In this document: in pieces, positions 1 to 64,000 of the stretch | Numbering within the stretch: the first letter of the stretch is position 1 | Layout: the number at the start of each line of letters is the position of its first letter | NCBI GenBank assembly: GCA_052327205.1 | Contig: CM126204.1 | Coordinates: 28,458,001-28,522,000 of the forward strand | Reading direction: 5' to 3' | Length of the DNA: 64,000 nucleotides | From: Somniosus microcephalus | Taxonomy: Eukaryota | Notes under the pieces: generated by a model | Databases searched by the model: none | Told to the model about the DNA's origin: nothing | Seen by the model: only the letters and a program-made list of their open reading frames with translations | Program-made: the position numbers and the translations under genes

Positions 1-37
1 TGAACTGTGGAGTTAATAAAAGTATTAAATTTGACAT

Positions 38-250
38 CTGAGAAGAACGTGCATTTATAGAACACTTTCACAACCTCAGGGCAACCCAGGGTATAACAGT
101 CAATTAATTACTTTTTAAGTGTAGTGTTGTTTTAATGTGGAAATACAGCAACCAATTTGCACACAGCAAGGTCCCACAAATAGTAATGAGCTAAAATAAC
201 CAGATGAGCTGTTTTTAGTAGTGTTGGTTGAGAAATAAATGTTGGTCATG
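38..250 (-). mobile_element. Degenerate 3' part of a Deu-domain SINE (SacSINE1/AmnSINE-like)
   Basis: Aligns by eye to copies at 39270-39720 and 61773-62214 (ccaatttgcacacagcaaggtcccacaaa; tgcatttata tail). Confidence 0.7.
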
Positions 251-1050
251 TCACGTTGGCTTTTACCAAACAAGCTGCCTTCCCCGAGGCTTTTCTTTTG
301 TTTCTCAATTTCTGCGGTTTTAATTCTAAACACACTGAATAAAATGGAAAATTTCTGAACTTTGTCATGCTTACAATGATAAATAGCACTGTACTAGCAC
401 AAGGACCACCTATTGTGACATATTTATCAGAAAAATGAAGTGCTGTAGTGTCGGATGAAAAATCTGTTGAGAAAGTACATCTAGACTACATTAAAATATA
501 AAACTTGTCTTTTCAGTTGTTGCCTGCTTCTTAGTGGAATCCCAATTTTCTGCTCACCCTGTCCAATGACAGGGGGCTGGATTTTCTGATGATGAAGCAT
601 GCGGCAATGCACACCGTAGACTAGGAGTTGGAAGAGCAGAGGGATATAGAACTGGAGAAGACTAGAGAAATAAAATGCAACAACACCATGGAGATATTTG
701 AAGATGAGAATAAGGATTTTGAAGTTGATATGCTAGGGGACAGGGAGCCAGTGAAGGTGATCAAGGACAGGTGTGATCAGTGTGCAGGAAGGATACATTC
801 TGGATTACTTTCTATCGGGTGGAGCTGGGGAGATCAGGAGGAGTGTGTTCAGGTAATGAAGGCATGTCAGAGGAAAAGGTAAATGTACCTGCAACATAAA
901 GTGTTCCCTTTACTCCTTCTGCCATGTAGAAGAAATTCTACTTTGATGGTTAGTTTTGCAGCCTCTGGGAGACCAACTCTTTTGCATCTCAAAACTACCA
1001 TTTAAATGACATCAGTAAATAGCTCCAGAGGGTCCCAGCTGTGACAGATA

Positions 1051-1752
1051 GGCCTAGAAATTCAGTGGGCTGCGCCACCCGTTAGCACCTTAAGAGAGCA
1101 CTTAGTGGGTTTTACGCTACTGGCCACGCCTCCCGCTAAATTTAGCGGGACGCTAATGGCGGCGCTAGCCGTTAGCGCTGCGCCGCTACCGATGACGTCA
1201 TCGGTGTGCACAGCGCCCCGCTACCGCCCCGAACGTGAAATTTAGTAGCGCCCCCTGCTTTAACGCCGGTCACAATTTGCAACCGGTTCAGGGGGGCCTA
1301 CCTGCGGCGGTAGAGGCGCTGAGCGGCCATTTTTTTTGCTGGTCGCCTGCCAGCACCTCCCCGCGCCACCGTCCCCGGCCTCCTGAGCCCCTGCCCGCCC
1401 GCCGCGGAGTGCCGACTGTGTCCCAAGAGCCCGGCACTTCTCCTCGGTGCCGGGCTCTTTTGCCAGCACTCGCGCTCTTCGAGCGCGCTGCAGCAGGCCC
1501 CTCCCCTTTAAGAAGGGGAGGAAGGCCTGCAGTACCGCAGCACGCCGTGCCGCAGCGTGTGGCGCTGCGGGACGTTGCGCTGCGATTTTCAGTTGCAACG
1601 CCCCAAGAGGGATGCGGGGCGCCTCGAGTAGCGCCGCGCTTCCGTCTGGGGTGCTGAAAGTGAATTTGCGGCGGGCGGCCGCGACTCCTTCCGGGGCGGT
1701 ACTTCCGGCGCCCTGGCGAGACTGAAACGGGGCACCAGTGAATTTCTAGGCC
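1051..1752. mobile_element. GC-rich non-autonomous DNA element (PIF/Harbinger-like MITE)
   Basis: TIR GGCCTAGAAATTCA...TGAATTTCTAGGCC with 3-bp TSD ATA; homologous to 8461-9177. Confidence 0.8.
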
Positions 1753-1937
1753 ATATTCTTTTCAATCTTGGATGCCATTTGGAGATATCCAAAAACTGGG
1801 AAGTTCAATGCTGGTGGCAGAGATATTCACTTGCAACAGCAAAGAATGAATTTGAATAAAACACGACCAAAAACCATGCTGCTCAGCACCAGTGTGCACA
1901 GAACCACTTGCTATTACAGAGCCCTGCCCTACCTCTG

Positions 1938-2061
1938 CAACGTTCCCCCTAAGCTGCGTGGCCGCGCAGCCCGGGACCGGTTTTTCAAATGTGAAACTTT
2001 GAATGGGCCGCGCAGCCCATTAAAGAGACCGCCCACCCAAAACAAAATAGGGGGAACGTTG
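1938..2061. mobile_element. 124-bp hAT-like MITE inserted in an L2 fragment
   Basis: Perfect 14-bp TIR CAACGTTCCCCCTA / TAGGGGGAACGTTG; no clean 8-bp TSD. Confidence 0.7.
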
Positions 2062-2380
2062 CCTACAACCCTCAGAGATATCTGCGCACCTCCAATTTTG
2101 GCCTCTTGCGCATCCCCGATTTTCATCACTCCAGCGTTGACGGCCGTGTCTTCACCCAGCTCTGGAATTTTCTCCCTAAACCGCCCAGCCTCGCTACATC
2201 TCTCTCCTCCTTTAAGTCTCTTCTTAAAACTTACCTCTTTGACCAAGCCTTTGGTCACCTATCCAAATAGCTCATTATGTGGCTTGGTGTCAATTTTTAT
2301 GTTTTTATAACGCTCCTGTGAAGCGCCATGGGACGTTTTACTACAGTTAAGACGCTATATAAATGCAAGCAGTTGTTGCT
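2062..2380 (+). mobile_element. L2-clade LINE 3' fragment (starts near 1919, interrupted by the MITE)
   Basis: Reverse complement of the 3' region of the L2 at 55367-56196 (ctttgaccaagc..ttggtcacc; cgctatataaatgcaag tail). Confidence 0.75.
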
Positions 2381-2591
2381 ACTGCTGACGTGTCTGTAAC
2401 TGACCTTCGCTGATAAACTCTGTCAAGTTTTAGACCTGCAACAGTGGGTCTCTGGAAGGCTGAGAGAACATTAGAAATTAAATTTCTGCAGCAGTTATTA
2501 AGACTTAAAAAGTAAGCATTTGGGGAAGCACAGAATTGTAGTACTATTTCCTATACTTACTTTCTTTTGAAGACATGTAACAAAGAGGATA

Positions 2592-2918
2592 CAGGTGCAC
2601 TATCCCTTATCCGAAACCCTTGGGACCAGATGTTTTTCGGAATTCGGAATGGTATTCAGAATCAGTATGTAACACCCTAGCGGGGGTCTGGGCAGCACCC
2701 CGTAAGCAAACACATTAATATTTCTGCAGCGAACCGTATGAATATTCACACTGAGTGGGATAAATAAAGACTATAAATAGTATTACAGTTTATTTGTACA
2801 GTAATAATTTGGTAAATTAAAGTGGAATAAATATAGACCATAAATACTCTAGTTACGCTCCACGAAAAAACTTTCGGTTTTCAAATTTCGGAATTGCGGA
2901 TAAGGGATAGTCTACCTG
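2592..2918. mobile_element. Tc1/mariner (Tigger/pogo-like) MITE
   Basis: TA|CAGGTGCACTATCCCTTATCCG ... CGGATAAGGGATAGTCTACCTG|TA: imperfect 22-bp TIRs and TA TSD. Confidence 0.85.
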
Positions 2919-3185
2919 TATTACACTAGTGGCCGTAATTCTATTTATTTCACAAGTACAACAGACCCATTATTGGAATTCAGTAGTAAATTGAAACCGT
3001 ACACGGAAGTAAATTAATAACTAAGAAATGTAAATTCCTGCAACACTGGCATTTAGAGAAGTACTGATTTTCTTACTGATGTCCCTCTGCCCCTCAGTCT
3101 TCCCCCAGCATATCTAAATAGATTTCAAGAATGGTGTAGAAAAATAAGAGAAATAGTAAGATTTAATTAATGCTGTTTTACTTAC

Positions 3186-3335
3186 ATAACTGAAGCATCT
3201 CCAGAATGAATCAATAAATTCAGGACACTTCTGTAGTATCAAAATGATGAACCATTCGATTAAGTGTTTTACAGATGCCTGATTATCACTCAAACCAGAT
3301 TGATAAACAGTTTCAATGATGGTGCTCAGAAAAAT
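3186..3335 (-). CDS. TARBP1: TARBP1 coding exon (150 nt): IFLSTIIETVYQSGLSDNQASVKHLIEWFIILILQKCPEFIDSFWRCFSY
   Basis: Not in the ORF track; read manually. ttccacag|ATT acceptor and TAT|gtaagt donor. Confidence 0.94.
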
Positions 3336-3841
3336 CTGTGGAACAGATTGATACAGTTTTAGTGCAAGAATATGGGCACTATGTCAATTAGATGATGCCA
3401 GCTAATGTGCCACAGGCGGCCGCAACCTGAAAGTAAACTTGTTTGGGGATCATTAAAGACCTGGTAGAAAAGGGTTTAATGGCCATTGACCCAAGTGAAT
3501 CTCAACAAATTTACTTTGGGTTGAATTTTTAAATTCAGCACAAGCAATCCTCCGATAAAGTATTTACTATGCATCACAATTATGTTTGTATTTCAATGTG
3601 TAAACGCCATAGAGTGATCAGCGCTATCTCTTCCAACAATCAGAACTACCAGAGAAACAATCGACAATCCAGAGTCCGGAAAGTGGTTTAATCCCCAAAT
3701 GGGGAATGGGCTATTGGAGAAATAAAAAGCCTTGGTTTCAGATACTAACATTTTGAAAGATTAAAACAACAACTTCACGGCTAATTACTTTTGGTGCCCT
3801 TGTGAATGTAAAATGCAGTCGCTAGCTTATAATAGTTCTAC

Positions 3842-3952
3842 CTGGTCCATTTGAGGAAGAAGTACAAGTAGCGTCTGCCAAATTCTGTTCTTTAGTCGAT
3901 GCAGCATGGAGTTCACATAATATCGGCCCTTGGCATTCCTCAGCTCTCCGTC
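3842..3952 (-). CDS. TARBP1: TARBP1 coding exon (111 nt): [37 protein letters not shown]
   Basis: ttcacag|GAC acceptor and CAG|gtagaa donor; strong match to the human peptide. Confidence 0.94.
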
Positions 3953-4206
3953 CTGTGAATAGGTGAAATAGTGATAAGAGGCAGATGCTGAAGAGGTACT
4001 GATTAGAAATTCTGGCGTGAAATCCAAAAAAGATAAGCAATATGATTTTGTTCAAATACGTGCTGAACACTGGCTAAACACCCCTTCCAAAAATAAAATC
4101 CCACATTCAACAGGCATCATTGTAAATAGACTTGCAATTTGGAACATTCCTTTTGATCAAATTCACTCCTAAATAGCAAGTTCTGAAAATACACAGCATT
4201 ATGTAA

Positions 4207-6556
4207 CGAGAAAGGATTAATTAGCAATCTTGTTGTAAGAGGCCCCTTGGGTCGGAGCGATCATAATATGATCGAATTCTTCATTAAGATGGAGAATGAA
4301 GTAGTTGACTCGGAGACTAGGGTCCTCAATTTAAATAAAGGAAACTATGATGGTCTGAGGAGCGAGTTGGGTAGGATTGATTGGGGAATGGCACTCAAAG
4401 GGTTGACGGTGGATAGGCAATGGCAAACATTCAAAGACCGAATGCATGAACTACAGAATTTGTTCATCCCAGTTTGGCATAAAAATAAAACAAAAAAGGT
4501 GACCCAACCGTGGCTAACAAGGGAAATTAGGGATAGCATAAGGTCCAAGGAGAGGGCATATAAATTGGCCAGAAAAAGCAATAATCCTGAGGATTGGGAG
4601 CAGTTTAGGATTCAACAAAGGAGGACAAAGGGATTAATTAAGAAAGGGAAAATAGAATATGAGAGTAAGCTTGCAGAGAACATAAAAACTGACTGTAAAA
4701 GCTTTTATAGATACGTGAAGAGAAAAAGATTGGTGAAGTCAAGCGTAGGTCCCTTGCAGTCAGAATTGGGGGAATTTATAATGGGGAACAAAGAAATGGC
4801 AGACCAACTAAATACATATTTTGGTTCTGTCTTCACAAAGGAGGACACAAATAACCTCCCAGAGATGCCGGGGAACATAGGGGTCTGATGAAAGGGTGGA
4901 ACTGAAAGAAATCAGTATTTGTAGGGAAATGGTGTTAGGAAAATTGATGGGACTGAAGGCCGATAAATCCCCAGGGCCTGATAATCTACATCCCAGGGTA
5001 CTTAAGGAAGTGGCCCTAGAAATAGTAGATGCATTGCTGGTCATCTTCCAGAACTCGATAGACTCTGGAACGGTACCCATGGATTGGCGGGTAGCTAATG
5101 TTACCCCACTATTCAAAAAAGGTGGTAGAGAAAAGGCGGGGAATTATAGACCGGTAAGTTTGACATCGGTAGTGGGGAAAATGCTAGAGTCCATTATAAA
5201 AGATGTAATAGCAGAGCACTTGGAAAGCAGTGACTGGATCGGACAAAGTCAACATGGATTTACAAAAGGTAAATCATGCTTGACTAATCTACTGGAATTT
5301 TTTGAGGATGTAACTGGTAAAATAGATAAGGGAGAACCAGTGGATGTAGTGTATTTGGACTTTCAGAAGGCTTTCGATAAAGGTCCCGCATAAGAGATTA
5401 GCGTGCAAAATTAAGGCACATGGGATTGGGGGCAAGGTATTGACTTGGATAGAGAACTGGTTGGCGGACAGAAAGCAAAGAGTTGGAATAAACGGGTCGT
5501 TTTCCGAGTGGCAGGCAGTGACTAGTGGGGTACCGCAAGGATCGGTCCTAGGACCCCAGTTGTTCACAATATATATTAATGATCTGGACGAGGGAATTGG
5601 ATGTAATATCTCCAAATTTGCAGACGACACAAAGCTGGGGGGGGGGGGGGGGGGGGGGAGGGTATGCTGTGAGGAGGATGTCGTGAAACTCCAGCACGAT
5701 TTGGACAGGTTGGGTGATTGGGCAGAAACATGGCAAATGCACTATAATGTGGATAAATGTGAGGTTATCCACTTTGGTGGCAAAAACAGGAAGGCAGATT
5801 ATTTGAATGGTAATAGATTGGGAGAAGGGGAAGTGCAAAGAGACCTGGGTGTTCTTGTACACCAGTCACTGAAGGTAAGCATGCAGGTGCAGCAGGCGGT
5901 TAAGAAGGCAAATGGTATGTTGGCCTTCGTAGCAAGAGGGTTCGAGTACAAGAACAAGGATGTCTTGCTGCAGTTGTACAGGGCCTTGGTGAGACCACAC
6001 CTTGAGTATTGTGTGCAGTTTTGGTCGCCTTACCTGAGGAAGGACGTTCTTGCCATGGAAGGAGTGCAGCGAAGATTCACCAGGCTGATACCTGGGATGG
6101 CAGGAATGACGTATGAGGAGAGATTGTGTCGATTGGGCTTATACTCACTGGAGTTTAGAAGATTGAGAGGGGATCTCATCGAAACCTATAAAATTCTGTC
6201 AGGCCTGGACAGACTAGATACAGGAAGGATGTTTCTGATGGCTGGGGCGTCCAGAACCAGGGGTCATAGTCTAAGGATAAGGGGTAAGCCATTTAGGACT
6301 GAAATGAGGAGGAATTTCTTCACCCAGAGAGTGGTGAACCTGTGGAATTCTCTGCCACAGAGGGCGGTGGAGGCCAGTTCATTAAGTATATTCAAGAAAG
6401 AGTTGGATATATTTCTTAAGGCTAAAGGGATGAAGGGATACGGGGAGAAGGCAGGGACTGGGTACTGAATTTGGATGATCAGCCATGATCTCATTGAATG
6501 GCGGAGCAGGCTCGAAGGGCCGAATGGCCTACTCCTGCTCCTATCTTCTATGTATC
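4207..6556 (+). mobile_element. 5'-truncated young CR1 LINE (end of APE, RT, 3' UTR), with a stop and a frameshift
   Basis: ORFs 4247-4888, 4896-5393 and 5440-6468 contain [25 protein letters not shown] and FADDT. CR1 tail present; flanked by TATGTAA repeats (4200-4206, 6557-6563). Confidence 0.95.
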
Positions 6557-6837
6557 TATGTAAAACATACAAGAACAGGAAGGATTACATAATTCTCTGC
6601 AAAGTGACCGACAGCCTCCATTATGAGATTGCACATCTGCAAATACTTAAATATTTAAACACTTACAATAAATCCAAAAAACACTACCATCCATTCAATT
6701 GTCTGTGTGAGGAATAACATAGGTGAACAAATGTTGGCAACATATAATCTAGTAGTTGATCTCTTGTGGCATCACTCGTGGATAGAAATGCATGCCAGTT
6801 TCCCTTCTCCATGTTGTGTTTCTGTTCTCATACATAC

Positions 6838-7260
6838 ATTAGAAGTTACAACACGGAAACAGGCCATTCAGCCCAACCGAGAATTACCTGCCACATGAGC
6901 AAATAGTCCCAATCACCTGCTCATATCCCTTTATCCCCATTCCTTTCATTCACCTATTCAATCTAATCTTGAATGTTTACGTTGTTTCTGCCTCAACTAA
7001 CCCTGGAAGTGAATTCCACAGCTTCACAACTCTCTGTGCAAAGAAGTTTCTCTTGTGCTCTGTTCTAAATCTCTTACACTTAAACATGTATTTAAACATG
7101 GCCACTCATTCTAGGCTCCTCAACCACTGGAAACAGTCTGCTTCTCTCAAACCTGTCCCATCCTTTCATAATTTTGAACACTTCTATCATATTGCCTGTA
7201 ATTTTCATTGTTCGAACGAAAAAGTTCTAATTTTTCTCCACATTTATACTTCCTCATTGT
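6838..7260 (-). mobile_element. Old CR1 3' fragment
   Basis: ggccattcagccc tail and gaattccaca..ttcacaactctctgtg..aagaagtttctc antisense CR1 motifs. Confidence 0.7.
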
Positions 7261-8460
7261 GCCTTCTCGAAGGCCTCAAAATCCTTCCTATACAGCACAT
7301 ATTACTCAAACTGTACTATTGCAGTTTAAATGCAAACCTTTCGCAAAGGCCCCTTATTTGCATATGCAAAGGCCCCAACACCCGTTTCAGGTGCGAGCCC
7401 TCAACATCTCTTCTTCTGGCTTTAACAAAATGGCGGGTGACGCACTTCCGGCGCGAAAATGTGCATACGCACGCCGCACGCCATATTGGATGCTTTGGCA
7501 CCTGTTTTAAACCTGTAACGCTGGCGCAGTGTCAACCTATTTCTAGGCCTGTGTCTTTCTCGCTATCTGTGTCAGAGGTGTTAGTCATTAGACGCTCTGT
7601 CTCAAGTGTAAAAATTAGCAATTACTTTTTAAACAGAAAACAAAGGACAGGTGGATAATTAGTTGGCTTCAAGATTCAAACTCGTGTGCCAAGTCAGTCT
7701 CTCTTCCGCTCCACACAACTCTATGCATTTTCTGATGTTGACAGAACACAAAATTATATGTAATCAGAACACTGGCATTTTCCCTCATTTTTGCAGAGAT
7801 AGCTTCTCTATTTTAAAAAAAACACTCAATATAACTATTACTTCAATAAAGTTTTTATAATTTGCCCTTTTGTTTTTCAAATTATTTGAAGAAAAGCTAC
7901 CAATAGAAAGTGCTGGAAGCTAAAGAAAAATATCCCATCAGTACAGCTAACTGAACGGTACTGATGCATCAGGGAAGTTAGCCACACTGCACATGCTAAA
8001 ACTCCACAATCCAAATTCAGCTCTGGGCAAAAATATGAAGGTTTTTGGGAGTGGCTGATGCCTTCAAATAAAATCTTTAATAAATGTGTTAAAAGAGGCA
8101 AAGGCAATTCAGTGGATAAATTTGATCATGAGATTGTGAAATATCTTTTTTTTTTTTTTTTTATAATTGTGTTTAAACTTTTGTTTTGGACAATAGCTGT
8201 TTCATTTGGTGGGGGGGGGGGGGGGGGGGATAGAAATACTGGGTGAAAAAAATTTCAGAAAGCATTTTGAGTGATGTGTGGGAAGCCGGTGGCCAAACTA
8301 AGCAATCATAGAGCGATATAATCGCTGTACAAAACAGCAGCCATTGTGTGTCACCCAACATTGAAAAAGCCCATCATAGCACCACCTATGGGAGTGACAG
8401 GTATTTAAAATGAGTTTTCAATGAAACGCACCCAAATGTAACATAGAATTGAGAGATATA

Positions 8461-9177
8461 GGGGTAGAAATTGGGTGAGTAGCGCCACCTGTTAGTGCCT
8501 AAAGAGGCAGTCAGTGGCTGTAGCGCCACTGGCTGCGTCGCCTGCGATATTCAGTAGGGGCGCTAATGGTGGCGTTAGGCATTTGCGCTGCGCCGCCACC
8601 GATGACGTCATCGGTGTGCGCAGCGCCCCATTCGTGCCCCGTTCGCGATATTTGATAGCGAACGCCGCAGTTGCGCCGCTCGCTACCCGCGCCCGGTTCA
8701 CAGGGCCTTACTGTGCCGGCAGCGGCGCACGTTAAGGTGGAGGTGCGGGGCGGCCGCTTTTTCGGCGGCCGCCTGCCAGCACCTCCGTCCCCGGCCTCCT
8801 AACCACCCCCCCCCCCCCCCGCGGCATTGCCGGCTGTTTCCCGAGAGCCCGGCACTTCTCCTTGGTGCCGGGCTCATTTGCCGGCACTCGCGAGCGGGGA
8901 TCGCGCTGTTGCAGGCACCTCCCCCTTAACAGTGGGAGGAAGGCCTGCAGTACCGCAGCGTGCCGTGCCGCAGCATGTGGCGCTGCAGCACGTTGCGCTG
9001 CGATAATCAGTTTCAACGCCCTAAGAGGGACGCGGAGCGCCTCGAGCCTCGCCCCGTCTCCCTCGAGGGGCACTGAAACTGAATTTCTGGCGATCGGTAT
9101 CACTCCGATCGCTGCGCTAAATCCTGCGCTCAGGCGACTTTTGCGCCACTTTGGCGCCCCAACCCAATTTCTAGGCC
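8461..9177. mobile_element. GC-rich Harbinger-like MITE, same family as 1051-1752
   Basis: TIR GGGGTAGAAATTGGGT...ACCCAATTTCTAGGCC with ATA on both flanks; internal sequence collinear with the first copy. Confidence 0.8.
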
Positions 9178-9494
9178 ATAATATTCAATTTCCAAGTATA
9201 GTACTGTCACATGGTCCCTATGGTCAAGATCATTACTGCCATCACGCTGAACCATACTTTACTTCCTTGTGTGATCAAGAAGGCAGCTCACTGTCACCTT
9301 CTCAAGGGCAATTAGGAATGGCCAATTAATGCTGGCCTTGCCAGTGACGCCCACATCCCAGGAACGAATATTAAAAAAATCAAAACACAGCGCCAGAATT
9401 TATCTTACTTGCTCAGTAAAGAATCACCCTCATTTGTGAAAATGTTATGCCAGTGATACTTGTACTAGGAAGATACCAGAAGAAAAATAATTAC

Positions 9495-9615
9495 CTTCTC
9501 AAGGAGTTTGCTAACAAGATTCTCCATGAATTTTTTGTGCAACGGATTCGATCCATTCAATTGACAGAGGAAATTAATGGCCCAAATCCGCACAGATTGA
9601 TCATCGCGGTTTTCA
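9495..9615 (-). CDS. TARBP1: TARBP1 coding exon (121 nt): ENRDDQSVRIWAINFLCQLNGSNPLHKKFMENLVSKLLEK
   Basis: cttgcag|T acceptor and AAG|gtaatt donor; matches human VRICAVKFLCLLDGSN. Confidence 0.92.
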
Positions 9616-12380
9616 CTGCAAGGTGGTAAATTGGGGAAAAAAATCAACTATCTTTAGATGTTAGTAAGTCCCATCCAGAGAACAATGGTTCATAAGAAGG
9701 TTACTGTTTAAATAATCTGATTCCAGCTTTACTTAGGAAAACAGTAAATAGGCATTTTTCTGAGAGCATTTACTTTCCAATTCCCGCTCTCCATTTGTTT
9801 TCATGTGACCTCCCCAGGCCAAGCACCATCTGTGCCAAATGCACACCGATATATGACAAGCTCTCAAGTGCCCGCTAATGTCGTTCTAACCCAGCTGACG
9901 GGAGATATGCAGGAAGGGTTACGTGCGATTGTTGCTCCTTCATCCAGTGCATTCTGACTAATAGTTGACTATGAAACCACTGATTACATCAACCCTGTGG
10001 TTCTACTTCACTACTTTTCAGACTTTCGGTCCATTAAAATAAATGCTTTAAAAAGGAAAATATCATAAGCAATGTCTATGGAAATTGTGCTCAAAAGATT
10101 GCCAAGAAAGTTTACAAAATTGTAGTGCATATTTTAGTTTTTAAATATTTAGTTTTTTTTTAAGGGCCAAAATACCAAAAGTTGCAAAACACAACTACAG
10201 GCCACGTGATTACGCTGTTACTGCGGGTAATTAACTCGAGTCCAACTAAGAAAAGTCATCGATAACCCCTTTACTCCACGTGAAATGGAGCAGCTGGATT
10301 GCCCCACAACAAGCACATGGTTCTTAACACTTGTTGTTAAGGGGGGAAAAAAAAAATTATGTGGAAGACACAAAAATCTAACAGTTAAGCTCCCCATTAA
10401 GTACTCTCTGGTTATATGGTTAACAACCACTCAACTTTAATTATCATTTATGACCATCAAGTATCTCTGTTGTAAGGCAAATTACTTTTTCATGTGACAC
10501 TTTACCCTGGTTGAGTGCATTTCTGTCTTGTCCAGCAAATTAGAACGAGCATATTTATTTTTCCCTATACTTAAAAAAGGATCTTAAATGTAAACCAGAG
10601 GTTTCATTAAGAATTAAAGGTGATCTAGTTTGGGGAGCAGGGAAGATGTCCTTAATGCAACACACTTGGTGCAATCTTGGTGTAAGATAGATGATGCTGA
10701 CCAACTGAGGAAGCATCTAATCCTATGCAAGGAAGATGGGAAATGTCCTTGTTGCCTGATTCAAATGAAACACCTGCAAGGATGTAATCTTATGCTTTGA
10801 CCGAATCTGTTGAGACTCTATCAGAAGATAAGATAATCACTAGAAAAAGTGAGGAGGCTTCAACCTCGAGATTCGAAAATATCATTAAAAAGAGTTTGAA
10901 GCAGAGTCACCTTCTAGTGCTCAAAATGATCCGTGCATATCGCGTGCTGAAGCGGTGTCTCAAATCTTGCAATCTGATTGGTCCATGGGAAGCATATGAC
11001 CTATTCCCCCAATTAGCATGACAAGATTGATGATTGCCAGGAGACGTGGTTCCCACAAACCAGAGGCTCACCATGTGTTTTTCTTACAGTAGTAGTAACT
11101 GCTCTCCAGTCCTTACCTAACTAGCTTTACCCAAGTATAATCCTGCATTCTCCCCACTGAGCTTCAGTCTAAAATGCCAATCCAACCCTCCCAAACAGTG
11201 CCTCCCCAACCTTAGGACCCACTCCTTCCCAACTCTTCCCTTTGAGCCTGTGTTCCTCCCTCCCCCAGCCCCATCCCCGGGACATTATTTCCTTTTATCT
11301 ACAAGATTAGACTCCCTTTCCTTCTGACACATCTATCATTTTGCTACGTGCCCTGGACCTTAAAAAAGATAAAAGATGGAGTAAATCAAAAGTAACATCT
11401 GCAAGAAGTGTTAAGTTAGATTGCAAGACTTACAAGGGAGAGGTAATAAGACACTTCTACAGAAAGAACAAGGCAGGAAGAGTGACTAAAAAAGAGATGC
11501 AAACAGAGAGGTCCAGAGATAACAATGTATGGGAGCACCAGAGAGAGAAAGCAGGGGGCATAAGATCAGATCCCCAGCCCAGATACCAGGTACATTGTCG
11601 CGTGCAGTGCTTGGAGCTGCAGCTTGGTGTTCTTTATTAGTGACAGTGCAAAGAACGTCAGTGTCCCAAAACAACACACCTCCATGGTCCTCCCTAGCAA
11701 TGTCAAACATGCGAGGTGTGCTGGGACTTGAGCCTCGACAGTGCAGCCCGGACACAGCATGGGATGGGGGTATTCACGAGAGATACAATAGGAGACTCTT
11801 AAGCTCTGAATACTTAATCCTCTTTATCTGCAAGTAACACTATGTGGTTCCCCAAATAAATGTTACTTAATTTACCAAATTTTATTCTATTCCTGTTCTC
11901 AAGTTCAATGTGCCTGTCAGTAGATTGTGCAAACAGGATTTAAGCAAACCCACAATCAAGAAACAGCCAAATCCATTAAACAACCAAGTCACATCAGCAG
12001 CAGATAAAAAGAAGTTCAAGTTATGACAGCAGTGCAATAAAAGTGCTAAAGAATGCATGGAGGTGGATAAAAATAAACACTATATGTACACAAAAGCAGG
12101 ACATGTTTAGAAATGAGCTTAAAGCTACGTGAATATTTTGCTCTGGGAATACTGAAAAAAAGCCAGAAAGATCAAAAATTATAACCTTTTTCACCTGCCA
12201 TTCTGTGCAACAATATTGACGACTGCAGGCCAGTTGTTTACGAGGACTACAAGTCAATCCCATTTAGTGAATGGGTCGCACTGCGTGAGCATTTTCCAAG
12301 TTCACGAATCATTCTCTCCCCTCATCCAAATCAACTCTGCCTATTCCTGTAACTAATTCAGAAACCAGCTATTCCCTTAC

Positions 12381-12452
12381 TTTTCAGTAGCTCTGTTGGC
12401 TGCACAGTCATCTCCCAGTAGTTCTATATGGGTATGTACATCTTGAATTATC
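12381..12452 (-). CDS. TARBP1: TARBP1 coding exon (72 nt): IIQDVHTHIELLGDDCAANRATE
   Basis: Not in the ORF track; read manually. tgtctag|G acceptor and AA|gtaagg donor; phases fit both neighbours; matches human LVQDVQTFIENLGHDCAAN. Confidence 0.9.
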
Positions 12453-12721
12453 CTAGACAGAAAGCAACAGAATTGACACTTTAAACCCTTTGAAAACCCA
12501 CCAGAAATTTGCTATACATAAAAAAAAAAATCAGAGCCAGCTTGTGAAATAGTACAATAGAATTTTTTTTATTTCACATGTATATATACTTTAGACTTTC
12601 AACTTTTCACATTTCTAATAACTAACCGCCAAAGCACAAATTTTGTAAAATAACAAAAAATTTACAATTGACGTTTGAAAATTAAGTACTTTAAAATGTT
12701 TTACAACACTTCACGTTTTAC

Positions 12722-12921
12722 CTCTGATCCTTCCGAAAAACAGGTCCAAATAGACAAGCCTCTACAAAAAGATCTACATGGTTTTCAGCGCTTGTGAAAG
12801 AATCTTGTTGGAGACTTTTGGAAGTAGAAACAGCAGGCAACCACGTTTGGCAGCAGTGAGTAATTAACACGTTAAAGACTCCAGTTTTGGTTTGCGATAT
12901 TTCGAGCAACTTGATTATAAT
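12722..12921 (-). CDS. TARBP1: TARBP1 coding exon (200 nt): IIIKLLEISQTKTGVFNVLITHCCQTW..EACLFGPVFRKDQ(R)
   Basis: tttgtag|ATT acceptor and AG|gtaaaa donor; KTGVFN..CCQ.W and EAC.FG.VFR.DQR motifs. Confidence 0.93.
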
Positions 12922-12932
12922 CTACAAAAGGA

Positions 12933-13372
12933 ATGAAAGAATGAACATGCATTTTTGCAGTACGTTTCATGATCTCCGGATGTCGCAAAGCGCTTCACAG
13001 CCAATGAAGTGTAGTCATTGCTGTAACATAGGAAACGGGGCAACCAATTTGCACATAGCAAGGCCACACAAACAACAGTGAGATACATGATCAGATAATC
13101 TGTTTTTTCCCAATGAAGTTGGTTGAGGGATAAATGTTAGCTAGGACTCCAAGAGAACTCTACTGCTCTCCTTCGGATAGTGCCATGGGATCTTTTACAT
13201 CCACCAGAGAGGGCAGACGGAGCCTCGGTTTAACATCCCATCCGAAAGACGGCACCTCTGACAGCATATCATACTGCACTGAAGTGTCAGTGTAGGTTAT
13301 ATGTTCACGTCTATGGAGTGAGGCTTGAATTCATGACCTTCTGACTCAGATGAGGCAATGCTGAGACACAAA
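12933..13372 (-). mobile_element. Deu-domain tRNA SINE (SacSINE1-like)
   Basis: Central gtgccatgggatcttttacatccacc..gagagggcagacgg..cctcggtttaac block, tRNA-like head and L2-type tail. Confidence 0.85.
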
Positions 13373-13420
13373 CCCAGCGTGAAGGGAACGTGAACTGCCT
13401 TTATGAGAGATTTTTAAAAA

Positions 13421-13610
13421 CTGTAAACCTGAAATAAAGACAGAAAATGATGGAAATGTACAGAAGGTTTGTAGGCGTCTGAAAACAGAAGATAGGTTAA
13501 CATTTCAAGGAGAGACTCTTCATCAGACCTGGTGAAAGGTTTCTACCCAAAATATGAATTTTTTATTATTAAGATGCCTATGAGCTTATGTATATACACA
13601 CTTTTTAAAA
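13421..13610. mobile_element. Degenerate inverted pair of Penelope-type termini with two decayed hammerhead motifs
   Basis: 13421-13530 resembles 32765-32885 (ctgaaataaa.acagaaaatg..gttaac.tttca..cttcatcag). It is followed by a more decayed inverted copy (ctggtgaaagg..cccaaaatatgaa). Confidence 0.55.
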
Positions 13611-14576
13611 CCACTGAAGAGGAAATAGTTTGTTCAAATCTTGCATGAAGTATGTTACCCTCTTTTTCTCCATTTACTTTTCCATCACTGGTCCTGCAGC
13701 CAACAGGCCAGAGGATGTATAGCAAGCTGCAAGGCCACCTCTGTTACTGTCCTGGCAAAGATTTCCCCCACCCAATCTGTTTCCCCCTAGCTGGGAAATG
13801 CCCGTCACACTTGGTGGCTCCTTGCGACGTCGTCAACGCAAGTGGGGAAACCAAAATGGCCGAGAATGCAGCGGGAAAGCAATGTGTCCTCAGGCCGTTG
13901 CCAGTGGTGCTCTTGAGCCAATTAAACTCAACTTCCAATTTTTCCATCCCTCCCTGTGGGGAAGCATTTGTCCTTCACTAGCACAGCCGGAGACTGAATA
14001 TTATAAATGCAAGAAGTTAAGAGTGCAAACCCATTCCATGCCAGTGTGTTTGGAGCCATCAGAGTGCTGTGCCCATCCTAAATCAATTAAAAATTAAAAA
14101 AATAATTGACTTTCCCAGGCCTTCCCAATCAAATAGGGCCACCCTCCTCGAGGATCTCGGAGGCATCACAGCTAAATTCTGGTAGCTCCCCCGCTGATTT
14201 TGTTGCAGACAATACACCGCTCCAGCTCCATAATGCACTCGACTCCTAGAACACTGGATCAGGTCTGGCCTCCTGCACTACCAACATGGCGACATGCAGC
14301 CCCAGTTTTCCAGCAAACAGAAAACTGAGGTGCACGAGTATTTTTAAAAGGATATTGTTAGTTGCTTGGAAAAGAGAACTATTAAAAGGATATCAAGAGT
14401 GAGGAGTGTGGGATTATTGGCTCACGTAGTGAAAAATACAAGTGCAGACTTGAAGGGTAGATTGGCTGGTTTCTGTGCTGTGAAATGCTTACCACTCAAT
14501 GGGGATACCAAGCTGAATTACGTGTCATTATGAATTCTCTGCACAATATTTCCTCAATGTATTTCTTGGACTGCAA

Positions 14577-14886
14577 TCACACAGAATCACAACAGTGCAG
14601 ATAGAGGCCATTTCGGCCCATCGAGCCTGCACCGACACATATCCCACCCGATCCCCATAACCCAACGTATTTAATCCCCCTAACACTAAGGGTCAATTTA
14701 TCATAGCCAATCAACCTAGCCCGCACATCTTTGGACTGTGGGAGGAAACCGGAGCACCCGGAGGAAACCCACGCAAACACGGGGAGAATGTGCAAACTCC
14801 ACACAGACAGTCACCCGAGGCCGGATTCGAACCCGGGTCTCTGGCGCTGTGAGGCAACAGTGCTAACCACTATGCCACCGTGCTGC
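14577..14886 (-). mobile_element. Full-length V-SINE (HE1-like, tRNA-derived)
   Basis: Minus strand shows A box TGGCATAGTGG, B box GGTTCGAATCC, V-domain GTGTGGAGTTTGCACATTCTCCCCGTG..GGTTTCCTCCGGGTGCTCCGGTTTCCTCCCAC and a CR1-type tail. CTGCAA occurs at both ends. Confidence 0.92.
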
Positions 14887-15434
14887 AAAAAGCAATGTTT
14901 TACTTAGCCTTGCACTATATTATCAAAGCTCTATATTTCGGTAAAGTTCCTCAACTATATTTTTACTATCACTATTTGAAATTTCAGAACAGGCAATTCT
15001 TAAAGAGATGGAGACAAATATTTATTTTGAAGGCTGAGACAGTCTTTCAGTATCTGGAGGGATAAAATCTTAAAGCACCTGCGCCTATGTCGCTTTTGTT
15101 TGTTGAGCAGAGTAAAGACTTTGACTCCCAGAGCTGCCCTTTGGCAATATAATTCTCAATTCACACAAGTCCCATGTCTATGTAATACCTATAGCTTCCC
15201 ATGCAATTATGCAGCATATACACTTCCCCTGTATAATGTTATAATCAGCAGTTAGCAGGATATTGCAGGCATCTAAATTGGGTTTGTGCGGAAATAACAA
15301 AAGGATGCTTAAAATGGTCTCCATGGAATTGCCATTCAACACAGAGAGTACTTGACACTAAGCTGTTAAACATAGAATTTATCCAACAAGCATGCAAATA
15401 ATTGACAAGCATCACAGACACAGGGTGTGTTGTG

Positions 15435-15735
15435 TAGGATCTAGAACGAGGAGGTATAGTCTCAGGATAAGAGGCTAGCCATTTAAGACTGAGATGAGGA
15501 GGAATTTCTTCACTCAGAGGATTGTGAATCTTTGGAATTCTCTAACCCAAAGGGCCGTGGATGCTGAGTCGTTGAGTATATTCAAGGCTGAGAAAGATAG
15601 ATTGTTGGATTCTAGGGGAATCAAGGGATATGGAGACTGGGTGGGAAAGTAGAGTTGAGGTCGAAGATCAGCCATGATCTTATTGAAGGGTCGAGGGGCC
15701 GTATGGCCTACTCCTGCTCCTAATTCTTATGTTCA
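15435..15735 (+). mobile_element. CR1 3' fragment
   Basis: gagatgaggaggaatttcttcactcagagg..gatcagccatgatc..ggcctactcctgctcct. Confidence 0.9.
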
Positions 15736-18700
15736 GAACACAGGCACTGGGCATGTTGTGTGGGCCCCGAATCATATCCACAGGGTGTATTGTATAGGTC
15801 CAACCACTGTGCCAGTGGTAGTTAGGGTCACCACTGCCCTTAATTGCCATGCTACAGGGTCATTCCGGGCTGCTACTGGGAACTAGTGTAACATTAGACA
15901 AATAGATGTATTAAGCAAGTCATGGAAGCAACTGACTATTTCGGGAACTGCCCCTTTAAGTTGCTGCAGGCATTTAAATTCTATAGCAGCACACTAATTC
16001 TTATCCCGCAACGGGTGAGGGGCAATCAGTAACATACCCAACTCTTAAAGCGCACCGTGATTACTTAAATTAAGCTGACCCCAGAAAGCTCAGCAAGGTC
16101 GGCCCACTTCACATCAAGTGGATGTGAATTGTGCACCACCCCACTGACATTCAGGATTTTGCCAGAGTGGAAAATTCTAGGCGTTCATATTTTACATACA
16201 GACACTTTCACCTCTTTCGAAAGGTTTTGCCCATCATCTTTTCAACCTCACTAGCAGGGACCAAATGAGCTAGAACAGCTTCAGCAAGCACACATTTGTA
16301 ATGATTTACGTAGCTTAAATTGCCGTCTTAATTTTTGGTAATCTGACTACCTCAAACATAAATATAAATTTTATCTGTACCACCCCTTGACCTCTGGGTT
16401 AACATTGCTCACAGGAACATCCTCCCTACATAGCTCCTTTCTAAAATGACATTTTATAAAATATATAAATGTACAACGTCACCGGGGCAGATACTTGAAC
16501 TCAGAGCAACAATTGAAAATGGATGGATTAACCGAGCAGAGTAGGAACTTAGTTCCAATTTCGGCACCTCAAAGTGTTCTCTCAAAAGGCCGTTGAATTA
16601 TAAAGATGTATTCAATGATCTGTACTCCCACACACTGAATGTAGTATTTTCCTCCATGGATATGAATATGTTTCCTCTTACCACAACTCTAAGTGAAAAA
16701 TAAGCACGAAAGTGCAACGTCTTTCAATGATATCCATTCCCGACAAGAAAATCAGGTGGATCCTTTCAACTTATGTTTGTGCAGTTAAATATCTTAGTAT
16801 TGATAATTTAAAATGCTGGTCAGGTTAAAAAGCTGTATGGTTTCAATATTTCGTAGGTCAGTATGATTTCAAATTGATCTTTATAATTTAATCTACTCAG
16901 CCAGTCCATTATGAAGAAGATGCAAGCAGTCACCAAGTGGGATACTGGTCAAGAAGGTTGGGTGGTGGGAAGGGCGGGGGGGGGGGGGAATCCAGAGCCC
17001 TCACACCCCTCTGAAGAGACTGGTTATAAAGCAGTACTGGTACAGGCCTGGGAGTAGGTTACTCACCCATTCAGTTTGCCCAATTATCAACCAAAACCGT
17101 GTACACGTGTTTGCGTTGGTGGGTAATTCACACAAAAAACCCATCAGTTACATTTTGGGGTTTTTACACGAGACACATTTCTTGGGTTCAGCGTCAATGA
17201 GCACTTTCATAGGCAGACTGTGTGCCCCTGCAAACCAGCGTGTTCAATACCTAGGTAAATATAACTAGTTCCAGGGATTAAACAGAGAACCCTTGGCACT
17301 GTATTCCCGTTTACTGGAATGTAGGACGTGCGGTCGCATGACCTTGGTTTTCAGTAGAAGGACTGAATATATCCATCAGACCGAAGCACATGCTACAAAC
17401 TGACCAACAAATTTATTTAACATTAAACAAGTAATTTAGCATTTTTCAGTACAATCAGTAGATTAACAGCAATTCTAATTTTTACTATTCTAGAAATGTC
17501 AAAACAACAAAGGTTTCTTTCTCTAACATTGATCTTGACACACACAGTTACTCACTATTTGGATAAGTACCTGAAGGAAAGAAAAATTGCTGGGCTACGG
17601 GGAAAGGGCGGGGGAACTAGCTGAGGTGCTCTTGCAGAGAGCGGCACGGGCTCGATGGGCCGAATGGCCTCCTACTGTGCTGTAACGCTTCTATGCACAA
17701 ACATCCCATCAGTGTATGGGATTCTCTGTTTATTGCATGACAGAGGGGTGAACAACAAATTGATTCAAGAAGCATTATTTAAGATACTAACAAGCTGCCA
17801 TCGAAATTCTGACAGCATTACTTTAGCAATTAGCTCAACATGTCATTTCCTAATATTCACTTGGTTTGAATCACAGTTCCCCTATGATCAATAGCCATCT
17901 CATCTAATTTCACGTCATTACAGCTGACATCGAGCATGTTTCAACTAGGTGACAGCTCCTGAAATTAAAATTCAAGATGTAAACCACTAGCTGTAGGAAA
18001 AAAAACACATTAATTTAAGGGAATTATTGTACATTTTAATGTGTGGGGTAAAAACACAGTAGACCAAGAATTGTTGACATAATCCGGAATTTATATCCAA
18101 CAAAACTGGCCTGGTTTACTTTGGATATCTCCTACTCTATTTCCAAGCAAAAAAGAAATGCCTTGCTTCACTTCTGAAATCAGCTGTTTCCATTAGGTTT
18201 ATTATTCTCCTATTAATGCAATCATGAATTTAAAAGGTTTGTATTTCCGACAGGTATTCAAACATCAATGTCTGTTTTGACTTGCTGAGCGTTAAAAACT
18301 AAAGATGACAGACAGCTTTGATCCACTGCTTCCATTAAAATATGGATCTGTGCTTGCACAATGTTTGTGTTGCTGAATCTGTGATTTTCTCCAATTCTAA
18401 GCATCCATTCTGACAACTAAATAAGGTTTTGGGGCTGAATTGCAATATGTGCTCACTGGCAATTTTTAAAAACATGCTTTATATGTCAATTGTACTCCTT
18501 CACAGCTGCCTGGGAGATAAATATCCAACTATCAGGTGCTAAACACACACAACTTTTTGTTCATTGCTGCCACTGTACTGAGAGCATGATTAGATTCTTT
18601 CAATGCTATTTTTTTTGTTGCATTGTAATCTCTTTTCTAGCGCTGCACATCTCACAGCACCATTCTCATACAGAACGTTAGATAGCTGGGAGTGAATTAC

Positions 18701-18979
18701 AAGTTGGTAATACAACGGGCAGTAGCTGACGCTATCAAACTGCAAAAGCAAATCTTGAGTGTTTGCTGAGATCAAAGCTCAATTTACCCTAGAGTGTCGC
18801 TATAGAAATGCTGTATAGAGGGGAAAGGGGGAGATGGATAGCATCATTGGCTCTCCTTAGTGCAAGTGAATAGCCTGAGATTAGTTGTGGAGTATCTCAA
18901 CCAGGCTGAATAAAACAATGTGGCAGCAAACATCTCCAGCTTGGAAATATAAAGGATTAGAGGAAGGGTAAGAGAACAG

Positions 18980-19210
18980 CGACGTAATAAAACTCACTAT
19001 GCACTTGGTTTGAGTATAAAGCAAGGCTTTAATCAACTTGTTTCAGAACATGGAGGTCTAGTTGTACTTCACTAGTTCCTTGTCTTACAAAATGTCCCTG
19101 GCAAGCTGGGGCCATCGCCCGAGTATTTATACTCCTTGGACGGCGCCACCAGCTGGCCGCCCAGCGTTATTTCACAAGTAGTTTCTTGATGAATGATGAG
19201 ATTTATAACA
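18980..19210 (-). mobile_element. Probable solo LTR (231 bp)
   Basis: 5-bp TSD AACAG (18975-18979, 19211-19215). The minus strand starts TGTTAT and ends ...ACGTCG (CA mutated), with internal TATAAATA followed by ATTAAA. Confidence 0.7.
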
Positions 19211-21824
19211 AACAGTAACTAGATAAACAGATGCTTATTTCTCTTCAATAAGTAGAGAAAATGTTACACTACAGCCAGAAATAAACTGAAAACTATATTG
19301 AAAGCAAAATAATTTTATTGCTGCATCACATCAAACCTGTGGATGAAATGACCATTAGTTAAAAAAGATTAGAGCTCAGTACAGACATGCAATGAAAACA
19401 CAATTATAATATAATGAAGATATTATTGCAAGCTATCTGCAGAAAAGAGATCTAAATCTATGACTGAGTAAATGAATAATTCAGCAGCACTCATTAGGAG
19501 AGAAGAGAATTAGGTCATGCCCAAAGCTAATTTGAGGAGAAATTGATAAACACTCAAATATCCTCCAGTAATAGCAGATGGTCATAATCTACTTTTAGAA
19601 ATCTAAAACATAAAACAATACTGTGAAACCAAGATCATATCTCAGATTACATTATCAAGCTTTTGTGAAGGTTATTTAAGTCTAATTGCATAATTTCAAC
19701 ATACAATTTTAATCATCTGGAAAAAGACGACAGCTTTTTCTGGAGATCAAATACGCGCTGAGAGAATAAGCTCTCATAATTTAGCTACTGAACAGTTTAA
19801 TGCACAAAATCCAAACTAGCAGCAGGAGACCTTCAGTGACTGACATGTAATAAGAGGATGTAGTCTTCATCTCTTCTAATTATAATATGGAGAGACCATA
19901 TAATCCTCGGAGCTTTCCTATCTACCTAATACACATGGAAATACTTGTTCTGGAAAAATTTTCACCCCCAAATATTTTTCTTAGGAATTCTCCCCTCTGA
20001 TTTCCCCAGGCCACAAAATTCTAGTAGTAAAGGATATGGATGGGTTCAACCTGCCAAACCAATGCTATTTTGAGTAGCTCACAAGGGTAGCTTGGGATCA
20101 TTTTCCCTTCCTATGGAAAAACATCTGGCCATAAATGGGTACCCTCTTATAGCTGGGGCTGCCAAACCGAGGCAGTAATGCTTCCTAAATGCACATAAAT
20201 CAATTGTTACAATGCCAATGATACATTTGCAGCTTAAGACACAGACTCAGAATTGAGGCAGCCCTCTCGAGATTTAGGTCACCCCTCTCAAAAGCCACGC
20301 TAGCAGAGCACTGTGCTTATATGGCATTGGTATTGATTGACTGGCAGTCAATTCCAACCAGTGTACTAAAATAACTGCTGACTCTTCCATCCATGTCTTC
20401 AGTATAATCTTGAACATGAGGAGAAGCAGCAGGTATTTGTTTTAAAAATAAAATCCCTTTTCACACATCTAGAACAGATGTATGGCCTCTGCAGAAAAAT
20501 CTCTCGAGACCAATCTTTGGATACTCCCCTCATTGCAAAGATGAGTTGGTTGATTCTAAATAGAGGACCTCACTTGTGTAACTGAGAACACTTGTGCAAG
20601 GCATCTACTGCAATATTCTGCACTCCTCAAAGCACTGACGGAAAAACATTAAAATGGTGAGCTTCTGACAACACCAATGCCATACATAGTTGACACAGGG
20701 GACAGGAGTGAAACCCATCTGAACAAGAGATGGTGGCAAAGCCTATAATCTCAATCTAATCAGTATGCTTATGTCAAGATCACTATCTTGCTGGTTCGTT
20801 GGACTAGTCATCATGTGTAGATATGGGCGGACGTGAGTGCTGGGATCAAACGCAGGGTCCCATTACACTTTGTGAACACCATGGGTGCTAACATAATTTA
20901 CATCTCATCATTATTACCCAACTTCTTTTTACAGTTTTAACATTTTACAATTCAAATGCTGTGCTAGTTTCAATTGGTAGGCAGATTGTCACTGCGTAGT
21001 CAGGAGATATTCTCCTCCATAGGTTCATGGCATATGTAATGTTTAGCCTTTATGTTAAAGTGCAGCACATCAAAAATGGCAAACACTGCACACTAGCAGA
21101 CCTTCCAAATCACTCTCATTTTGAGGAGGATACAACCACATTTGAACAGTCCATCCTCATTAAATATCACCAGCACTTGTAAAATACAAAAGTGCACCTT
21201 ATTTGAATCAAACTGATTACATGAACTGCTCGTGCCAACTTTCAGTGCCCGTGCAGACAACAGTACAAATCACGGCGTGCCCTCATAAAACAGGAGCGTG
21301 AGTATTTCTGCTCTCCCATACTCCAGTACCTTATTAACCATCCAAAGACAAAGTTCTGCTGAGCTTGACAGTGAGGGTAAATCAGAAACCCACCAATTGC
21401 TAAAGTAGTGATGCGAGACACAGAGCTGGTTCACTAAATCAGCACACGGTTATGTAAAGCTGGAAGAGTATGGTTGGCAAGGTTGGGCTTGGGAGTGTTA
21501 TGGCCACTACACAAATATTTTACTAAAGAGGAAAAGAGAGCAATACACGAGTCCCAGAAATGACTCAGGTTTTCCATCAAGAACCACAAAAGTGTCTTTG
21601 ATCTAAAGTCACCAAATAGCCACAGCTGATTTGGTTACGCATCATGCCTTTGTGCTTGGCTGTGTCTGCACCTTCAAAACTTTCCTTAAGTTGGAAGCCA
21701 TGTACTGACATTGGCTGGTAATGTCTAAGAAAAAGGGATTACAGTTAATTGTTCCCATACTCTCGACATCTTGCCTGGTACCAGACTGAAACAGCCACCG
21801 ATGCAAAACATGTAAATTCTTTTT

Positions 21825-22190
21825 AGGTTCAGAATTATGAGGGGTTTTGATAGGACTAAATAACGAGAAACTGTTTCCACTGGCAGGCAGATCAATAACC
21901 AGAGGACACAGATTTAAAGTAATTGGAAAAAGAACCAGAGGGGAGATCAGGAGAAATGTTTTTAATGCAGCGAGTTGTTATAATCTGGAATGCACTACCT
22001 GAAAGGGCGGTGGAAGCAGATTTAATAGTGACTTTGAAAAGGGAATTGGATACACAACTGAAAAGGAAAAATTTGCAGGGCTATGGGAAAAGAACGGGGA
22101 AAGTTGGACTAATTGGATAGCTCTTTCAGAGAGTTGGCACAAGCACAATGGGCCGAATAGCCTCCTTCGGTGCTTCTATGATTCTATAAT
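21825..22190 (+). mobile_element. CR1 3' fragment
   Basis: Peptide RVVIIWNALPERAVEA and CR1 tail gggccgaatagcctccttc..tctatgattctat. Confidence 0.85.
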
Positions 22191-22239
22191 AATGCAAGAG
22201 TGGGTCTCACTAAACGGCAGATGCTAAAACATATCTTAC

Positions 22240-22422
22240 CTCCTTCACTTTTATTCCAACGCCACATTCCTCAGTTATACGAAGAAGCTTGTGGTGAAAG
22301 GCAACGCATATGTAAGCATTTAAAGTAGGCCAAAAATGCAGCTGGTTGCTGTTCAAATCCACAACTACTTTCCAAGCTAGGTCAAGAGATTTCACACACA
22401 GAGACTCTTCCATCCTGTAAAG
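22240..22422 (-). CDS. TARBP1: TARBP1 coding exon (183 nt): LYRMEESLCVKSLDLAWK..FWPTLNAY..IKVKE
   Basis: tacttag|CTT acceptor and GAG|gtaaga donor; matches human ESLCIESFDMAWK..FW. Confidence 0.9.
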
Positions 22423-22709
22423 CTAAGTAAATCAAGAACAAGTTCTAATGCACAATAAAACACACTCAAATAAAAACATTTAAAATTACATTACAGTTTG
22501 CGAATATTTCTACGACAAATTTTGTTAGAATGAACATTTACAGGCCTCCGCGAAGATTAAAAGTACTTCAACTGTAGTTACAAATATGTAAATCTTGGTC
22601 AGTGTTAGCATTTTCAAGAAAAATATAGCAAAATTATTTACTGCAGGAGTAAATCAGAAATGTCCTGGTTCCTACGAATCAGACATGTGTCATATTTAAT
22701 CTTGCTCAC

Positions 22710-22971
22710 CTTAGGAATGAGAATCTTCATGCACTGCATTATGGGAAGTACTTGGTCCGACGGAACAATGTTAAGTGCTTCTATACAGGCTTGGAGAGTG
22801 AGCGCTGGATTTTCGACAACAGGTAATGAAAGCTGACAACTCTTGTTGGCTGGACTTTCAGGAGACTGCTCAAATTTGTTCAAAGTGAAATAGACGCAGG
22901 CCCACTGATCATGGACATACTGTGTAGACACCTTTCCCCAGCCCTGAGCTGAAGATCCATCCTCTAAAAGT
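22710..22971 (-). CDS. TARBP1: TARBP1 coding exon (262 nt): LLEDGSSAQGWGKVSTQYVHDQW..MKILIPK
   Basis: gtttag|A acceptor and AAG|gtgagc donor; QGWGK..QY.HDQW motif as in human. Confidence 0.92.
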
Positions 22972-24935
22972 CTAAACAAAAAAAACAAAAAATCTTGTTT
23001 TTTTTAAATCCAGGAGCAGTACAGCACTAACCCAACACTTCACATCAGTGTAAATTATGAAAGGGCAGTGAAATGCAAAGCCATTGTGCAATGTCAACAT
23101 GCAAAAATATTCCGTTCCTTCCATCTTTAAGGTTTCTGCCATGCCTCATACAATCCCCCAACAAAAAATGACAGTAGATGATCGCCTGAGACCATCAAAC
23201 TCATACAAGGGGTTTGAAGCATTGGGGCTTGACACAACTTTACAAAAATGCAGGATAACTGGACTATTCGAAAGACCTCTGCTGCAAATATGCAAGGATA
23301 GAATTTGTGCATCTAGAATTTGTTGTTTCCTTATTCTCAAAATGTCTTCGGGAGAAAGGTAAAAACTAGAATATTAAAATGGTTGACACAGCGAGTAGAA
23401 AGTGTTCACCATAATGAGCAAGATTTGCTGTTTTCATGGAAAAATGGATAAAAAGGGCAGATTTACCCCAAATCATTGCTAAAAATCCCAGAGGGAGCCC
23501 GGTGTCATAAAAATAGGATTACAGTAGATTTAGTCAGTCACTGTAGACCAGTGCACCTAAGGAGCCGAGGTGGATTCTATATCTTGTGCAGCCTCAGAGA
23601 CCACGTGTACTTGTAAAATCAGAAGTGTTTTCATGGTTACAATAATAAATGCCTCAAAGTATTATATTTAAAAAAAATAGCCCTGGATGACAACACATTG
23701 CATCTGATTAAACATCAAAACCATCTGACTTACTAGCCCTTTGAACAACTGTACCAAATTTGGTTGAACTGCGCCAATTCTTCCTCAAGTTATCGCATTT
23801 GCTGACAGCTTTTTGTTATTAAAATTCCAGCTTTCTGATTGATGAAGCTTTAAAAAAAATGAATTTGCAGCAGATGGGATAATACTTTGAAATGCATTTG
23901 AAAGCTGCAAGCTTCAATGACAAGAGCAGTCATTGTGTGATTACATTAATTGCAAGCATACTCTTTGTTTATTAATAGATTGCATTTTTGTTATTTAACA
24001 TGGCAATCCATTCTGGCAAGTGTTGTCTGGTGGGTTAACAACTTGACATATTTATTTCTGGTAAGGTAAAATAAAGTGCTGTTGGCATTAACTCAGCATT
24101 CACATGCAATTTGGATGATTATTATGGACAGAATAATAATGTTCTAGGAATACTTAATTATAAAAAGAGAACACGGTTGATTTCATATTCAGGCATGGTT
24201 TTACTAAAACCTCAGATTCTGATTAGCTGGCCGGTCATCGGTTCAACTGAAAACATCTGGTTGGCAGAACGAGTCAACACAAGATTCCTCGCTTACCTTC
24301 TTTTGGTTTTTGTGGCATTCCCCACTCAAGAATGCAGGCAAGGAGCTTGTTCCCATGTCACTATTTATGCTGCCCATTTTCGAGCTGTCTGCTGGGACGG
24401 GTATGAACAGACCTCGAGGTGCCCCACCCACCAATTTTCTCCCTCTTCATATGGGGAAAGTGCCTGGCCTTCACTCGGCACCTCCCCAATATCATGGCCG
24501 GAGTTGGACCTGCCAAGGTTTGAACAATACGCTCCAAATTTCTGAGCGTCAACAAAAATTATCGAGGCAGAGAAACAAATAAATGCCAAGACTGATTGCT
24601 TTTAATATCACATGGACCGCTCTCCCAAACCTAAATCTAGTTATGGTTTCGTTTTCTTTCCAGAACCAGTACAGCTGTTATTTCAGTCTTTCTATTTGGA
24701 CATCTCCCAATCAGAGTCAGAAAGGACATTAATCCAAGCTGGTCATCAGGGAGGTATTAACTTACACGTCTTATAGCTGGTGTCAGCTGTGCCGCTTCCT
24801 GGCAAGTTTGGAGATCTGAAATTCAAGCCAACATGGAGCTGGAAAAATTAAATTGCAAGTAACGTCCATTAGAGCTTTTTTTTTTTTAAGTAGGTAGAAT
24901 AGTAATCCTTGGATGGATGAGTACGTTACACTGAA

Positions 24936-24972
24936 AGTACTGATGAAAGGTCATCGACCTGAAACGTTAACT
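24936..24972 (+). ncRNA. Minimal type I hammerhead ribozyme motif
   Basis: AGTA CTGATGA A AGGTC-ATC-GACCT GAAA CG TT AACT: intact CUGAUGA/GAAA/UH core, 5-bp stem II and ACGU palindromic stem III; stem I imperfect. Confidence 0.7.
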
Positions 24973-25036
24973 CTGTTTCTCTCTTCACAGATGCTGCTTG
25001 ACAGACTGAGTATTTCCACCATTTTCTGTTTTTGTG
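24942..25036 (+). mobile_element. 95-nt Penelope-terminus-derived insert carrying a minimal hammerhead ribozyme motif
   Basis: Perfect 14-bp TSD ACACTGAAAGTACT (24928-24941, 25037-25050); the insert matches the reverse complement of 32785-32875. Confidence 0.85.
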
Positions 25037-25175
25037 ACACTGAAAGTACTCCCCCCTTTCTTTGTGAATTTTTGAGCTTAATCTCTAATACTTACTAGAA
25101 ATTTTTAATATTCACACTGGGCTTCCCAGCACAACAGTTTCACATTTTAAATATTAAATGTCTCGCATTACTTAC

Positions 25176-25369
25176 CCATTGTCTTGCTTACTGCAGAGAG
25201 GTTTCTCAAGATTCTGGTTGAAGGGACCAATTAAAACCGATCTGACCAGTGTCTTGACAGCATCAAGGGAGTCAAGCTGCAGCTCTGGATACTGGGCAGT
25301 AATCTCGCAAACCCAAGCTAAAGAAGCCCTAGCAACCACCATTTGGATCTGTCGTCCTAGCTTTATGAC
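25176..25369 (-). CDS. TARBP1: TARBP1 coding exon (194 nt): VIKLGRQIQMVVARASLAWVCE..PELQLDSL..QDNG
   Basis: tgtcacag|GTC acceptor and GG|gtaagt donor; the PELQLDSL motif is shared with human. Confidence 0.9.
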
Positions 25370-25643
25370 CTGTGACACAGAACATATGAATTGTTGTACC
25401 ATCAGCTTAACTGTACAACTTTTATAGGTGTTCAGATTTCATGATTTTTTTCATGTTGGATAATAGCAACAAATTTAAACACAATGCACGTTAAATTTAT
25501 ATAACTTTAGAAAACTTCATTTTAGTAAATGCACAAATTAATTATTAACAAAGTTTAATAACAATTTGCATTTATATAGCATATTTAATGTAAAAAGTAC
25601 CAAGGAGGGCGTCCAAACCAATACTTTGTCTTAGAGCTCTTAA

Positions 25644-26376
25644 AGGAGTGGAGTGGTTACAGTACTGGACTAGCAACTCAGAGGCTGCAAGTTCAAATCC
25701 GAGTTGGGAAATTGAACACAGTAAATCCGGTAATTTGTTGGCTAGCACCGGAAAAACTGACTATGAATGCTGTCAAATGATCATAAAAACTCAACTTGTT
25801 CACTTCAGGGAAGGCAACCTGCCACCAAGACGCTGTCTGGCCTAAACGTGACTCTAGTCCACACTACAGGAAACTTTCATTCAACCGGAGGTTAAATGTC
25901 CGGAAAGCTCTATCTACCGGCAAAATTCAGGAGCCGTTTCCTATAAGTTTTTTTTTACTTCTCGTTGCTTTTTTTTTCCCCCAGTCAGGCTCTGTAAGGT
26001 CTAGCTGAAGCTGTTGCTTAGCTACAGAGACGCTTTTAAGCTGCGGCCGACTGTTTTGAAGCTGTTGCTAAACAACAGGGTTTGTTGATTCACACGGCGC
26101 TCAAAAGCTCCGTATGTTTTAACATTAGCGCTGGTTTCTACGGCAGTTTTGATGGTATGGCACCAGCTCGGTCCAGTCAGTGCCGGATACCAGAAAGTTT
26201 CCTGTACATGGTTGACTCTTAATGACCTCTGAAGTAGACCAGCAAGTCACTCAGTTGTACAAACCATCACTATTCAAGAAAGCGGACCACCACCTTCGCA
26301 AGGCAACTAGAGATGGGCAATAAGTGTGGCCCTGTCAGCATCACCCACGTCCCAAGATCAACATTAAAAAAAAAAG
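25644..26376 (+). mobile_element. tRNA-derived SINE (MetaSINE-like) split by a MITE
   Basis: Head gtggttacagtactggactag..gttcaaatcc, centre ttcagggaaggcaacctgcc, and a tail shared with the LINE at 53306-54770. Confidence 0.7.
25867..26204. mobile_element. Tc1/mariner (Tigger-like) MITE, CAGGAAACT family
   Basis: TA|CAGGAAACTTT...AAAGTTTCCTG|TA. Confidence 0.88.
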
Positions 26377-28454
26377 AAACATTTGGGTTATTTTCATGAA
26401 AGAACCGCAGACTTAAGAGATATAGCTGAGATTTTTTTTATTAAATGGATTTTATCTCGTTTCATAGATAAGGGTGGGAGAACTGGGGCCATGATTCTAA
26501 AATGCGCAAAGATGCTAGGAAATATTTATTTTCAGAGAGAGTCTGGAACAGATTGCCAAAACGTACTGTGAGAATGGATTCCCTGCAATCCTTCATAAAG
26601 GCAATAGACAAGTTCCTGAGGGAGGACATTTTCAGTTATAAAAGGAAGTTGCAAATAGAGAGATACATGAGGCACCGTAGTCTCCTGGAGCTTGCTTGAT
26701 TGCATCGGGGGTCAGGGAGTCATTTCTTGGTGCTTTTTCCCTACTAAATCAAGGTTCTTGGAAGCAGTTTTAGCAATGGAGGAGAGCGAATAAAGCCCAA
26801 AAAAGTTGATTAAGAAGGACTAGGGTAAAGCCAAAAGGCAAGAGGTGGTAGCTGCTGGCTAGACTTGAGAGAAACATGAAGACATGGCCTTTGAAGACAC
26901 TTATAGAATAAAAAGCCCACAAAATTCTAATTGTCCCACTGAAGGGCAGCTCTAAAAATAGATTTACAGAAATTGGAGCAAGGACAAAGTAAGAGACCAG
27001 GTGATAGAGGCAGAATTTTTATGTGCAATAAGCAGAACATTATTTGGAGACAGAAAAATAGGCCTGATTGAAGCAAGATGTATTACAGGCTTCACAGAAG
27101 GGAAGAGTGAAGGCATGATATCTTCCATGCCAGCTGGAACAACATCAGTTACTTCAGGTAGAAAGGTCAGAAAAATGAAAGCAGTAGTTGAATCAGGCAA
27201 AGGTAGCAAAGAATTCTCAAAGAGCACCTCAGTTGGCTGACATACAGAGTCAAACAAAATGGGCCTCAAGAGTGTCATTTGTTGTGTGGCGTACCACAAG
27301 AGGCATCCAAGCAAGGGAGGTGACGAGATAGGAGCCAGTCTAAGAGTTAATACTGAAGGTAAGGAAAATATCCAGGACATTAGATGGATTAGCAGGATCG
27401 TCAGGATTATTGGCAGGACAATTTTTAAAACAATAACTCAAAGTGCTTTTGTACAATACTGAAAAGTTTTAAAATGTAATCATGCACCATACCATAATAA
27501 TAGGGGACATTTTGTGCCCACGATTTCCAAGTTCCCAATCTTGGCTATGCTGTCAAGGAGAGATGCAGAGTGAAAAAAGGGATAATTTGGGGGGGGGGGG
27601 GGGTGGGGAAAGAGTTATCCCAGGCTATCCTTATGCATTTCCTAGCACATGTTAAGAGCAGCATTGTCAGAGATCTGCAAAGACCTCACGCTCTTAAATG
27701 TGGGAACACTTTTTTTTTAAAAAAGCTTTAAATATACTGAAGTCACTTGGTGAATTACAAAGGTTGCTGGAAAGTTCTTTACCATGAAGGGGCCACAGGC
27801 AAGGCATTTTTCAAATGCTTTATTCAAGGAAATAAAGAGTACATGATGGAATAAATCTGCAGAGGCAAAATGATTAATTGCCAAATATAGGAGCCAAATA
27901 AATAATGCAGGAATTATGCTCTGCAGAGTTCAATGCATTTTACATGTTTCAAGGTGTTTTATCACCTATTCATTTGGACTTCTAAACCATTTTCTTAAGC
28001 ACACTTGCCAAAGACAATACCCAGCATGGAACACTGCAGAAAATTCAAAATACCAACACCAAGGTATCATACTGTCACAATGTACTCCAGGAAGGATAAG
28101 GAATGAAACTGCTTAAACTATAGTGTTACAACTAGTTTATCCAAATACAGAAGTACATGGTTTAAACAAAATTCTTGGCTCAGGACAATGTTGAGACTTT
28201 ATAGTGGTTATTGGTTTTAACTCTGCTACATTTAGGTTGCTCACTGGTGCCTGCTGCACTGTTAAGTAGAAGCTCATATCAAATACCAATCTTAAGCTTT
28301 CAGGACTGTCAACCGATGTCAGGTCTGAGTTCCTTCAATCTTAAACTACCACCATTCAGATAGAACTAGGTTGTAGGATCATCTGGTGACCTCACAATCC
28401 AGTTAGCTAGTTGACCCTAACAACTCTAAACCCAATGCCAATATCTGCTTGAAA

Positions 28455-28686
28455 ATAAAAGACTTGCATTTATACAGCGCCTTTCACGCCCACCGGACAT
28501 CCCAAAGCGCTTTACAGCCAGTGAAGTACTTTTTGAAGTGTAATCACTGTTATAATGTAGGAAACACTGCAGACAATTTGCGCACAGCAAGCTCCCACAA
28601 ACAGCAATGTGATAATGACCAGATAATCTGTATTTTAGTAATTGATAATCTGTATTTTGTTCGAGGGATAAATATTGGCCAGGACA
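28455..28686 (-). mobile_element. Deu-SINE 3' half (5' half at 31176-31390)
   Basis: The SINE breaks at ggccaGGACA and resumes at GGACAccgggg after a CR1 insertion. Confidence 0.85.
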
Positions 28687-31175
28687 AAAGAAATAGGTGC
28701 AGGAGTAGGCCATTTGGCACCTCGAGCCTGCTCCGCCATTCAGTAAGATCATGGCTGAACTTCTACCTCAACGCCACTTCCCTGCACGATTCCCATATCC
28801 CTCGATTCCTTTAATATCCAAAAATCTAGCGATCTCTGTCTTGAATATACTCAATGACTGAGCCTCCACAGACCTCTGGGGTAGAGAATTCCAAAGATTC
28901 ACCACCCTCAGTGAAGAAATTTCTCCTCATCTCAGTCCTAAATGGCCGGCCCCTTATTCTGAGACTGTGACCCCTGGTTCTAGACTCCCCAGCCAGGGGA
29001 AACATCCTCCCTGCATCTACCCTGTCAAGCCCTGTAAGAATTTTGTATGTTTCACTGAGATCATCTCTCATTCTTCTAAACTAGGCCTAGTCTAATCAAT
29101 CTCTCCTCATAGGACAAAACCCCCATCCCAGGAATCAGTCTGGTGAACCTTCATTACACTCCCTCTATGGCAAGTATATCCTTTGCTTAGGTAAGGAGAC
29201 CAAAACTGTACACAATACTCCAGGTGTGGTCTCACCAGGGCCCTGTATAATTGCAGCAAGACATCTTTACTCTTATACTCAAATCATAGAAACATAGAAG
29301 ATAGGAGCAGGAGTAGGCCATTCGGCCCTTCGAGCCTGCTCCACCATTCAATGAGATCATGGCTGATCGTTCAAATTCAGTACCCTGTCGCTGCCTTCTC
29401 CCCATATCCCTGGATCCCTTTAGCCTCAAGAAATATATCCAACTCTTTCTTGAATATATTTAATGAACTGGCCTCCACCGCCCTCTGTGGCAGAGAGTTC
29501 CACAGGTTCACCACTCTCTGGGTGAAGAAATTCCTCCTCATTTCAGTCCTAAATGTCCTACCCTTATCCTTAGACTATGACCCCTGGTTCTGGACTCCCC
29601 GACCATCGGGAACATCCTTCCAGCATCTAGTCTGTCCAGGCCTGACAGAATTTTATAAGTTTCGATGAGATCCCCTCTCAATCTTCTAAACTCCAGTGAG
29701 TATAAGCCCAATCGACACAATCTCTCCTCATACGTCATTCCTGCCATCCCAGGTATCAGCCTGGTGAATCTTCACTGCACTCCTTCCATGGCAAGAACGT
29801 CCTTCCTCAGATAAGGCAACCAAAACTGCACACAATACTCAAGGTGCGGTCTCACCAAGGCCCTGTACAACTGTAGCAAGACATCCCTGTTCCTGTACTC
29901 GAACCCTCTTGCTACGAAGGCCAACATACCATTTGCCTTCTTAACCGCCTGCTGCACCGGCATGCTTACCTTCAGCGACTGGTGTACAAGAACACCCAGG
30001 TCTCTTTGCACTTCCCCTTCTCCCAATCTATTGCCATTCAAATAATAATGTGCCTTCCTGTTTTTGCCACCAAAGTGGATAACCTCACATTTATCCACAT
30101 TATAGTGCATTTGCCATGTTTCTGCCCAATCACCTAACCTGTCCAAATCGTCCTGGAGTTTCATGACATCCTCCTCGCAGCATACCCTCCCACCCAGCTT
30201 TGTGTCGTCTGCAAATTTGGAGATATTACATCCAATTCCCTCGTCCAGATCATTAATATATATTGTGAACAGCTGGGGTCCTAGGACCGATCCTTGCGGT
30301 ACCCCACTAATCACTGCCTACCACTCGGAAAACGACCCGTTTATTCCAACATTACATTTATTACAAATCCTCTTGTAAGAAAGGCCAACATACCATTTGC
30401 TTTCTTAATTGCTTGCTGAACCTGCATGTTAACTTTCAGTGATTCGTGTACGAGGACACCCAGGTCCCTCTGAACACCAACATTTCCCATTTAAAAAACT
30501 CTGCTTTTCTGTTTTTCCTACCAAAGTGGATAACTTCACATTTCTCCACATAACATTCCATTTGCCATGTTCTTGCCCACTCACTTAGCCTGTCTATATC
30601 CCGTTGAAGGCTCTTTGCATCCTCCTGACAACTTACATGCCCACCCAGCTTTGTATCATCACCAAACTTGGATATATTACATTTGGTCCCCTCATCCAAA
30701 TCATTGATATAGATTGTGAAGAGCTTAGGCCCAAGCACTGATCCTTGCGGTACCCCACTAGTTACAGCCTGCCAACCCGAAAATGACTTGTTTATTCCTA
30801 CTCTCTGTTTTCTGTCCGTTAACCAATCCTCAATCCATGTTAGTATATTACCCCCAATCCCATGAGCCCTAATTTTGTTTAATAACCTCTTGTGTGGCAC
30901 CTTATCGAATGTGACACCACATTCACTGGTTCCCCCTTACCTATTCTGCTGGTTACAACCTCAAAAAATTCTAACAGATTTGTCAAACACGATTTCCCTT
31001 TCATAAATCCATGTTGACTCTGCCCAATCCTATTATTATTTTCTAAGTGCCCTGTTACCACGTCCTTAATAATAGATTCTATCATTTTCCCTACTACTGA
31101 CGTTAGGCTAACTGGTCTGTAGTTCCCTGTTTTCTCTCCCTCCTTTCTTAAATAGTGGGGTTACATTTGCTACTG
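28687..31175 (-). mobile_element. 5'-truncated CR1 inserted in the Deu-SINE and containing a nested younger CR1
   Basis: RT ORFs 30879-31085, 30436-30900 and 28826-29071; GGACA is duplicated at both ends. Confidence 0.9.
29286..30363 (-). mobile_element. Young 5'-truncated CR1 nested in the older CR1
   Basis: ORFs 29772-30314 and 29538-29747; TSD CAAATC (29280-29285, 30364-30369). Confidence 0.92.
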
Positions 31176-31390
31176 GACACCGGGGATAACTCCCCTGCTC
31201 TTCTTCGAAATAGTGCCATGGGACCTTTTACGTCCTCGGTTTAATTTCTCATCCGAAAGACAGCACCTTCGACAGCGCAGCACTTCCTCAGTAATGCACT
31301 AGATTTTTTGTGCTCAAGGCTCTGGAGTGAGACTTGAACCCACAACCTTTCAGAGTTGAGGGTGCTGCCAACTGAGCCACAGCGGACACT
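31176..31390 (-). mobile_element. Deu-SINE 5' half including the tRNA-like head
   Basis: Continues 28455-28686; gacttgaacccacaacc is a B-box-like motif on the minus strand. Confidence 0.82.
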
Positions 31391-32844
31391 GGTGAAAACT
31401 GCAAGAATAAAGCATACTCAGCTTCCGGTGCCACCCAGGAAAAGCAGATAACCGCGCCCAAATCTGGAGTTGCTCTCCTCTCCTCTCCTCCCCTCCCCAG
31501 TGTCTCCTCATCCAAAACTAGTTCCCAGACTAGACCATGAGCCCTATCTGCGAGTCTTGGAAAACTTGCCAGATTCCCTAGTCAGTTCTCCATAAAGTCC
31601 AAGAGGATCAGTGATCACTAACAGCTGATCTCCTGGCTTCCAGCATTCAACCATACTGCTCAAAATAACAGATGCCATCTTGGCAAAAGTGCTAATCCTG
31701 TTTGCAGGCTAGCTCACCAAGCTCCCACTTTGTTTCAGGAGTTCCGCAAATATAGAATTGAGCACGGGATCTCCTTCAGCTTGGAAATGTAAATTCTCAG
31801 GCAGAACACTGGATAAAGATTGGTTTATTTGAACCCCATGGTTTCTCTGTTCCTGCGCCCCTTTAAAATTGTACCATTTAGTTTATACTGCCTCTCGTAA
31901 TTCTTCCTCCCAAAATGCATCACTTCACACATTGCCTAATATCCTACTCAAACTCATTCTTTCTCGGGATCTCAAAACTGTGGAGCTCTTTATCTCCCTC
32001 AATTTTTATTTTCTCCTATTCAGCTTTCTAAAATCCAAACGCAACACCACATTATTATTTTCTCCTCTCTGACTTACCTGGTCTTCTCGTTTACCCTCGT
32101 CAACTTTGGTGGTGTCTTGCACTATGGTACTTCATTGTTAATTATGATATCACCCTAAAATAGTTATCCATAAAATGTTAGATTGCAAAAGTTGCCCTTG
32201 TCTAGTGTCAATGGCCAGTTTGAAATAGTTACCATTGTGAATTGCAGTAGTTGGGTTGACTGTACAGTGATGCGTTATACCAGAAATACTTGAAGGGAAA
32301 AAAAATACAGGGCTTTGGGGGGGAAGAAGCTCTACCAAAGAGCTGGCACATGCCGACTGACCACCTTCTGCGCTGTAGCGTACTAGGATATCTGTACTTT
32401 TATGCATCTGTCGATTATATGTTGAAATTAATAAGTAGCTTTTAAGATTTGCAAGTGAAATATTTGGCGAGAGTGTAATTTGGCTGCCAAACGTGTTCAA
32501 AGGCTTTGATCAAACAATACTAGTTTTATTAAAGTATTCGGTCAAGGTGTTCTCCAGAAATGTCACTGAATTTTTCACAAGGGGAGAAAAAGGAGGGTGA
32601 CAGATGAAGAAGTTAATTATGTGGAAGAAAATTAACATGGAAAGTTTAATCAAGGCAATTATCCATACCAAAATAAAAATGTGGGAATAAAAATCAGTCA
32701 ACGTTAGAAGTTAATGTTATCAGTCTCCAAACACATGGCATTTATACAAAAGCAAAATACCGCGGATGCTGGAAATCTGAAATAAAAACAGAAAATGCTG
32801 GAAATACTCAGCAGGTCAGGCAGCATCTGTGGAGAGAGAAACAG

Positions 32845-32881
32845 AGTTAACGTTTCAGGTCGATGACCCTTCATCAGAACT
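32845..32881 (-). ncRNA. Minimal type I hammerhead ribozyme motif in the Penelope terminus
   Basis: Minus strand AGTT CTGATGA A GGGTC-ATC-GACCT GAAA CG TT AACT: stem I AGUU/AACU, stem II, palindromic ACGU stem III and UH site. Confidence 0.78.
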
Positions 32882-33613
32882 GGAAAAAGTTAGAGAGGCA
32901 ACAGATTTTTAAGCAAGTGCAGGGACAGGGAAAGGGGGGGGGGGGGGGGAGGGGGAAGAAAGAACAAAGGGAAGGTCTGAGATAGGATGGAAGGCAGGAG
33001 ATTAAAAGACAAAAAGGGATGATGTTGTAAGGCAAAAGGAGATGGTAATGGGACAAGGTAAGAAACAAAAGATGAGTCTAGATAAGGTGTAAATGGGAAT
33101 GGCAGAATCTTCAATAACTGCTATGTGAAACAAAGAATAGGGGTCGAGGTTACGGTCTAAAATTGCTGAACTTTATGTGGAGTCCAGAAGGCTGTAAAGT
33201 GCCTATTCAAAAGATGAGGAGCTGTTCCTCAAGCTTATGTTGAGCTTCGTTGGAACAGTGCAAGAGGCCAAGGACGGAGAGGTCACAGTGGGAGTGGAGC
33301 GGAGAATTAAAGCGACAGGTGACCGGAAGCTTATGGGCTGAACGGAGGTATTCCGCAAAGCAGTCACCTAATCTGCGTTTGGTCTCCCCAATGTAGAGGA
33401 GACCGCATCGTGAACGGCAAATGCAGTATACTAACACTGCAAGTACAAGTAAATCGCTGTTTCACCTGTGTTTGGAGCCCTGGACAGTGGGAAGGGAGGA
33501 GGTAAAAGGGCAGGTGTTGCACTTGCATGGAAAAGTGCCGTAGGAAGGGGAAGGGATGTTAGGGGTGATTGAGGAGTGGACCAGGGTGTCGTGGAGGGAA
33601 CGGTCCCTTCGGA

Positions 33614-34070
33614 ATTTTTTTTTAAATTAGTTCACGGGACGTGGGCGTCGCTGGCAAGGCCAGCATTTATTGCCCATCTCTACTTGCCCTTGAAAAGGTG
33701 GTGGTGGTGAGCTGCCTTCTTGAACCGCTGTAGTCAGTGTGGTGCTGTAACGGTTTGGTACAACTGAGTGGCTTGCTAGGCCATTTCAGAGGGCAGTTAA
33801 AAGAGTGAACCACATTGCTGTGGGTCTGGAGTCACATACAGGCCAGATTGGGTAAGGACGGCAGATTTCCTTCCCTGAAGGACATTAATGAACCAGATGG
33901 GTTTTTACAACAATCCGGAAGTTTCATGGTCACCATTATTGATACTGGCTTTTTATTCCAGATTTATTTAATTAACTGAATTTAAATTCCCCAGCTGCCG
34001 TGGTGGGATTTGAACTCACGTCCAGGCCTCTGGATTACTAGACCAGTAACATAACCACTATGCTACCGTT
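33614..34070 (-). mobile_element. tRNA-derived SINE (MetaSINE-like) inserted in the Penelope element
   Basis: Head GGTAGCATAGTGGTTATG..GAGTTCAAATCCC; centre GTAAAAACCCATCTGGTTCATTAATGTCCTTCAGGGAAGGAAATCTGCC; tail GATGGGCAATAAATGCTGGCCTTGCCAGCGACGCCCAC plus poly(A). Confidence 0.8.
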
Positions 34071-34687
34071 TCCGTTAGCATTGCTGAAAGGAGAGGGGAG
34101 GGGAAGATGCGTTTGGTGGTGGGATCACACTAGAGGTGGCGGAAAATGATCTGTTGAATGTGGAGGCGGGTGGGGTGAAAGGGGAGGACAAGGGGAACCC
34201 TGTCGTGGTGCTGGAAGGGAGTGGAAGGGGAAGGGGTGGGGCGAGAGCAGAAGTGCAGGAAATAGAACATACACGGTTGAGGGCCATGTCAACCATGGTA
34301 GAGAGGAATCCTTGCTTGAGTAAAAGGTGGACATATCGGAAGCACTAGTATGGAAGGTGGCATCGTCAGAGCAGATGCGACGGAGAAACTGGGGGAATGG
34401 AATAGAGTCCTTACAGGAAGCGAGGTGGGAGAAAATGTCATCCAGGTAGCTGTGGGAGTCAGTGGACATATAGTGAATGTTTTTCAATAGTCTATCCCCA
34501 GAAATGGAGACAGAGAAGTCGAGGAAGGGAAGGGAAGAGTCTGAGATGGACCATGTGAAGGTCAGGGAAGGGTGGAAATTGGAAGCAAAGTGAATGAAAT
34601 TTTCCAGTTCAGGGCGTGAACGGGAAACGGCATCCGGCATCGATACAGTCATCAATGTACCGAAAAAAGAGGTGAGGGAGGGGACCC

Positions 34688-35164
34688 AGGCTGATACCTG
34701 GGATGGCAGGAATGACGTATGAGGAGAGATTGGGTCGATTGGGCTTGTACTCGCTGGAGTTTAGAAGAATGAGAGGGGATCTCATTGAAACTTATAAAAT
34801 TCTGGCAGGACTAGACAGACTAGATGCAGGGAGGATGTTCCCGGTGGTCAGGGAATCCAGAACCAGGGGTCACAGTCTAAGGATAAGGGGTAGGCGTTTT
34901 AGGACAGAAATGAGGAGGAATTTCTTCACCCAGAGAGTGGTGAACCTGTGGAATTCTCTACCACAGAAGGCAGTAGAGGCCAATTCATTAAATATATTCA
35001 AGAAGGAGTTGGATATATTTCTTAAGGCTAAAGGGATCAAGGGGTATGGGGAGAAAGCAGGTACTGGGTACTGAACTTGGATGATCAGCCATGATCGCAT
35101 TGAATGGCGGAGCAGGCTCGAGGGGCCGAATGGCCTACTCCTGCTCCTATCTTCTATGTTTCTA
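34688..35164 (+). mobile_element. Short young CR1 3' insertion
   Basis: ORF 34703-35074 ends GYGEKAGTGY; GACC is repeated at both junctions. Confidence 0.92.
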
Positions 35165-35195
35165 TGACCGGAGTAGGACTGGAACAAAGAATGTT

Positions 35196-36790
35196 CTTTA
35201 TTGAATTTTTTGTGGAGGTAACAAGGAGGGTCGATGAGGGTAGTGCATTTGATGTTGTCTATATGGATTTTAGCAAGGCTTTTGGGTCCCCCATGACAGA
35301 CTGGTCACGAAAGTAAAAGCCCATGGGATCCAAGGCAAAGTGGCAAGTTGGATCCCCAATTGGCTCAGAGGCAGGAAACAAAGGGTAATGGTCGAAGGGT
35401 GTTTTTGTGACTGGAAGGCCGTTTCCAGTGAGGTTCCGCAGGGTTCAGTACTGGGTCCTTTGCTTTTTGTGGTATATATCAATGATTTGGACTTGAATGT
35501 AGGGAGTATGATTAAGAAGTTTGCAGATGATACAAAAATTGGCCATGTGGTTGATGAAGAGGAAAGCTGTAGACTGCAGGAAGATGTCAATGGACTGGTC
35601 AGGTGGGCAGAACAGTGGCAAATGGAATTCAATCAGGAGAAGTGTGAGGTAATGCATTTGTGGAGGGCTAACAAGGCAAGAGAATACACAATAAATGGTA
35701 GGACACTGAGTAGTGTAGAGGAACAAAGGGACCTTGGAGTGCATGTCCACAGATCCCTGAAGGTAGCAGGCCAAGTAGATAAGGTGGTTAAGAAGGCATA
35801 CGGGATACTTGCCTTTATTAGCCGAGGCATAGAATATAAGAGCAGGGAGGATATGCTTGAACTGTATAAAACACTAGTTAGGCAGCAGCTAGAATACTGC
35901 GTACAGTTCTGGTCACCACATTACAGAAAGGATGCGATTGCACGAGAGAGGGTGAAGAGGAGATTTACGAGGGTGGTGCCTGGGCTGGGGAATTTTAGCG
36001 ATGAGGAAAGACTGGATAGGCTGGGGTTGTTTTCTTTGGAACAGAGGAGGCTGAGGGGAGACCTAATTGAGGTATATAAAATGAGGGGCCTAGATAGAGT
36101 GTATAGGAAGAACCCATTTCCCTTAGCAGAGGGGTCAACAAACATGGGGCACAGATTTAAAGTAATTGGTAGGCAGTTTAGAGGGGAATCTGAGGAGAAT
36201 TTTTTTCACCCAGAGGGCGGCGGGGCTCTGGAACTCACTGCCTGAAAGGGTGGTAGAGGCAGAAACCCTCATCACATTTAAAAACTACAGGAAACTCTCT
36301 TTTTACCGGCACCTAAATAACCAGAAATCTCTCTTAACCGGAAAAATTCAGGAGTAGGTTCAGGTAAGTTTTACTTCATATTAGTGGCCGTGTAACTGGG
36401 GTTCCTGGATCTGTGGCCGTGTAACCGGGGTTCCTGCACCTGTTGCCATGCAACAGGGACGCCTGGATCTGTGGCCGTGTAACCGGGGTTCCTGCACCTG
36501 TTGCCATGCAACAGGGACGCCTGGATCTATGGCCGTGTACAGGGCTCTCGTACCTTAGTAAGTATACCTCTCTGTAATCCGGACTTTTTGATCAACCGGC
36601 ACCACGCCGGTCCCATCGGTGCTGGATAAAAAATTTTTTTCCTGTATTTGGATATGCACTTGAAGTGCCGTAACCTACAAGGATATGGACCAAATGCTGG
36701 AATGTGAAATTAGGCTGGATAGCTCTGTCAGCCGGCACGGACAAGATGGGCTGAATGGCCTCCTTCTGTGTTGTAAATTTCTATGATTCT
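35196..36790 (+). mobile_element. CR1 (different subfamily), 5'-truncated and split by a MITE
   Basis: RT ORF 35340-36245 ([15 protein letters not shown]) and CR1 tail ending tttctatgattct. Confidence 0.92.
36288..36644. mobile_element. Tigger-like MITE with an internal 29/58-bp tandem repeat
   Basis: TA|CAGGAAACT...TTTCCTG|TA; 58-bp units at 36413-36470 and 36471-36528. Confidence 0.85.
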
Positions 36791-37654
36791 ACATATCCCA
36801 CAAAAAGGCAGGCATAGCTAGGACCCATGTGGGTTCCCATAGCAACACCGTTAACTTGGAGGAAGTGAGTGGATTCAAAGGAGAAGTTGTTCAATGTGAG
36901 AACAAGTTCAGCCAGGCGGAGGAGGGTGGTGGTGGATGGGCCCTGGTTGGGCCTCTGTTCAAGAAGCGGAGCGCCCTCAGGCTGCCCTGGTGGGGGATGG
37001 AGGTGTAGAGAGAGAGAGATTGAACGTCCATAGTGAAAAAGGACAGTTGGGGCCAGGAAACTGTCGAAGTGGCGGAGGGCGTCGGAAGAGTCGTGGATGT
37101 AGGTGGGAAGAGACTGGACAAGTGGAGAAAAAAAAGAGTTGCTAGGAAGCAATCAGTTCTGTGGGGCAAGAATAGGCTGAAACGATGGGTCTGCCAGGGC
37201 AGTCCTGTTTGTGGATCTTGGGATTTATGTTTTTTTTTAATTTTATTTTGAAATAGTTTTTGAAATTGTAACTCTGATGTGTCTTCTGAGGTTTGCCATT
37301 TTTTGGAGAAATTAAAGAATTAAAGCTGTCCTATTATTACTCAAACTGTAAGTAAAAGTATGTACAAGCCCATATGGCTGACTAATACCTTTTTTGTAAA
37401 CTACTTTAAAACTCTTGATCCTTTTGCAGAGGCATATTGTAATAGCTTTTATTATTCAGGTATATAAATATTGTTTATATGAGAAACTGTCAACTGGCAG
37501 GAGGGTCAGTAACCAGGGGACTCAAGCTTAAGAGAAGTTGCAAAAGAACCAGAGGGCAGGTGAGGAGAGTTTTTTCTCTGTCGCAAGTTATGTTCTGGAA
37601 TGCACTGCCTGAAAGGGTGGTAGCAGATTCAATAGTATCTTGCAAAACTATTGG

Positions 37655-38043
37655 GACTTGAGCACAAAAATCTAGGCTGACACTCTAGTGCAATGCTGAG
37701 GGAGTGCCGCACTGTCGGAGCTGCTGTCTTTCGGATGAGTCGTTAAACCGAGGCCCCGTCTGCTCCCTCAGGTGGACGTAAAAGATCTTATGGCAGTAAT
37801 TCGAAGAAGAACAGTGGAATTATCCCCGGTGTCCGAGCGAATATTTATCCCTCAATGAACATCACTAGAACAGATGATCTAGTCATCATTTTGCTGTTTG
37901 TGGGAGCTTGCTGTGAGCAAATTGGCTGCCGCGTTTCCTACATTACAACAGTGTAACACTTTCAAAAAGTACTTCATTCGCTGTAAAGCGCTTTGGGATG
38001 TTCAATGGTCGTGAAAGGCGCTATATAAATGCAAGTATCTCTT
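37655..38043 (+). mobile_element. Deu-SINE inserted in CR1 3' remnants (approx. 37455-38290)
   Basis: gacttgagcacaaaaatctaggctgacact..aaaggcgctatataaatgcaag. Confidence 0.88.
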
Positions 38044-38361
38044 TAAGGGAATTGGATATATACTTGAAATGGAAAGGCTTGCAGGGGAGTGGGACTAATT
38101 GGATAGCTTTTTCAAAGATAGGGTGGTGGAAACAGATTCAATAGTAGCCTTCAAAAGGGAAACACTTGGAGAAAAAAAATTGCAGGGATATGGGGAAAGA
38201 GCGGGGGAGTGGGACTGACTGGATTGCTCGTCGAAAGAGCCGGTACAGGCATGATGGGGCGAATGGCCTCCTTCTGTGTTGTAAGAGTCGATGATGTCTT
38301 GATTTGCTGTTTAAGAGGAATTGGAGAGGACATTCAATGGAGTACTGACCATATTACTGTA

Positions 38362-38683
38362 CAGGAAACTTTTGATTTACCGGCACCTAAATAACCGGAA
38401 ATCTCGGTTAACCGGCAAAATTCAGGAGTAGGTTTTACTTCATATTGTACTTGCATTCCTCCATCTGTTGCTGTGCAAGGGTGTGGCTGCAGCTGTTGCT
38501 AAGCTACAGAGACACTTGCAACTTGTGGCCATTGTTCTGAACTTGTTGCTAAGCAACAGGGTTTGTTGCTTTATACGGAGCTGTCAGCTCTCCGTATCTT
38601 TTACTATAGCGTTCGGTTATCTGGAATTTTTGATGAACCGGCACATCGGTCCCGTCCGTGCCGGATTTAAAAAAAGTTTCCTG
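38362..38683. mobile_element. Tigger-like MITE, CAGGAAACT family
   Basis: TA|CAGGAAACTTTT...AAAAGTTTCCTG|TA. Confidence 0.88.
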
Positions 38684-38817
38684 TATTATGAATAAAATAG
38701 AAAAAGAGACAAGGGGCAGGGGGAAGAGAGAAAGTGGGTGGGGGGGGAGGCGGTCAGCTTGAGTAAAAGTGGTCTGGTATATTAGACAATATACATCAGA
38801 ATGGAAGGATAGAGTAC

Positions 38818-38979
38818 CTCATCATCATTGGCAGCCTGCAGACACTGAATTGAAGCCTGTGTCAGGGAAGAGATGTAGCTCCAGATGCAGGAGCCTCTTG
38901 TCCAGCCTACTGTTGAAAGTGTCTTCGCTATCTCACTCATCACAGCAAGGTAGAGGCTACATCGGTCGAGATCCAAAAC
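38818..38979 (-). CDS. TARBP1: TARBP1 coding exon (162 nt): VLDLDRCSLYLAVMSEIAKTLSTVGWTRGSCIWSYISSLTQASIQCLQAANDDE
   Basis: Polypyrimidine tract with tttgag|GTT acceptor and GAG|gtactc donor; matches human DLDRCHLYL..VGWKRG. Confidence 0.88.
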
Positions 38980-39269
38980 CTCAAATAAAGGGAAACAGAG
39001 TGGATTTAGAAAAATGAAATGAAAAAAATGGGCTTCAATGCTTACTTGTTCAATGACCAATAAGACACCCACTGCTTAGCACAGCGAAACAATAATCACA
39101 CCGAAGCTTTCTCTAATCCTTACTTTAAATTAAAAAATCTCTCTTCAGATAGGGTGCCCATTAATGGATTTTCTTGCTCATGATTCATAACAAAAGTGAC
39201 AGCAGCTCATTATACACGTGTTTAAAATACACTACAAAATTGCTAACAGAAGGAATTATCTCGCAGTAT

Positions 39270-39720
39270 GAAAGAAAAAAAAGACTTGCATTTATATAGC
39301 GCCTTCCACGACCTCAGGATGTTCCAAAGCGCTTCACAGCCAATGAAGTACTATTTTTTTTTTTTTTTTTTAAAAAGTGCAGTCACTGTTATAATGTAGG
39401 AAACGCGGCAGCCAATTTGCGCACAGCAAGCTCCCTCAAACGGCAATATAATAATGACCTGATCATCTGGTTTTTTTTTTTTTTTTTTAAGGTGGTGTTG
39501 GTTGAGGAATAAATATTGGCCAGGACTCCCCTGCTCTTCTTCGAAATAGTGCCATGGGATCTTTTACGTCCACCTGAGAGGGCAGACGGGGCCTCGGTTT
39601 AAGATCTCATCCGAAAGACTGCACCTCCGACAGTGCAGCACTCCCTCAGTACAGCACCAGAGTGTCAGCCTAGATTTTTGTGCTCAAGTCTCTGAAGTGG
39701 GACTTGAACCCACGATCTTC
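39270..39720 (-). mobile_element. Deu-SINE, near full length
   Basis: Well-preserved Deu block, B-box-like motif and tail. Confidence 0.9.
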
Positions 39721-40559
39721 TATCACAACTGCTCCCCCTCCCCAAGCACCAACATCAAGTCAACACACAAAGAAACATGCAAGAAACTGGACATTTAAAA
39801 CAACACATCTAGTTTGGGATTAAAAATTGGCATCTGACAAACTTTTTGGAAGCTCACTTTGAACCCCGGAGAACGACAGTATCAGGTTTTTTTTGCAACA
39901 AGTCAAAAAAAGTGTTTTAATAGAGCATCCGTTTTTCCAAAATATGTTCAAATGTCAAAATCTGGCAACAGATTATAAAGATTCAAGATAGTTTGTCAGT
40001 TTTAATTAGTTCTTTTAGATCAGATATTTTTGTAGCTTTAAAGTACGCACACTTCCTGTCACAAAATATTTATGAACATGATAAAAAATATTTTGAGACG
40101 CGGCAAAAAAAAAGTTTTATAAGTACAGACACTCAACATCAGTTCCGCAAGGATTCCAAATGCAGACTGTTACTCAGATCATTCCACTAGAGAACTGTAT
40201 TTAGCACAAATAAGCCCAGTGGAAATTATTTAGTTTCGTTTGCACTGGGGAAATTAACTTACACCCTGTTTATATCAAGTCCTGGTGCCTTGGTAATTAA
40301 ATCCACAATGTCCGATTACATGGAGCTTTCATTTACACTGCTGATTCTCAACAGAGCACTTCCCTAGGCATAATTAGTTTATCGTTATGAATTTAGCATT
40401 TTTCTTTAAACCAGTTAACATGCAGGGCACGATAGATTTGTAGGGACATTGGGGTAGATTTTTATATTCACTATCGAGAGGGGCAGATCAAATGCCCTTT
40501 ATAGAACTTGCCTGATTTTCATTGTGTTGAAAGTCTATTCTAATGAATCTATTTAGAGT

Positions 40560-41790
40560 TCAGAGGAAGAGGAGTAGGCCACGTAGCCCCTTGAGGCATT
40601 CAATCAGAACGTGGCTGATCTTGAAAATTTTAATTGATCCAGCATCCATAGCTTTTTGGGAGCGAGGGTTCCAGATTTCCACTACCCATTGTGTGGAAAA
40701 AATGCTTCATGATTTTACTCTTAAATGGCCTAGCTTTAATTTTAAGCTTATGCCCCCCTTGTTCTTGATTCCCACACCAGAGGAATTGGTTTCTCTGCAT
40801 CTACCCTATCAATTCCCTTTATCAACATCTAGATGAGTTACCCCTCAACCTTCTAACTCAAGGGAATACAAACCGAGGGGGGAATTTTCCCAGCCCTGAG
40901 GTGGCGAGTTTGGAGGCGGGACTGGAGGGCAAATGGCAGAAACTGGGAGCGGGTACCAACCTCGCTCCCAACCCGCCTCCGTGCCACCTTCCCGGGAGGT
41001 GGGTCCCCAAGTTGCGCAGGGATCCGTCGCCTCGAGGTGGGAAGGGGATTAGAGCCAGTTAACTGCCTGTTAACAGGTAGTTAACAGGCAGTTTTGAGGC
41101 TTTTCCCCATTTTACGCCTGCAATTGCGGGCTTCCCGACGGCTCGAACCGCGCCAGGGCCGGCAAGGCGAGCAGTGGGTCTGCGGGGGTGAGAAGGGTCG
41201 ATATGTCAGCTGTGGAGGTGAGTGATGGGTGCAAGTGTGTACAGGTAAGTATGAGAGGTGAGTGTCAAGTGTTGGAAAAAGTTTCCTTACCTTTGCTTCT
41301 TTCTGCAGGCTTCAACCGTTGAGGATCCTGAGTCATCGCAACGGCAGAGATGACAGAATGGCTGCTGCATTCTCAGATGCAGCAGCCATCTGCTTTCTGC
41401 TGAGGAGAGAGGTCTTGGTGAGCCTTTGTGCAAGGGCTCACCTTAGAACAGAGGTCATCAGTGTTTGACAGCTTCTCAAAGCTGTCAATTCATCTGTCAA
41501 AACAATTGACAGATGAAGCGTCATACGCTGACGTCATCTGTCACCGGCTTTCCCTTCATTGGCCGATAAGAAGGCCAATCAGGGGAAAATAGCGTGGGTT
41601 CATCAGACATTGCTGGGGGCGGGACTAGAACCCGGAAGGCAGCAGTCCCGCCCCCAACTCATCTCGACTGGCAAAATCCAGCCCCACGTTTATGCAACCC
41701 GTCCTCATAATTTAACCCTTAAAGCCCTGGTATCATTTGGGTGAATCTGCACCGTACCCCTCCCATCCTTCCCGAGGTTAACTGCCCAAA
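40560..41790 (-). mobile_element. Old CR1 3' fragment interrupted by a GC-rich MITE
   Basis: CR1 antisense text agggaatacaaaccg.. resumes as tttatgcaacc..tcctcata after 41688. Confidence 0.7.
40876..41685. mobile_element. GC-rich TIR element (Harbinger-like), related to 50877-51731
   Basis: Termini GGGGGGAATTTT / AAAATCCAGCCCC and shared internal palindromes; TSD imperfect. Confidence 0.7.
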
Positions 41791-41802
41791 ATCGAATGCA
41801 GC

Positions 41803-42237
41803 ATCAGCTGCGGCTCAATTGGTAGCACTCTCAGCTTGCTGTGGGTTCAAGTCCCACTCCAGCGACTTGAGCACAAAATTTAGGCGGACACTGCAGTGCA
41901 GCAAAGAGGGAGCGCTGCACTGTTGGAGGTGCCCTCTTCCAGATGAGACGTAAAACTGAGGTTGACCTCAGGTGGACGCAACAGATCCCACAGCACTATT
42001 TCGAAGAGGCGCCGGGGAGTTTTCCTTGGTGTCCTGGCCAATATTTATCCCTCGACTAACACCTAAAACAAGATTATCTGGTTATTATCTCATTGCTATT
42101 TGTGGGAGCTTGCTGTTTGAAAATTCTCTGCCGAGTTTCCTACATTACAACAATGATTACACTTCAAAAGTACTTCATTGGCTGTAAAGTGCTTTGGGAC
42201 ATCCTGAAAGGTGCTATATAAATGCAAGTTTTTCCTT
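41803..42237 (+). mobile_element. Deu-SINE
   Basis: Head ggctcaattggtagcactct..gggttcaagtccc, Deu block, tail gctatataaatgcaag. Confidence 0.88.
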
Positions 42238-42792
42238 CCGTCATTACAAGCTTGAGGCATCAGTCATGCTTCAGACAGCAAATTTCAAAGTGTTAAAAAT
42301 ATATATTAAAAAAGAGAAAGGCGGCATATACTTCTGGCTGTTTTTCTAACCTGGAGTTGAATTTTGACAAGCATCTTACAATTTACAAATTTTCCCCAGC
42401 CAACAACAATTAAGCAGTGACTAACCTTAGACTGTGTTTACATATAGCAATATACAACTTCGTCTTAAAGCAAAAGGGCAGTTTAAACACAGATCCACCT
42501 CAGCACCGAAATAATATTGTGTATTACATGGCATAACCCTGCTGTCATTATAAAACAGTACATCGTGCGACTTACTGACAGCTACATCATAGAAGATCAC
42601 TCGCATCAATGAAAATCCAATTTAATGCCATATATTTAAACTATCAATTTGTTATTAGATTCTATTTGCATAATACTATATACCAGTTGTCGCTATAGTA
42701 GAAATGTTATTTACACATCAGTATAAACAGAAAGTTACAGGAACATACTCAGCATTGAGCAGAATTTATGAAGCTGAATTTGTCATACTTAC

Positions 42793-42887
42793 AGTTTGTA
42801 ATTCACTTGTCAACCTCCTGAGTGTGTACTCCAAGACTTGCTCCACTGAAGACATGACACATTCTCGTAGTGCATTCAGTACCCTAT
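42793..42887 (-). CDS. TARBP1: TARBP1 coding exon (95 nt): (D)RVLNALRECVMSSVEQVLEYTLRRLTSELQT
   Basis: Acceptor ttgcctatag|AT and donor ACT|gtaagt. The phase-0 end joins the next exon; resembles human ...SEFILRRLTMNELNS. Confidence 0.85.
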
Positions 42888-43466
42888 CTATAGGCAAAGA
42901 TAACAGATGATTTACACAAATTAATCCACTTGATGCAAGTTGGATTCCATTGTAATTCTCTACTGGCCTCGTAGCAACAAAATAAATAATTTCTTCATTT
43001 GAAAAAAATTCAGCTTGATAATTGGGAATATGTTCACTAAATTGCTAAGCATGCCATATCCTGATAAGCAAGTGATCAGTGTCAAACTCATTTTGCAGAA
43101 TGCTAGACAGCAACCAATTAATGTCAGACCCAGAAAGGCACTTCCAGAGGCAGATCTTCAAGTCATTAACCCACGCACTTTGCAGCTTCTAAAACAGAGG
43201 CTCTCACTGCATTGCAGAAATTTAATTTAGAGGGTTATTATGAGATGGAGGAAGGAACAGAGGAGTTAATTTTAAATGGGATGCAACCATGCCCTTATAG
43301 TAGGCCCAGATTACAAATCAGGATGAAAACCGAATTCCCAGAAAGCAGGTATGAAATTCAGGAATCTAACACAAAGCCATGTAAAAATAAACCCACTATG
43401 TACTGCAAAGAATAAATGGATATCATGCAAACAAACACAGAGATTAACATATTTTAAATGAATATA

Positions 43467-43801
43467 CAGGAAACTTTGGTTTATCCGGAGGTTAACTGTC
43501 CGGAATGCTCGAGCCACCGGCAAAAATCAGGAGCCGTTTCGTTAGTTTTTTTTTCTTTTCGTTGCTTTTTTTCCCCACCAGTCAGGCTCTGCAAGGTCTC
43601 GCTGAAGCTGTTGCTAAGCTACAGAGACGCTTGCAAGGTACGGCCGACTGTTTAGAAGCTGTTGCTAAGCAACAGGGTTTGTTGCCAGATACGGAGCTCA
43701 AAATCTCCGTATGTTTCAACATTAGCGCTGGTTTGTCCGGCAGTTTTGATGGGACGGCAACAGCTCGGTCCTGTCGGTGCCGGATAGCACAAAGTTTCCT
43801 G
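43467..43801. mobile_element. Tigger-like MITE, CAGGAAACT family
   Basis: TA|CAGGAAACTTTG...CAAAGTTTCCTG|TA; close to 25867-26204. Confidence 0.88.
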
Positions 43802-44428
43802 TACCTCCAACATTTTATGTAGGGATGGTATCGCATTGCAATGAATTTAAGTCCCAGCTTGCTGAGTTAGAGGATGGTGGGACGCAGGTTCACGTCTGCA
43901 TACCCTCACATGACAAGTTATCAATTTCAGCCGTGACATTGGGAAGAGATGGCGCATTGAGGCCAGATACTTTCCCAAAGGCAGTGAGGGAGAAGCTTTC
44001 CCCATAGCGACGGGAGGAAGGGAAGAAGGGGTAAGGTAAATTTGCATTTACAAAAGCCTCATCACATTCTCAAAAACATCCCACAGTGCGTTAAATGCAA
44101 TTAACTACTTGGAAATAGCCGATATGTAAATTAACACAGCAGCCATTTGTGCACAGCGAGGTCCCACAAAGAGCAATCAGCTGAATGACCACTTGATCTA
44201 TTTTTTGTGGTGTTCGTTAAGAAAAGGACACCAGGAGAACCCTCTGCAAAATGGTTTAATGACTAGCATTTTACATTTAGATTAGATTCTTGCAAATCAA
44301 AGAAATGTGGGAACAACTCTGCCCCAACTAAAACCAACTCTTGTAATTTACCTCATATGAAGACTAGTTGTGATGAATTTTGTGTTTTTTTTTTAAAAAG
44401 CAGATAATTGCCATTCACATGTTCCTCT

Positions 44429-44807
44429 ACAAGAGGCCCCAGAGGCTCAGGTAGGCCCCAGTGCGGCATCGGCAGCGGGTGGAGGCGGAGCTGAGCGGCA
44501 GAGCGACAAGAGGCCCCAGAGGCTCAGGTAGGCCCCAGTGCGGCATCGGCAGCGGGTGGAGGCGGAGCTGAGCGGCAGAGCGACTACAAGAGGCCCCAGA
44601 GGCTCAGGTAGGCCCCAGTGCAGCATCGGCAGCGGGTGGAGGCGGAGCTGAGCGGCAGAGCGACTACAAGAGGCCCCAGAGGCTCAGGTAGGCCCCAGTG
44701 CGGCATCGGCAGCGGGTGGAGGCGGAGCTGAGCGGCAGAGCGACTACAAGAGGCCCCAGAGGCTCAGGTAGGCCCCAGTGCGGCATCGGCAGCGGGTGGA
44801 GGCGGAG
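44429..44807 (+). repeat. Tandem array of about 4.8 x 80-bp GC-rich monomers at the CR1 5' end
   Basis: Units begin acaagaggccccagaggctcaggtagg at 44429, 44506, 44586, 44666 and 44746 and are nearly identical. Confidence 0.95.
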
Positions 44808-45382
44808 TCGGGACCAGCGGGAGCAGCGAGGAGGAGCTCGGGAGAAAACCCGGCGACCAGCGAGGCCCGAGACCAGTCGGGAGCAGTGAGTCGGAGCCCG
44901 GTATAAAAACCAGAGAGAGGCGAGGCCCGAGACCACAGCTGGGGCAGTCGGGAGAGCAGGAGGCCAGTAACTGCTGGGGCAGTCGGGAGAGCAGGAGGCC
45001 AGTAACTGGTGAGTTTAAAAGCTCACCTTTCGCGGGCTTTTTCTTTCACAGCTGGTGCAGTCGGGAGAGCAGGAGGCCAGTAACTCTTATATAGGTGGAG
45101 CTGTTGCTAAACCCGAAACACTACAGTGTAGTGTCTCCCACCCTTCCACCTCCTCTAACCTTTTAGGGGTTAGGGGAAGTTGAAAAGGTAGGTTCAATTT
45201 ATTTTATTTCAGGAGCCTAACCTAGGTGGAAAAGGTTCCAGGACAGGAGGCGGCAGTGAAAATACAACACCAGAAAACAGGTAGGTGACTGGTTGGTGAG
45301 TACTTTCACAAACTTATTCTAAGTAGAATTCAATAATTAAGCTAAATCGTAGTAAATAAAAGGGTATTGTAAGGGTTAAGTC

Positions 45383-46321
45383 ATGGAAGGGCAGCTCGGA
45401 CCCGTGTCATGCTTCTCCTGTGCCATGTGGGAAATCAGGGACACTGTCCCTGACAACTATGTGTGCAGGAAGTGTGTCCAGCTGCAGCTCCTAGCGGACC
45501 GCATGGCGGCGCTGGAGCTGCGAATGGACTCACTCTGGAGCATACGCGATGCTGAGGATGTTGTGGATAGCACATTCAGTGAGTTGGTCACACCGCAGGT
45601 AAAGGCTAGCTCAGACAGTAAATGGGTGACCAAAAGGCAGGGTAAAGGCAGGAAGGTAGTGCAGGAGTCACCTGCGGTCATCTCCCTCCAAAATAGGTTT
45701 ACCGTTTTGGGTACTGTTGGGGGAGATGACTTATCAGGGGAAGGCACCAGCAGCCAGGTTCAGGGCACCATGACTGGCTCTGCTGCACAGAAGGGCGGGA
45801 AAAAGAGGGATAGGGCTATAGTGATAGGGGATTCAATTGTAAGGGGGATAGATAGGAGTTTCTGTGGCCGAGACCGAGACTCCAAGATGGTATGTTGCCT
45901 CCCTGGTGCAAGGGTCAAGGATGTCTCGGAGCGGGTGCAGAGCATTCTGAAGGGGGAGGGGGATCAGCCAGTTGTCGTGGTACATGTAGGTACCAACGAT
46001 GTAGGTAAAAAGAGGGAGGAGGTCCTACAAGCTGAATTTAGGGAGTTAGGAGCTAAATTGAAAAGTAGGACCTCAAAGGTAGTAATCTCTGGATTGCTAC
46101 CAGTGCCACGAGCTAATAAGTTTAGAGAGAGTAAGATAGATAAGCTAAATACGTGGCTTGAGCAGTGGTGCAAGGGAGAGGGATTTAAATTCTTGAGGCA
46201 TTGGAACCAGTTCTTGGGGAGGAGTGACCTGTACCAAGGGGACGGTCTACACCTGAACTGTGAGGGAGCCGATGTCCTCGGGGTAATATTTTCTAGGGCG
46301 GTTCGGGAGGATTTAAACTAA
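45383..46321 (+). CDS. CR1 ORF1p: C4 zinc finger, coiled coil and SGNH esterase domain
   Basis: CFSC..CRKC and a leucine-rich helix, then IVIGDSIVRG (block I), HVGTND (block III) and DGLH (block V); uninterrupted 312 aa. Confidence 0.92.
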   Translation: MEGQLGPVSCFSCAMWEIRDTVPDNYVCRKCVQLQLLADRMAALELRMDSLWSIRDAEDVVDSTFSELVTPQVKASSDSKWVTKRQGKGRKVVQESPAVISLQNRFTVLGTVGGDDLSGEGTSSQVQGTMTGSAAQKGGKKRDRAIVIGDSIVRGIDRSFCGRDRDSKMVCCLPGARVKDVSERVQSILKGEGDQPVVVVHVGTNDVGKKREEVLQAEFRELGAKLKSRTSKVVISGLLPVPRANKFRESKIDKLNTWLEQWCKGEGFKFLRHWNQFLGRSDLYQGDGLHLNCEGADVLGVIFSRAVREDLN

Positions 46322-46368
46322 TTTGGCAGGGGGATGGGAACCTAGGTAGTGGAAAAGAGGGAAGTCAT

Positions 46369-49271
46369 ATGAAGTTAGAAATAGATGGTAGAAAGGTGAG
46401 AAGCAATAAGCAAAGGAGAGAAACACAAAGGGCCAAACTAATTCATAATGAGAGTGTGAAAAAAGCAAGCCTGAAGGCTTTGTATCTTAATGCTAGAAGC
46501 ATTAGGAACAAGGTGGATGAATTAGTTGTGGAAATAGAGGTAAACAAGTATGATTTGATTGGGATTACAGAAACGTGGCTGCAGGGTGGGCAAGGCTGGG
46601 AACTTAACATCCAGGGATATACAATATTTAGGAAGGATCGGCAAAAAGGTAGGGGAGGTGGGGTAGCATTGCTGGTAAAGGAGGGGATTAATGCAATGGA
46701 AAGGAAGGATATTAACTCGGATGAAACGGAATCTGTATGGGTAGAAATGAGAAATAGCAAGGGGAGGAAAACGTTAGTGGGTGTGATATATAGGCCTCCA
46801 AATAGTAATATGGAGGTGAGGGAAGGCATAAAAAGGGAAATTAGAGAAGCGTGCGATAAGAGCACAGCTGTCATCATGGGTGACTTTAATTTACATATTG
46901 ATTGGACTACCCAAATTAGTAAAAATTCTGAGGAGGAGGAATTCCTGGAATGTTTTCGGGACGGTTATCTGGACCAATATGTCGAGGAGCCGACTCGAGA
47001 TCAGGCCGTTTTAGACTGGGTATTGTGCAATGAGAAGGGACTTATCAGCAATCTTCTTGTACGAGGCCCCTTGGGTCAGAGCGATCATAATATGATCGAG
47101 CTCTCAGTCGAGATGGAGAGTGAGGAAATTGAATCAGAGACTAAGGTCCAGAACTTAAATAAAGGGAATTACGAGGGTATGAGACGGGAATTGGGTAAGA
47201 TTGATTGGGTGGTGTTTCTGGGGGGATTGACAGTGGATAGACAATGGCAAGCATTCAAAGATAGAATGGAAGAATTCCAGAACATGTTTATACCGGTTTG
47301 GCATAAAAATAAACCTAAAAAGGTGACTCAACCGTGGATAACGAGGGAAATTAGGGACAGCATAAAATCAAAAAAAAGGGCATATCAACTGGCAAAAAAA
47401 AGCACCAGACCGGAAGATTGGGGGCAGTACAGGATACAGCAAAAGAGGACAAAGGGATTAATCAGGAAGGGGAAAATAGAATACGAAAGTAAACTTGCAG
47501 CAAACATAAAGACAGACTGCAAAAGCTTTTATCGGTATATCAGGAGGAAAAGACTGGTAAAATCCCAAGTCGGTCCCTTGCAGTCCGATTCGGGAGAATA
47601 TATAATGGAGAATAAGGAAATGGCAGACCAATTAAACTCATACTTTGGTTCTGTATTCACAAAGGAGGACACAAATAACCTCCCAGGAATATCGACAAAC
47701 ATAGGGACTAATGAGAGGGAGGAGCTGACAGAAATTAGTATCTCTAGGGATATGGTGTTGGGTAAGTTGAGGGGACTGAAGGCCGACAAATCCCCGGGGC
47801 CTGATAAACTACATCCTAGGGTACTTAAGGAGGTGGCCCTGGAGATAGCAGATGCTCTAAGGATCATCTTCCGGAACTCCATTGACTCGGGAACAGTACC
47901 CGTGGATTGGAGGGTAGCTAATGTTACCCCAATATTTAAAAAGGGGGGTAGAGAGAAAGCAGGGAATTATAGACCAGTAAGCCTTACATCGGTTGTGGGC
48001 AAAATGCTAGAGTCCATTATTAAGGATAAAATAGCGGAGCACTTGACAAATGGGGAAAGGATCGGACAGAGTCAACATGGATTTACAAAGGGTAAATCGT
48101 GTTTGACTAATCTGCTGGAATTTTTTGAGGAAGTAACTGGTAAAATAGATGGGGGAGAGCCAGTGGATGTGGTGTACCTTGACTTCCAGAAAGCCTTCGA
48201 TAAGGTTCCACACAAAAGATTATCATGCAAAATTAAGGCTCATGGGATTGGGGGCAAAGTATTAACGTGGATAGAGAACTGGCTGGCGGATAGAAAACAG
48301 AGAGTTCGAATAAACGGCTCGTTTTCGGAGTGGCAGGCAGTGACCAGCGGGGTGCCGCAAGGATCTGTCCTGGGACCCCAGCTGTTCACAATATATATAT
48401 AAATGATCTGGATCAGGGAATTGGATGCAATATTTCCAAATTCGCTGACGACACTAAACTAGGAGGAGGGGTGGGCTCTGATGAGGATGTCAGGAGGCTA
48501 CAGTGCGATTTGGACAGGTTGGGGGAATGGGCGGATACGTGGCAGATGCACTATAATGTGGATAAATGCGAGGTTATCCACTTTGGGGGTAAAAACAGGA
48601 GGGTGGATTATTATCTAAATGGCAATAGATTGGGAGATGGGGAAGTGCAGAGGGACCTGGGTGTTCTTGTGCACCAGTCACTGAAGGAGAGCATGCAGGT
48701 GCAACAGGCGATTAAGAAGGCAAATGGTATGTTGGCCTTCATATCAAGGGGGTTCGAGTATAGGAATAGGGATACCTTACTACAGCTGTACAAGGTGCTG
48801 GTGAGACCGCATCTGGAGTATTGTGTACAGTTTTGGTCGCCCCATCTGCGGAAGGATGTTCTTGCCATGGAAAGAGTGCAGCGGCGATTCACCAGGCTGA
48901 TACCTGGAATGACCTACGAGGAGAGATTGAATAGTTTGGGCTTGTACTCACTGGAGTTTAGAAGATTGAGAGGGGATCTCATCGAAACATATAAAATTAT
49001 GGCAGGCCTGGACAGGCTGAATTCAGAGAGAATGTTTCCAATGGCAGGGGAGCACAGAACCAGGGGCCACAGTCTAAAAATAGCGGGCAAATCATTTAAA
49101 ACAGAGATGAGGAAGAATTTCTTCACTCAAAGAGTGGTGAGCCTGTGGAATTCCCTGCCACAGAGGGCTGTGAAGGCTAATTCAATAAATATTTTCAAGA
49201 GAGAATTGGATATATTTCTGAAGGCTAAGGGGATTAAGGGTTACGGAGAAAAGGCGGGGACGGGGTACTGA
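46369..49271 (+). CDS. CR1 ORF2p (AP endonuclease plus reverse transcriptase), one frameshift near 48395
   Basis: APE motifs YLNARS, GITETW, YRPP, MGDFN, SDH; RT motifs [24 protein letters not shown]. Split into ORFs 46369-48402 and 48330-49271 at an (AT)n run. Confidence 0.93.
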
Positions 49272-50876
49272 ACTGGTAAGATCAGCTATGATCTCAGACG
49301 AAGATCAGCCATGATCTCATTGAATGGCGGAGCAGGCTCGAAGGGCCGAATGGCCTACTCCTGTTCCTATCTCTATGTTTGTTCTTTGCTAACTGCCATG
49401 CTACTGTACTTAAGATTGACTGAAATCTGGATTATGATCGTCTCTGATGAGGATTGAAATTGGGATTGGAAAATGCTATGCACAGGATTGAGACTGACTT
49501 GTATAATGAATTAATCCATCACTGCCATGAAAGCATTACAATAGCCATACAAGTTGGTGTTCTGTAAAAAAAAAGTAACAGCTTGTAATGAAAAATAACT
49601 GGGGAAGACACACCAAGGGGATTCATAACCTATTGATAGTTGTAAAATCACCTGGGATAAATTAGTGTTACAACATGCTTTGTTTAAAATGTTTATGCCT
49701 GCATGAATGCAAGGTTCCAATTTGCTTTCTGATTGGTTGCTAATCACATGGCTAACAGGGACCAATCCAACCAGAGAATTACATTCTGCACGCGCTGTAA
49801 AGCACTTTAGGGTGTGAAAGGGGTGCTATGAATGCAAGTTTGTTCTTTACAACACACGGAAGGCAGCCATTATAGATTCACACCACCAAATATTGAAGTT
49901 GAAACAAGTAACAATTTAAAAAGTTGTAACTGCAAACATGTAAAAATTCATGTCAACTGCTCAATTCCATTTTTAAAAATTACCCATAATTAACATCATG
50001 AGATTAACTAGTCTGCAAAGTAAAAAAAGTTTACAAATAAAACTATGGGTTAATTTTTTCTCGTACATGGAATGTTAGCAGCGATGGCAAGGAGAAACAG
50101 TAGTTGCCGCCAATGATTATGCACGGTCATCGTGCTGCTCCTCGTGGAATGCACCACAGGAATCTTCAGAAATAAATAATTACAACATTAAAAAAGAGTT
50201 AATCTATTCCCGTCTAGTCACATGGATAAAGCTGGTACTCAACTTCTTGGCAAGACTGCCCACTCAACTCAGCAAGTCTTACTTTACAAATGGCTTTGCT
50301 CACAAGCCCACTCTGCGAGAGGCGGCCAACCATTCATGTGTATTTAATCAAAACTAATTCTCCCCATTACTGAAACATAAACTTACATTAACCTGACTTG
50401 TGCATGATTTATTAGTTGGATTGCTGAAGGGAGTATTCTAAATGACCTTTGAAAGATTTATGCAAAAATAAACCAGTTATTCAATTTGATTAAAAAGAGA
50501 GTGGCCTTCGAATCAGGGTAGGCCATCTTCATGTCCATCCATTTACATAGCCAACCACTGGAAAATAACACAGAGGCAGGCAGCTTTGACCCCCAGAAGC
50601 CCCTACCACTTTTCTCTCCACTGTAGAGCCTATCAGCAACATTTCTCCATCCAGTGCCCATGTCGAAGGCTGTGTGGTTTACTGTGACTGTCTTAAGAAA
50701 ATTTCCATAGTCACTTTCCAATTCTTCTTTAAACTTCTCTATTTGAGGGCAGGGACTGTGACCTTATTAGAAAGCCAGATGGGCTGTTTATATCCTGAAC
50801 TGAAACATTTAATGGTTTCAAAAATATATACAGGTTAGCTAGCCTTTTCTAGGGTCATCTGCATGGACAAAACCAT

Positions 50877-51731
50877 GGGGTTGATTTTTGTGGAGCCGTC
50901 AGGCGGGGTTTCAGGCGTGTGGGGGGGGGGGGGGGGGGGGGGGAAATCCAGAATTCAGGGGTCCCGACACCATCCCGCCCAAAACCCCGCTCCACGCAAC
51001 TTTCAGAGGCGGCAGGTACCCGCCCCGCAATGGGACCCGCCGAAACCAGACGGGAAGGGATTAGTGCCAATTAACTGCCTGTTAACAGGTAGTTAACAGG
51101 CAGTTTTTAACCTAATCCCTATTTTGAGGGGTTTCGTGTGGGATTCCCGATGGCTCCAAACCACGCCAGGTTAGAGCAGGCGGGCCGTCGGGTTGAAGGA
51201 GTTGGAGGGGTCGCAATGTCGGTGCTCAGGTGAGTGATGGGTGCATGAGTGCAAAAGTAAGTGTGTTTGGTGTGTCTAAAGTGTGTAAAGAACTTTTACT
51301 TACCTGTACTTACCTTAACAGCCTTTCTTCCTGCAGGCGTCGGGAGCCCATCACTCAGCCGGCACGTAAAGCTGAACGGCTGCGATCTGTGAAAAGTGAC
51401 AGCCTTCAGCTTTGAGTGCTGCCGAGAGTTCTAACTGAGTCTGTGCAGAATGACTCATGTTAGATCTCAGACTGTCAGTGTTTGACAGCTTCAAACAGCT
51501 GTGAAACACTGATATTTCATCTGTCAAGAACTCTTGGCAGATGAAATTGCAGTCTGTGACGTCACCTGTTGCCAGGTGGCCCTTAATTGGCCTGCTGAGC
51601 CCGCTGGGCGGGCTCAACAAGGTCAATCAAGGGAAAACCGCGCGGATTGGCCGGACGTCGAAGTAGGCGGGTCTAAAATCCGAAAGTTGTAGTCCCGCCT
51701 TCTTCCCGACAGCTTCAGGAAAATCGACCCC
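50877..51731. mobile_element. GC-rich Harbinger-like MITE
   Basis: CAT|GGGGTTGATTTT...AAAATCGACCCC|CAT: 12-bp TIR (one mismatch) and 3-bp TSD. Confidence 0.8.
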
Positions 51732-53305
51732 CATGTCTCTATCACTGTCAAATCAACCTGCTGACAGCTGAAGATTCTGATTTGTTTCGATTGGTGGCTT
51801 TAGGTGAACTATCAGTGACAAATTTTCTACCAGATTGATGTATTATGTGGTATAGTTAAACCACACAACCACCATCCTGATAACAGGGATACAACTGGCA
51901 TTACATTGCAGTCACGCTGCTAAACGCCAACCAGTTGAACAGTTTACGGCTCCACTACAATGTTCAATACATTAATTAATCAGGGTTCATTTTGATGACC
52001 GAGATTATTTTTAACTTGACAAAAATTATTGTTTTTTTAAAAAAATGCTCCGATTCTGTATTCCAAGTTCTTTCTGTAGCTGTCTTACAGGGTTTTAGGA
52101 TAATTTTCTCTCTGATCCTTTTAATATTCTCTGGCCGTTCCTTTGCTCTCTCTTGCTGGTCCCATTCGGACATTTATCATCTCCCAGCCTGTTTGCTACT
52201 CTTGCGCTGCATTTATGGCTATTTCCCTTTTGCTCCATAGCTGCCCGATTGAACTTTATTATGCTGCTTTCCCTTCTCTTTAATGTTGTTTGTTTGTTTC
52301 TCTGGCTGTTTTTATGGCCACTTACTGGTCTCTGTGCTGCCATTTACTATTTTTAACAACTGCTCTCCAATCCCTCGGATGTCATGTCCCTATAAACGCT
52401 GTTCATATTAGCAATTATAAGTCAGGGGCTGACATCGACTCACCCATCCAATGATTGGCAGAATATGTTGACACATTGTGTTTTCCAAGTCTGCTCTGGG
52501 AAAAGTAAAACCACTTTTAATTTGGAGATTATGCAATTAAACCGTCACCAAAATTTGCGGTCATATACCAGTCCCATTCTGCCAACTGAAGCACATTAGA
52601 CACGAGGCTGCAGTTGGGAGTGTTGTCTGCATTTTTCAGCACCCCAGTATAGGAAAGGGTAATAAAAGCAAAAGAAAGGGTATAGCATAAAGTCACTTGG
52701 GTGTTACTGGGACAGGTTATGGGCATGAAAACAGACTCGAGAAGTGAAGGCTTTTTCAGCAGAGCTGAGAGATTAAGGGGTGAACTGAGGGAGATGCTCA
52801 AGATTATGAAGGGTTTTAGCGCAAATAATCATCACTTGTTTCCACTGGTCGATGAAACGGCAGGAAGAGAGCACAAAGTTCAATACTCACAAAGTATTAA
52901 AGGGGAGGTTAGAAGAAAAATTCTCTGCAAACTGTCGTTGAAGCAGAATCTATTTTTTTTCCTCAGTGAGAATTAGATTGAATCAGTGTCTATGAATGCA
53001 ACTATCACAGTAATTTATAGAAATCATGCCTTTTAAAAAAATTAGGGCTTTTTGATAAATGCATAATATGGACATTTGTAGAGATATGTACACAATGTAC
53101 AGGAGCCTTTTTTTGTTATACATGTGAAGCTTTCTTTCAAATTTAAAAAATACCGGTCCTATAGCTTGAAAGGCACAAAATACTCCACAAATTTTGCAGG
53201 AAATCTCCTGGTTTAAATATTAGGATATACATGTTAAAAATGGGGTAGTTAGGAGTAAGGAGGAAAGTCAGGTGGAACTTTTTCCACCCAGAGTTGTGCA
53301 ATAAG

Positions 53306-54770
53306 TTTTTTTTTATTCATTGATGGGATGTGGGCGTCGCTGGCTAGGCCTGCATTTAGTGCCCATCCCTAATTGTCCTTGAGAAGATGGTGGTGAGCCA
53401 CCTTCTTGAACCGCTGCAGTCCATATGGTGTAGGTACACCCACAATGCTGTTAGGAAGGGAGTTCCAGGATTTTGGCCCAGCGACAGTGAAGGAACGGCG
53501 ATACAGGTCCAAGTCAGGATGGTGTGTGGCTTGGAGGGGAACTTGTAGGTGGTGATGTTCCCATGCGTCTGCTGCCCTTGTCCTTCTAAGTGGTAGAGGT
53601 CGCGGGTTTGGAAGGTGCTGTTGAAGGAGCTTTGGCGAGTTGCTGCAGTGCATCTTGTAGATGGTACACACTGCAGCCACAGTGCGCCGGTGGTGGAGGG
53701 AGTGAATGTTGAAGGTGGTGGATGGAGTGCCAATCAAGCGGGCTGCTTTATCCTGAATGGTGTCGAGCTTCTTGAGGGTTGTTGGAGCTGCACTCATCCA
53801 GGCAAGTGGAGAGTATTCCATCACACTCCTGACTTGTGCCTTGTAGATGGTGGAAAGGCTTTGGGGAGTCAGGAGGTGAGACACTCGCCGCAAAATTCCC
53901 AGCCTCTGGCCTGCTCTTGTAGCCACAGTATTTATATGGCTGGTCCAGTTCAGTTTCTGATCAATGGTAACCCCCAGGATGTTGATCGTGGGGGATTCAG
54001 CGATGGTAATGCCATTGAATGTCAAGGGGAGATGGTTAGAGTCTCGCTTGTTGGAGATGGTCATTGCCTGGCACTTGTGTGGTGCGAATGTTACTTGCCA
54101 CTTGTCAGCCCAAGTCTGAATGTTGTCCAGGTCTTGCTGCATATGGACACGGACTGCGTCAGTATCCGACGAGTCTCGAATGGTGCTGAACAGTGTGCAA
54201 TCATCAGCGAACATCCCCACTTCTGACCTTATGATGGAGGGAAGGTCATTGATGAAACAGCTGAAGATGGTTGGGCCTAGGACACTGCCCTGAGGAACTC
54301 CTGCAGCGATGTCATGTGATTGAGATGAATGACCTCCAACAACCACAGCCAACTTCCTTTGTGCTAGGTATGATTCCAACCAATGGAGCGTTTTCCCCTT
54401 GATGCCACACTCGGTCAAATGCTGCCTTGATGTCAAGGGCAGTCACTCTCACCTCACCTCTTGAGTTCAGCTCTTTTGTCCATGTTTGAACCAAGGCTGT
54501 AATGAGGTCAGGAGCTGAGTGGTCCTGGCAGAACCCAAACTGGGCGTCAGTTAGCAGGTTATCGCTGAGTAAGTGCCGCTTGATAGCACTGTCGACGACA
54601 CCTTCCATCACTTTGCTGATGATTGAGAGTAGACTGATGGGACGGTAATTGGCCGGGTCGGATTTGTCCTTTTTGTAGACAGGACATACTTGGGCAATTT
54701 TCCACATTGCCGGGTAGATGCCAGTGTTGTAGCTGTACTGGAACAGCTTGGCTAGGGGCGCAGCTAGTTG
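53306..54770 (-). mobile_element. 5'-truncated non-LTR retrotransposon (CR1/Jockey group, distinct from the main CR1 family)
   Basis: RT ORFs 54312-54953 (NYRPISLL, LDIKAAFDRVWH) and 53369-54436 ([14 protein letters not shown]); poly(A) tail. Confidence 0.9.
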
Positions 54771-54839
54771 CCAGGAAGAGTCATTAAACCAAATAGTATA
54801 AATACATTCAAGAGCCAATGCATTATATAGAGGGAAAGA

Positions 54840-57610
54840 TTTGAGGTATATGATGGGTAGATGGTCTATGAAAAAGGGATCTATTTGTTTGAGACTTGGT
54901 AGGAGACAGAGTAGGAATAAACGATTTGTTCTCGGATTGGAGAGATGTGACAAGCAGTGTTCCCCGGGGATCTGTATTGGGGCCTCAGCTTTTTACCATA
55001 TAAATTAATTGCTTGGTTAGAGGAAGAGAGACGTGTATACCCAAGTTTACAGATAACACCACATTAGGATGCACCATGTGTGGATGCACAGAGGAAGCTA
55101 CAAAGGGATATTGACAAACTAAGTTAGTGGACACACTATGGCAGATGAAGTTTAATGTGGGGAAGTGTGAGGTCATCCACTCTGGATCCGAGAAGGGCAA
55201 ATTGGAATATTTTTATAATGGTGAGAGAATAGGAGCTGTGGAAAAGCAATGGGATTTAGGTGACCATGTACACAAATCATTAAAACCTACTCTGCAGGTA
55301 AAAGTAGTACGAACTCCGGGAAAGATATATTGTCCTTGGAAGGGGTACAGCACCAGACGTATACCAACAACAATTTGTATTTATATAGCGCCTTTAACGT
55401 AGTAAAATGCCCCAAAGTGCTTCAAAGGAGCATTATAAGACAAAAAAATGTGACACCGAGCCACATAAGGAGAAATTAGGGCAGGTGACCAAAAGCTTGG
55501 TCAAAGAGGTAGGTTTTAAGGAGCGTCTTCAAGGAGGAAAGAGAGAGGTAGCGAGGCAGAGAGGTTTAGGCAGGGAATTCCAGAGCTTAGGGCAGAGGCA
55601 ACAGAAGCCAAGGCCACCAATGGTTGAGCGATTATAATCAGGGATGCTCAAGGAGGGCAAAATTAGAGGAGCGGCGATATCTCAGGGGGGTTGTGGGGCT
55701 GAAGGGGATTACAGAGATAGGGAGGGGCGAGGCTTTGAAAACAAGGATGAGAATTTTGAAATCGAGGCGTTGCTTAACTGGAAGCCAATGTAGGTTAGTA
55801 AGCACAGCGGTGATGGGCGAACGGGACTTGGTGCGAGTTAGGACACGGGCAGCCAAGTTTTGGATCATCTCAAGTTTACATAGGGTAGAATGTGAGCGGT
55901 CAGCCAGGAGTGTGTTGGAGTAGTCAAGTCTAGAGGCTACAAAGGCATGGATGAGGGTTTCAGCAGCGGATGAGCTGAGGCAAGGGCGGAGACGGGCGAT
56001 GTTACGGAGGTGGAAATAGGCAGTCTTTGTTATGCTGCGGATGTGGTTGGAAGCTCAGTTCAGGATCAAATATGACAAACAAGGTTGTGAACAGTGTGGT
56101 TCAGCCTCAGACAGATGTTAGGGAGAAGGATGGAGTCAGTGGCTAGGGAACGGAGTTTGTGGCGGGGACCGGAAACATTGGCTTTGGTCTTCCCAATATA
56201 CCAGGGTTTAAAGGATTACGTTGAAACATGGGACATAGAAATTACTAGATAAAAAATTCAAATGTCCATCTATTTCACCTTCTCCCATCCTGGTAGTCGC
56301 AGGATACAACGATAATCAAGTTGTTGCCTAATCATAACAATCAATCTCTATCAATTAGTCTACAGCAGACCGAGACATGAGGCAAGGGAACCCCACCCCC
56401 CAGTGGTGGAAAGCATAGGTCCAAAGTCACCTGTTCCTCCCAAGCATGATACACTTACCACATCATGTCTCAAATTACTCATGTACTGTATCCCGAAATA
56501 TTTATTTATGAAAGAAATCTATCTAATTTGCATTTGAATGAATCAATACTATCAGCTTCCACCATCCCCCTGGGTGCCTGTTCCATTACTTGATCGCTCG
56601 CTCTCTGATTAGTTTTGATTTCAGAATACTCCTCTTCAAGCGTAGGCCCTGTCCTTTGATTCTTCTATTCTGGACAAGATGAAACAGCTTGTCACGGTCT
56701 ACATTATCTCATTCCTTTAGAAAACTAAAAAGAGCAATTAATCACCTCTCAACCTTCTCTTTTCCAGTGAGAACATATCCAATTTGCACAATCGCTCCTC
56801 ATAATCCAATTCCTCCATCCCCTCAATCATCTGGTTGCTCTCTTCTGTATCCTTTCAATAGCTGCAATATCTTTTCTGAGGCAACCAGAACTGTACATAG
56901 AATTCAAAGTGCGGTCGCACCAATGATTCATAAAGTGGCAGGATTACCTCGTTATTTCAGCTCAATATTGACCTTTTAATACATACCAATATCAGGTTTG
57001 ATTTACTCACTGCCACTGAGCATTGTTGCAATAGCTTCAATTTATTGTCAGTAAGGACTCCGAGATCTATTTCATTTTCCAGTCACATTATTTTCTTTCC
57101 ATTTAAGTAATAGTCCCTTCCTGGATTTTATTTGTCCTTACGTGAAGCATTTTGCAAATTCCGTTTTGAAGTCCTCACTCTGCTGTGCTCGAGTCCTGGG
57201 TTAAATTATGAGGATTGTCCCAATATCTATTTACGTGGCTCGGTGTCAAATTTTGTCTGAGAACGCTCCTGTGAAGCGCCCTGGGAACTTTTTTTTAAAT
57301 ATGCTTTATAAATGCAAGTAGTTGTTGTGGTTGCATAAACTTGGCTTATATACCCTTGATTATAGAAGATTGAAGGGTGATCTGATCGAGCCATTTAAAA
57401 TGTTAAAAGGATTTGATCTGGTGGGGGAATCCAGAACAAGAGGGCATAATCTTAAAATTAGAAATGAGAAAGCACTTTTTTCCACAGAAACAGTAGTGCA
57501 AATCTGTAACTTGCTCCCACAAAATGCTGTTGAAAATTTCAATTCACCCAGCATCAAGACCAAGATTGCGAGATTTTTGTTTGGCAAGGGTGTCAAAAGG
57601 ATACATCCAA
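54840..57610 (+). mobile_element. Old CR1 remnant interrupted by L2 and antisense CR1 insertions
   Basis: Decayed RT peptides at 55127-55402 and 57322-57630; sequence resumes after a TATACCA duplication. Boundaries approximate. Confidence 0.7.
55367..56196 (-). mobile_element. L2-clade LINE 3' part
   Basis: Peptide IQNLAARVLTRTKSRSPITAVLTNLHWLPVKQRLDFKIL; TSD TATACCA (55360-55366, 56197-56203). Confidence 0.88.
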
Positions 57611-58114
57611 AGAAATCTCAACGGCAGTAATTGATACTGGTGCTCCTTACTCAGTGACAGGGGAGATTATACAGAGATTTCACCAACATGAAAGAATATG
57701 GGAAACTACCACCATCATTTAGACCGGTCTACCAAACATTCTGTAGCATAATATAAAATGCTCTAGAAGACTTCCAGAACAGTTTCCATCTATGCTACAA
57801 AAGAGCAGCTTGCCAGGCTAGCATCCAAAAAGTTTAGCAACATTAGCAATGCTAATTTGAGGCAACTGTACTGATCAAAGTTGTAACATGGAGCCCAGAT
57901 ACATTTGAAAAGTGCAGCATGTTCACTTCTGGCAGGCTCTCTCTCTTCTTTAACACACGACGCAATGATGTAAATTTCACTGCAGCACATCATGTTACTT
58001 GTTCTTGATTTCACAATAATCCTGCGTTTCATCCTTCACAGTAGTTTGCCAAAAACGCTTCCATAAAGCATTGCCTTTTTAGTTTTCAGGCGGTCTGGCA
58101 TAAGCGTTCTTCAG

Positions 58115-60280
58115 CCATATGTAGGTATGAGAGGCAAGTTGGCTAAGATAGGTTGGGAAATTAGATGAACAGATATGACAGTAGAAAAGCAATGGCAAAC
58201 ATTAAAAAAAAAATCATAATTCGCAACTAATATACATTCCCTTAAGGAATAAAAACACCATGGGAAACATGGTCCACCCGTGGCTAACAAGAGAAATTAA
58301 AGATAGTATTAGATTAAAGGAAGAGGCCTATAATGCTGCCAAAAAGATTAGTAAGCCTGAGGATTGGGAGGATTTTAGAATTAAGCAGAGGACCAAGAAA
58401 TTGATAAAGAAACGGAAAATAGAAAGAGAGTAAACTAGCGAGAGACATAAAAACAGACCGTAAAAGCTTCTATAGGTATGTAAAAAGGAAAAGATTAGCA
58501 AAAGTAAACATGGGTCCCTTACAGGCTGAGACAGGAGAAATTTTTATGGGGAATAAGGAAATGGCAGAGAAATTAAACAAATTCTGTGTCTGTCTTCACA
58601 GAAGATGACGCAAAAAACATTCCGGAAATAGTGGAGAACCAAGGGTCTAGTGAGAATGAAGAACAAAAAGAAATTAGTATTAATAAGGAAATAGTGCTAG
58701 AGAAATTAATGGGACTGAAAGCCGATAAATCCCCTGGACCTGATGGCCTACACCCTAGGGTTTTGAAAGAGGTGGCTATAGAGATAGTGGGTGCATTGGT
58801 TGTCATTTTCCAAAATTCCATAGATTCTGGAACGGATCCTGCGGATTGGAAGATAGCAAATGTAACCCCACTACTTAAGAAATCAGGGGGAGATAAAATG
58901 GTGACAGTTACCCTGACATCAGTAGTAGGGAAAATGCTAGAATCTATTATTAAGGACGTGCTAACTTAGAAAGTAATAATAGGATTGGACAGAGTCAGCA
59001 TGGATTTATGAAAGGGAAATCGTACTTGACAAATCTGTTAAAAAAAAATTGAGGTTGTAACTAGCAGGATAGATAAGGGGGAACCAGTGGATGTAGTGTA
59101 TTTGGATTTTCAGAAGGCATTCGATAAGGTGCTACACAAGAGGTTATGGGCTCATGGGATTGGGGGTAATATACTAGCATGGATTGAGGATCGGTTAACG
59201 GACAGAAAACAGAGAGTAGGAATAAACGGTCATTTGCGGGTTGGCAGGCTGTAACTAGTGGGGTACCTCAAGGATCAGTGCTTGGGCCTCAGTTATTCAC
59301 AATCTATATCAATGATTTGGATGAGGGGAACAAATGTAATATACCCAAGTTTGCTGATGATACAAAGTTGGGTGGGAATGTTAGTTGTGAGGAGGATGCA
59401 GAGGCTTCAAGGGGATATAGGCAGGTTAAGCGAGTGGGCAAGAACACGGCAAATGGAATGTTATGTGGAGAAATGTGAAGTTAATCCACTTTGTTAGGAA
59501 AAACAGAAAAGCAGAGTATTTTTTAAACGGAGAGAGATTCGGAAATGTTGGTGTTCAGAGGGACCTGGGTGTCCTTGTACATGAATCACTGAAAGTTAAC
59601 ATGCAGGTACAGCAAGCAATTAGGAAAGCAAATGGTATGTTGACCTTTATTACAAAAGGATTTGAGTACAAGAGTAAAGACATCTTACTGCAATTATATA
59701 GGGCCCTGGTGAGACCACACCTGGAATATTGTGTACAGTTTTGGTCTCCTTACCTAAGGAAGGATATACTTGCCTTAGAGGGAGTGCAACGAAGGTTCAC
59801 CAGATTGGTTCCTGGGATGGGGGGATTGACCTATAAGGACAGACTGAGTAGACTAGGCCGATATTCTCTCGAGTTTAGAAGAATGAGAGGTGATCTCATT
59901 GAAACATACAAAATTCTTACAGGGCTTGACAGGATAGATGCAGGGAAGATGTTTCCCCTGGCTGTGGAGTCTAGAACCAGGGGTCACAGTCTTAGAATAA
60001 GGGGTCGGCTATTTAAGACTGAGATGAGGAGAAATTTTGTTCACTTAGAGGGTGGGGCACCTTTGGAATTCTCTACCCCAGAGGGCTGTGGAAGCTCAGT
60101 CATTGAGTAAATTCAAGGCCGAGATCGATAGATTTTTGGATATTAAGGTAATCAAGGGATATAGGGATAGTGCAGGAAAGTGGAGTTGAGGTAGAAGATC
60201 AGCCAATATCTTATTGAAAGGCGGAGCAGACTCGAAGGGCCGAATGGCCTACTCCTGCTCCAATTTCTGATGTTCTTATG
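58115..60280 (+). mobile_element. 5'-truncated CR1 with multiple frameshifts
   Basis: ORFs 58586-58969, 59278-59478 and 59463-60110 plus a CR1 tail. Confidence 0.93.
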
Positions 60281-61772
60281 TAACATGCATTCATTTGCCA
60301 CATTAAAATTTTTGGTCTCTGCTGCTCCCTGATGTATACAGAATGCAATTTCTTTAGAAATAGCAATGGAGATGAAATAGGTTGACAACAGAAAAGGAAA
60401 CACAAAGGTGACTCCATCACGAGCAGCTGCTCCGTTGGTTTTAATAATTATAGATCATAAATGTTTTTTTATAACAGTTTATATACAGAACAGAAAATGG
60501 TAAATTACTTTATGTAAAAGCAATTCATATTTCATATGTACAGCCCACTACTGTAATACCGTTGTGGAAAGTGGAATAAAGCGATGGGAAATTTTACTCA
60601 GATTCCACAGTTAAGTCCACACACTGCAACAAGCAACTAATGGGGGTGGGGGAGAAGAGAAGCGGCATTTTCTCTGCTCCATCAGCCATCAAGCTGCACT
60701 TGAGACAGGTTCTAAATAATTAAATACAGGAGCAAGAGATCAACTGGCATCTGATCAAACTTAAATATAGTGGACGATACAATCTTTGAACAGGGCTTCT
60801 GCATTTAATCCACGGAGAGGCTATCCCGGTGCCTCAGTTGGTAAAGCCATTCAGCTATTCTCCCAATTGCCAGTTATTGTTAAAGTGTCCCCGTCGATGC
60901 ACAGGATAAAGCCATGATCGGACTTCACGGTGACCTTCCCCTACTCCCATCAAACAGTGCTTAAAGAGAGAAAATAATTGGATTCTTGCTTTAAATTGAG
61001 CTTAGTGCATCCCAAAAGTCAAATACGTTCAAATCTATTGGGTGTGTGGGGGGGGGGTGAAAATGGATTGAACAAAAAAAGCGCTATATCCGCAAATAAA
61101 CCACATAATGTATTCTCATTTAAAATTTCTGACAAAATTAATTGGACTACATTCACAAATAAGAAGCAGCCACATTAAAGCGCACTTCCATGTCTCTGTG
61201 TTATGCAAGGTTTCATTAGATTTGAAGAACACTCACTCTTCAGCAATGTCAGCAGTAAAATAAACAGCTGCACTTTATACAATTTTTGCAATTCAAATGG
61301 CCGAGTATAAAAGAAGCAGCTTAGCAGATTTCCTGCATCTTGTAACCTTCTACAACATCTGAACTCTTACCAAAAAAAACCAAGACTTGATAGTACAGTA
61401 CCTTGAATTAGCATAATCTCTATTTAGTACAGGAAACAGCTAATGAGTCCATCTACAATTTAGCCTCCAACAAACCAAATATAGAAACCAACAATTATAG
61501 CTCCTTAAAATAGAAAGCATTACTGCTTCATTATTACCGTGACCCCTCTTTAAATGAGTGAGAAAAAGAGAGGAAGAGAGAGAGAGAGAGAGAAAAAGGA
61601 GTAATATTAAAATAACTTGTGAATTTTAAATAGCACATGCGGGTCCCAGAGGAAGTGCTGGATCTGGGGCACAGTGGAAGAAATTCTGTCAAAGAATGGG
61701 AAATGTGTCAGTCAGCTACTGGAAAGACATGATTGGCTCTCTGGGAGCTTCTTCTGGCGAATCCCTTTTCAA

Positions 61773-62214
61773 ACAAAGAAAGACTCGCATTTATATGGCG
61801 CCTTTCACGACCATCGGACGTCCCAAAGCACTTTACAGCCAATGAAGAACTTCTTGAAGTGTAGTCACTGTTGTAATGTAGGAAACGCGGCAGCCAATTT
61901 GCGCACAGCAAGCTCCCACAAACAACAATGTGATAATGAGCAGATAATCTCGGTTTGTGAAGCTGGTCGAGGGATAAATGTTGGCCAGGACACCGGGGCG
62001 AACTCCCCTGCTCTTCTTCAAAATGGTGCCATAGGGCAGACGGGGACTCGGTTTAACGTCTCATCTGAAAGACGGCACCTCCGACAGTGCAGCACTCCCC
62101 CAGTACTGCACTGGAGTGTCAGCCTAGATTTGTGCTCAAGTCTTTGGAGTGGGATTTGAACCCACAACCTTCTGACTCAGAGGCGAGGGTGCTACCCACT
62201 GATCCACAGCTGAC
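61773..62214 (-). mobile_element. Deu-SINE, full length
   Basis: Head TGTCAGCTGTGGATCAGTGGGTAGCAC..GGGTTCAAATCCC on the minus strand, Deu block and tail. Confidence 0.9.
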
Positions 62215-63619
62215 AGTCATGCCACATTCTGATGCCTGTTGCAGCAGGAGTCGCCAGAAAACATATTGGGGGCAAGGCCGAAGACCCTGGGCAATCTTCA
62301 GTACAGTTCATGCTTCCTTGTTGGCTCCCAGAGATACTACTGGGTGCTTTGTCACCCCACACTCTCTCTGTAAATTCCACCCCAACTCTATCAGGTGAAT
62401 ATAAGTGAAACAGTGGCCATAAGGGGACTGTCAAACACACAATCTGGCTTTATTCCCAACTCCACTCCCGCACAATGGTTCTGAAGATCATCCAAGCCTT
62501 ACCATCCCAGATGAGCCACACAGACCAGGAAGGTCCCAGATTCAACCCTTATTCCACGCCGAGTTTTCTGATCTCAGCCAGAATGACTGTAGGACTGCTA
62601 CAAATGCACCTCTGGGTTAAGGAGTAGGCGGAAAAATAAAAAGATCAGCCAGAGCTCCTACTCTTGGTCGCCAACTGCTGGAAGTACATCTGGGTGGACG
62701 GCAGATGAGACAGATAGGGGCTCTCGCATGAATGATGATCACTTGGGTGAGGTCTTGGAGGGTACCAGGCAGCTATGGAATTGCAATCCAACAAGGTAGC
62801 AAAACATTTAGCAGAGCAAGGGAAGGGGAGTAAATTGGCAAGGAAAGCACATTATGTGAAGCCTACAGAAACGTTTCAAGTCTGCCGATATTGCACAAGA
62901 TTTTAAGGAGTCAACTAACCTTCCGATTTTGTTATAAGGTGTTTTGGTGCGGACATCTCCAACAGCTTCAACAACAGCTGTAGGCTCTTGTCTGCTTTCA
63001 GTAAAGGTAAGTAGGCATGAGTATTCAACTTCCACAAGGCATCTAGAAGGGGATGCAAGAACCAAGCCAAGGCATTCTGATCCCCACTGTCAAAGACACT
63101 AAATTAAAGGTTAAAAAAAAAATCACAGGCAGGGTCATTATTAGAGAAAACACATGGGGAATTATAAAGTGTTTACAACAGCAGAGCTACTTTAATGATT
63201 AAAGACAAAGATTTCACTCTAGCCTCTTATTACATTAGCTGTGCAATGTCAAAAGTTTCTGAAAAATTGAAGTTATGTAACATTTATCTGAATGAAACAT
63301 CACATAAAATAGGAACACCGCTTTTTTACTTTTTATGGCATGACATTTTTTTCATTTTGAGACATGAATAGACACTTTCCATCATCACAGTCCCGGAAGG
63401 CTGCGGTGAGTATGCACTTAGCCAGGTGCTGGCCTGCTCACTCACCAGCAAGTATAGCTGGACTGCTAAAGGGGTAAAGGAATTTGCTCTTCTACCCGTA
63501 CCCCGCTCACCACAGTCAGGCAGTCACGCAACTTCTCAAACACGTCTCGCATGCAAATGTGTCCGCTTGCTGGTATTTAGCAATGGCCTTATCCACCATG
63601 AATAATATAATCCTTTCCC

Positions 63620-63945
63620 AGTTCATTTTGGTGGGAGAGTCCAGACCAAGGGGGCATAACCTCAAAATTAGAGCTAGGCCGTTTAGGGGTGATGTTGAGA
63701 AGCACTTCTTCACACAAAGGGTAGTGGAAATCTGAGACTCTCTTCTCCCAAAAAGCTGTTGAGGTTGGGGGGGGGGGGTCAATTGAAATTTCAAAATGGA
63801 GACTGACAGGTATTTGTTAGCGAAGAGTACTATGGCATATGGAACTGAGAGGGGTAGATGGAGTTACGGTACAGATCAGCCATGATCTAATTGAATGATG
63901 AAACAGGCTCAAGAGGCAGAATGGCCTCCTCGTGCCCCTATGTTC
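63620..63945 (+). mobile_element. CR1 3' fragment
   Basis: GESRPRGHNLKIRARPF..FFTQRVV peptide and gatcagccatgatct tail. Confidence 0.85.
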
Positions 63946-64000
63946 CAAAGTAAAAAAAAAAAATCCTCAACTCCTTTCCCTTTACTTGAAGATTCTTCCC

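Follow-up and report, generated by a model that had tools for sequence, protein, structure and literature searches.

Solo terminal repeats, tails and head-to-head palindromes of Penelope elements, as well as the single minimal hammerheads left by truncated copies, have already been described (PMC4209133, PMC8557442, PMC3846280, PMC6765202); the solo pLTRs and the palindromes have been explained by antisense self-priming or by endonuclease resolution (PMC3846280; PMC8557442). For PAc, the element of the green anole, two start sites of reverse transcription and a tail are reported, with priming at the target nick (Frangieh 2024, PMC11167929); its binding site is located downstream of the start sites, and ribozyme cleavage is not needed (PMC11167929). 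In the D. virilis Penelope, transcription is reported to start at 371 and an intron to span 416-491 (Schostak 2008, PMC2377424). The start is placed about 120 nt upstream of the intron end, which coincides with helix I of the hammerhead (PMC2377424, PMC4209133).

The window analyzed here is the whole stretch of 64,000 nt of Somniosus microcephalus DNA. It contains a 95-nt insert (24942..25036, plus strand), a Penelope terminal-repeat segment reaching from the hammerhead to the first family-wide 3' end site, at about +93 to +95. Element coordinates are counted from the C of CTGATGA (window 24940), taken as 0, negative values lying upstream. As originally predicted, the insert is flanked by a perfect target-site duplication (TSD) of 14 bp: ACACTGAAAGTACT occurs exactly twice in the window, to the left (24928..24941, plus strand) and, as a second copy, to the right (25037..25050, plus strand), with 95 nt between the two. 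The TSD extends to 17 bp (left copy 24925-24941) if one mismatch is allowed, and a common 14-mer arose between random flank pairs in 12 of 20,000 trials. The core starts at 24940, and its CT does overlap the left TSD, as had been pointed out; the last six bases of the left TSD match element positions -4..+1 in 5 of 6 places (junction microhomology). The proposed resemblance to the Penelope terminus at 32.8 kb amounts to 90 identical bases out of 98 (92%), compared with 32784-32881 on the minus strand.

The insert lies in an intron of TARBP1, antisense to the gene and about 125 nt from the coding exon at 25175..25372 (minus strand), which confirms the host context first assigned to it; the encoded protein is at most 94% identical to shark proteins, and tblastn places the start of the following exon at 22964. 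An extra exon suspected at 24766-24839 was rejected, since it contains stops in the single frame examined and was not matched by tblastn. Since the insert is antisense to TARBP1, the host pre-mRNA does not carry the ribozyme. The search for an empty site, proposed with the original prediction, covered four sequencing runs, and none was seen; one relative does contain the insert. Its contig (22 differences in 446 nt, about 5% diverged) begins within the insert and continues into the right flank, so that the insertion is common to both organisms and old. The flanking contigs of two runs show zero substitutions with respect to the window, and are not independent. The insert is a real, probably inert sequence, with no likely function, and there are good grounds to regard it as a short retro-copy derived from the terminal repeat of a Penelope-type element; several thousand such copies in the genome start no more than a few bases from the 5' edge of the hammerhead.

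According to the descriptor of Cervera and De la Pena 2014 (PMC4209133), a minimal type I hammerhead motif can be placed at 24936..24972 (plus strand). Helix I would be formed by a 5' arm at 24936-39, derived from the target, and a 3' arm at 24969-72; the core CTGATGA (24940-46) is followed by a bulged A, helix II occupies 24948-52/24956-60 (5 bp), and GAAA (24961-64) is followed by palindromic CG and by TT, the predicted cut falling after 24968. The prediction of a hammerhead stands as far as the core is concerned, CUGANGA...GAAA...UH being present with palindromic 15.2-16.2 and no loop 3, but does not hold for a complete hammerhead: the 5' arm of helix I reads AGTA in place of AGTT, the core-closing pair is an A-A mismatch, and helix I is broken. 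No match to the Rfam hammerhead models was obtained for the insert, either by gathering score or at E up to 10. When dimers of the insert hammerhead or of the parent hammerhead were modelled by cofolding, the active form was in neither case the lowest-energy fold, a modelling result that says nothing on activity. Among 148 copies chosen independently of the core, it is intact in 100, the main family-level variants being located at position 4 (N7) and at the A/G partner of U20. The conserved G10.1-C11.1 pair is replaced by A-U in 83 of the 148 copies and by G-U in 64. Half of the copies carry an upstream ATG inside the hammerhead core, opening a 46-codon frame.

The insert unit, followed by a 38-nt tail, is found again at 32744..32881 (minus strand), where it terminates a longer, decayed Penelope-type copy spanning 32.7-34.7 kb, in which helix I is intact (4 bp). 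The upstream part of this copy (32882..34690, minus strand) is 80-94% identical to a near-full-length one, L061, and contains a pyrimidine-rich 3' UTR, an endonuclease remnant and a reverse transcriptase (RT) remnant, interrupted by other repeats. The motif YIG-ETKR was read by eye in the endonuclease remnant and the motif YIDD in the RT remnant. L061 consists of a terminal repeat (about -192 to +134), an ORF with a likely ATG near +168, coding for RT and then endonuclease, and the repeat again, ending at +95; the direct repeat, of roughly 290 nt and 93% identical, is present at both ends of a 4.1-kb unit, as in a partial-tandem pseudo-LTR. The parent RT matched Pfam RVT_1 with E=0.0017, below the curated cut-off, the endonuclease piece had no match in Pfam, and the RT had none in PDB; some homologues of the parent contain PF00078 and PF26215, and none of them bears a Penelope name. 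The Penelope label is suggested by the anatomy and by the motifs read by eye, library support being weak. Optional tails of 30-40 nt, inverted 5' copies and variable TSDs of 9-17 bp, all Penelope-like features, are found as well, and the Penelope origin and minimal-hammerhead motif claimed for the insert are supported.

Other features were observed in the element and around it. A splice-acceptor-like motif directly precedes the likely ORF ATG at +140..+170 (L061 and L162-L231); further acceptor-like motifs are found at -2 and +51, and no good donor was seen within the unit. In the window, 13436-13531 (minus strand) holds an older, diverged relative of the unit, apparently also starting at about -5. 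A decayed LINE-like RT fragment, which we take to be CR1/L2-like, is located at 35200-36290 (plus strand), upstream of the long Penelope copy, as is a short tandem repeat of about 55-60 nt at 36390-36545.

Copies were drawn from the genome by using exact-pattern anchors located downstream of the hammerhead, i.e. without selecting on the hammerhead itself. Three sets were obtained, with anchors at +45..87 (first 90 of 7,741 matches, 88 arms), at +83..117 (first 70 of 9,116 matches) and at the ORF junction, +140..170 (86 matches, 70 fetched, 69 distinct); sets 1 and 2 are the first listed matches, from one contig, the ORF-junction set being the exception. Among the copies reaching +5, the 5' end fell within -6..+5 in 31 of 70 (one of the 31 being an internal deletion mis-called as an end), 25 of 51 and 10 of 28, respectively, as compared to a background of 4-7% per 12 nt elsewhere. 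After pooling sets 1 and 2 and dropping 7 same-place or second arms, 52 of 114 ends were in this interval (p about 5e-33), with a mode at -4 to -2, end calls including 1-5 nt of microhomology. An early sample of the first 30 matches had given 22 of 30, with a bias due to the query. Exact counts over the whole genome are 18,905 from -3, 11,345 from -8 and 9,353 from -11, and near-exact copies starting at -7..-3 are estimated at 3,000-5,000. None of 227 5' ends was located at the predicted cleavage product (+29), and hammerhead-cleaved RNA was rejected as a template on this basis. Random truncation points had been named in advance as the mark of plain Penelope debris; the ends pile up, instead, at the 5' edge of the hammerhead.

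The 3' ends cluster at two sites, separated by about 38 nt: 49 of 88 at +89..105 (about +95) and 30 of 88 at +129..135 (about +133). TSDs were found for 20 of 45 non-inverted short copies, 5 of them representing one amplified insertion, versus 3 of 220 shuffled pairs. Short duplications derived from the -3..+9 segment are common at 5' junctions (L059, L091, L134, L183, L225 and others), as if the cDNA end had been re-copied after run-off, by enzyme re-alignment or by templated end-joining.

Two other clusters of ends were rejected. The one at +25 results from a later inverted-repeat element in AACGTT, the upstream part being found in 4 of 6 cases. This insertion, 1.8-4.3 kb long, interrupts the AACGTT of the hammerhead dimer helix in L156, L157, L158 and L160 and, by junction, in L130 and L277; it ends in the short inverted GG.C..ATTTTC ... 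GAAAAT..CC, with a 2-5 nt duplication, its junction occurs in 6 of 88 arms, and it looks like a DNA-type repeat with a strong target preference for AACGTT. The cluster near -195 is partly due to an internal duplication and to divergence of the reference, so that end positions of long copies are lower bounds. A short insertion with a 13-bp TSD, amplified as a passenger in another repeat, makes up 7 of the first 30 matches (L003, L004, L009, L016, L018, L024, L026). In four other copies (L006, L007, L037, L129) the short unit lies in common flanks at several loci, possibly as a second passenger or composite, and the adjoining sequence is presumably SINE-like.

Within the ORF-junction set, 27 of 69 copies are jump tandems, composed of a first cDNA running back from +95/+133, a jump onto the ORF and a second pass. 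The landing point is between +173 and +340 in 24 of the 27; the templates thus run on into the ORF, and copying can start near the front of the RNA. A single flanking TSD was recognized by eye around 3 tandems. The first pass ends within -6..+5 in 8 of the 27 (another, at -8, was not counted), and the second pass of these 8 ends within the same interval in 6, ran past it in none and ended earlier in 2; this concordance rests on 6 cases, 6 of 6 to be compared with 4 of 22 for the other ORF-junction copies stopping there (Fisher 0.0006). Head-to-head pairs with near-palindromic junctions are also common; classed by hand, they number 34 unique ones (38 rows, 4 duplicates dropped). When both arms reach +5 (n=18), both stop in 14 pairs, both pass in 3, and 1 is mixed (p=0.005). 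In these two tests, both of small sample size, stops are concordant within an insertion; stopping therefore appears to depend on the individual template molecule, which is what a physical 5' end would produce. The alternative description of the insert as an extremely 5'-truncated Penelope insertion misses this fixed end site, used twice within single insertions. One tandem, L213, carries a run of 10 A where it jumps from ORF +989 to -5. The enzyme may have landed there on the end of a polyadenylated RNA, but upstream of the 10-A filler a poly(A) signal was not seen.

A second hammerhead-bearing Penelope-type family was identified, with at least 19,570 copies by exact anchors (L061, inside the ORF; L293; L302-L381). 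Its hammerhead features GAAA-GC-TT and a TCAC/GTGA helix I, head-to-head pairs are very frequent, and there are two 3' ends, about 37 nt apart. The 5' ends again pile up, 17 of 52 being located in -10..+7 versus 5% per 18 nt (p=3e-10), with an edge at -8/-7, where the CA of TCCACTTC lies. Ten of 18 ends (8 of 16 without two mis-calls) are located at or beyond -6, compared to 4 of 44 in family 1; the family 2 sample is small, 18 short arms of which 2 are mis-calls of longer copies, and its distribution broader. The two families agree in the start of helix I, at -4, but an AG acceptor is absent from this place in family 2.

The following scheme is proposed for what is observed, namely the TSD, the 5' pile-up, the two 3' sites, the repeat stops, the common sequence pool of short and long copies and the second family. 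The element's own RT would prime at a cut in the target and enter the parent RNA at an internal site, about 95 nt from its front; it would run off where the RNA ends, at a fixed 5' position that is probably the transcription start. The cDNA would then be joined to the target by microhomology, as in the insert at 24942-25036; alternatively, it could be fused to a second cDNA in head-to-head orientation, or return to the ORF and be extended in a second pass. By analogy with PAc, the scheme would include priming at the target nick, two internal starts and a downstream binding site, with no need for ribozyme cleavage.

That the 5' stop is a physical RNA end can be inferred with reasonable confidence. 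The favoured origin for such an end is transcription starting at the CA of TCCAGTTC, a reading given a little less than an even chance; that a 5' exonuclease trims the RNA until it meets a hammerhead-protein complex protected from it appears doubtful. Both family edges fall on the CA of a TCCA(G/C)TTC motif, which we take to resemble the initiator consensus. The edge follows the CA motif and not helix I or the AG, which favours a transcription start over a splice acceptor or a helix edge, in a two-family comparison made after seeing family 1. The motif occurs 10 times in 436 nt of the pyrimidine-rich element, so that a single match is weak evidence. No clear cap signature was found, with one single extra G among TSD-defined junctions. 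Read by eye, the position preceding A(-4), where it is not occupied by C, holds A in 11 cases, T in 5 and G in 5, and an excess of G at -4 (15 of 28 non-A, again by eye) can be put down in part to short local duplications. In the assembled contigs of organisms A and C, 4 of 7 listed opposite-strand joints have an arm at -3/-2, which is a hint only.

A spliced template was also considered. Family 1 has a splice-acceptor-like AG at the place homologous to the D. virilis intron end, which could, by this analogy, be a splice acceptor and count against a transcription start there. No shared upstream exon was found in 119 short arms, and the spliced template was rejected: the sense matches fell on loci holding inverted copies, with no recurrent upstream exon.

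If the stop were not an RNA end, the RNA could continue upstream, and in roughly 40% of passes the enzyme would stall, or the intermediate be cut, at this site. Such a roadblock might consist of a splicing factor or other bound protein, of a weak hybrid at a U-run or of a cut by a site-specific endonuclease, variants that even taken jointly are improbable. The fraction of stops is indeed alike in the ORF-junction set and in the other two (10/28 vs 25/51 and 31/70; Fisher 0.34 and 0.50), as a fixed probability per pass would give, and a motif made of branch-point, pyrimidine tract and AG ends at -3 in family 1. A stop decided at each pass is, however, at odds with the concordance within single insertions (6/6 tandems; 17/18 pairs), and a structural block would be expected at the 3' edge of the fold (+32), not at the 5' edge. 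Moreover, the acceptor-like site at +51 has no peak (2/62 and 2/42 in +42..53), and the family 2 pile-up exists without an AG. Run-off at an RNA end is preferred.

The unit could, instead, be a self-propagating non-autonomous element, retrozyme or SINE-like, mobilised in trans, as the original prediction offered for its first option. The occurrence of copies in two discrete lengths (about 100 and 138 nt), the TSDs and a copy number in the thousands agree with this, and animal retrozymes are described as deriving from Penelope terminal repeats, with many monomers (Li et al. 2026). A comparison of 80 short with 80 long copies, based on distance permutation rather than on a phylogenetic tree, gave no diagnostic variants and no divergence (p=0.78), the proportions found at nine common polymorphic sites being the same (A8/G8 45:35 vs 46:36). 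With no separate lineage, no tandem array or tandem unit at the insert site, no end at the cleavage site among the 227, and a short unit devoid of sequence beyond +134, where the protein-binding site would lie by analogy with PAc, this possibility is largely refuted and given very little probability.

Equally hard to sustain is the view that copies derive from an antisense template by self-priming, the -4 end being a start and not a stop, as proposed for the head-to-head Penelope palindromes of a rotifer (Arkhipova 2013, PMC3846280). The 34 unique head-to-head pairs, with their near-palindromic junctions, are in line with it. PAc, however, is reported to start in vitro on sense RNA, at two tail sites, and to extend both strands (PMC11167929); solo copies show microhomology at the -4 end, as 5' junctions do, and the two-pass direct tandems are left unexplained. 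Plain random truncation, with the hammerhead start due to coincidence or to the reader's selection, is scarcely credible, being refuted for the class by the about 8-fold excess in one 12-nt interval, in samples chosen without the hammerhead and again in family 2, even if 5' ends outside the peak are evenly spread, any single copy could be random, and the insert at 24942-25036 itself has about a 1 in 8 chance of being so (6% vs 46%).

The insert likely belongs, then, to a non-random class recording where the RNA of the element begins. In their thousands, the genomic copies seem to preserve a single RNA 5' end together with the behaviour of the enzyme there; a base-resolution prediction of this end follows from the copy ends, and the fixed start point may show how Penelope elements copy themselves. 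Run-off would also provide a simple origin for many single minimal hammerheads in animal genomes, without self-replicating ribozyme elements.

In LTR retroelements, minus-strand strong-stop DNA is synthesized from an internal start near the RNA 5' end, runs off after about 100-140 nt and jumps template. The shark copies may work in the same way. Strong-stop DNA, in contrast, is tRNA-primed, whereas shark Penelope copies are target-primed and integrate directly, with no integrase or true LTR, and the in-register transfer step is conjectural. Tentatively, with transcription starting at the 5' edge of the hammerhead and the enzyme entering 95 or 133 nt in and running off the RNA 5' end, pseudo-LTRs could be regenerated by what would normally be a scarless in-register transfer of the short cDNA to the identical repeat at the RNA 3' end; if true, this would answer how they are restored, and an enzyme that is telomerase-related and target-primed would be seen to carry out strand transfer. 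Failed transfers would then account for the solo inserts, the head-to-head pairs and the two-pass tandems, a reading that, taken as a whole, is speculative.

The insert shares with the min-HHR of metazoan Penelope pseudo-LTRs the CUGANGA core and the bulged base before helix II, and its family has the same lack of loop 3, palindromic 15.2-16.2 and short helix I (PMC4209133). In both cases thousands of single dispersed motifs are present, ascribed to truncated elements (PMC4209133). The first helix II pair is G-C in the min-HHR and A-U or G-U in the shark family; helix I of the insert, unlike that of the min-HHR, is target-derived and mismatched, and the relevant sections of PMC4209133 report no fixed 5' boundary for single motifs.

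With PAc/Poseidon the shark family has in common two 3' end sites 30-40 nt apart, defining a tail, the hammerhead just upstream, an ORF running past the start sites and no sign of cleaved RNA as a template (PMC11167929). The PAc ORF starts at helix II, whereas an ATG at about +168 is likely in the shark family, and the main text on PAc reports no fixed 5' stop or second-pass jumps (PMC11167929). In the open literature, neither a fixed run-off site at the 5' end nor concordance between two passes was found to be reported.

The non-LTR retrozymes of animals (Li et al. 2026, bioRxiv 10.64898/2026.07.22.740005) resemble the insert in their origin from Penelope terminal repeats, type I hammerhead, absence of coding capacity and many monomers. 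They are defined by two or more tandem hammerhead units (Li et al. 2026), whereas the insert is a single TSD-flanked copy: as regards the retrozyme features, it consists of one unit instead of a tandem, does not end at the cleavage site and belongs to no separate lineage. Closest in appearance are the solo pLTRs and head-to-head Penelope insertions (Arkhipova 2013, PMC3846280; Craig 2021, PMC8557442), where solo terminal repeats, TSDs, microhomology junctions, inverted 5' copies and an optional tail are likewise found. Those are described as variably truncated (PMC3846280, PMC8557442), whereas the shark 5' ends are fixed, and concordant within an insertion.

What the first reader, a model, noticed from the sequence alone, without database searches (positions are those of the whole stretch)
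46294..46371. Candidate programmed -1 ribosomal frameshift joining ORF1 to ORF2 in a CR1 LINE
Seen: ORF1 ends GAT TTA AAC TAA, so T_TTA_AAC (46312-46318) is a correctly phased X_XXY_YYZ heptamer directly before the stop. The -1 frame is open from 46297 (after TAG at 46294) and reads ..TTT AAA CTA ATT TGG CAG GGG GAT GGG AAC.. without a stop into the ORF2 ATG at 46369 (57 nt, in frame). Five nt past the heptamer is a G-run tract (TGGCAGGGGGATGGGAACCTAGGTAGTGG). Known: U_UUA_AAC is the slippery site used by coronaviruses; gag-pol frameshifting is typical of LTR elements and retroviruses, whereas L1 ORF2 uses termination/reinitiation. Inference: this CR1 may make an esterase-ORF1/APE-RT fusion protein by -1 frameshifting, possibly stimulated by a G-quadruplex. 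I recall similar TTTAAACTA ORF1 ends in amniote CR1s but cannot verify this, or whether it has already been described.
Basis: partly seen in the sequence, partly recalled or inferred. Interest (0 to 1): 0.8.

Follow-up and report, generated by a model that had tools for sequence, protein, structure and literature searches.

The report
Conserved frameshift signal in vertebrate CR1s
A very common jumping gene of sharks, reptiles, birds and amphibians keeps a virus-style 'slippery' sequence exactly where its first gene ends, which suggests that it makes its copying enzyme by ribosomal frameshifting, as retroviruses do, although this still needs an experiment.

Summary
It is not chance. 88 of 103 ORF1 relatives end in Leu-Asn-stop while neighbouring residues vary. 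All 20 published CR1-group consensus rows in which I could read the whole heptamer at the junction (12 species prefixes, sharks to crocodilians) carry T_TTA_AAC, with TAA, TAG or TGA behind it; searches for synonymous spellings gave no junction. Gene models from ray, stork and frog read the same site in the -1 frame (FKL/VKL), forcing T_TTA_AAY or G_TTA_AAY. The ORF2 ATG is not conserved, and some ORF2 models start behind the catalytic Asn. Best explanation: -1 programmed ribosomal frameshifting giving an esterase-APE-RT fusion (0.8), inferred, not shown. Against: no hairpin, pseudoknot stem or three-tier G-quadruplex downstream; the G-tract is conserved but its role is open; 3 of 20 rows have a UAAUG stop-start overlap, so reinitiation remains a rival. 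I found no paper describing this for CR1; -1 frameshifting is stated for Dictyostelium TRE LINEs. Older CR1 papers and Repbase were not visible.

The parts
44427..45382 (+). 5' UTR of the CR1 copy, with an 80-bp tandem unit (4.8 copies) at 44427-44807; exact 5' end not determined
45383..46321 (+). ORF1, 312 aa: Cys-pair motif, coiled region, SGNH/GDSL esterase; ends Leu-Asn-stop
   Evidence: PF13472 E=5e-13; PDB 4C1B E=6e-48 with profile A1
46294..46296 (+). last stop of the -1 frame upstream of the heptamer; bounds the ORF1/ORF2 overlap
46312..46318 (+). slippery heptamer T_TTA_AAC, last two codons of ORF1; proposed -1 shift site
   Evidence: conserved in 20 consensus rows
46319..46321 (+). 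ORF1 stop TAA directly behind the heptamer (TAA, TAG or TGA in relatives; always Leu in the -1 frame)
46324..46352 (+). G-rich tract (G5 and G3 runs at 46329-46338); conserved in position, role unknown; reads Gly-x-Gly in the -1 frame
46319..46482 (+). purine-rich (73%) linker, open only in the -1 frame, between ORF1 and the endonuclease
46369..46371 (+). first in-frame ATG of ORF2; weak context (C at -3, A at +4); position not conserved in relatives
46483..48402 (+). ORF2 first part: APE endonuclease (Asn of YLNARS aligns to L1 N14) and start of the reverse transcriptase
48391..48402 (+). (AT)n run where this copy's ORF2 is broken by a frameshift mutation
48403..49271 (+). ORF2 second part (rest of RT and C-terminal region) in another frame
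49272..49380 (+). 3' UTR, no poly(A) tail seen; exact end not determined

Best explanation
Esterase-bearing vertebrate CR1 LINEs express their polymerase by -1 programmed ribosomal frameshifting. Most ribosomes stop after Leu-Asn and release ORF1p (312 aa here). A minority slip back one base with UUA and AAC in the P and A sites (or with AAC in the P site while waiting at the adjacent stop), read the former stop as Leu, cross a variable linker and make one ORF1p-APE-RT protein of about 1,300 aa, the LINE counterpart of Gag-Pol. Shown: the heptamer, its phase, the open -1 frame, its conservation at amino-acid and nucleotide level, and the lack of a conserved AUG. Inferred: the slippage, the fusion protein, the ratio. 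The pause signal is unresolved; the adjacent stop and the conserved G-tract (weak G4, or a protein-binding site) are the candidates.
For: (1) 88 of 103 ORF1 tails with a DxLH motif (of 120 listed, 582 found) end in LN; in 30 dereplicated 26-residue tails L and N are 30/30, as fixed as the catalytic D and H, while the six residues before are 23-47%. LN ends occur in every subclade of the vertebrate esterase tree and stay at the stop when the tail is 22, 27, 28 or 31 residues long. (2) DNA: 20 of 20 consensus rows with the whole heptamer readable at the junction have T_TTA_AAC (17, 1 found by an independent endonuclease-side anchor); no junction among 26 places for other Leu codons, 10 for another first base, 16 for AAT. 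TTA is 3 of 27 Leu codons in this ORF1. The stop codon varies. (3) Gene models read the -1 frame: FKL in Hypanus P0001 and P0034 and in Mycteria P0007, VKL in Ranitomeya; decoding both frames forces T_TTA_AAY, or G_TTA_AAY in the frog (unique register over 27 codons; shifted and +1 controls give 0 solutions). U_UUA_AAC is among the most shift-prone heptamers and G_UU(A) is the equine arteritis virus variant (PMC5009743, passages). (4) Of 59 close ORF2 models (261 examined), 14 start behind the Asn that aligns to L1 N14 (5 as MGNKQEE, 2 of them named crane), 37 start 3-103 residues before it, 8 are long chimeric models; N14A abolishes L1 endonuclease activity (PMC1965478, passage).
Against: No experiment. 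No canonical 3' stimulator: MFE -6.1 kcal/mol for 102 nt, z = +0.66; best stem starting 3-13 nt behind the heptamer is 7 bp with 2 G-C pairs; no three-tier G4; no Rfam match at a meaningful score. 3 of 20 rows have AUG overlapping the stop (UAAUG), and these include the two rows I could read in frame all the way to the endonuclease; in three other rows (AllMis_CR1-1b, AllMis_CR1-6a, PogVit_CR1-2) the linker as printed has a stop or indel (the consensus rows drop bases). The terminal Leu lies at the end of the last helix on the hydrophobic face (helix 149-167; face inferred from spacing), so part of the protein conservation may be structural. 19 of the 20 rows were found by searching for the heptamer; rows were classed by eye; only the first 400 nt of each row are visible. 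ORF2 starts come from gene callers on single, often decayed copies, many unnamed. Depletion of residues that cannot end in T before LN is weak (1 of 30 against 1-12 of 30 at neighbouring positions). L1 translates ORF2 without needing its AUG, so a variable AUG alone does not prove fusion.
Confidence: 0.8

Rival explanations
1. Termination-reinitiation: ribosomes stop after Leu-Asn and restart ORF2 at or near the stop (UAAUG overlap as in SART1, or AUG-independent as in L1), giving a separate ORF2p; the conserved bases serve termination or ribosome retention.
For: This is the mechanism shown for SART1 and favoured for L1 (passages in PMC2881922, PMC3708506, PMC5009743). UAAUG occurs in ScyCan_CR1-1a, SquAca_CR1-17a and -6c; near-cognate codons (ATT here, GTG in CalMil_CR1-1b and ScyCan_CR1-14) sit at the same place; this copy has an in-frame ATG 47 nt behind the stop.
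Against: 17 of 20 rows lack the overlap AUG, and the codon there is free (GGT, AGC, GAT, GAA, AGT, GTA, GTT and others). It does not explain why both Leu and Asn codons are fixed to the one slippery spelling, why the only variant seen is a known shift-site variant, or why the stop codon itself is free.
Confidence: 0.13
2. Leu-Asn is kept for the protein (helix packing or a C-terminal signal) and the heptamer is a by-product; ORF2 starts at family-specific AUGs.
For: The Leu closes the last helix in a confident model (mean pLDDT 93.9).
Against: Protein selection cannot fix TTA and AAC against synonyms (0 junctions among 52 variant places). LN follows the stop, not the helix register. Four outgroup esterases lack it.
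Confidence: 0.03
3. The conserved word is a nucleic-acid signal unrelated to decoding (splice acceptor for an ORF2 mRNA, internal promoter, protein-binding or cleavage site).
For: In many families the word ends in ..CTAG, like an acceptor, and the 5' UTR has donor-like words; gene predictors splice into the -1 frame nearby.
Against: The AG is absent in this copy and in the rows with TAA or TGA; such a signal need not sit in the one phase that makes a slip site, nor exactly at the ORF1 stop.
Confidence: 0.04

Closest known systems
Vertebrate CR1 LINEs with esterase ORF1 (CR1 subgroup 7, ORF1 type IVB in PMC4120745; canonical CR1 in PMC13343379)
   Same: Zinc-finger-like N-terminus plus esterase ORF1, APE-RT ORF2; nearest named ORF1 is from the sawshark Pristiophorus japonicus, 74% identity.
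   Different: Neither paper's main text holds the word frameshift; ORF1 and ORF2 are treated as two proteins.
-1 programmed frameshifting of retroviral gag-pol and nidoviral 1a/1b (U_UUA_AAC; G_UUA_AAC in equine arteritis virus)
   Same: Same heptamer class in the same phase, structural gene upstream, polymerase in the -1 frame.
   Different: No predicted hairpin or pseudoknot 5-8 nt downstream; the 0-frame stop abuts the heptamer; host element is a LINE.
Dictyostelium TRE5-A and TRE3-A (L1-clade non-LTR elements)
   Same: A review figure legend states that both require a -1 frameshift for ORF2 translation (PMC5911963, passage).
   Different: Different clade and host; I did not see the primary evidence or the shift site. 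Paramecium elements are proposed to use +1 shifting, reinitiation or read-through (PMC5405496); HeT-A shifts within gag.
L1 and SART1 ORF2 translation by termination-reinitiation
   Same: Bicistronic LINE mRNA with ORF2 dependent on ORF1 translation; UAAUG overlap in 3 of 20 CR1 rows.
   Different: Those give a free ORF2p and have no conserved slippery heptamer reported in the passages read.
ZfL2-1 (L2 clade) ORF1p esterase, PDB 4C1B
   Same: Same esterase fold, E = 6e-48.
   Different: The match stops before the LN positions; PMC3905857 has no frameshift mention; whether esterase L2s share the signal was not tested.

Membership tests
Vertebrate esterase CR1 LINE | ORF1 with SGNH esterase and N-terminal Cys motif | tested here: met
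Vertebrate esterase CR1 LINE | ORF2 with APE endonuclease and RT | tested here: met
   broken by one frameshift in this copy
Vertebrate esterase CR1 LINE | RT phylogeny places it in the CR1 clade | not tested
   only an esterase tree was built; it nests the element among shark and ray proteins (99/99)
Vertebrate esterase CR1 LINE | 3' end without poly(A), with short tandem repeats | tested here: inconclusive
   no poly(A) seen, no clear repeat tail called
Canonical -1 programmed ribosomal frameshift signal | X_XXY_YYZ heptamer in the 0 frame | tested here: met
Canonical -1 programmed ribosomal frameshift signal | downstream ORF in the -1 frame, open from the heptamer | tested here: met
   frame relation also in ray, stork and frog models; open to the endonuclease in 2 consensus rows, stop or indel as printed in 3
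Canonical -1 programmed ribosomal frameshift signal | heptamer conserved beyond amino-acid need | tested here: met
   20 of 20 readable junction rows; 0 junctions among 52 variant places; Leu synonyms with TGA or AAT not searched
Canonical -1 programmed ribosomal frameshift signal | stable hairpin or pseudoknot 5-8 nt downstream | tested here: not met
   (this copy only; no covariation test possible)
Canonical -1 programmed ribosomal frameshift signal | measured shifting and transframe product | not testable with these tools
   needs reporter, ribosome profiling or MS
G-quadruplex-stimulated -1 frameshift (PMC3919603) | stable three-tier G4 about 6-8 nt behind the slip site | tested here: not met
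   only a two-tier fold, -5.8 kcal/mol, z = +0.27; fewer quartets gave less shifting in the paper
SART1-type UAAUG stop-start coupling | AUG overlapping the ORF1 stop | tested here: not met
   ATT in this copy; AUG in 3 of 20 rows
L1-type AUG-independent reinitiation | free ORF2p made after ORF1 termination | not testable with these tools
   compatible with a variable AUG; needs experiment

The most novel reading that the evidence does not exclude
Since the common ancestor of jawed vertebrates, all esterase CR1 LINEs have made their endonuclease-RT only as a Gag-Pol-like ORF1p fusion, by a -1 shift at U_UUA_AAC that is driven by the abutting stop codon and a short G-tract (weak G-quadruplex or G-run-binding host protein) instead of a pseudoknot. 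The annotated CR1 ORF2 start codons would then be artefacts, and this would be a natural, structure-poor frameshift stimulator of a kind that the 2016 review listed as anticipated but unknown for G4s.
Probability: 0.35. Interest if true: 0.9.

Novelty: new variant of a known kind. Interest (0 to 1): 0.78.

Why it matters
CR1 is the dominant retrotransposon group in most vertebrates (PMC13343379, abstract) and 11.8% of chicken chromosomes (PMC11835228), yet how its ORF2 is translated is not addressed in the CR1 papers I could read, and the general question of second-ORF translation in LINEs is called unclear (PMC3708506). A fixed slip site gives a sharp, cheap test. If true, it redefines the CR1 polymerase as a fusion with a membrane-binding esterase, explains ORF2 models that begin behind the catalytic Asn, changes how intact CR1 copies are counted, and adds a widespread vertebrate-genome case of -1 frameshifting with a non-standard stimulator.

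Tried and rejected
Other copies in the window: none holds ORF1 or the junction. DNA of relatives: GTDB scan gave 2 distant SGNH loci of 30 candidates, no vertebrate CR1; plasmids and phages no match. The profile search of 1.84 billion representatives returned mostly ORF2 proteins and no new full fusion across the heptamer. Supplements of PMC4316615 (one file not searched), PMC2817409 (3' ends only, one file not searched; its TTTAAACTA hits are the in-frame GFKL near the end of ORF2, not the junction) and PMC11303007 held no junction. The anchor search used words taken from rows already found, so I do not count it as independent. G4, hairpin and long-range pairing of the G-tract were tested and not supported; the 250-nt z = -2.0 comes from a hairpin about 170 nt downstream over the YLNARSIR codons, too far for a stimulator. 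Splice-acceptor reading rejected because the AG is not conserved. Single-sequence PDB search of the endonuclease failed; the profile worked. Kapitonov and Jurka 2003 and the 1997 turtle CR1 paper are not held.
Full report
Observation. ORF1 (45383-46321) ends GAT TTA AAC TAA, the heptamer T_TTA_AAC lies at 46312-46318, the -1 frame is open from 46297 and reaches ATG 46369 and then the endonuclease motif YLNARS without a stop, while the other two frames have 9 and 8 stops. It is the only in-phase slippery heptamer in 313 ORF1 codon positions. The element is a near full-length CR1 LINE: SGNH esterase ORF1 (PDB 4C1B at E = 6e-48), APE and RT in ORF2. Its nearest named ORF1 is from a sawshark at 74% identity and it nests among shark and ray proteins, so the host is most likely a cartilaginous fish (inference). 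This copy's ORF2 is broken in an (AT)n run near 48391-48402. No other copy in the window holds the junction.

Protein conservation. The ORF1 search found 582 proteins and listed 120; 103 have the DxLH motif and 88 of these end in Leu-Asn. Of 87 tails that end 26 residues after the motif, 83 end in LN; the 4 others differ by one residue. After dereplication on positions 6-24 (30 tails; greedy, first member kept), L and N are 30 of 30, against 23-47% for positions 19-24. Named sources include sharks, rays, turtles, lizards and a frog. LN ends occur in all subclades of the vertebrate group of the esterase tree (53 rows picked by me for spread), and remain at the stop when the tail is 22, 27, 28 or 31 residues long. 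The 15 exceptions are those 4, truncated or spliced models, one read-through, one fusion and four outgroup esterases. The AlphaFold model puts the Leu at the end of the last helix, so Leu alone could be structural.

Both frames. Gene models that cross the junction read the -1 frame: FKL in two Hypanus models that fuse esterase and endonuclease in frame (P0001, P0034; each is sister to an ORF1 ending GGLN; probably copies with a one-base indel or corrected models), FKL in a wood stork model (P0007), VKL in Ranitomeya models. Leu-Asn-stop in one frame and FKL in the other allows only T_TTA_AAY; the +1 control gives no solution (the stork peptide was paired with a turtle ORF1 end, as no bird ORF1 end was in hand). 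FKL is 1 of 24 compatible tripeptides. In the frog the two peptides fit over 27 codons in one register only and give G_TTA_AAY, the variant that the Atkins review gives for equine arteritis virus (PMC5009743, passages, first 300,000 of 449,034 characters held).

DNA. Supplementary Table 2 of PMC13343379 holds about 1,000 consensus rows, of which only the first 400 bases are visible. TTTAAACTA occurs at 23 places, 17 of them at an ORF1/ORF2 junction by context; TTTAAACTG at 7, 2 of them junctions, one with a TGA stop. An independent search from the endonuclease side gave 5 places: one known row, one new row with the full heptamer (HypSab_CR1-13), one that starts inside the heptamer, and two without a visible junction. 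In all, 20 rows from 12 species prefixes, which I read as elephant shark, catshark, dogfish, sawfish, stingray, bowfin, a halosaur, coelacanth, bullfrog, bearded dragon, alligator and crocodile (expansion of the prefixes is mine). Variant spellings gave no junction: 26 places for the five other Leu codons with AAC and TAG/TAA, 10 for another first base, 16 for AAT. Leu synonyms with TGA or AAT were not searched; rows were classed and translated by eye; junctions of full-length rows lie outside the visible part.

The ORF2 start. ATG 46369 has a weak context. Among 261 proteins examined, 59 match the endonuclease at 40% or more over 120 residues; 14 begin behind the Asn that aligns with L1 N14, 37 begin 3-103 residues before it, 8 are long chimeric models. 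N14A removes L1 endonuclease activity (PMC1965478, passage). In HypSab_CR1-13 and PogVit_CR1-2 I see no in-frame ATG between heptamer and that Asn. These are gene-caller starts on single copies, many unnamed and some probably invertebrate, so this is supporting evidence only. The codon behind the stop is ATG in 3 of 20 rows, a SART1-like UAAUG (PMC3708506 and PMC2881922, passages), and free in the rest.

Stimulator. Nothing canonical: -6.1 kcal/mol, z = +0.66; best nearby stem 7 bp; no Rfam family. No three-tier G4; two-tier fold z = +0.27; G4Hunter 1.36 is in the top 2.7% of windows but is 1 of 19 peaks. In synthetic tests G4s gave at most 7% shifting, best at 6-8 nt spacing, less with fewer quartets (PMC3919603, passages). 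Still, four or more G follow within about 15 nt of the stop in 16 of 20 rows, so the tract is under some constraint, as RNA or as Gly-x-Gly.

Mechanism. Most likely (0.8) a -1 programmed shift on the last two ORF1 codons yields a minor ORF1p-APE-RT fusion of about 1,300 residues and sets its ratio to ORF1p. Sequence, phase and conservation are shown; slippage and product are inferred. Main rival (0.13): termination-reinitiation, which is the mechanism known for L1 and SART1 and fits the three UAAUG rows but not the fixed slippery spelling. Both could coexist in some shark families.

Literature. Ten full-text searches found no paper linking CR1 to ribosomal frameshifting: 0 papers for 'chicken repeat 1' with 'ribosomal frameshift' and 0 for CR1, slippery, retrotransposon. 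The word frameshift is absent from the main texts of PMC13343379 (abstract, section 15, passages, supplement rows seen), PMC4120745, PMC3905857, PMC3708506, PMC2881922 and PMC11303007 (passages seen); CR1 is absent from the held part of PMC5009743; in PMC11835228 the frameshift passages concern avian leukosis virus. Precedent in other non-LTR elements: TRE5-A and TRE3-A are said to need a -1 frameshift (PMC5911963, legend), Paramecium elements possibly +1 (PMC5405496). For PMC4316615 and PMC2817409 I saw the listing and supplement passages only. I saw nothing of the 1997-2003 chicken, turtle and Repbase CR1 papers, subscription journals, bioRxiv supplements or the Zenodo data; an earlier remark on the overlap there would lower novelty but not the case.

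Verdict. A real, ancient, nucleotide-level conserved slip site at the ORF1/ORF2 junction of vertebrate esterase CR1s: a new variant of a known kind (gag-pol-type -1 frameshifting in a LINE clade where I found no description), not yet a proven member of the canonical class because the 3' structure test failed and no assay exists. Interest 0.78.

Noticed in passing
window 44427-45008: 5' UTR carries an 80-bp unit in 4.8 copies (97% identical) and shorter 60- and 35-bp repeats.
   Followed up: no
window 45008-45302: Splice-donor-like words at 45008 and 45295 and pyrimidine-rich acceptor-like ends near 45052 and 45212 in the 5' UTR; similar donor-like words appear in shark CR1 consensus 5' UTRs. 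The CR1 mRNA may be spliced in its leader.
   Followed up: no
window 45365-45460: The ORF1 start region closely resembles row SquAca_CR1-11 of the PMC13343379 supplement by eye, with the same strong ATG context.
   Followed up: partly
window 48391-48402: ORF2 of this otherwise well-kept copy is broken in an (AT)n run.
   Followed up: partly
window 46485-46510: A 10-bp hairpin is predicted over the YLNARSIR codons; probably a by-product of the amino acids, but SART1 uses a downstream structure for ORF2 initiation.
   Followed up: no
proteins P0021, P0127, P0135: CR1-type ORF1 or ORF2 proteins are deposited as Pseudomonas, Brocadiaceae MAG and Carnobacterium proteins, most likely host contamination.
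   Followed up: no
proteins P0001, P0002, P0005, P0006: Vertebrate gene models named hydroxyacid oxidase 2, VSIG10-like 2, steryl-sulfatase and mesothelin contain CR1 ORF1 pieces: mis-annotation or exonisation.
   Followed up: no
proteins P0121, P0126: Unnamed, high-copy esterases on a long branch end in LN five residues later than the vertebrate set; the signal may reach beyond jawed vertebrates. Source organism unchecked.
   Followed up: partly
window 4198-6553, 28689-31173, 34686-36245, 58275-60274: Several 5'-truncated CR1 copies (65-83% identical to this element) and other RT fragments fill the window.
   Followed up: no
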